Below, one piece after another: positions 1 through 20,000 of a DNA stretch of 20,000 nucleotides. Under the pieces are notes generated by a model. The model was not told the origin of the DNA and did no database searches. It worked only from the letters and a program-made list of their open reading frames with translations. A program made the position numbers and the translations under genes. The number at the start of each line of letters is the position of its first letter. Position 1 is the first letter of the stretch. This DNA is from an uncultured virus (IMG/VR IMGVR_UViG_2721755344_000012) (taxonomy: Duplodnaviria; Heunggongvirae; Uroviricota; Caudoviricetes), in IMG/VR virus record IMGVR_UViG_2721755344_000012, positions 56,007-76,006 of that record; one strand, 5' to 3'.

Positions 1-192
1 GCTTCCGCAAAACGGACAACCCATTAAATCTTTGCTTTCTCCAAGTTTTGGGTTTTTATCCATAAGGCTCCCTAATTCATTAGTAGTCCTCATTTTGCTT
101 GTAAATAGGAGAATCCTAGTTAAATAATAGCACACCCAAAATATCATTAGTAGTACTATTACACCACCTATAATGTATCCCTCTATTGTCAT
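1..192 (-). CDS. Partial hypothetical protein (runs off the window edge); N-terminal TM segment, then a CPFCG zinc-ribbon start
   Basis: Read manually: AAGGA RBS and ATG at 192, open to base 1 (MTIEGYIIGGVIVLLMIFWVCYYL...DLMGCPFCGS). Possible internal start at 63 after GGGAG. Confidence 0.6.
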   Translation of the reverse strand, partial: MTIEGYIIGGVIVLLMIFWVCYYLTRILLFTSKMRTTNELGSLMDKNPKLGESKDLMGCPFCGS

Positions 193-200
193 TTTGTCCT

Positions 201-635
201 TTACCTCCAAGTTCTGTGTTTTTCAGCTATCCACTCCCTCCCATCATACTCCTCGATCTCCCAATCAACATCATCCGGGATTTCTACTACGGTAAGTTCT
301 GCATGGGCACCATTTGCTTTCTTCTTTAAAGTCTCAACAGCTTGAATTAAATATGGATCGTCTCTTTTATAACCGTCACCTTCTCCCGCATAGCCATATC
401 CATGAAATGTGGGATCATCTTTATACTTTACATCAATCTCTAACCATTTTCTATATTCCTCTGGACAGTCATCAGGCCATTCCCCATTCTTCTTATAATA
501 ATTAAACCATCTTTTTTTCATCTTCCATTCTTGGACTTCATCCTTAGCCTGTTTACTTCCTAAATCAGCCATCAATTCTGCGCACTTCCTACTAATTGAG
601 AATCCACCATAACAACTATTAATAACAATATTCAT
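201..635 (-). CDS. Conserved phage hypothetical protein
   Basis: IVINxCYGGF...RDDPxLIQAVE...VEIPDDVDWEIEEYDGxEWIAEKHRTW is a pattern I recall from many phage hypotheticals; TAATG coupling to the upstream gene. Confidence 0.85.
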   Translation of the reverse strand: MNIVINSCYGGFSISRKCAELMADLGSKQAKDEVQEWKMKKRWFNYYKKNGEWPDDCPEEYRKWLEIDVKYKDDPTFHGYGYAGEGDGYKRDDPYLIQAVETLKKKANGAHAELTVVEIPDDVDWEIEEYDGREWIAEKHRTWR

Positions 636-928
636 TATACCCTCCGTTTTTTTTCAGTAGAAAAATTACATTCAGAGTTTGAACATTTAAAGGTGCTCCA
701 GCACTTAATATGCGACTTCTCTGTTATTGAGTCTCCGCATTGCATCGCATTAATTGCTTGCTCTCTTGTTTTGAAACCATTAATCGCATTACGTTCTACC
801 AATAGTAAATCATCTCCGCATTGAGGGCACACTCGATTTTCTAAACACCTTTGATAATCTCTTCGGAAAACATCTTTCTTGTGACACCTATCGAGTGCTT
901 TATCGCAAATCTTAAATTCTTCGGACAT
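635..928 (-). CDS. Hypothetical zinc-ribbon protein
   Basis: CPQCG and CSNSEC pairs; GAGGGAG RBS. Confidence 0.75.
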   Translation of the reverse strand: MSEEFKICDKALDRCHKKDVFRRDYQRCLENRVCPQCGDDLLLVERNAINGFKTREQAINAMQCGDSITEKSHIKCWSTFKCSNSECNFSTEKKRRV

Positions 929-947
929 TTTATCTCCCTCTAAAATT

Positions 948-1044
948 TGGTGGGGAATTACTGGCTCGCCCAGTAGAGTAGCACCACATGTGCCGTCAGT
1001 CCAGACCTTCCATTACGAACACGGTAGACGCTTGCTCCATCCCC
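948..1044 (-). ncRNA. Candidate tRNA-like structured RNA with an acceptor-like stem and 3' ACCA
   Basis: GC-rich intergenic island. Minus strand starts GGGGAT and ends TACTG-GGCGAGC-CAGTA-ATTCCCC-ACCA; internal AGCA/TGCT and CCGT/ACGG pairings. Confidence 0.45.
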
Positions 1045-1049
1045 ATTCT

Positions 1050-1238
1050 TTAAACATCCCCATAAGCACCTGATTTTGGATTAATTACTGGGTCAACTTC
1101 CAATATTAAAGTTCCAACATTTCCGCAATGCAAACAATATTGTTTTCGCAAGCCAGCAACGTTCCCAATCAGCAATTCGTATTCTTTTTTACAATTCTTG
1201 CACTTTACTTTCCACAAGTTTTTTATATTTGCATCCAT
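1050..1238 (-). CDS. Small zinc-ribbon protein
   Basis: CKNC...CLHCG; AGGAG RBS, TAATG coupling. Confidence 0.75.
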   Translation of the reverse strand: MDANIKNLWKVKCKNCKKEYELLIGNVAGLRKQYCLHCGNVGTLILEVDPVINPKSGAYGDV

Positions 1239-1357
1239 TATCCGTCTCCTGTTGAATCCTGGAATCTTGGAATGAAAACCTTATACTTCTTAATAACTCT
1301 CTCGGCTTTCTTAGGTTGTTTCTTTTTACCAGCTTTATTCCGTTTATCTTTTTTCAT
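1238..1357 (-). CDS. Small basic hypothetical protein (39 aa)
   Basis: Read manually: MKKDKRNKAGKKKQPKKAERVIKKYKVFIPRFQDSTGDG; ATGA and TAATG overlaps with both neighbours. Confidence 0.65.
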   Translation of the reverse strand: MKKDKRNKAGKKKQPKKAERVIKKYKVFIPRFQDSTGDG

Positions 1358-1656
1358 TTTCCTTCTTCCGCTTTGCGCTTTGCTATCTTCTCACGCCATT
1401 CAATTTCAAGTACTTCACTATCCAACTCATATTTAGTTTGCAAAAGACTTAGTTGTCTTAAATAAGGTTCTCCAATCCTTAAACAATCTTTGCAATAGAT
1501 AACAGCATGGTCCCCTTCCCAGCGATGAAGAATTTGACAGCCCCCGCATAAGTCTTTATGGCACATACAGCACTTTCTCAAACTTGATATCTGTTTTCCA
1601 CAATCATCGCAAATATATCTATTCACCATACTTGTTACTTCTTCTTGTTTTATCAT
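1354..1656 (-). CDS. Cys-rich zinc-finger protein with C-terminal helix
   Basis: CDDC, CCMC, CGGC, CKDC; true start may be the second Met (MVNRY). Confidence 0.75.
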   Translation of the reverse strand: MIKQEEVTSMVNRYICDDCGKQISSLRKCCMCHKDLCGGCQILHRWEGDHAVIYCKDCLRIGEPYLRQLSLLQTKYELDSEVLEIEWREKIAKRKAEEGK

Positions 1657-1657
1657 C

Positions 1658-1840
1658 TTAACTCTTCTTTCCGTACAAAGCTTTTCTGACCCAAGCGTCT
1701 GTCATCTTTATACCAAACTGAGAACGCCACATAAAAGATATGTCGCTTACTGTCACATTATTAAACTTAGCTTTTGTTAATTGACAAGTAGAAGTCATCC
1801 AATCTCTTAAATTTGATTTTATTTCATCCCTACTTTTCAT
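1658..1840 (-). CDS. Hypothetical protein
   Basis: Fits dense gene packing; TAATG coupling. Confidence 0.65.
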   Translation of the reverse strand: MKSRDEIKSNLRDWMTSTCQLTKAKFNNVTVSDISFMWRSQFGIKMTDAWVRKALYGKKS

Positions 1841-2244
1841 TAGTTCTTCTTTCTCTCTTCATAAATTCTTTTCTTGCTCTCCAACCCCTGTAAGATATCT
1901 ATGATGTCTTTCTTAATCTCGTCCTTTAAGTCTCGTCCCGTTACCACAGCTTTCTTAATGTTGTTCTCTGTTATGTTTTGAACAACTATCATACCAATAA
2001 GGGTATTCTTACTTGGAGTAATAATAGATAGAACAAGAAATATTACAAACAACCATTTGATATACCTAAATCTCCGGTGAACGTTCATTAAATCTTTGTC
2101 ATTATCTTTGGCACCGAAAAGACCAACTAAGAAAACTATACCAGCGCCAGCACCAAATATAAAAGCCAAAAGACTAACTATAATACCCAAGTTCTCAGAA
2201 AACCCCAATAGATAAATTAACCAAGGACTAATTATCGGTTCCAT
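1840..2244 (-). CDS. Phage membrane protein
   Basis: MEPIISPWLIYL start, 2-3 hydrophobic segments, PSKNT motif; AGGAGG RBS. Confidence 0.8.
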   Translation of the reverse strand: MEPIISPWLIYLLGFSENLGIIVSLLAFIFGAGAGIVFLVGLFGAKDNDKDLMNVHRRFRYIKWLFVIFLVLSIITPSKNTLIGMIVVQNITENNIKKAVVTGRDLKDEIKKDIIDILQGLESKKRIYEERKKN

Positions 2245-2253
2245 ATATTCCTC

Positions 2254-2361
2254 CTATATTCTTTCTTTCCAATCATACACCTTCGCCCAACGACGAATAA
2301 CATCTTTACTGGCTCCCGCCTCCTTGGGCAACAAAGAAACTGGGACCCCTTCTAACTTCAC
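2254..2361 (-). CDS. Possible HTH-like ORF in the +1 frame of 2306..2542 (own GTG start or frameshift extension)
   Basis: Reads VKLEGVPVSLLPKEAGASKDVIRRWAKVYDWKERI*; its TAG abuts the RBS of the next gene and fills an otherwise empty gap. Confidence 0.45.
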   Translation of the reverse strand: MKLEGVPVSLLPKEAGASKDVIRRWAKVYDWKERI

Positions 2362-2542
2362 ACAAATGAACTACTTGTTGAGCAATCTCATCAATCTCAA
2401 GAACAAAAAATTTCCTCCAGCAGCAGCCACATCCATCAGTCTCGTTTTTTGGAACAGCCGGAAAAGTTTTATTAATTGAGATTACATCAGTATCTTGATG
2501 CCCCTGTAAACTATAATGCTTCATCAGTAAATAAACTTTCAC
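2306..2542 (-). CDS. Hypothetical protein
   Basis: GTG start after GGAGGAG; MKVYLL N-terminus typical of small phage proteins; C-terminus uncertain (see findings). Confidence 0.65.
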   Translation of the reverse strand: MKVYLLMKHYSLQGHQDTDVISINKTFPAVPKNETDGCGCCWRKFFVLEIDEIAQQVVHLCEVRRGPSFFVAQGGGSQ

Positions 2543-2819
2543 CTGCTAACTCCTCCCAAAAAAAATCGACTATCTCTCCTATCCTACTATGACAATGACA
2601 ACCACATCCTTCTGATTCATCTGCAGTTAAACAACAAGCACAATCAAAACTTAGACTGTCTTCTCCCATTTGTCCATCGTAGCAAAATATCCATCTATGA
2701 GTAGATCGTGGAGAAGACTTATTCTTCTTATCAAACTCATCCCCTAGCCACTCATTAAACTTCTTCCTTAACTCCACTTTCCTATTATAAACAGACTTCG
2801 GAATAATAACTTTATCCAT
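2511..2819 (-). CDS. Cys-rich hypothetical protein
   Basis: Start moved from 2864 to MDKVII (GAGGAG RBS); CACC and CGCHCH clusters. Confidence 0.7.
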   Translation of the reverse strand: MDKVIIPKSVYNRKVELRKKFNEWLGDEFDKKNKSSPRSTHRWIFCYDGQMGEDSLSFDCACCLTADESEGCGCHCHSRIGEIVDFFWEELAGESLFTDEAL

Positions 2820-3018
2820 ATACTCCTCGCTTCTTAAACAGCTTAAAACATTTAAAATCTTCACACCAGTTGCCCGGATCTTTTTTTACTTTAAACAACT
2901 TACAAAATCCGTTATCAAGATATTCTCCATCAAAACCCGGATTAAAATTATAATGTCCACAAAAATCGCAGCAAGCATTACAAAACTCGCTACACTTTTC
3001 CACTTTAGTTCTCCTCAT
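2812..3018 (-). CDS. Small Cys-rich metal-binding protein
   Basis: CSEFCNACCDFC...GFC...WCEDFKC. Confidence 0.7.
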   Translation of the reverse strand: MRRTKVEKCSEFCNACCDFCGHYNFNPGFDGEYLDNGFCKLFKVKKDPGNWCEDFKCFKLFKKRGVYG

Positions 3019-3030
3019 GTTTTGTTACAA

Positions 3031-3246
3031 CTACTTTTTCCATTCAATTATTCCATAAATAGCCAAGCAGAAATAGATAGTAAACAGTACCCCCTGCCAG
3101 AACGCTCCTATCCAATAATCGTATACCGCCCAGCTGCCGTTTGTAAAAAACCAAACAAAGAAACAACTTCTCTTCTTCTTAATATTCAACACCACACCAA
3201 CCAAACTAAAAATCGTAAGTATGAAGGTAAAGGTACTTAATCCCAA
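3031..3246 (-). CDS. Half-size PnuC-like (nicotinamide riboside transporter family) membrane protein
   Basis: Three short TM helices, WxxxN (WFFTN) motif and C-terminal YGIIEWKK resembling PnuC; TTG start after GGAGGTG. Confidence 0.7.
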   Translation of the reverse strand: MGLSTFTFILTIFSLVGVVLNIKKKRSCFFVWFFTNGSWAVYDYWIGAFWQGVLFTIYFCLAIYGIIEWKK

Positions 3247-3304
3247 TTATTTCACCTCCGATTTAACGTAACTGCTCAAGACACTTGGCGACCATTTTCG
3301 CTTA

Positions 3305-3523
3305 TTACAGTAAGGACATTTCATAAAGTTTCCTCAGTAAGAACATTTCATAAAGTTTCCTCTCTAAAGCCTGAATATTATCTTTGAGTAAAATATTCTC
3401 CCTAACCAAACTAGCAGGATCACTATTGGTTTCAAGCTCATAAATGTAATTTCGGACTGGCTTCGGTAAGGCATTTATATTTTTAGATGTTGGCTTCCAT
3501 CTTCTTCCAGGATTCTGTTTCAT
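3305..3523 (-). CDS. Hypothetical coiled-coil protein
   Basis: INALPxPVRxYIxELET...DPA followed by a helix; C-terminus duplicated. Confidence 0.75.
   Translation of the reverse strand: MKQNPGRRWKPTSKNINALPKPVRNYIYELETNSDPASLVRENILLKDNIQALERKLYEMFLLRKLYEMSLL
3308..3361. repeat. 27-bp tandem duplication (2 copies, 1 mismatch)
   Basis: cagtaaggacatttcataaagtttcct / cagtaagaacatttcataaagtttcct; encodes RKLYEMFLL-RKLYEMSLL. Confidence 0.9.
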
Positions 3524-3561
3524 ATATATTAAATAACACTATTATTTAGAATTTTCGCATT

Positions 3562-6132
3562 TTAAACGAACTCGAAAGTGAACTCTCCGCCTGTACTGGC
3601 TATAAGAGCTATTGCATTTGCTAAAACTATATCGTCAGGTGATTTAGAACCGCCTGTTTTCATCTTAGCTAAATAGGAAAATCTTTTGGCCTGTTCAATA
3701 AATCTCTTACTTTGAATTACCATCTCATCCATTCTAATAGCTTTGTCAAGCAAGTCGATCATTTGGGGTCTTGATAAATTCGATGTCAACCAACCCATCT
3801 TTCTATCAGGTCCCACATAAATATTAGGATAAGCTGGATAGGCTACCGCTCCCCTTCTTACTATTCCATTTGCCAAATTCAGAATTACAGCGTGACCGTG
3901 ATTGTTTCTTTCCACAGCAAGTACCGCATTATTATATGCCTTACCAAGCCTCCATAATTTCTCACTAAATATATCAGGGGTCCACCTTCCCACCAATAAA
4001 CCTACCTGTTCTATAGGAAGAGGAAAAGTCCTTAATACCATAGCTGCTGAATAATCTGAGTGCGGATCTCCTTCTGCAACATCTGCTCCCACCACATATT
4101 TAGCCCCAGGTTGAGCCATTCTGTAAACATACATATCTCCGCCTAGCCATATCTCTGCTGGAAACTGCTCTACTAAATTCTTATCTATTTGATTTAACTT
4201 AATATTATCAAATACTGGAGTTCCTGACTTTAGAAAGACTTCTTCATCGTCGTCCTCGGGGTATTCCTGAACAAACTTAGCCCCCATCCTGAACTTCTTT
4301 TCCCTCCGCCAAGCTAACTGTTCAACAGTTAATCCAAACCTTTCTATTAATGCGACCTCTTCTTCATCCAAACTCGTAAGTATCTCTGACTTTTGCTCTT
4401 CTGTCAAATCGGTAATTTTATATTCTGAGTGCTTGTGCCACACAAAGTAGTGCCCAAAATACTCGTTTTTAACCCTTCGTTTGGGCCTGAATGGGTTTTT
4501 AGCTCCCATGTAATAGTCATAGAAGGGTCCGCCCTCCCCTCGTGCCGTAGACTCTAAAACCACGTGCCCAGTCCGAGGAACCGATTCCAATAAACCTATC
4601 AAAAAATCCTCCGTAAAGCTGGGAGAGCTCACTTCTGATAAATGAAGGTTATTAATAGTCCTGCCACGCCCAAAGTCCCTAGTTTCTGCCGAGCCAATAG
4701 TTAGAGTTGAATTTATCTTATCAAAATAAAGCTCTAATCTATTCGAGTACTTAACATGAGGCTGAAACACAGGAGCTGGTAATGGTTGACCCGCTATTGA
4801 ATCAAACATAAACTTTGAATTATGAATAATCCCGGAAACAGTTCTGTATTGATTATTAGGCTGATTCAATTTATCGTATAATTGCCCTTTATAGTAAATG
4901 CTTTCTATTTTTTTAATCTTTTGATAAATATAATCGTTGGTTTCAATAAAAGAAACCTTCCTACATTTTCTATCTAATTTTGAGTATTTTGCAAAAGTAG
5001 AACCAAACATAGTAAGACTATATAGAGGCTTTTTCCTATTATCTTTACTTTTACGAATACTTGACCAACCATAGCCAAGAGCACATATTATATCACGTAA
5101 TTGATACGCTAACTGCGGTCTGCTACTTCCATAACTATTAGCTTTTCTATTTTTTAGGTTATGCCCATCACCGTCTATTAGCCCTCTCACAAGCCCTGTA
5201 CAAAAATCTTTATTTGCATCAAAAATCCAATCTGGAATATACTTCTCATTACCATCAGAGTCTACATAAAAAGTTTCTCGAAAAAATCTACGCCAAACTT
5301 CGCTAAGAAGTTCTACTCTTAAAACATTATTTTTTACTTTTAATTTTACTTTACCTCTTATTTTTACTTCGCAAGTTTCAAAAAATCTTTTGATTCTTTC
5401 GCCGAATAGCTGCTCTTTTTTATTTAAAGTAAAAATAATATTAGAACCTCTATTCTTATCTTTTTCTACATAACCTTCCGCAAGTAATATTCCAACTACC
5501 CAACCAAACTCTTCGTTTAAATCTATTTTAGCTTCATTTACCCCGTTATAAAGAAGTTTACGACACATAAGTTCTGTATTAATGAAAATACTCTTTAATT
5601 TTCCTGTAATATTCTTCTTATCAAAAGCAATTCTATCCGATAAAGTTATGTAGCGAGCTTGCTTCCACCCCTTCTCTGTAAGAATTTTATGATCGGGGGT
5701 AACTATAATCGGATGATTTGGATTATTTCGCACCTGAATAGAAATCAAATCTCCATCCCATCGAATAGTAGAAGTACCTGATTCGCTAATTTTCTTAGGA
5801 AAACCGTTTGCTTCCAAAGTTTCAACATCTGGATGCACACAACGCTCAAATAATGCACTCGAGTCTTTCTGTGTATGGCAAACAATAATTGAAACAGTAT
5901 TTGGAACAAATAATGTATCGTGGAGGAACAAACCAAGGATCAAGGTTGAGAACCCGAGCTGCCTCGGTTTCAAGATCACGTCCCTACGTGTTCTATTATC
6001 ATAATATTGATTTTGAGCTTCGTTGAATATAAAAGGAACTACATTTCTATCTTTATCTGTAATAGAAACTAAGCTTTCGATAAAAAACTTCGGGTCTATT
6101 AAAGCACGGTCTCTAAGACTTAAATTTGTCAC
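3562..6132 (-). CDS. terL: Terminase large subunit precursor containing an intein (515 aa after splicing)
   Basis: NEAQ adenine-binding motif, Walker A-like LKPRQLGFST, Walker B LHLSE, coupling motif VLEST, nuclease motifs GADVAEG, DYSA, VERNNHG and DDIVLANAIA. Confidence 0.95.
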   Translation of the reverse strand: MTNLSLRDRALIDPKFFIESLVSITDKDRNVVPFIFNEAQNQYYDNRTRRDVILKPRQLGFSTLILGLFLHDTLFVPNTVSIIVCHTQKDSSALFERCVHPDVETLEANGFPKKISESGTSTIRWDGDLISIQVRNNPNHPIIVTPDHKILTEKGWKQARYITLSDRIAFDKKNITGKLKSIFINTELMCRKLLYNGVNEAKIDLNEEFGWVVGILLAEGYVEKDKNRGSNIIFTLNKKEQLFGERIKRFFETCEVKIRGKVKLKVKNNVLRVELLSEVWRRFFRETFYVDSDGNEKYIPDWIFDANKDFCTGLVRGLIDGDGHNLKNRKANSYGSSRPQLAYQLRDIICALGYGWSSIRKSKDNRKKPLYSLTMFGSTFAKYSKLDRKCRKVSFIETNDYIYQKIKKIESIYYKGQLYDKLNQPNNQYRTVSGIIHNSKFMFDSIAGQPLPAPVFQPHVKYSNRLELYFDKINSTLTIGSAETRDFGRGRTINNLHLSEVSSPSFTEDFLIGLLESVPRTGHVVLESTARGEGGPFYDYYMGAKNPFRPKRRVKNEYFGHYFVWHKHSEYKITDLTEEQKSEILTSLDEEEVALIERFGLTVEQLAWRREKKFRMGAKFVQEYPEDDDEEVFLKSGTPVFDNIKLNQIDKNLVEQFPAEIWLGGDMYVYRMAQPGAKYVVGADVAEGDPHSDYSAAMVLRTFPLPIEQVGLLVGRWTPDIFSEKLWRLGKAYNNAVLAVERNNHGHAVILNLANGIVRRGAVAYPAYPNIYVGPDRKMGWLTSNLSRPQMIDLLDKAIRMDEMVIQSKRFIEQAKRFSYLAKMKTGGSKSPDDIVLANAIALIASTGGEFTFEFV
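4819..5841 (-). mobile_element. Intein with LAGLIDADG homing endonuclease (residues 98-438, 341 aa)
   Basis: N-junction FER|CVHPD, block B VTPDH, LAGLIDADG motifs GILLAEG and RGLIDGDG, C-junction IIHN|SKF. Confidence 0.93.
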
Positions 6133-6180
6133 ATATGTCCTTTTTAATTTTTACATTTTTCATCTCCTTCATACAATCAT

Positions 6181-6210
6181 TTGACATTCGGTAATTGAAA
6201 AGGGCATAAT
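6181..6210 (+). promoter_or_regulatory. Possible antisense sigma70-type promoter
   Basis: TTGACA (6181-6186), 18-nt spacer, CATAAT (6205-6210) in the gap upstream of terL. Confidence 0.3.
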
Positions 6211-6217
6211 TTACCCT
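6198..6217 (-). terminator. Weak intrinsic terminator candidate
   Basis: Minus strand AGGGTA-AATTA-TGCCCT-TTT, downstream of 6240..6590. Confidence 0.3.
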
Positions 6218-6239
6218 ATTGGAATACAAAATGTAAATC

Positions 6240-6590
6240 TTATGCCTTTTCTAGATCTCGGCCCGCCTGGTCACCGAGAACAATGTTGCTTTCTTGAGCA
6301 ACCATTTCTTGAGCAGGTTCCCTTGTTTCTTTTGTTTTATATGCTGAAGTTGTCCCTGTACCAACCAAACTAAAAAACATTATAAGTGCAGGAATCAACT
6401 GAAGCAGGATTATAATAGCCCCAAGAATTAAGAATATCCAAAGAGCCGTCCCGCCTTCTGAAAGGTCCCTCATCCTTAATCCCGACTTCGCTCCTGGATA
6501 GGTAGAAAACCAGAAGAATACAAAAGTCGCCACTGTTAAGATTAAAGACCATCTCCTCATTTTCTCACACGTGCTTGTTTTTACTCTCAT
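6240..6590 (-). CDS. Two-TM membrane protein
   Basis: Hydrophobic segments SLILTVATFVFFWF and LWIFLILGAIIILLQLIPALIMFFSLV; AAGGAGGT RBS. Confidence 0.8.
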   Translation of the reverse strand: MRVKTSTCEKMRRWSLILTVATFVFFWFSTYPGAKSGLRMRDLSEGGTALWIFLILGAIIILLQLIPALIMFFSLVGTGTTSAYKTKETREPAQEMVAQESNIVLGDQAGRDLEKA

Positions 6591-6643
6591 TTTAGTTACC
6601 TCCTTATTTATTCATTTAAGTATTTTGTCCAACTTATTCAAAG

Positions 6644-6758
6644 ACCGACGGGAGGGACTCGAACCCTCACGATCCCCTGCAAATCTTGGGTGAATTTATC
6701 GGTTTTACCAGCAGTTGATCTATCCCATCATTTAGCGTCTACATTTCGCCACCGTCGG
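6644..6758 (-). ncRNA. tRNA-like RNA (tRNA-Leu-type D arm, canonical T arm, no canonical anticodon arm, no encoded CCA)
   Basis: Acceptor CCGACGG/CCGTCGG, TG at positions 8-9, D arm GCG-AAATGTAGA-CGC, T arm GAGGG-TTCGAGT-CCCTC; about 65 nt between the D and T arms. Confidence 0.75.
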
Positions 6759-7008
6759 TCTCCGATTTATTTTTTTTCTTAAGCCTCTTGTCTAATCTAT
6801 CCAAATCCACAACAGGCAAATTAAGAGCTTGCCTCATATATTCTAAATCGTTTTTCAATCCTTTCAATGTATCACCCCAAGGCCCACAAGCATCAACAGT
6901 CCACGCTGTAACTACTTTGCTGTTTTTCCCCAAATAATAACATTCATGGATTGTAAAATACGATTCACCTTCAATCAGGCGTTTGCAAACTCTATAGTTC
7001 CAACTCAT
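6739..7008 (-). CDS. Conserved phage hypothetical protein
   Basis: MSWNYRV...IHECYY...DLEYMRQALNLPV pattern; last codons overlap the tRNA-like element. Confidence 0.8.
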   Translation of the reverse strand: MSWNYRVCKRLIEGESYFTIHECYYLGKNSKVVTAWTVDACGPWGDTLKGLKNDLEYMRQALNLPVVDLDRLDKRLKKKNKSETDGGEM

Positions 7009-7350
7009 CTAGCTACCAATATAGACCTGGCATCCATTCTGCGGGACTGGCACAAAGTACAGAATGACACCATTAATACGCCAAGTTATGTAGGCGTTAC
7101 GTCCATCCTTGTATAGGAAAACATATCCTGTTGGCATATCTATATTATCAGGTGAAGTCAAAAGCCTAATAGCTATACCATCTAGTGTGCCACCAATATA
7201 GATCACAATAATCTTATAAGCTCCCTGGTTAAAACTGAATACCTGCTGTCCAGCTACAAACTCACCATACAAACTACCAGGAGGAGCAGCTGCCGATATA
7301 TTAGGTAATAGCAACGCCCCTAATAATAACAACACAAGTAATTTTTTCAT
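7009..7350 (-). CDS. Putative secreted protein
   Basis: Sec-type signal peptide MKKLLVLLLLGALLLPNISAA; ATGA coupling. Confidence 0.75.
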   Translation of the reverse strand: MKKLLVLLLLGALLLPNISAAAPPGSLYGEFVAGQQVFSFNQGAYKIIVIYIGGTLDGIAIRLLTSPDNIDMPTGYVFLYKDGRNAYITWRINGVILYFVPVPQNGCQVYIGS

Positions 7351-7706
7351 TGATTCTGCACCCCCAAGTTCTTAGGACCAATAGGCGGTGTAGCATCAAG
7401 ATTGTAAGCATAGTTAGCCGGATCGCTATCCAAGCTCTCATTATTGTTAGTGTCCACAGCAGTCAGCACGAAGGACAATATTCCCGAACTGCCATCGGGA
7501 ACCGTCACTGTAAAGAGATAGAAAGTTGTTGGATGCGGAATAGTACCAATCAAGCTACGGGTTCCATCACTCCTATACAACCTATACTCCTTCATATCTG
7601 GTTCTGTATTAGCTGTCCAAGTTGCCTTAAGGTTTAGTGTCGCCGCTCCTGCTGTACTGGCTATAAACAATAGCCCCAAAATAAAACAGAAAATCCCTTT
7701 TTTCAT
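7347..7706 (-). CDS. Secreted fibronectin type III-like domain protein
   Basis: Start moved to MKKGIF (AAGGAG RBS); signal peptide, then WTANTEPDMKEYRLY...LTAVDTNNNES, an Fn3-type W...Y...TAVDxxxNES pattern. Confidence 0.75.
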   Translation of the reverse strand: MKKGIFCFILGLLFIASTAGAATLNLKATWTANTEPDMKEYRLYRSDGTRSLIGTIPHPTTFYLFTVTVPDGSSGILSFVLTAVDTNNNESLDSDPANYAYNLDATPPIGPKNLGVQNQ

Positions 7707-7731
7707 GCTACTCCTTTCTATTAATACAATT

Positions 7732-7926
7732 CTACCTAACCTGGCATCCCCATACAGGATAATGATAATAGGAATACGGATAGGAATACGGATAAGGTTG
7801 AACCACAACTGGAGGAGGAACTACTACCACCCCTCCGTGCCTATGATGCCGAGCACTTGTTTGGGTTGCTAAACTTGGCAAAATAATTAATGCTGCAAAA
7901 ACCAACAGTATAATAATTTTCTTCAT
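7732..7926 (-). CDS. Small secreted Pro/Tyr-rich protein
   Basis: Signal peptide plus HHRHGGVVVVPPPVVVQPYPYSYPYSYY; 12-bp tandem repeat at 7768-7791; AGGAGG RBS. Confidence 0.75.
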   Translation of the reverse strand: MKKIIILLVFAALIILPSLATQTSARHHRHGGVVVVPPPVVVQPYPYSYPYSYYHYPVWGCQVR

Positions 7927-8078
7927 AACTTTCCTCCTTTTTTAGTTGTTTGTTTTCTGTCATCCACAATCTTAATTCCTCGCTCTTCTGCCATTTTCAC
8001 TACGGCATCCACCATCTGATCTATGCTCATTTCCTTACCAAATACGAATCTGGTCTTCCCCTTCAATTTCTTCTTCAT
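7923..8078 (-). CDS. Small hypothetical protein (51 aa)
   Basis: Read manually: MKKKLKGKTRFVFGKEMSIDQMVDAVVKMAEERGIKIVDDRKQTTKKGGKL; AGGAGG RBS, ATGA overlap. Confidence 0.7.
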   Translation of the reverse strand: MKKKLKGKTRFVFGKEMSIDQMVDAVVKMAEERGIKIVDDRKQTTKKGGKL

Positions 8079-8087
8079 ACTATCCTC

Positions 8088-8240
8088 CTATTTTTTTTCT
8101 TCGTTTCTCAATACTTCCTTTAAATATTTCTTTAAAATTTCTTCATCCTCACAAATCTCGTCTAATGTTCTTGTATCATAAGAGCAACCATTTAACAAGC
8201 TATAATATTCACATTCGCAACATTTACATTCGCAAACCAT
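8088..8240 (-). CDS. Small Cys-rich protein (50 aa)
   Basis: Read manually: MVCECKCCECEYYSLLNGC...; AGGAG RBS. Confidence 0.65.
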   Translation of the reverse strand: MVCECKCCECEYYSLLNGCSYDTRTLDEICEDEEILKKYLKEVLRNEEKK

Positions 8241-8253
8241 TCAGAACTCCTAT

Positions 8254-8742
8254 CTAACCTCCCACACCTATTTCTGTCTTTGCTCGAACATCCCAAATTG
8301 CTTCCTCGCCTGTAGCTTTCGCTATTGACATAGCTCTAGTTTGATCCCTATCATTAAACGAAACATCTAAAAAAATCTTTCCTTCAGCACTTATCCAACC
8401 ACCATAAAATCTTTCATCCTTCTCCCTAACAAACGCCCGCTGTTTTTTAAACCAATTATAAATATCAGACCTACTTGAACCACTTTGAATTATTTCCCCA
8501 TGCCCCTTAATACCAACCATAAAACCAGTTCTGGGAACGTGTTTACCCCAGGGCCTCCAACTAAAACCTTCCTTCTTCTTCTCCAACTTCGTCATTAACT
8601 TCCCAATATCGCCCCTTGTTAGTCGCTGTTGAGTGTAAGCATTTACCATCTTTCCCCGCCTCATATAGCTCCTAATATTCACAGTAGCTTTTTGCAAGGA
8701 ATCCCATTCCTTATCTATTGTAGTAACAAAAAACCTAGTCAT
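8254..8742 (-). CDS. Hypothetical protein, possibly virion-associated; C-terminal GGW...LDVS...AIWD domain
   Basis: Clear ORF with GAGG RBS; N-terminal LQKA-x-V-x-IRSYMRRGKMV segment. Confidence 0.75.
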   Translation of the reverse strand: MTRFFVTTIDKEWDSLQKATVNIRSYMRRGKMVNAYTQQRLTRGDIGKLMTKLEKKKEGFSWRPWGKHVPRTGFMVGIKGHGEIIQSGSSRSDIYNWFKKQRAFVREKDERFYGGWISAEGKIFLDVSFNDRDQTRAMSIAKATGEEAIWDVRAKTEIGVGG

Positions 8743-8743
8743 C

Positions 8744-8866
8744 TTATCCTCTTCCCCTTTTACATATTTTTATTATCCGATAAATTTGTTTCTCAACCCA
8801 ATCTTTTGGACCCGTAACCTCTGCTTCTACATCTCCAATTTTTATTCTTATACTATAAATTTGCAT
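8744..8866 (-). CDS. Small hypothetical protein (40 aa)
   Basis: Read manually: MQIYSIRIKIGDVEAEVTGPKDWVEKQIYRIIKICKRGRG; GAGG RBS. Confidence 0.65.
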   Translation of the reverse strand: MQIYSIRIKIGDVEAEVTGPKDWVEKQIYRIIKICKRGRG

Positions 8867-8876
8867 AGCAACCTCA

Positions 8877-9137
8877 TTACTCTTCCGTAAACGAAGCTTC
8901 CACATCCCACTCTATAACTGGCTTACTACCAACTACAATAATCCGATGCCAATGAGGGTAAGATAACTTTAGCCCGCAACCCATCAACTCTGGTTCTTCG
9001 CACGGTTGACTAACTGCGTTACAAAATATAACCCCTCCTTCCCAACCTGCAATTCCGTCCCTTACAGGTGGACAATGTTCTCTTTTTACAAAGACTCCGC
9101 CAGAGGCAAAATGATCATTCGGTGGTTCGGGTTTCAT
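8877..9137 (-). CDS. Hypothetical protein
   Basis: AAGGAG RBS; fits packing. Confidence 0.7.
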   Translation of the reverse strand: MKPEPPNDHFASGGVFVKREHCPPVRDGIAGWEGGVIFCNAVSQPCEEPELMGCGLKLSYPHWHRIIVVGSKPVIEWDVEASFTEE

Positions 9138-9148
9138 CTTTTTCTCCT

Positions 9149-9577
9149 TTATATTTTAGTTTTAACTTCTAAGCCATCCCAACCAGTAATTCTAGTATTC
9201 TCAGGTTTAGTTATTGACAACCTTTTCAGTATCTTCCCCTCTTTAGAAAGAAGTATAGCCATACCTCTCATCTGAACAACCCGAACCTTGACCCCCTCTC
9301 TGTCATAGCAAAAGCCGGTCATTACCAAAATCCCGGTAATAACAATATTACTATCAGTGGTTTTCATACCTTTGTAAAATTCAAAATTTATAACAAAATG
9401 GTCAAGTGTATATCCCCAGTCTTTTCTGACTCCATCTTCCCAATCATGGATAACTTCACTAGTCTTCGAGATATCTTTATAGTACTTTTGTACAGTATCC
9501 ACATAACTGTCGTACTCACCTGCAAAACAAATAGTAGCTAAAAAAATTGAAAGTATGATCAAACTCTTTCTTAACAT
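9149..9577 (-). CDS. Putative secreted protein
   Basis: Signal peptide MLRKSLIILSIFLATICFA; AAGGAG RBS. Confidence 0.75.
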   Translation of the reverse strand: MLRKSLIILSIFLATICFAGEYDSYVDTVQKYYKDISKTSEVIHDWEDGVRKDWGYTLDHFVINFEFYKGMKTTDSNIVITGILVMTGFCYDREGVKVRVVQMRGMAILLSKEGKILKRLSITKPENTRITGWDGLEVKTKI

Positions 9578-9751
9578 CTAGTCTCCTTCTGAGAAATCCA
9601 TGTCTAAAATTGCCTTGCAATGGCAACAAACTTTTTTCCATTTACCATTTTCCCACGCTGTGCCTAACTCTATTCGATAAACGCTATGGTCACAAGCTGT
9701 TCCCGATACCCTATTTGCGGGTGGATTTATGTAATAAATAAATTTAGTCAT
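9578..9751 (-). CDS. Small Cys/His protein (57 aa)
   Basis: Read manually: MTKFIYYINPPANRVSGTACDH...VCCHCKAILDMDFSEGD; AAGGAG RBS. Confidence 0.65.
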   Translation of the reverse strand: MTKFIYYINPPANRVSGTACDHSVYRIELGTAWENGKWKKVCCHCKAILDMDFSEGD

Positions 9752-10169
9752 TACTCCTTTTCTCCTCTGAGACTATCGTCCACTTAATACTCTGATTATC
9801 AATATTGGCTGGAGCATAGTCTGTTCTCCACCAATTAGCCTCATTAAACTTTAATAACCTCCCTATCCTATCCGTTAATTTAGGATCGGTAGTCCTCTTT
9901 ACTATTCCGTAATACGAAAAACTATCATGTCTAGAGTTCTCGCAATCTATTATTGCAACCAGATGAAAATGAGTCTTGTCCCATCCGCTACTCAATACTA
10001 CCTCATCCCCAATTTTAAACTTAGGGAATTTCACTTTTTTATCTTTGCGGGCTTTCTTATATCTCATTTCTTCTTCGAGTTTAGCTTTCTTGCGAACATC
10101 TCTAAACTTATCATACTCCCAATCCTTTTTGATTCCTAAAGTTTTATCTGTTTTAGGTGCTGTTTGCAT
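9744..10169 (-). CDS. Hypothetical protein with an SH3-like PKFKIGDEV segment
   Basis: AAGGAG RBS; KFKIGD motif common in small phage beta-barrel proteins. Confidence 0.75.
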   Translation of the reverse strand: MQTAPKTDKTLGIKKDWEYDKFRDVRKKAKLEEEMRYKKARKDKKVKFPKFKIGDEVVLSSGWDKTHFHLVAIIDCENSRHDSFSYYGIVKRTTDPKLTDRIGRLLKFNEANWWRTDYAPANIDNQSIKWTIVSEEKRSND

Positions 10170-10486
10170 TTTCTCTCCTTACGGACAATAGGCTTTTCTT
10201 CACTTTCACTATTATCATAAAAACTATTAACAGCAATAATGTTGGGAATACTAACTGCATTTCTCGAATTAAGTATATCGTGCAAGTCCAGCTCTCCGCC
10301 CCATTTATCTCTTATACTATTAAACACTCTCGCAAGTTTTCCCTTCAAAATAACTACGACCCCTTCGTAACCTACATACACTCCATCGGGAATATCTACG
10401 TTATCCCCAACTCTGAAAGATTTCAACTCGCAATTCCCCAACTTCAACTGAACGCATTCTCTTCCGTAACAATTATAGACTCCCAT
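10136..10486 (-). CDS. Hypothetical protein
   Basis: MGVYN...VQLK...F.VGD.V.IPDGVY pattern; TAATG coupling. Confidence 0.75.
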   Translation of the reverse strand: MGVYNCYGRECVQLKLGNCELKSFRVGDNVDIPDGVYVGYEGVVVILKGKLARVFNSIRDKWGGELDLHDILNSRNAVSIPNIIAVNSFYDNSESEEKPIVRKERKCKQHLKQIKL

Positions 10487-11028
10487 TATTTTACCTTTAT
10501 CCTCTCTGCTGTAACTGAACTCCTAATAGACTCCTTTTGCTTCACTTCAACTATTCCGGATAGGTAATCCTTCTTAGACACTTCTGGAAATCCTCTCTTC
10601 TTTGCTACCCAATAACTCAGACCTGAGTATCCGTAAGTCTGGAACAATCTTACTACTTCTGGAATATCTTTCTTATTTACCGGCTCGCAATCAGCTCCAT
10701 AATAGAAAGTATCATTCATATTCAACATAAACGTACCTTTGTGAATCCATCCTGCCCCCGAGGATAATAGAAAAATAAAATCATCGCTCACCATAGTCTT
10801 ATCTATCCGAGCAATGAGTTTGGCTAGCTTCATTACAGCGTCATTCCAACCGTCCTGACGTGGCGTTCTTTTAGTTTCTTTACCTTTACAGTCGATAGTA
10901 GCTTTCGGATAAATTCCTAAACTATACGAAACTTCCTTGATAAACAATAGACCTAACTTCTTCCCAACACTTTTGTTGTTGCACATTTTGCATATTATAC
11001 TCTCGTCTTTTTTCATACATACCCCCAC
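10486..11028 (-). CDS. Hypothetical protein
   Basis: 180-aa ORF with QDGWND and MNDTFYYGADCE motifs; exact start uncertain. Confidence 0.75.
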   Translation of the reverse strand: MGVCMKKDESIICKMCNNKSVGKKLGLLFIKEVSYSLGIYPKATIDCKGKETKRTPRQDGWNDAVMKLAKLIARIDKTMVSDDFIFLLSSGAGWIHKGTFMLNMNDTFYYGADCEPVNKKDIPEVVRLFQTYGYSGLSYWVAKKRGFPEVSKKDYLSGIVEVKQKESIRSSVTAERIKVK

Positions 11029-11049
11029 TAAATTATATAAACTCGCACT

Positions 11050-11136
11050 TTACGAATCTCGCAATAGCCACAAAGTAATATTCATACCTATGATAATTCC
11101 AGCACAAAATATAATAAAAGCAACAATAACTTCCAT
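11050..11136 (-). CDS. Single-TM peptide (28 aa)
   Basis: Read manually: MEVIVAFIIFCAGIIIGMNITLWLLRDS; fills the gap. Confidence 0.5.
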   Translation of the reverse strand: MEVIVAFIIFCAGIIIGMNITLWLLRDS

Positions 11137-11138
11137 TC

Positions 11139-11438
11139 TCAACCTGCATTGAAACTTGCACAAATAATTTGACCAATCTTTATGTGATCTTCTGCAGTTC
11201 CAATTAGTTCAACTTTAACATCTTTTATATTATTTACCCAACAATCATTATGTTTTTCTTTCTCTTCGTGGTCTGCACATTGAAACCACCACGCTCCATC
11301 GTGCCATAAACGAAATCCAGATGGATCAATCTTTACAGCCTCTTTTTCTGACTCTGCGCAAACGACAGCTCCCGAGTATGTATCATAGTCGCTAGCCTCT
11401 TGCGAAATTTTATATAGCATTTTCTTTACTTTTTTCAT
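11139..11438 (-). CDS. Conserved phage hypothetical protein
   Basis: YDTYxxAVVxAESExEA...IGTA...ICASFNAG pattern. Confidence 0.8.
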   Translation of the reverse strand: MKKVKKMLYKISQEASDYDTYSGAVVCAESEKEAVKIDPSGFRLWHDGAWWFQCADHEEKEKHNDCWVNNIKDVKVELIGTAEDHIKIGQIICASFNAG

Positions 11439-11447
11439 TCTTCTTAT

Positions 11448-11564
11448 TTAATACAGTACGACCCAATCGTATTTAGTATCATTGCCACAATGAGGACACC
11501 AACGGAAATCCTTATCTATCTTCTGACCACACAATCCACATACTTTATTTTGCTTTTTCTTCAT
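11448..11564 (-). CDS. Zinc-ribbon peptide (38 aa)
   Basis: Read manually: MKKKQNKVCGLCGQKIDKDFRWCPHCGNDTKYDWVVLY; GAGG RBS. Confidence 0.65.
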   Translation of the reverse strand: MKKKQNKVCGLCGQKIDKDFRWCPHCGNDTKYDWVVLY

Positions 11565-11766
11565 TTTGATCCTCTATGAACTTCTCATTTAATTTATCTA
11601 TGACTTTCTGTAATTCATAAGAATCACCGTAAAGCCAAACATTACCAATATCTTTCTTGTCCCACAAAATTTTTACTGCTGTCCCATATTGGTTAACTCC
11701 TCTTATTTGAAATGAGTGATCAAACACTATTTTAATCATTTTCTGCCCTTCCTCGGAAATAGTCAT
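11545..11766 (-). CDS. Hypothetical protein
   Basis: TAATG coupling; fits packing. Confidence 0.7.
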   Translation of the reverse strand: MTISEEGQKMIKIVFDHSFQIRGVNQYGTAVKILWDKKDIGNVWLYGDSYELQKVIDKLNEKFIEDQNEEKAK

Positions 11767-12236
11767 TATTCCCTACTCATAAATAAATTAACAGCCTTAT
11801 CAAACATATTCTTATCTACAAAGAATAAAAATCCGTTGTCGAGCTCTAGCCATCCCTTAATTTTATCATACTCCATCAAAGCTGGCTCTCTCAATCTTAA
11901 TTTATTTCTTGCTATTTGATTTATCCTTCGCTTTACATCCTCTTCATCTTCTTCTCCGCAAATATAATAAACTTGCTTGCCATTAAATACTGAATACTGA
12001 ATATTCATCTCGCCTGCAATTAAATATGGATTCTTGGAAATTTGCTCCAATGCTTCGGGAACAGCTCCCCACTCAAACTCCGCACTACCCATATAGTCAA
12101 AGCTCCAAATTTTTACTAGCTTCTGCATTAGCTCCTCGACTATACCGCCGTTCGGTAATCCTCCACCAAAACTAAACGGATTAGCGGTTTCTAAAGGAGA
12201 TATAAGTCTTTGAAGTAGATAAGTTTTTTCCATCAT
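11766..12236 (-). CDS. Conserved phage hypothetical protein
   Basis: FDYMGSAEFEWGA motif; AGGAGG RBS. Confidence 0.8.
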   Translation of the reverse strand: MMEKTYLLQRLISPLETANPFSFGGGLPNGGIVEELMQKLVKIWSFDYMGSAEFEWGAVPEALEQISKNPYLIAGEMNIQYSVFNGKQVYYICGEEDEEDVKRRINQIARNKLRLREPALMEYDKIKGWLELDNGFLFFVDKNMFDKAVNLFMSRE

Positions 12237-12268
12237 AATTTTTCCTCCTAAAAAATTTGTTATCTCTT

Positions 12269-12448
12269 TTATTCGTCATTTAGCCTAATCATTCTAAAAT
12301 GCCGTTTTTTTTCGATTCTTTTAGAAAATCTTTCCAATTCTTCTAAATTATTTTTTAGAGAATATGGGGAAAAGTTTTTTGTAAGAAGTACTGACTCTAA
12401 ACAAATTACGCAACGACAATTTTGATGGCTTGGAATACAATCATCCAT
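12269..12448 (-). CDS. Small protein (59 aa) with PSHQNCRC motif and RMIRL tail
   Basis: Read manually: MDDCIPSHQNCRCVICLESVLL...EKKRHFRMIRLNDE. Confidence 0.65.
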   Translation of the reverse strand: MDDCIPSHQNCRCVICLESVLLTKNFSPYSLKNNLEELERFSKRIEKKRHFRMIRLNDE

Positions 12449-12458
12449 TATCTCAATC

Positions 12459-12665
12459 CTATTGATTCATTGGTTTAGGGTATCTGTGAGAGAAATTTTC
12501 TCCCAATACCCAATATAACGCCCACAATCTTTGCTCTGCTTCTACTTGCAATAATGCCCTCGGCGCATTTGTCCAAATATCTGCACAACCACCTTCGTAG
12601 AGGACATGGTGATAATTATCTTTAAGCTCATCTATTTTTCCCCTAATTTCTTTTTCTGTTTTCAT
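12459..12665 (-). CDS. Hypothetical protein
   Basis: MKTEKEI...NAPRAL...ALYWVLGE; GGAGG RBS. Confidence 0.75.
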   Translation of the reverse strand: MKTEKEIRGKIDELKDNYHHVLYEGGCADIWTNAPRALLQVEAEQRLWALYWVLGENFSHRYPKPMNQ

Positions 12666-12745
12666 ATTTCCTCCAATCTACAACCAGTTAGTTTCTCTGA
12701 CAAGGAACATAAACAAGGTGCCATCTTGCAAACAGCACAACTCAT
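12662..12745 (-). CDS. Cys-rich peptide (27 aa)
   Basis: Read manually: MSCAVCKMAPCLCSLSEKLTGCRLEEI; GGAGG RBS, ATGA overlap. Confidence 0.5.
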   Translation of the reverse strand: MSCAVCKMAPCLCSLSEKLTGCRLEEI

Positions 12746-12746
12746 T

Positions 12747-12908
12747 TTAACCTCCTCTTCTTGTTTCCTCTTCACGGATTCCCAACAATATACCCACACT
12801 AATAGAATTCAGTACGAGAAAAACCCACCATCTCCAATCGGACATCCCCGTCTGATAAAGAACACTTAGTAAAGTTGCTACGAAGCAGCCATATGCCAAA
12901 TTTTTCAT
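12747..12908 (-). CDS. Small two-TM membrane protein (53 aa)
   Basis: Read manually: MKNLAYGCFVATLLSVLYQTGMSDWRWWVFLVLNSISVGILLGIREEETRRGG; ATGA overlap. Confidence 0.65.
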   Translation of the reverse strand: MKNLAYGCFVATLLSVLYQTGMSDWRWWVFLVLNSISVGILLGIREEETRRGG

Positions 12909-13573
12909 AGTCTTATTAACCTCTTTCTCACTCTTAAATTTTCTATCGTCTCATCTTTATAAAACGAAGGAAGTCCACAATTATATAATTTGTTAAATTT
13001 CTCACAATGCCATAAATCGTAAAATTCTTTGCTCCACTTTCCTAACCATGATATGTATTTGCCTACTCTAAAAACATTGCCAGCAAATTTAGTATTACCT
13101 CCAAATTCAGCATAAATCCATCTCATCCCGTCCCAAATCCTAAATCTAGGTTTAAATCCATTTTTAGGAAATGCACGCAAAAAGAAATCATTTCTTTTTT
13201 CAGTACACTTTACATATCTTGGATCCACTCCAGGTATTGTTTCCATTATCGAAATACATTGAGATCCAGTTCCAACAAACTCACTCAATACCCAAAAACG
13301 AAAAGGAGAGCTTTCTATAATCATATATCCCATATTCCTAAAAGAAAGCTCTGTGGTAGTCTGAAGCATGTCCTCCGTACTATCGCAATCCAGTCCTAAA
13401 AGAAAATAGGGTTCATTTCGCCTTGCAAAAATAAAAGTAGAAACAAATCCTCTATAGGTTGCTCCAGTACTTTCGTCTAAAAATTGAGTAATATCTACCT
13501 CAAAACGACGGGCGTCTTCACCGTATTCCTTGACTTGAGATTCAGGACTAATTGGTTCTAAATAATATCTCAT
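12905..13573 (-). CDS. Hypothetical protein (LGLDCD motif; function unknown)
   Basis: 222-aa ORF; ends RKRLIRL. Confidence 0.8.
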   Translation of the reverse strand: MRYYLEPISPESQVKEYGEDARRFEVDITQFLDESTGATYRGFVSTFIFARRNEPYFLLGLDCDSTEDMLQTTTELSFRNMGYMIIESSPFRFWVLSEFVGTGSQCISIMETIPGVDPRYVKCTEKRNDFFLRAFPKNGFKPRFRIWDGMRWIYAEFGGNTKFAGNVFRVGKYISWLGKWSKEFYDLWHCEKFNKLYNCGLPSFYKDETIENLRVRKRLIRL

Positions 13574-13574
13574 C

Positions 13575-13796
13575 TCACATTTTTAAATTTTCTGGTTTTC
13601 TTTGATCTCGAGACGGAATGCACTTTCCGCAAAAAGCATCACAAACGTCATCCCCTCTATACCAGCTATACTGAGTTTTCTTTACAAATACTGAGTCATC
13701 CCCACCAAAAAGCTTTCCGCAAATAACACAAGTTTTATGATCTGGAACTTGCTCTCTTTTAAATTTTCTCCAAACCACTCGGGGATATTTTTTCAT
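13575..13796 (-). CDS. Zinc-finger protein
   Basis: CVICG...RGDD...CGKC. Confidence 0.75.
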   Translation of the reverse strand: MKKYPRVVWRKFKREQVPDHKTCVICGKLFGGDDSVFVKKTQYSWYRGDDVCDAFCGKCIPSRDQRKPENLKM

Positions 13797-13799
13797 GGT

Positions 13800-13955
13800 T
13801 TAGACTTTCTCTTCCTTAACATAACCGCAATGACGGCAAACGTATTCCTTACCTTTCGTCTTTGTTTTCCACCTTGGCATTATTTTTTTATCCCCAAACA
13901 TGTTCCTAATAACAGATTTACATTTTGGACAAATTGGTTTTTCTTTTTTTCTCAT
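13800..13955 (-). CDS. Zinc-ribbon protein (51 aa)
   Basis: Read manually: MRKKEKPICPKCKS...EYVCRHCGYVKEEKV. Confidence 0.7.
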   Translation of the reverse strand: MRKKEKPICPKCKSVIRNMFGDKKIMPRWKTKTKGKEYVCRHCGYVKEEKV

Positions 13956-14004
13956 TTTTTTACCTTCCTACTCTTCTGTCCCTTGTGGTTTTTTTACTCC
14001 GCTG

Positions 14005-14190
14005 TCACTCCAAACGTAAATAACATTTAGAACAATAACCATCAGATAAACAACCACTGCTATTTATAAAAGATTTTGATTTGCTTATCTGCCCGCATAA
14101 AGGACATTTAAATTCTAGAAAACCTGATCCCGCTTTATCTTCGCTTCCTTGAGTATTCCACTTATAGACTTGCTGAGTTATACCGCTCAT
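14005..14190 (-). CDS. Zinc-ribbon protein
   Basis: CPLCG...CSKC; GGAGG RBS. Confidence 0.75.
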   Translation of the reverse strand: MSGITQQVYKWNTQGSEDKAGSGFLEFKCPLCGQISKSKSFINSSGCLSDGYCSKCYLRLE

Positions 14191-14200
14191 CTTTTCCTCC

Positions 14201-14425
14201 TTATTTTACCTGTTTGTGAGTCCATCTATCCCATCTTGTCTTACAGTCAGGGCATTCCCAATAAGACACACCATCATACCCACCTTGAATCTCAATTCCT
14301 ATCAACCTCGAATAGTGAGTAGCTCCGCTTGGATAGTGTTCCTTGTATTCTTTTGGTATTTTCTTGCCTCTCCAATCTACTTTGCAGACCGGACAATGTC
14401 TTTTATCGGAAATGGTTTCTTTCAT
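14201..14425 (-). CDS. Conserved phage zinc-ribbon protein
   Basis: CPVC...YSRLIGIE...YDGVSYWECPDC. Confidence 0.8.
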   Translation of the reverse strand: MKETISDKRHCPVCKVDWRGKKIPKEYKEHYPSGATHYSRLIGIEIQGGYDGVSYWECPDCKTRWDRWTHKQVK

Positions 14426-14426
14426 T

Positions 14427-14693
14427 CTAATCCCCCAAACTATTAAAGAACAAATCCAGTTTTCTATCCTCGAGTTCTGTTTCCAACTCTATTAGTTTCC
14501 TTTTCAACTCTGCATTTTCCGATTCCAACTCCTTAATCCGTGCCTCCAACCTGTCACACTCGGAGAGGAGAAATTCTATTGCGGGAAGCAGTCGAGATGG
14601 ACTACCACCAATTTTAGTATGAACGTGATCCAACACTTTACCTATCTCCAACATTTTCTCAATCTCTCCCCTATCCATTTTCTCCTCCTCCAT
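14427..14693 (-). CDS. Coiled-coil hypothetical protein
   Basis: Heptad-like LEARIKELESENAELKRKLIELE; true start probably MDRGE after GGAGGAG. Confidence 0.75.
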   Translation of the reverse strand: MEEEKMDRGEIEKMLEIGKVLDHVHTKIGGSPSRLLPAIEFLLSECDRLEARIKELESENAELKRKLIELETELEDRKLDLFFNSLGD

Positions 14694-14718
14694 TTGTGTA
14701 GAAGAATTTTCACGCCTT

Positions 14719-15018
14719 TCATAATAACATCAGATGGTAACAAGTTAGTAATATATAAACACTCAAAACAATCATTGTAGCTACCCTCACGGACCTAAAT
14801 CTCTTCCAATAAAAAGCGACCAGTATTCCACCAATCAATCCTATAAAAATTTTAGGAACTGTCCACCAACCCCCTATTTCTTCCATGAGAAAGCGCATAA
14901 GGGGGTTCATTTCGCTACCATACCCTCCTAGATCTACCCAATGCTGAGTAAATAAACAATCAATAAGGTTTAGTACGAATAAAAGCAACCCTAAAATAAG
15001 TCCTATATGTTTCTTCAT
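14719..15018 (-). CDS. DUF5658-like membrane protein
   Basis: LNxxDxxxT...GxxEMNPLM...K in TM2, recalled as the DUF5658 signature. Confidence 0.75.
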   Translation of the reverse strand: MKKHIGLILGLLLFVLNLIDCLFTQHWVDLGGYGSEMNPLMRFLMEEIGGWWTVPKIFIGLIGGILVAFYWKRFRSVRVATMIVLSVYILLTCYHLMLL

Positions 15019-15038
15019 AATTCTCCATCCTTACTACT

Positions 15039-15067
15039 ACTATAACATATTCTTAAATAAAAGTCAA
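15039..15067 (-). promoter_or_regulatory. Sigma70-type promoter with extended -10
   Basis: TTGACT (15067-15062), 17-nt spacer ending TGT, TATAGT (15044-15039), 20 nt upstream of the ATG at 15018. Confidence 0.7.
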
Positions 15068-15939
15068 GTCATTTCATTGCTATTTAAAATTTCAATTACT
15101 TTATTAATTTCTTCTACTTGCTCCACTTGCTCCACCTGCGGAAACTCTTCTAATAATATTGGTATTTGCGTATCCCTTTTAGGAACTGTAATCTTTTTAG
15201 AGTAGGCAAATACATATCTCACATAAGCCCTGCTACGATTATAAGCTAATATAGCAGATTTCTTTGATGAATCCCATCCATGTATTTTGAGATAATTAGC
15301 ACAAGAAGCCAGAGCGTCGGGAATGGAAAACAAATCTATAACTCCATCCTTATCCCAATCTACCGCCCACCGTAAATAACTCGACGGCAAAAACTGAACC
15401 AATCCAAAGGCTCCGCATGTCGAACCCTTATATTCAAATGGGTCTATGTTGTTTCTATTACAAATTAAAAACCAAGATGTAAGTTCCTTCTCAAACAGTT
15501 TTCTTCTTTTATTATGAACGACCCAAGTTAAAATAGAATTAACTACTTCCAGCTCCCCTAAATAATTTCCAAAATTAGTTTCAGTACGAGTAATTGATAC
15601 TATTATTTCTTTTGGAACACCGTATTCCATTTCAATATCATCAAGTAATTTTTCATTCTCTGCTATAAACTGCTTGCCTCTTTCAATAGAATCATCTGTA
15701 AAAGAAACTGGTTTGTTATTTGTCTTTATTTTCTTCTTTTTAAAAATATGAGGATATAATTTAATTCTCTTATCCGAGAGTAATTCGTGAGCATTTTCTA
15801 CTCCCGACATTTTTAAATTCTGAACAATCCTCTTCTTTGTCTTGGGATATCTCTTCAGATCATTTCCCAACAACTGATCAGGAGTTGCAAAACATATCAA
15901 TATCAAAAATAATATATAAACTATGCGAATCATAATCAT
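15064..15939 (-). CDS. mltB: Lytic murein transglycosylase, MltB/SLT_2 family
   Basis: YGVPxEII...ETNFG (catalytic Glu), GSxxGAFGLVQFLPSSY, EF-hand DWDKDGVID, DALASCANYL, AILAYNRS; N-terminal hydrophobic segment. Confidence 0.9.
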   Translation of the reverse strand: MIMIRIVYILFLILICFATPDQLLGNDLKRYPKTKKRIVQNLKMSGVENAHELLSDKRIKLYPHIFKKKKIKTNNKPVSFTDDSIERGKQFIAENEKLLDDIEMEYGVPKEIIVSITRTETNFGNYLGELEVVNSILTWVVHNKRRKLFEKELTSWFLICNRNNIDPFEYKGSTCGAFGLVQFLPSSYLRWAVDWDKDGVIDLFSIPDALASCANYLKIHGWDSSKKSAILAYNRSRAYVRYVFAYSKKITVPKRDTQIPILLEEFPQVEQVEQVEEINKVIEILNSNEMT

Positions 15940-16148
15940 CCAGTAGTAAAGGGAAATTCCAACAATTTCCTATCGAAGTAGACAACCCCCAACAAAGTGT
16001 ATCTGCGCTCCTTACACACAGGACAGAATATTCCGTTGTCTCCAGGAGGCGTATTCTGCGTCCACCTAAAAACCGTCCCGCACTTGGGGCACTCGGCGTC
16101 CGTGTAGAGAACCCCGTCGATTTCCACACCGTTCGGACACTCCATCAT
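15936..16148 (-). CDS. Zinc-ribbon protein
   Basis: CPKCG...CPVC; ATGA overlaps on both sides. Confidence 0.75.
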   Translation of the reverse strand: MMECPNGVEIDGVLYTDAECPKCGTVFRWTQNTPPGDNGIFCPVCKERRYTLLGVVYFDRKLLEFPFTTG

Positions 16149-16417
16149 TTTAGAGTCCTTTTAGCTAAATTGTACGCATCAACGATACACCAAATCCATA
16201 TCGGGATGCCTATTAATATCCAAACTGTTAAATAAACTGCTATAAGAAAACCAAACCCTCTTCCAACTTTCTCGCAATACATCTGACCAGCACCTGGTAT
16301 AACAAGACTTAGAAGAGCAGAAATGCCAGGACTCTTTTCCGTCAATAAACTGTCACAATATCTGCATTTAATAGCTTCGTCGTGAATTTCTTCTGAGCAA
16401 TATTTACATTTTTTCAT
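16145..16417 (-). CDS. Zinc-ribbon plus TM2-like membrane protein
   Basis: KKCKYCSEEI...AIKCRYC followed by KSPGISALLSLVIPGAGQMY; start set at MKKC (ATGA overlap). Confidence 0.85.
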   Translation of the reverse strand: MKKCKYCSEEIHDEAIKCRYCDSLLTEKSPGISALLSLVIPGAGQMYCEKVGRGFGFLIAVYLTVWILIGIPIWIWCIVDAYNLAKRTLK

Positions 16418-16830
16418 ATTGAGCACCTTATAAAAGTATTTAGTTTGATCGCATTGTTAAGAAATCTTTTAAGCCTCTTATATTTTTTCAAGTAATATCT
16501 CCGTTCTTCATCACTACAATTCATAGCAATCCCTATCTGGAAGCTTTCTTCTCTTTCTTTGAGCATTTTAAGTAGTATCTTTACTTTAGCTGGGCTCATT
16601 AACTGGCTTCCCCTACGCATTAGTTTTGGGAAATCATTCCAGTAAGATAAACCAAATTTCCACAAAAGATTTCCATCATTATAACTATCTCTAAAATATC
16701 CTGTTGCGGGATACATCTTACTCCAATAGTATTCCCATTTCCGTCTCCCAGGTTTAGCTTTATCTAATTCTTTTCGCCAGCGTTTTGTAGTTTCGTTTGT
16801 AATCTTTTCAATATAAAGATCAGCCCCCAT
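16414..16830 (-). CDS. Conserved phage hypothetical protein
   Basis: MGADLY...GYFRDSYN...GLSYW pattern; GGAGG RBS. Confidence 0.8.
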   Translation of the reverse strand: MGADLYIEKITNETTKRWRKELDKAKPGRRKWEYYWSKMYPATGYFRDSYNDGNLLWKFGLSYWNDFPKLMRRGSQLMSPAKVKILLKMLKEREESFQIGIAMNCSDEERRYYLKKYKRLKRFLNNAIKLNTFIRCSI

Positions 16831-17083
16831 TTTTAACTTCCTCCTCTTTCAAAATTATTTCTTCTATTTTAAAATATTTACCGCTTTTATCAGCAACTTT
16901 CCACCATTCTTCAATTCTTGAATCATCTCCGTAAATAGTTATAAATGCGGTAACTTTAAAAAATCCAACAGATATATTGGTTCTAAGACTTAATATTCCA
17001 AATCTCTCTTCTAAATCATCTACCAGCATCGAAACATAAATAAACTTTTTGCCAATTCCAGATGTTACTTTAAACCTTCTCAT
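16820..17083 (-). CDS. Hypothetical protein
   Basis: GGAGG RBS; fits packing. Confidence 0.75.
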   Translation of the reverse strand: MRRFKVTSGIGKKFIYVSMLVDDLEERFGILSLRTNISVGFFKVTAFITIYGDDSRIEEWWKVADKSGKYFKIEEIILKEEEVKNGG

Positions 17084-17101
17084 AAATTTCCTCCAAAATT
17101 T

Positions 17102-17209
17102 CTATTCAACTTTAAATCCTTCCAAACATTTAAAACAGTACCACCACGTTGAATTAGGACCATACCCATAAAGTTCCAAGGTTTCAGTATTACATTTTGG
17201 ACATTTCAT
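17102..17209 (-). CDS. Zinc-ribbon peptide (35 aa)
   Basis: Read manually: MKCPKCNTETLELYGYGPNSTWWYCFKCLEGFKVE; GGAGG RBS. Confidence 0.7.
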   Translation of the reverse strand: MKCPKCNTETLELYGYGPNSTWWYCFKCLEGFKVE

Positions 17210-17230
17210 CTTTCCCCTCCCTTCGAGACT

Positions 17231-17443
17231 CTACTTCCACATTAATCTATAAGCTTCCTCTCCGTTCTTTGCACAAGAAGTACATATAAACGAATCAAAT
17301 TCGTATGCACATCCTAAATGCCACATTCTACAATATTTATATAGCTTCTTACACACTTCACACTTTGTCCACAAAAGTTTGGGGAACCAAGTAAGTTTTA
17401 GGATTTTAATATCTTCTTTAACTTTCATCTCATTTCCCTCCAA
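17231..17443 (-). CDS. Zinc-finger protein
   Basis: CEVC...CTSC; likely start at MKVKE after GGAGG. Confidence 0.7.
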   Translation of the reverse strand: MEGNEMKVKEDIKILKLTWFPKLLWTKCEVCKKLYKYCRMWHLGCAYEFDSFICTSCAKNGEEAYRLMWK

Positions 17444-17450
17444 ATTTTAT

Positions 17451-18161
17451 TTAAACACCCTCCAAGGCGCACCAGGAATTTATAATACCATAATCTGCTT
17501 TAAAATCATTTACAGTTTTTCCATCCCTAAAAATGAAAGTGCCATTTTTCTCTCGAGGGGATAAATCTGTAGCCCAATTCTTCCCTATACTGTGTAACAT
17601 TTCGTGCTGTTCTTCCCTGCCTTTGTTCATTAACTCTTTGTGAGAAAAAAATGCCTGACAATACATTGAAAGACTATTCCGTTCCCAATCTTGACATCTC
17701 CACAAGAAATAATTAGCTATTTCCTCTTTAGGAATATTAAAAGCTCTAGCATCAAAAACAGATACTTTTCCTTCCAACCCCGTCATACCTAACTCCCAAA
17801 AATCATTGAAATAGGCAGTCATCGTTGATGCCGAAACACTCACAATTTTATTTAAATTATAGTTAAACCAGGCTTCCGTCTCCAACTTATCATAGTCGGT
17901 TAATAAGAAAGATGCTTCATCGGACTGAACATACCCGAGTTTGAAACCTTGCATTTCTTCAGCAGTTTTTTCAGTAGCATACAACATAGAGTTCATAAAA
18001 TGCGGAAAAAAGGGAGCCTCTAAATGCTTTTTCATCTTTGATGTTAGAGTATGAAATGCCTTACCATCTACCCTAATAATAACAGGCGTTCTTCTAGTAA
18101 GATAAATTCTATAGCTATCTTCGTAATTACGCTTTATTCTGTCCCCTAATTCGTTTTCCAT
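17451..18161 (-). CDS. thg1: tRNA(His) guanylyltransferase / Thg1-like protein (3'-5' polymerase)
   Basis: LGDRxK..YE, IIRVDGKAFH, YVQSDE, KIVSVSAS, FDAR, YFLWRxQDxxRNS and KNGTF motifs. Confidence 0.93.
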   Translation of the reverse strand: MENELGDRIKRNYEDSYRIYLTRRTPVIIRVDGKAFHTLTSKMKKHLEAPFFPHFMNSMLYATEKTAEEMQGFKLGYVQSDEASFLLTDYDKLETEAWFNYNLNKIVSVSASTMTAYFNDFWELGMTGLEGKVSVFDARAFNIPKEEIANYFLWRCQDWERNSLSMYCQAFFSHKELMNKGREEQHEMLHSIGKNWATDLSPREKNGTFIFRDGKTVNDFKADYGIINSWCALEGV

Positions 18162-18304
18162 TTTTCTTCTAATACAGCACTCTCGCAGACTTTACATTTT
18201 CCGTTTTTATAAACTCTAAAATAAGAATCTATCCAAAGAGCACCCTTACAAATTCGGCACAATCCAATATATTTTAAATCTCTTAAAACAAATAATGAAA
18301 TCAC
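18146..18304 (-). CDS. Small zinc-finger protein (52 aa)
   Basis: Read manually: GTGA overlap; CRIC...CKVC. Confidence 0.55.
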   Translation of the reverse strand: MISLFVLRDLKYIGLCRICKGALWIDSYFRVYKNGKCKVCESAVLEEKWKTN

Positions 18305-18540
18305 TTTCTCTGCCATCCTATCTTTTTACTAATTCTAACGTGTTCTTCGTTACCAACTTCATTCCTTTTTTCATCTATTTTTTTAGCATAATACTGACCA
18401 ATCTCACCAGTAAAAAATGGGTCTCCGATTTCAGCAAATCTCCACTTTCTCAAAAGTTCCTCGTAAGAGGCACTATCAATCCACTCTTTCTGTTTAAATT
18501 TACTAAAAAATCCTTTGTCCAAATCCTCAAGACTCTTCAT
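18301..18540 (-). CDS. Conserved phage hypothetical protein
   Basis: IDSASYEELLRKWRFAxIGDPFFxGExG...SKKIGW pattern. Confidence 0.8.
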   Translation of the reverse strand: MKSLEDLDKGFFSKFKQKEWIDSASYEELLRKWRFAEIGDPFFTGEIGQYYAKKIDEKRNEVGNEEHVRISKKIGWQRK

Positions 18541-19124
18541 TTTTGCAATCTTATCATTCTTCTAAATTTAATGTATTTTGGAAAGACACACTTTATTTCT
18601 TCGACAGTAGCTAATCTAAATCTCTCTTTCCACCACCCTCCAGGCGGATATTTAAAATATACATACTCCGTTTTATCATTGCCCACCGGACGCCTAACTT
18701 CATCAACAATATAAATTTCACCTTGTCTCAATCTCACAGAGTCGGGCGGAGCATCAATACAAATAACTCTGTCTCCAGATTTAAATTTATCCATCTCTGC
18801 TCCTTCTTCTTCATCTCCTATAAAAGAAGTCTGCCAGGCATTATTAGTACCAACAAATTGATTATACCATTGTTCTCTCAGACTCAAAGACTGAAGATCT
18901 CCCTGATTTATATTTACGTCACCTATCACACAAATAGTTTCTTCAGGCCGAGGCCATAAATGAATTTCGTGCTCAAAATACGCCTCAGAACAAATAAGAC
19001 ACTTACCCAAATGTTCTCTTCTTCCAGATAAGGTTGCCACTGTAGTTACACAATTTTTACACATTCTTCTACCGCATTTGGGACATATTAAATCTCCAGC
19101 ACAACATTCAATATGTTCGATCAT
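18537..19124 (-). CDS. Two-domain hypothetical protein (Cys-rich N-terminus, SH3-like KFKSGDRV C-terminus)
   Basis: CPKC, CKNC, CLIC; in-frame internal ATG at 18794 after AAGGAG; ends FRRMIRLQK. Confidence 0.75.
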   Translation of the reverse strand: MIEHIECCAGDLICPKCGRRMCKNCVTTVATLSGRREHLGKCLICSEAYFEHEIHLWPRPEETICVIGDVNINQGDLQSLSLREQWYNQFVGTNNAWQTSFIGDEEEGAEMDKFKSGDRVICIDAPPDSVRLRQGEIYIVDEVRRPVGNDKTEYVYFKYPPGGWWKERFRLATVEEIKCVFPKYIKFRRMIRLQK

Positions 19125-19141
19125 AGCTTACCTAAAAAATA

Positions 19142-19217
19142 TTTAGCAGGGAATTTTACGATAAGAAGACTAACGAACAGCGCCCTTTCCTTAATCGCCC
19201 TTATCAACCCTGCTAAA
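19142..19217 (-). other. Long rod-like intergenic hairpin followed by a U tract (terminator, processing site or small RNA)
   Basis: TTTAGCAGGG/CCCTGCTAAA, GATAAGGG/TTCTTATC, GATTAA/TTAGTC, GAA/TTC; G-U pairs work only on the minus strand; T6 follows. Confidence 0.7.
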
Positions 19218-19218
19218 A

Positions 19219-19428
19219 CTAATTGTACCCTCTGACTTTTGTCCACTCACCAATATCTAGCTTCTTGCGAAACGAGTTGATGAGCTTTATTATCTCATCG
19301 TTTGTGTAGTAAGCTAACTCTTCAAAAGTACACTTGACTACTTCCTTTATCTGAGCTATATTGACTTCTACTTTCTTGCCTTCTTTTTCGGAAATACTCT
19401 TAACCAAACTATTTTGATTGATAGCCAT
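19219..19428 (-). CDS. HU/IHF-like N-terminal helical protein (truncated)
   Basis: INQNSLVKSISEKEG...QIKEVVKCTFEEL resembles HU helices 1-2; no GFGxF/RNP arm; GGGAGGTG RBS. Confidence 0.5.
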   Translation of the reverse strand: MAINQNSLVKSISEKEGKKVEVNIAQIKEVVKCTFEELAYYTNDEIIKLINSFRKKLDIGEWTKVRGYN

Positions 19429-19429
19429 T

Positions 19430-19606
19430 CTAAATCACCTCCCTTCTCTTAGTATAAACAACCCAGCAGTCGGTCCATAGCGGACATTTAGGAGCGCCCG
19501 TTGTAGTAAAACAATGGTCCTTCACATATTCATTATCAACATTTTCGTCGGCAAAAAATTCGCAATCAATATCTATTTCTCTACCATCTGTTCGTCTTAT
19601 AATCAT
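19430..19606 (-). CDS. Small Cys-containing protein (58 aa)
   Basis: Read manually: MIIRRTDGREIDIDCEFF...HCFTTTGAPKCPLWTDCWVVYTKRREVI; fills the gap exactly. Confidence 0.65.
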   Translation of the reverse strand: MIIRRTDGREIDIDCEFFADENVDNEYVKDHCFTTTGAPKCPLWTDCWVVYTKRREVI

Positions 19607-19607
19607 T

Positions 19608-20000
19608 TTATATCGAGCTCAATTCCATTCTTCTTAGAAATCTTCCGTCTTTCCATCTCATATGCTCCTTTACTAAAAGTAGTCCAAAATAACTTTGTTT
19701 CTCATTCCTATCGTAAAAAACAAAACAAGTGCTATCGTTACTATTTAAAACTACCCTACCAGGACATGAATTCATACCTTCGCATTCATAAAACCCAGGG
19801 CAAGGAATAAAATTACGGACTTCAAATCTGTCCCCGCTAAAAACCTCTTTCCTAGAGCTGATAGGTAAATAGTTAATATTAACATAGCTAATATGATAGA
19901 AAGTACCAAATTTTATCCAAGCTGACTTGCCGCTATGAATTTTAACTTCATAAACACCTGGAGGAAAAAGGAAGCGATTAATCTTTTGAGGAAGTTTCAT
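19608..20000 (-). CDS. Hypothetical protein (start may lie beyond the window)
   Basis: Open to the edge; CPG..EC....CPG...C cluster; ends RFLRRMELSSI. Confidence 0.7.
   Translation of the reverse strand: MKLPQKINRFLFPPGVYEVKIHSGKSAWIKFGTFYHISYVNINYLPISSRKEVFSGDRFEVRNFIPCPGFYECEGMNSCPGRVVLNSNDSTCFVFYDRNEKQSYFGLLLVKEHMRWKDGRFLRRMELSSI

What the first reader, a model, noticed from the sequence alone, without database searches (positions are those of the whole stretch)
6642..6761. tRNA-like RNA with an intact elbow but an expanded anticodon/variable region that can fold two ways
Seen: on the minus strand there is a perfect 7-bp acceptor stem (extendable to 10 bp, AGACCGACGG/CCGTCGGTCT), a tRNA-Leu-type D arm (TGGCGAAATGTAGACGC) and a perfect T arm (GAGGG TTCGAGT CCCTC). 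About 65 nt separate the D and T arms, with no 5-bp stem/7-nt loop anticodon arm, and no CCA is encoded. The insert holds two interleaved helices, each 4 bp + 2x2 loop + 4 bp: AAATGATGGG/CCCAAGATTT and GATCAACTGC/GCAGGGGATC, plus a small TGGT-AAA-ACCG hairpin. The 3-nt and 0-nt linkers look too short for both long helices to form at once. Known: RNase P and RNase Z recognise the acceptor/T-arm elbow rather than the anticodon. Inference: this may be a non-decoding tRNA mimic (processing signal, decoy for anticodon nucleases or synthetases, or switch) or an intron-containing tRNA. The intact stems argue against simple decay.
Basis: partly seen in the sequence, partly recalled or inferred. Interest (0 to 1): 0.72.

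Follow-up and report, generated by a model that had tools for sequence, protein, structure and literature searches.

The report
tRNA-shaped phage RNA carrying pseudoknot module
This prophage gene encodes an RNA with the top half of a leucine tRNA whose codon-reading part is replaced by a small knotted RNA module that other phages carry as a separate gene among their tRNA genes, so it looks like a natural tRNA-shaped carrier for a working RNA part whose job is still unknown.

Summary
The acceptor stem, the Leu-type D arm and the T arm are far beyond chance. The D arm is letter-identical to that of 8 ordinary tRNA-Leu genes.

The 66-nt middle is neither random nor an intron. It belongs to an RNA family absent from Rfam, of which I collected 29 distinct copies. 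The family has a 19-nt invariant core (GC-UGGUAAAACCGAU-AAAU), two covarying helices (P4, P5) and a covarying loop-to-loop pseudoknot.

In the other 28 copies the module stands alone and is closed by a long stem. Many lie a few bases behind a tRNA gene. One lies just upstream of a cyanophage's two-piece tmRNA gene.

- The inner half of the other helix (UGGG/CCCA) is the pseudoknot.
- Its outer half has no comparative support.
- All these pairings are kept together across the family, so this is one fold, not a switch.

Best reading (about 0.6): a non-decoding chimeric small RNA, with a tRNA-Leu scaffold for processing and stability plus a conserved effector module. Processing, stability and the module's partner are inferred. 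The closest known relatives are the unexplained tRNA-like stable RNAs of phages T5 and T4.

The parts
6645..6758 (-). whole tRNA-shaped RNA gene (114 nt with a 7-bp acceptor stem; leader/trailer can extend the helix to 6642-6761)
   Evidence: sequence; ARAGORN with introns allowed reports 6643-6758 (genome 62649-62764)
6752..6758 (-). acceptor stem, 5' strand CCGACGG
   Evidence: 7/7 Watson-Crick with 6645-6651
6735..6751 (-). positions 8-9 plus Leu-type D arm TG-GCG-AAATGTAGA-CGC
   Evidence: identical 17-mer in 8 ordinary tRNA-Leu genes and in 16 other distinct oversized scaffolds
6724..6727 (-). pseudoknot 5' strand UGGG, inside the 14-nt linker 6721-6734
   Evidence: aligns with the P2-loop columns 51-54 of A2; pairs with CCCA 6687-6690
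6717..6720 (-). P3 5' strand GATC
   Evidence: pairs with 6671-6674; same or covarying helix at this place in relatives read by eye
6711..6714 (-). P4 5' strand CTGC
   Evidence: pairs with 6677-6680; outermost pair covaries CG17/UA8/AU3/GC1 in 29 sequences
6694..6710 (-). invariant core UGGUAAAACCGAU + AAAU (with the preceding GC: 19 invariant columns)
   Evidence: invariant in 29 of 29 sequences
6684..6693 (-). P5 mini-hairpin: UC (6693-6692) / GA (6685-6684) closing loop ACCCAA; CCCA 6690-6687 is the pseudoknot 3' strand
   Evidence: P5 pair covaries UA15/GC11/CG1; pseudoknot 87.9% paired with double changes at all 4 pairs
6677..6680 (-). P4 3' strand GCAG
6671..6674 (-). P3 3' strand GATC, followed by GU (6670-6669) and the T stem
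6652..6668 (-). T arm GAGGG-UUCGAGU-CCCUC
   Evidence: 5/5 pairs, canonical T loop
6645..6651 (-). acceptor stem, 3' strand CCGTCGG; next base (position 73) is U at 6644; no CCA encoded
6739..7008 (-). upstream 89-aa ORF whose last 7 codons and TAG stop lie inside the acceptor stem and D arm of the RNA gene
   Evidence: PHROG phrog_21321 covers residues 1-70 only

Best explanation
The locus encodes a non-decoding, chimeric small RNA made of two modules.

Module 1 is the top half of a type-II (leucine) tRNA: acceptor stem, D arm and T arm. I infer that it serves as a handle for the host's tRNA maturation machinery (RNase P at the 5' end; 3' trimming and CCA addition at the 3' end). I also infer that it acts as a compact, nuclease-resistant cap that gives the RNA defined ends and stability, although the gene sits inside a protein-coding operon far from any tRNA array.

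Module 2 replaces the anticodon arm and variable region. It is a conserved pseudoknotted RNA:
- helices P3 and P4;
- an invariant 13-nt bulge, UGGUAAAACCGAU, that can form a 3-4 bp mini-hairpin;
- a short hairpin P5 whose loop pairs with an upstream strand.

In other phages this module is a free-standing gene of about 100-150 nt, closed by a long terminal stem and often lying next to tRNA genes. It is presumably the effector. Its 19 invariant bases across very different phages suggest that it binds one highly conserved cellular or phage partner.

Shown: the anatomy, the module's homology and the covariation. Inferred: transcription, processing, stability, and that the module acts by binding a partner. 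The partner is unknown.
For: Scaffold:
- 7/7 acceptor pairs, 5/5 T-stem pairs and a canonical T loop.
- D arm identical to 8 of 8 ordinary tRNA-Leu genes with that 17-mer.

Cannot decode:
- No anticodon arm.
- ARAGORN in default mode finds nothing.
- Rfam's tRNA model is silent at E<=10.

Same scaffold, different cargo:
- The D-arm 17-mer found 16 further distinct oversized (95-230 nt) tRNA-shaped sequences of 13 unrelated insert types in viral and metagenome contigs.
- Of the 11 viral-contig hits, 8 were oversized scaffolds, 1 was the window's own record, 2 were neither, and none was an ordinary tRNA.

Cargo is a separate module:
- blastn of the element hit Synechococcus phage BUCT-ZZ01 over the insert only (94.6% over 36 nt, E 4e-6).
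- Exact-core scans gave 15 and 47 viral loci, which reduce to 29 distinct sequences.

Covariation:
- P4 outer pair: CG17/UA8/AU3/GC1, never unpaired.
- P5 pair: UA15/GC11/CG1.
- Pseudoknot: 87.9% paired, with double changes at all 4 pairs.
- Whole structure: 93.6% paired against 78.5% in shuffles (0 of 500 reach it) and 30-61% when partners are slid.

The window's copy:
- It keeps all 19 invariant bases, P3, P4 and P5.
- It has its own compensated pseudoknot (UGGG/CCCA instead of the commonest GAGA/UCUC).

Free-standing copies:
- They are closed by 8-24 bp terminal stems.
- Many begin 3-10 nt after a CCA-ended tRNA gene.
- The motif is single-copy in this genome. In 4 of 5 other records searched it matched, once each at strong scores, with one extra weak hit (20.8 bits) in one record.

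Precedent: the phage T5 record annotates RNA1 as a 'tRNA-like stable RNA with unknown functions'. By eye it has a Leu-type D arm, a T arm and an enlarged middle.
Against: - No expression data. No RNA run holds the stretch, and the promoter-like sites are no more frequent than in shuffles.
- The chimera is a singleton. Only identical copies of this phage were found, so selection on this particular fusion cannot be shown by covariation.
- The module here lacks the P1 and P2 stems that the other 28 copies have, so it might be a crippled copy.
- None of the 16 other oversized Leu-type scaffolds searched carries this module (best 11.9 bits, E 0.6), so 'scaffold plus this cargo' is not recurrent.
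- Position 73 is U and the first pair is C-G. Both are unusual for a tRNA-Leu, and the 3-bp leader/trailer extension could hinder RNase P.
- RNase P cutting at 6758 would remove the stop codon of the upstream ORF from its mRNA.
- The energy of the insert alone is no better than that of shuffles.
- R1's 52.7-bit match to the window is by construction, because the window's sequence was in the seed alignment.
Confidence: 0.6

Rival explanations
1. mRNA punctuation element. The tRNA-shaped fold serves mainly as an RNase P / RNase Z cutting site that separates the upstream small-ORF message from the terminase message, like plant-mitochondrial t-elements or the mascRNA of MALAT1. The released RNA itself has no job.
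For: The element lies within a same-strand gene row, 55 nt upstream of the start codon (at 6590) of the 116-aa ORF 6240-6590, which has a strong AAGGAGG ribosome site. That ORF lies just upstream of the large terminase gene. No terminator-like site lies directly behind it on the minus strand. The elbow is intact.
Against: A cutting signal needs only an acceptor stem and a T arm. It does not explain a 66-nt insert that keeps 19 of 19 invariant bases and every covarying pair of an independent RNA family. Sibling scaffolds sit in unrelated gene contexts: an HNH endonuclease, ThyX, tRNA clusters. This reading is compatible with the best explanation as a side effect.
Confidence: 0.15
2. Evolutionary relic. 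A phage tRNA-Leu gene was hit by recombination with a neighbouring module gene, and the dead fusion has not yet decayed.
For: The fusion is unique among the 29 module copies. P1 and P2 stems are missing. U73 and C1-G72 are odd for tRNA-Leu. No divergent relatives exist with which to show purifying selection.
Against: All scaffold stems are perfect. All 19 invariant module bases and the P3, P4, P5 and pseudoknot pairings are intact. The shortened architecture is geometrically self-consistent (my inference: with no P2 stem, the short P3+P4 stack of 10 layers matches pseudoknot plus P5 plus the 3-nt linker). At least 13 other insert types share the same oversized Leu-type scaffold, so the architecture recurs.
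Confidence: 0.12
3. Conformational switch or ligand sensor. The middle region toggles between two folds, or is a riboswitch-like aptamer carried on a tRNA body.
For: In the window alone the full 10-'bp' first helix would compete sterically with P3+P4. A contiguous invariant bulge next to a pseudoknot is reminiscent of ligand pockets.
Against: Across 29 sequences P4, P5 and the pseudoknot are kept together. The outer AAAT/ATTT half of the competing helix has no counterpart in relatives. There is no expression platform: free-standing copies are closed RNAs among tRNA genes, not 5' leaders. No Rfam riboswitch matches.
Confidence: 0.06
4. Intron-containing or otherwise decodable tRNA (an ARAGORN-style tRNA with an anticodon-loop intron), or a mini-tmRNA.
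For: ARAGORN with introns allowed reports a tRNA at 6643-6758. The nearest relative of the insert lies next to a permuted tmRNA gene.
Against: The 'spliced' product is incoherent: a Gly anticodon on a Leu body, a mismatched anticodon stem and an unstructured 12-nt variable loop. The 'intron' boundaries cut the conserved module. No group I intron or other Rfam family matches. I saw no bulge-helix-bulge motif by eye. In 17 sibling scaffolds ARAGORN proposes seven different isotypes or nothing. ARAGORN and Rfam report no tmRNA, pair 3:70 is G-C rather than G-U, and a true D stem is present.
Confidence: 0.03

Closest known systems
Phage T5 RNA1 (and RNA2), annotated in NC_005859 as 'tRNA-like stable RNA with unknown functions'
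   Same: A phage-encoded RNA of about 125-144 nt. RNA1, read by eye, has a Leu-type D arm, a T arm, a paired 5'/3' acceptor-like stem and an enlarged middle with no anticodon arm. ARAGORN does not call it a tRNA. Its function is unknown.
   Different: T5 RNA1 lies in a tRNA cluster, whereas the window's gene stands alone before the terminase genes. The inserts are unrelated by eye. T5 was not searched with model R1. Stability is documented for T5 only by the record's annotation, and nothing is known for the window.
Phage T4 rnaC and rnaD (species 1 and 2 small stable RNAs of the T4 tRNA cluster)
   Same: Stable, structured, unexplained RNAs co-located with phage tRNA genes. rnaC ends in a T-arm-like hairpin (by eye). 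The free-standing copies of the window's module occupy the same kind of place.
   Different: No sequence or model similarity: R1's best hit in the T4 locus scores 11.9 bits, E 0.6, and lies outside rnaC/rnaD. They lack a complete tRNA top half of the Leu type.
tmRNA (including the permuted two-piece form)
   Same: A tRNA top half joined to pseudoknots in place of the anticodon arm, processed by tRNA enzymes. The module's nearest relative lies directly upstream of a permuted tmRNA gene in phage BUCT-ZZ01.
   Different: No tag reading frame, no G3:U70, a real D stem, only 114 nt, and no ARAGORN or Rfam tmRNA call.
Engineered 'tRNA scaffolds' for expressing recombinant RNAs in E. coli (recalled from the literature, Ponchon and Dardel 2007; not read here)
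   Same: An RNA of interest replaces the anticodon arm of a tRNA, so that the cell processes and stabilises it as if it were a tRNA. This is the architecture proposed here.
   Different: Those are man-made. Here the arrangement is natural and the cargo is a conserved phage RNA module.
tRNA-like processing signals (plant mitochondrial t-elements; mascRNA of MALAT1, papers seen only in the listing)
   Same: Non-decoding tRNA-shaped folds recognised by RNase P / RNase Z inside longer transcripts.
   Different: Those carry no conserved foreign module in the anticodon position, and none is known from phages.

Membership tests
Decoding tRNA-Leu | 7-bp acceptor stem, T arm with T-loop consensus, type-II (3-bp stem) D arm | tested here: met
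   D arm identical to 8 ordinary tRNA-Leu genes
Decoding tRNA-Leu | 5-bp anticodon stem with 7-nt loop, and a hairpin variable arm | tested here: not met
   none in the 66-nt spacer; ARAGORN default 0 genes
Decoding tRNA-Leu | Rfam tRNA model (RF00005) at or above its gathering score | tested here: not met
   no hit at gathering score or at E<=10
Decoding tRNA-Leu | discriminator A73 (LeuRS identity element; the rule is recalled for E. coli) | tested here: not met
   position 73 is U (6644); the ordinary tRNA-Leu genes with this D arm that I read have A there
Intron-containing tRNA | removal of one segment restores a coherent anticodon arm of the isotype shown by the body | tested here: not met
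   ARAGORN -i gives Gly(gcc) on a Leu body with a G.G mismatch and a 12-nt open variable loop; inconsistent isotypes in siblings
Intron-containing tRNA | recognisable splicing apparatus (group I core, or bulge-helix-bulge) | tested here: not met
   no Rfam intron family; no bulge-helix-bulge seen by eye; the segment is instead a conserved free-standing RNA
tmRNA | tag reading frame with resume codon, G3:U70, D-loop without stem, ARAGORN or Rfam call | tested here: not met
   pair 3:70 is G-C
Phage tRNA-like stable RNAs (T5 RNA1 type; oversized Leu-type scaffolds) | tRNA-Leu-type acceptor, D and T arms around an enlarged, non-anticodon middle, phage-encoded | tested here: met
   T5 RNA1 read by eye
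Phage tRNA-like stable RNAs (T5 RNA1 type; oversized Leu-type scaffolds) | accumulates as a discrete stable RNA in infected cells | not testable with these tools
   no RNA run holds the stretch
UGGUAAAACCGAU pseudoknot module (uncatalogued family defined here) | 19 invariant core bases GC-UGGUAAAACCGAU-AAAU | tested here: met
   29 of 29 sequences including the window. All 29 copies were collected by exact match to the core, so the invariance of most of these 19 bases is partly by selection.
UGGUAAAACCGAU pseudoknot module (uncatalogued family defined here) | P4, P5 and the loop-to-loop pseudoknot pairings | tested here: met
   window: CTGC/GCAG, UC/GA, UGGG/CCCA; family covariation
UGGUAAAACCGAU pseudoknot module (uncatalogued family defined here) | long terminal stem P1, and a P2 hairpin presenting the pseudoknot strand | tested here: not met
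   absent in the window: the tRNA scaffold stands in for P1 and the pseudoknot strand lies in an open 14-nt linker
YrlA / bacterial Y RNA | permuted tRNA-like domain whose ends form a Ro-binding stem; Rfam model | tested here: not met
   the ends are in the acceptor stem and there is no Rfam hit; the architecture of the family is recalled

The most novel reading that the evidence does not exclude
Phages use the top half of tRNA-Leu as a general, exchangeable carrier for functional RNA modules. The same effector module can travel either as a stem-closed gene inside a tRNA array or plugged into a tRNA body. In the second form any operon can deliver it, because the host's own tRNA enzymes cut it out, cap it and perhaps add CCA. 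The module itself has 19 bases frozen across cyanophages, jumbo phages and soil prophages. On this reading it targets a universal component of the translation or tRNA-processing machinery, for example as a mimic of an anticodon stem-loop already paired to a codon, or as a trap for a tRNA-directed defence enzyme.
Probability: 0.3. Interest if true: 0.85.

Novelty: new variant of a known kind. Interest (0 to 1): 0.62.

Why it matters
Small stable RNAs in phage tRNA regions (T4 species 1 and 2, T5 RNA1 and RNA2) have been known for about fifty years without an assigned function.

This locus links two such classes physically. It shows that an oversized tRNA-Leu-shaped RNA can hold, in place of its anticodon arm, a module that exists on its own elsewhere. 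That supports the view that these tRNA look-alikes are carriers rather than broken tRNAs.

It also yields a compact object of about 60 nt that can be tested directly: an invariant core plus a covarying pseudoknot, suitable for pull-down, structure and knock-out experiments.

If the carrier idea holds, it is a natural counterpart of the tRNA scaffolds used in biotechnology. It would also mean that annotation pipelines, which skip these genes, are missing a class of phage effectors.

Tried and rejected
- Close relatives of the phage. blastn of 801 nt against 50,697 phage records found no match. The large terminase in viral contigs brought only its own record plus two distant hits of 26-33% identity, without the element. 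Covariation on the window's own fusion was therefore impossible.
- Sequencing runs. 13 runs were listed and no RNA holder was listed. Contigs of 4 DNA runs were laid. One contig spans the element with 0 differences, and there were no joints. This gives nothing on expression or splicing.
- Genome-contig scan with the D-arm 17-mer: 22 loci, of which 1 was an ordinary tRNA-Leu, 2 were doubtful and 19 had no tRNA features.
- ARAGORN with introns on 25 scaffold or control sequences: 12 calls. Five were ordinary tRNA-Leu and 7 were 'intron' calls of seven different isotypes. I rejected these as an artefact of forcing an intron.
- Pairwise local alignment of the inserts of the oversized scaffolds: apart from one four-member family, only 8-19-nt word matches. 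Model R1 found none of the 16 other scaffolds searched.
- Per-sequence search for the pseudoknot partner. A 4-nt complement is not significant in any single sequence (0 of 29 at p<=0.05). Only the aligned-column test carries weight.
- Antisense target of the invariant bulge in the phage genome: no site with 2 or fewer mismatches other than the element itself.
- Link to the phage's Thg1-like gene. The family occurs in 2 of 5 other records searched, so no specific association was shown.
- Rfam on 9 free-standing copies: only the neighbouring tRNAs, and nothing credible on the module.
- Earlier notes of this scan, searched by sequence: nothing.
- Papers: five full-text searches. I saw only listings and the starts of abstracts. 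None describes this module or a tRNA-embedded module in phages.
- Resemblances that I recalled (a type III antitoxin RNA repeat, the sarcin-ricin loop, the 16S 530 loop, the T-loop motif) were not tested and are not used.
Full report
**1. What is at the locus**

- a perfect 7-bp acceptor stem (6758-6752 with 6651-6645), extendable by three leader/trailer pairs;
- the D arm TG-GCG-AAATGTAGA-CGC (6751-6735);
- the T arm GAGGG-TTCGAGT-CCCTC (6668-6652);
- 66 nt between the two arms, without an anticodon arm;
- no encoded CCA.

ARAGORN in default mode finds no tRNA in the window. Rfam finds nothing in the window at gathering scores and nothing relevant in 6400-7000 at E<=10.

The window is the last 20 kb of a 76-kb IMG/VR provirus record. 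All genes lie on the minus strand. The element sits between an 89-aa ORF and a 116-aa ORF, upstream of the large terminase gene.

**2. The tRNA part is a leucine-tRNA top half shared by a class of oversized phage RNAs**

I scanned the 17-nt D arm against three collections.

Viral contigs gave 11 loci:
- 1 was the window's own record;
- 8 were tRNA-shaped sequences of 101-230 nt, with a 6-7/7 acceptor stem and a 5/5 T stem but long, unrelated middles;
- 2 had no tRNA features;
- none was an ordinary tRNA.

Genome contigs gave 22 loci: 1 ordinary tRNA-Leu(UAA), 2 doubtful and 19 without tRNA features.

Metagenome contigs gave 58 loci. Of these:
- 9 were ordinary tRNA-Leu loci;
- 14 were oversized scaffolds of 95-161 nt (10 distinct sequences);
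- 2 were the window's own record and a duplicate of L003;
- 1 was a truncated family member;
- 4 were doubtful;
- the rest had no tRNA features.

Every ordinary tRNA with this D arm that I passed to ARAGORN is tRNA-Leu, 8 of 8. Besides the window there are 16 distinct oversized sequences in 13 unrelated insert types.

One of them (L003) lies in a cluster of tRNA-Leu(CAA, AAG, UAA) genes in a 441-kb phage and reaches 38.6 bits on Rfam's tRNA model.

Position 73 in the oversized set is A in 6, U in 5 and G in 1 of the 12 that I read. The window has U. The class therefore does not uniformly keep the leucine discriminator.

Earlier notes of this scan describe the same class (e1-4035489 and others). 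I treat them as leads only, and I verified the class independently with the scans above.

**3. The middle part is a separate, conserved RNA module**

blastn of the 114-nt element against phage records gave one significant hit that covers the insert only. It is in Synechococcus phage BUCT-ZZ01, 94.6% identical over 36 nt, E 4e-6. The hit lies inside a 131-nt hairpin closed by a 24-bp stem, immediately upstream of a permuted tmRNA gene. That gene scores 111.9 bits on Rfam's tmRNA_permuted model, and ARAGORN reports a tag peptide.

Scanning viral contigs with the shared 22-mer gave 15 loci. A 17-mer gave 47 loci. I set aside ten of the 47 by eye as coding-sequence chance matches. The rest, together with BUCT-ZZ01, collapse to 29 distinct sequences including the window's.

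Read from alignments and folds, the anatomy is:
- P1: a terminal stem of 8-24 bp.
- P2: a hairpin with a loop like GUAAACGAGACAA.
- P3: a variable helix.
- P4: NUGC/GCAN.
- An invariant 13-nt bulge, UGGUAAAACCGAU.
- AAAU, followed by P5: a 2-4-bp hairpin.
- The 6-8-nt loop of P5 pairs with the P2 loop. This is the pseudoknot.

**4. Covariation**

On alignment A1 (29 sequences) the outermost P4 pair is CG 17, UA 8, AU 3, GC 1 and is never unpaired. The P5 pair is UA 15, GC 11, CG 1, other 2.

On alignment A2, which also holds the P2 loop:
- The four pseudoknot pairs are 87.9% paired, each with changes on both sides (for example AU 18, GC 6, UA 1, GU 1).
- The whole structure is 93.6% paired against 78.5 +/- 1.2% in shuffles, with 0 of 500 reaching it.
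- The slid controls give 30-61%.
- A few sequences (L105, L114 type, L118, L132) are misaligned in the P2 region by MAFFT and count as unpaired there. By eye each has its own complementary pair of loops (one search lists them).

In single sequences the 4-6-nt complementarity is not significant, 0 of 29 at p<=0.05. The evidence is the aligned covariation, not any one sequence.

P3 is supported only by eye and by minimum-energy folds: GATC/GATC, GTC/GAC, TGACAT/ATGTCA, AGTC/GACT, TCAC/GTGA. The three columns outside P4 in A1 are only 31-66% paired because the register varies.

The mini-hairpin in the invariant bulge cannot be tested, because it never varies.

No Rfam family matches the module in 9 free-standing loci.

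**5. Re-reading the window's element**

- The inner half of the first helix, UGGG (6727-6724) with CCCA (6690-6687), is the family's pseudoknot. Here it has its own compensated sequence, shared in part with BUCT-ZZ01 (GGG/CCC).
- The outer half, AAAT/ATTT, has no counterpart in relatives.
- P5 here is UC/GA (6693-6692 with 6685-6684).

With only the 4-bp pseudoknot, the geometry closes. This is my inference, not a computed model. Pseudoknot plus P5 (6-9 layers) plus the 3-nt linker AUA runs alongside the 10-layer P3/P4 stack. In free-standing copies the P2 stem adds length on one side and longer P3/P4 helices add length on the other.

The window's copy has no P1 and no P2 stem. The tRNA body takes the place of P1, and the pseudoknot strand lies in a 14-nt open linker after the D stem.

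The energy of the insert alone is no better than that of shuffles (z -0.08), as is usual for short pseudoknotted RNAs that a nested folding program cannot score.

**6. What it most likely is and does**

The gene is a fusion of two units that also exist apart:
- a tRNA-Leu top half, which elsewhere carries at least 13 other inserts;
- a pseudoknot module, which elsewhere is closed by its own stem and commonly begins 3-10 nt after a CCA-ended tRNA gene.

Free-standing copies can be released from tRNA operon transcripts when the neighbouring tRNAs are processed. This phage has only one other tRNA gene, about 10 kb away (tRNA-Thr).

I therefore infer that the tRNA body supplies what the array supplies elsewhere: recognition by RNase P and the 3'-end enzymes, and a stable closed end. 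The module is then the working part.

Its function is not known. The 19 invariant bases are shared by a cyanomyovirus, jumbo phages of 340-360 kb and this 76-kb provirus, mostly as a single copy per genome. This points to one conserved partner.

A side effect is worth testing. Cutting at 6758 would sever the upstream ORF's message before its stop codon, which lies in the D loop at 6741-6739.

**7. Rivals**

- A pure mRNA-punctuation role does not explain the conserved cargo.
- A dead recombinant cannot be excluded, because the fusion is a singleton. But every stem and every invariant base is intact.
- A two-state switch is contradicted by the joint conservation of the pairings.
- An intron-bearing tRNA and a tmRNA both fail their defining tests.

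**8. Comparison with known things, and novelty**

The phage T5 record annotates RNA1 and RNA2 as 'tRNA-like stable RNA with unknown functions'. RNA1, read by eye, has a Leu-type D arm, a T arm and an enlarged middle. The T4 record annotates rnaC and rnaD as small stable RNAs in its tRNA cluster. The kind is therefore known, though unexplained.

What is new here:
- the pseudoknot module as a family, absent from Rfam 15 and not found in five full-text paper searches, of which I saw only listings;
- its presence inside a tRNA-Leu scaffold, which ties the two classes together.

Limits:
- There are no expression data.
- All family members were collected through exact matches to the core, so its invariance is partly by selection and more divergent members are missed.
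- R1's match to the window is by construction.
- The host is unknown.

Noticed in passing
window 3562-6132 (-): The 856-aa large terminase is interrupted by an intein with a LAGLIDADG homing-endonuclease domain. Pfam gives Intein_splicing over residues 126-437 and LAGLIDADG_3 over 311-378. The PHROG terminase matches cover only residues 13-101 and 470-842.
   Followed up: partly
window 17451-18161 (-): The phage encodes a Thg1-like tRNA-His guanylyltransferase (PHROG 4717, E 5e-78; Pfam Thg1, 91 bits), an enzyme that adds nucleotides to tRNA 5' ends. Two of five other phage records holding scaffolds or modules also have one. No specific link to the tRNA-shaped RNA was shown.
   Followed up: partly
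window 6739-6761 (-): The upstream 89-aa ORF runs 20 nt into the RNA gene and takes its TAG stop from the D loop. Its family match ends at residue 70, so the tail may be read-through into the RNA gene. RNase P cleavage would leave the message without a stop codon.
   Followed up: no
L096 (Synechococcus phage BUCT-ZZ01, ON615601.1) 1438-1950 and 410-485: The record annotates 'hypothetical proteins' over what Rfam and ARAGORN identify as a permuted two-piece tmRNA gene (tag ANDETFSMALAA) preceded by the pseudoknot module. A nearby tRNA with anticodon CUA (called tRNA-Pyl by ARAGORN) looks like an amber suppressor.
   Followed up: partly
L006 1687-2274 and L007 1720-2280: An HNH-AP2 homing-endonuclease gene lies directly behind one family of oversized Leu-type scaffolds. 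In the sister loci L009/L010 the same place holds ThyX and a dCTP deaminase.
   Followed up: no
L100 168-282 (-): A 115-nt match to Rfam's tRNA model (59.4 bits), downstream of the module in a 360-kb phage. It is far longer than a normal tRNA and may be another tRNA with an insert.
   Followed up: no
L011 and L072 inserts: Two unrelated oversized scaffolds share the words CAGGGTGGG and GCAGAG(G)CA in their inserts. This may be a second cargo module. It was not pursued.
   Followed up: no
L040 insert versus window 6677-6720: The L040 scaffold has words resembling the window's module (TTGCTGGCAAATC; CCCAAGAATTGAGCG) with a large insertion in between, but model R1 does not score it at E<=10. It may be a very divergent relative, or chance.
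   Followed up: partly
window 6300-7100 in public runs: Near-identical DNA of this phage region occurs in contigs of soil, sediment and groundwater metagenome runs from five studies. Only two single-base differences were seen, both outside the RNA gene.
   Followed up: partly
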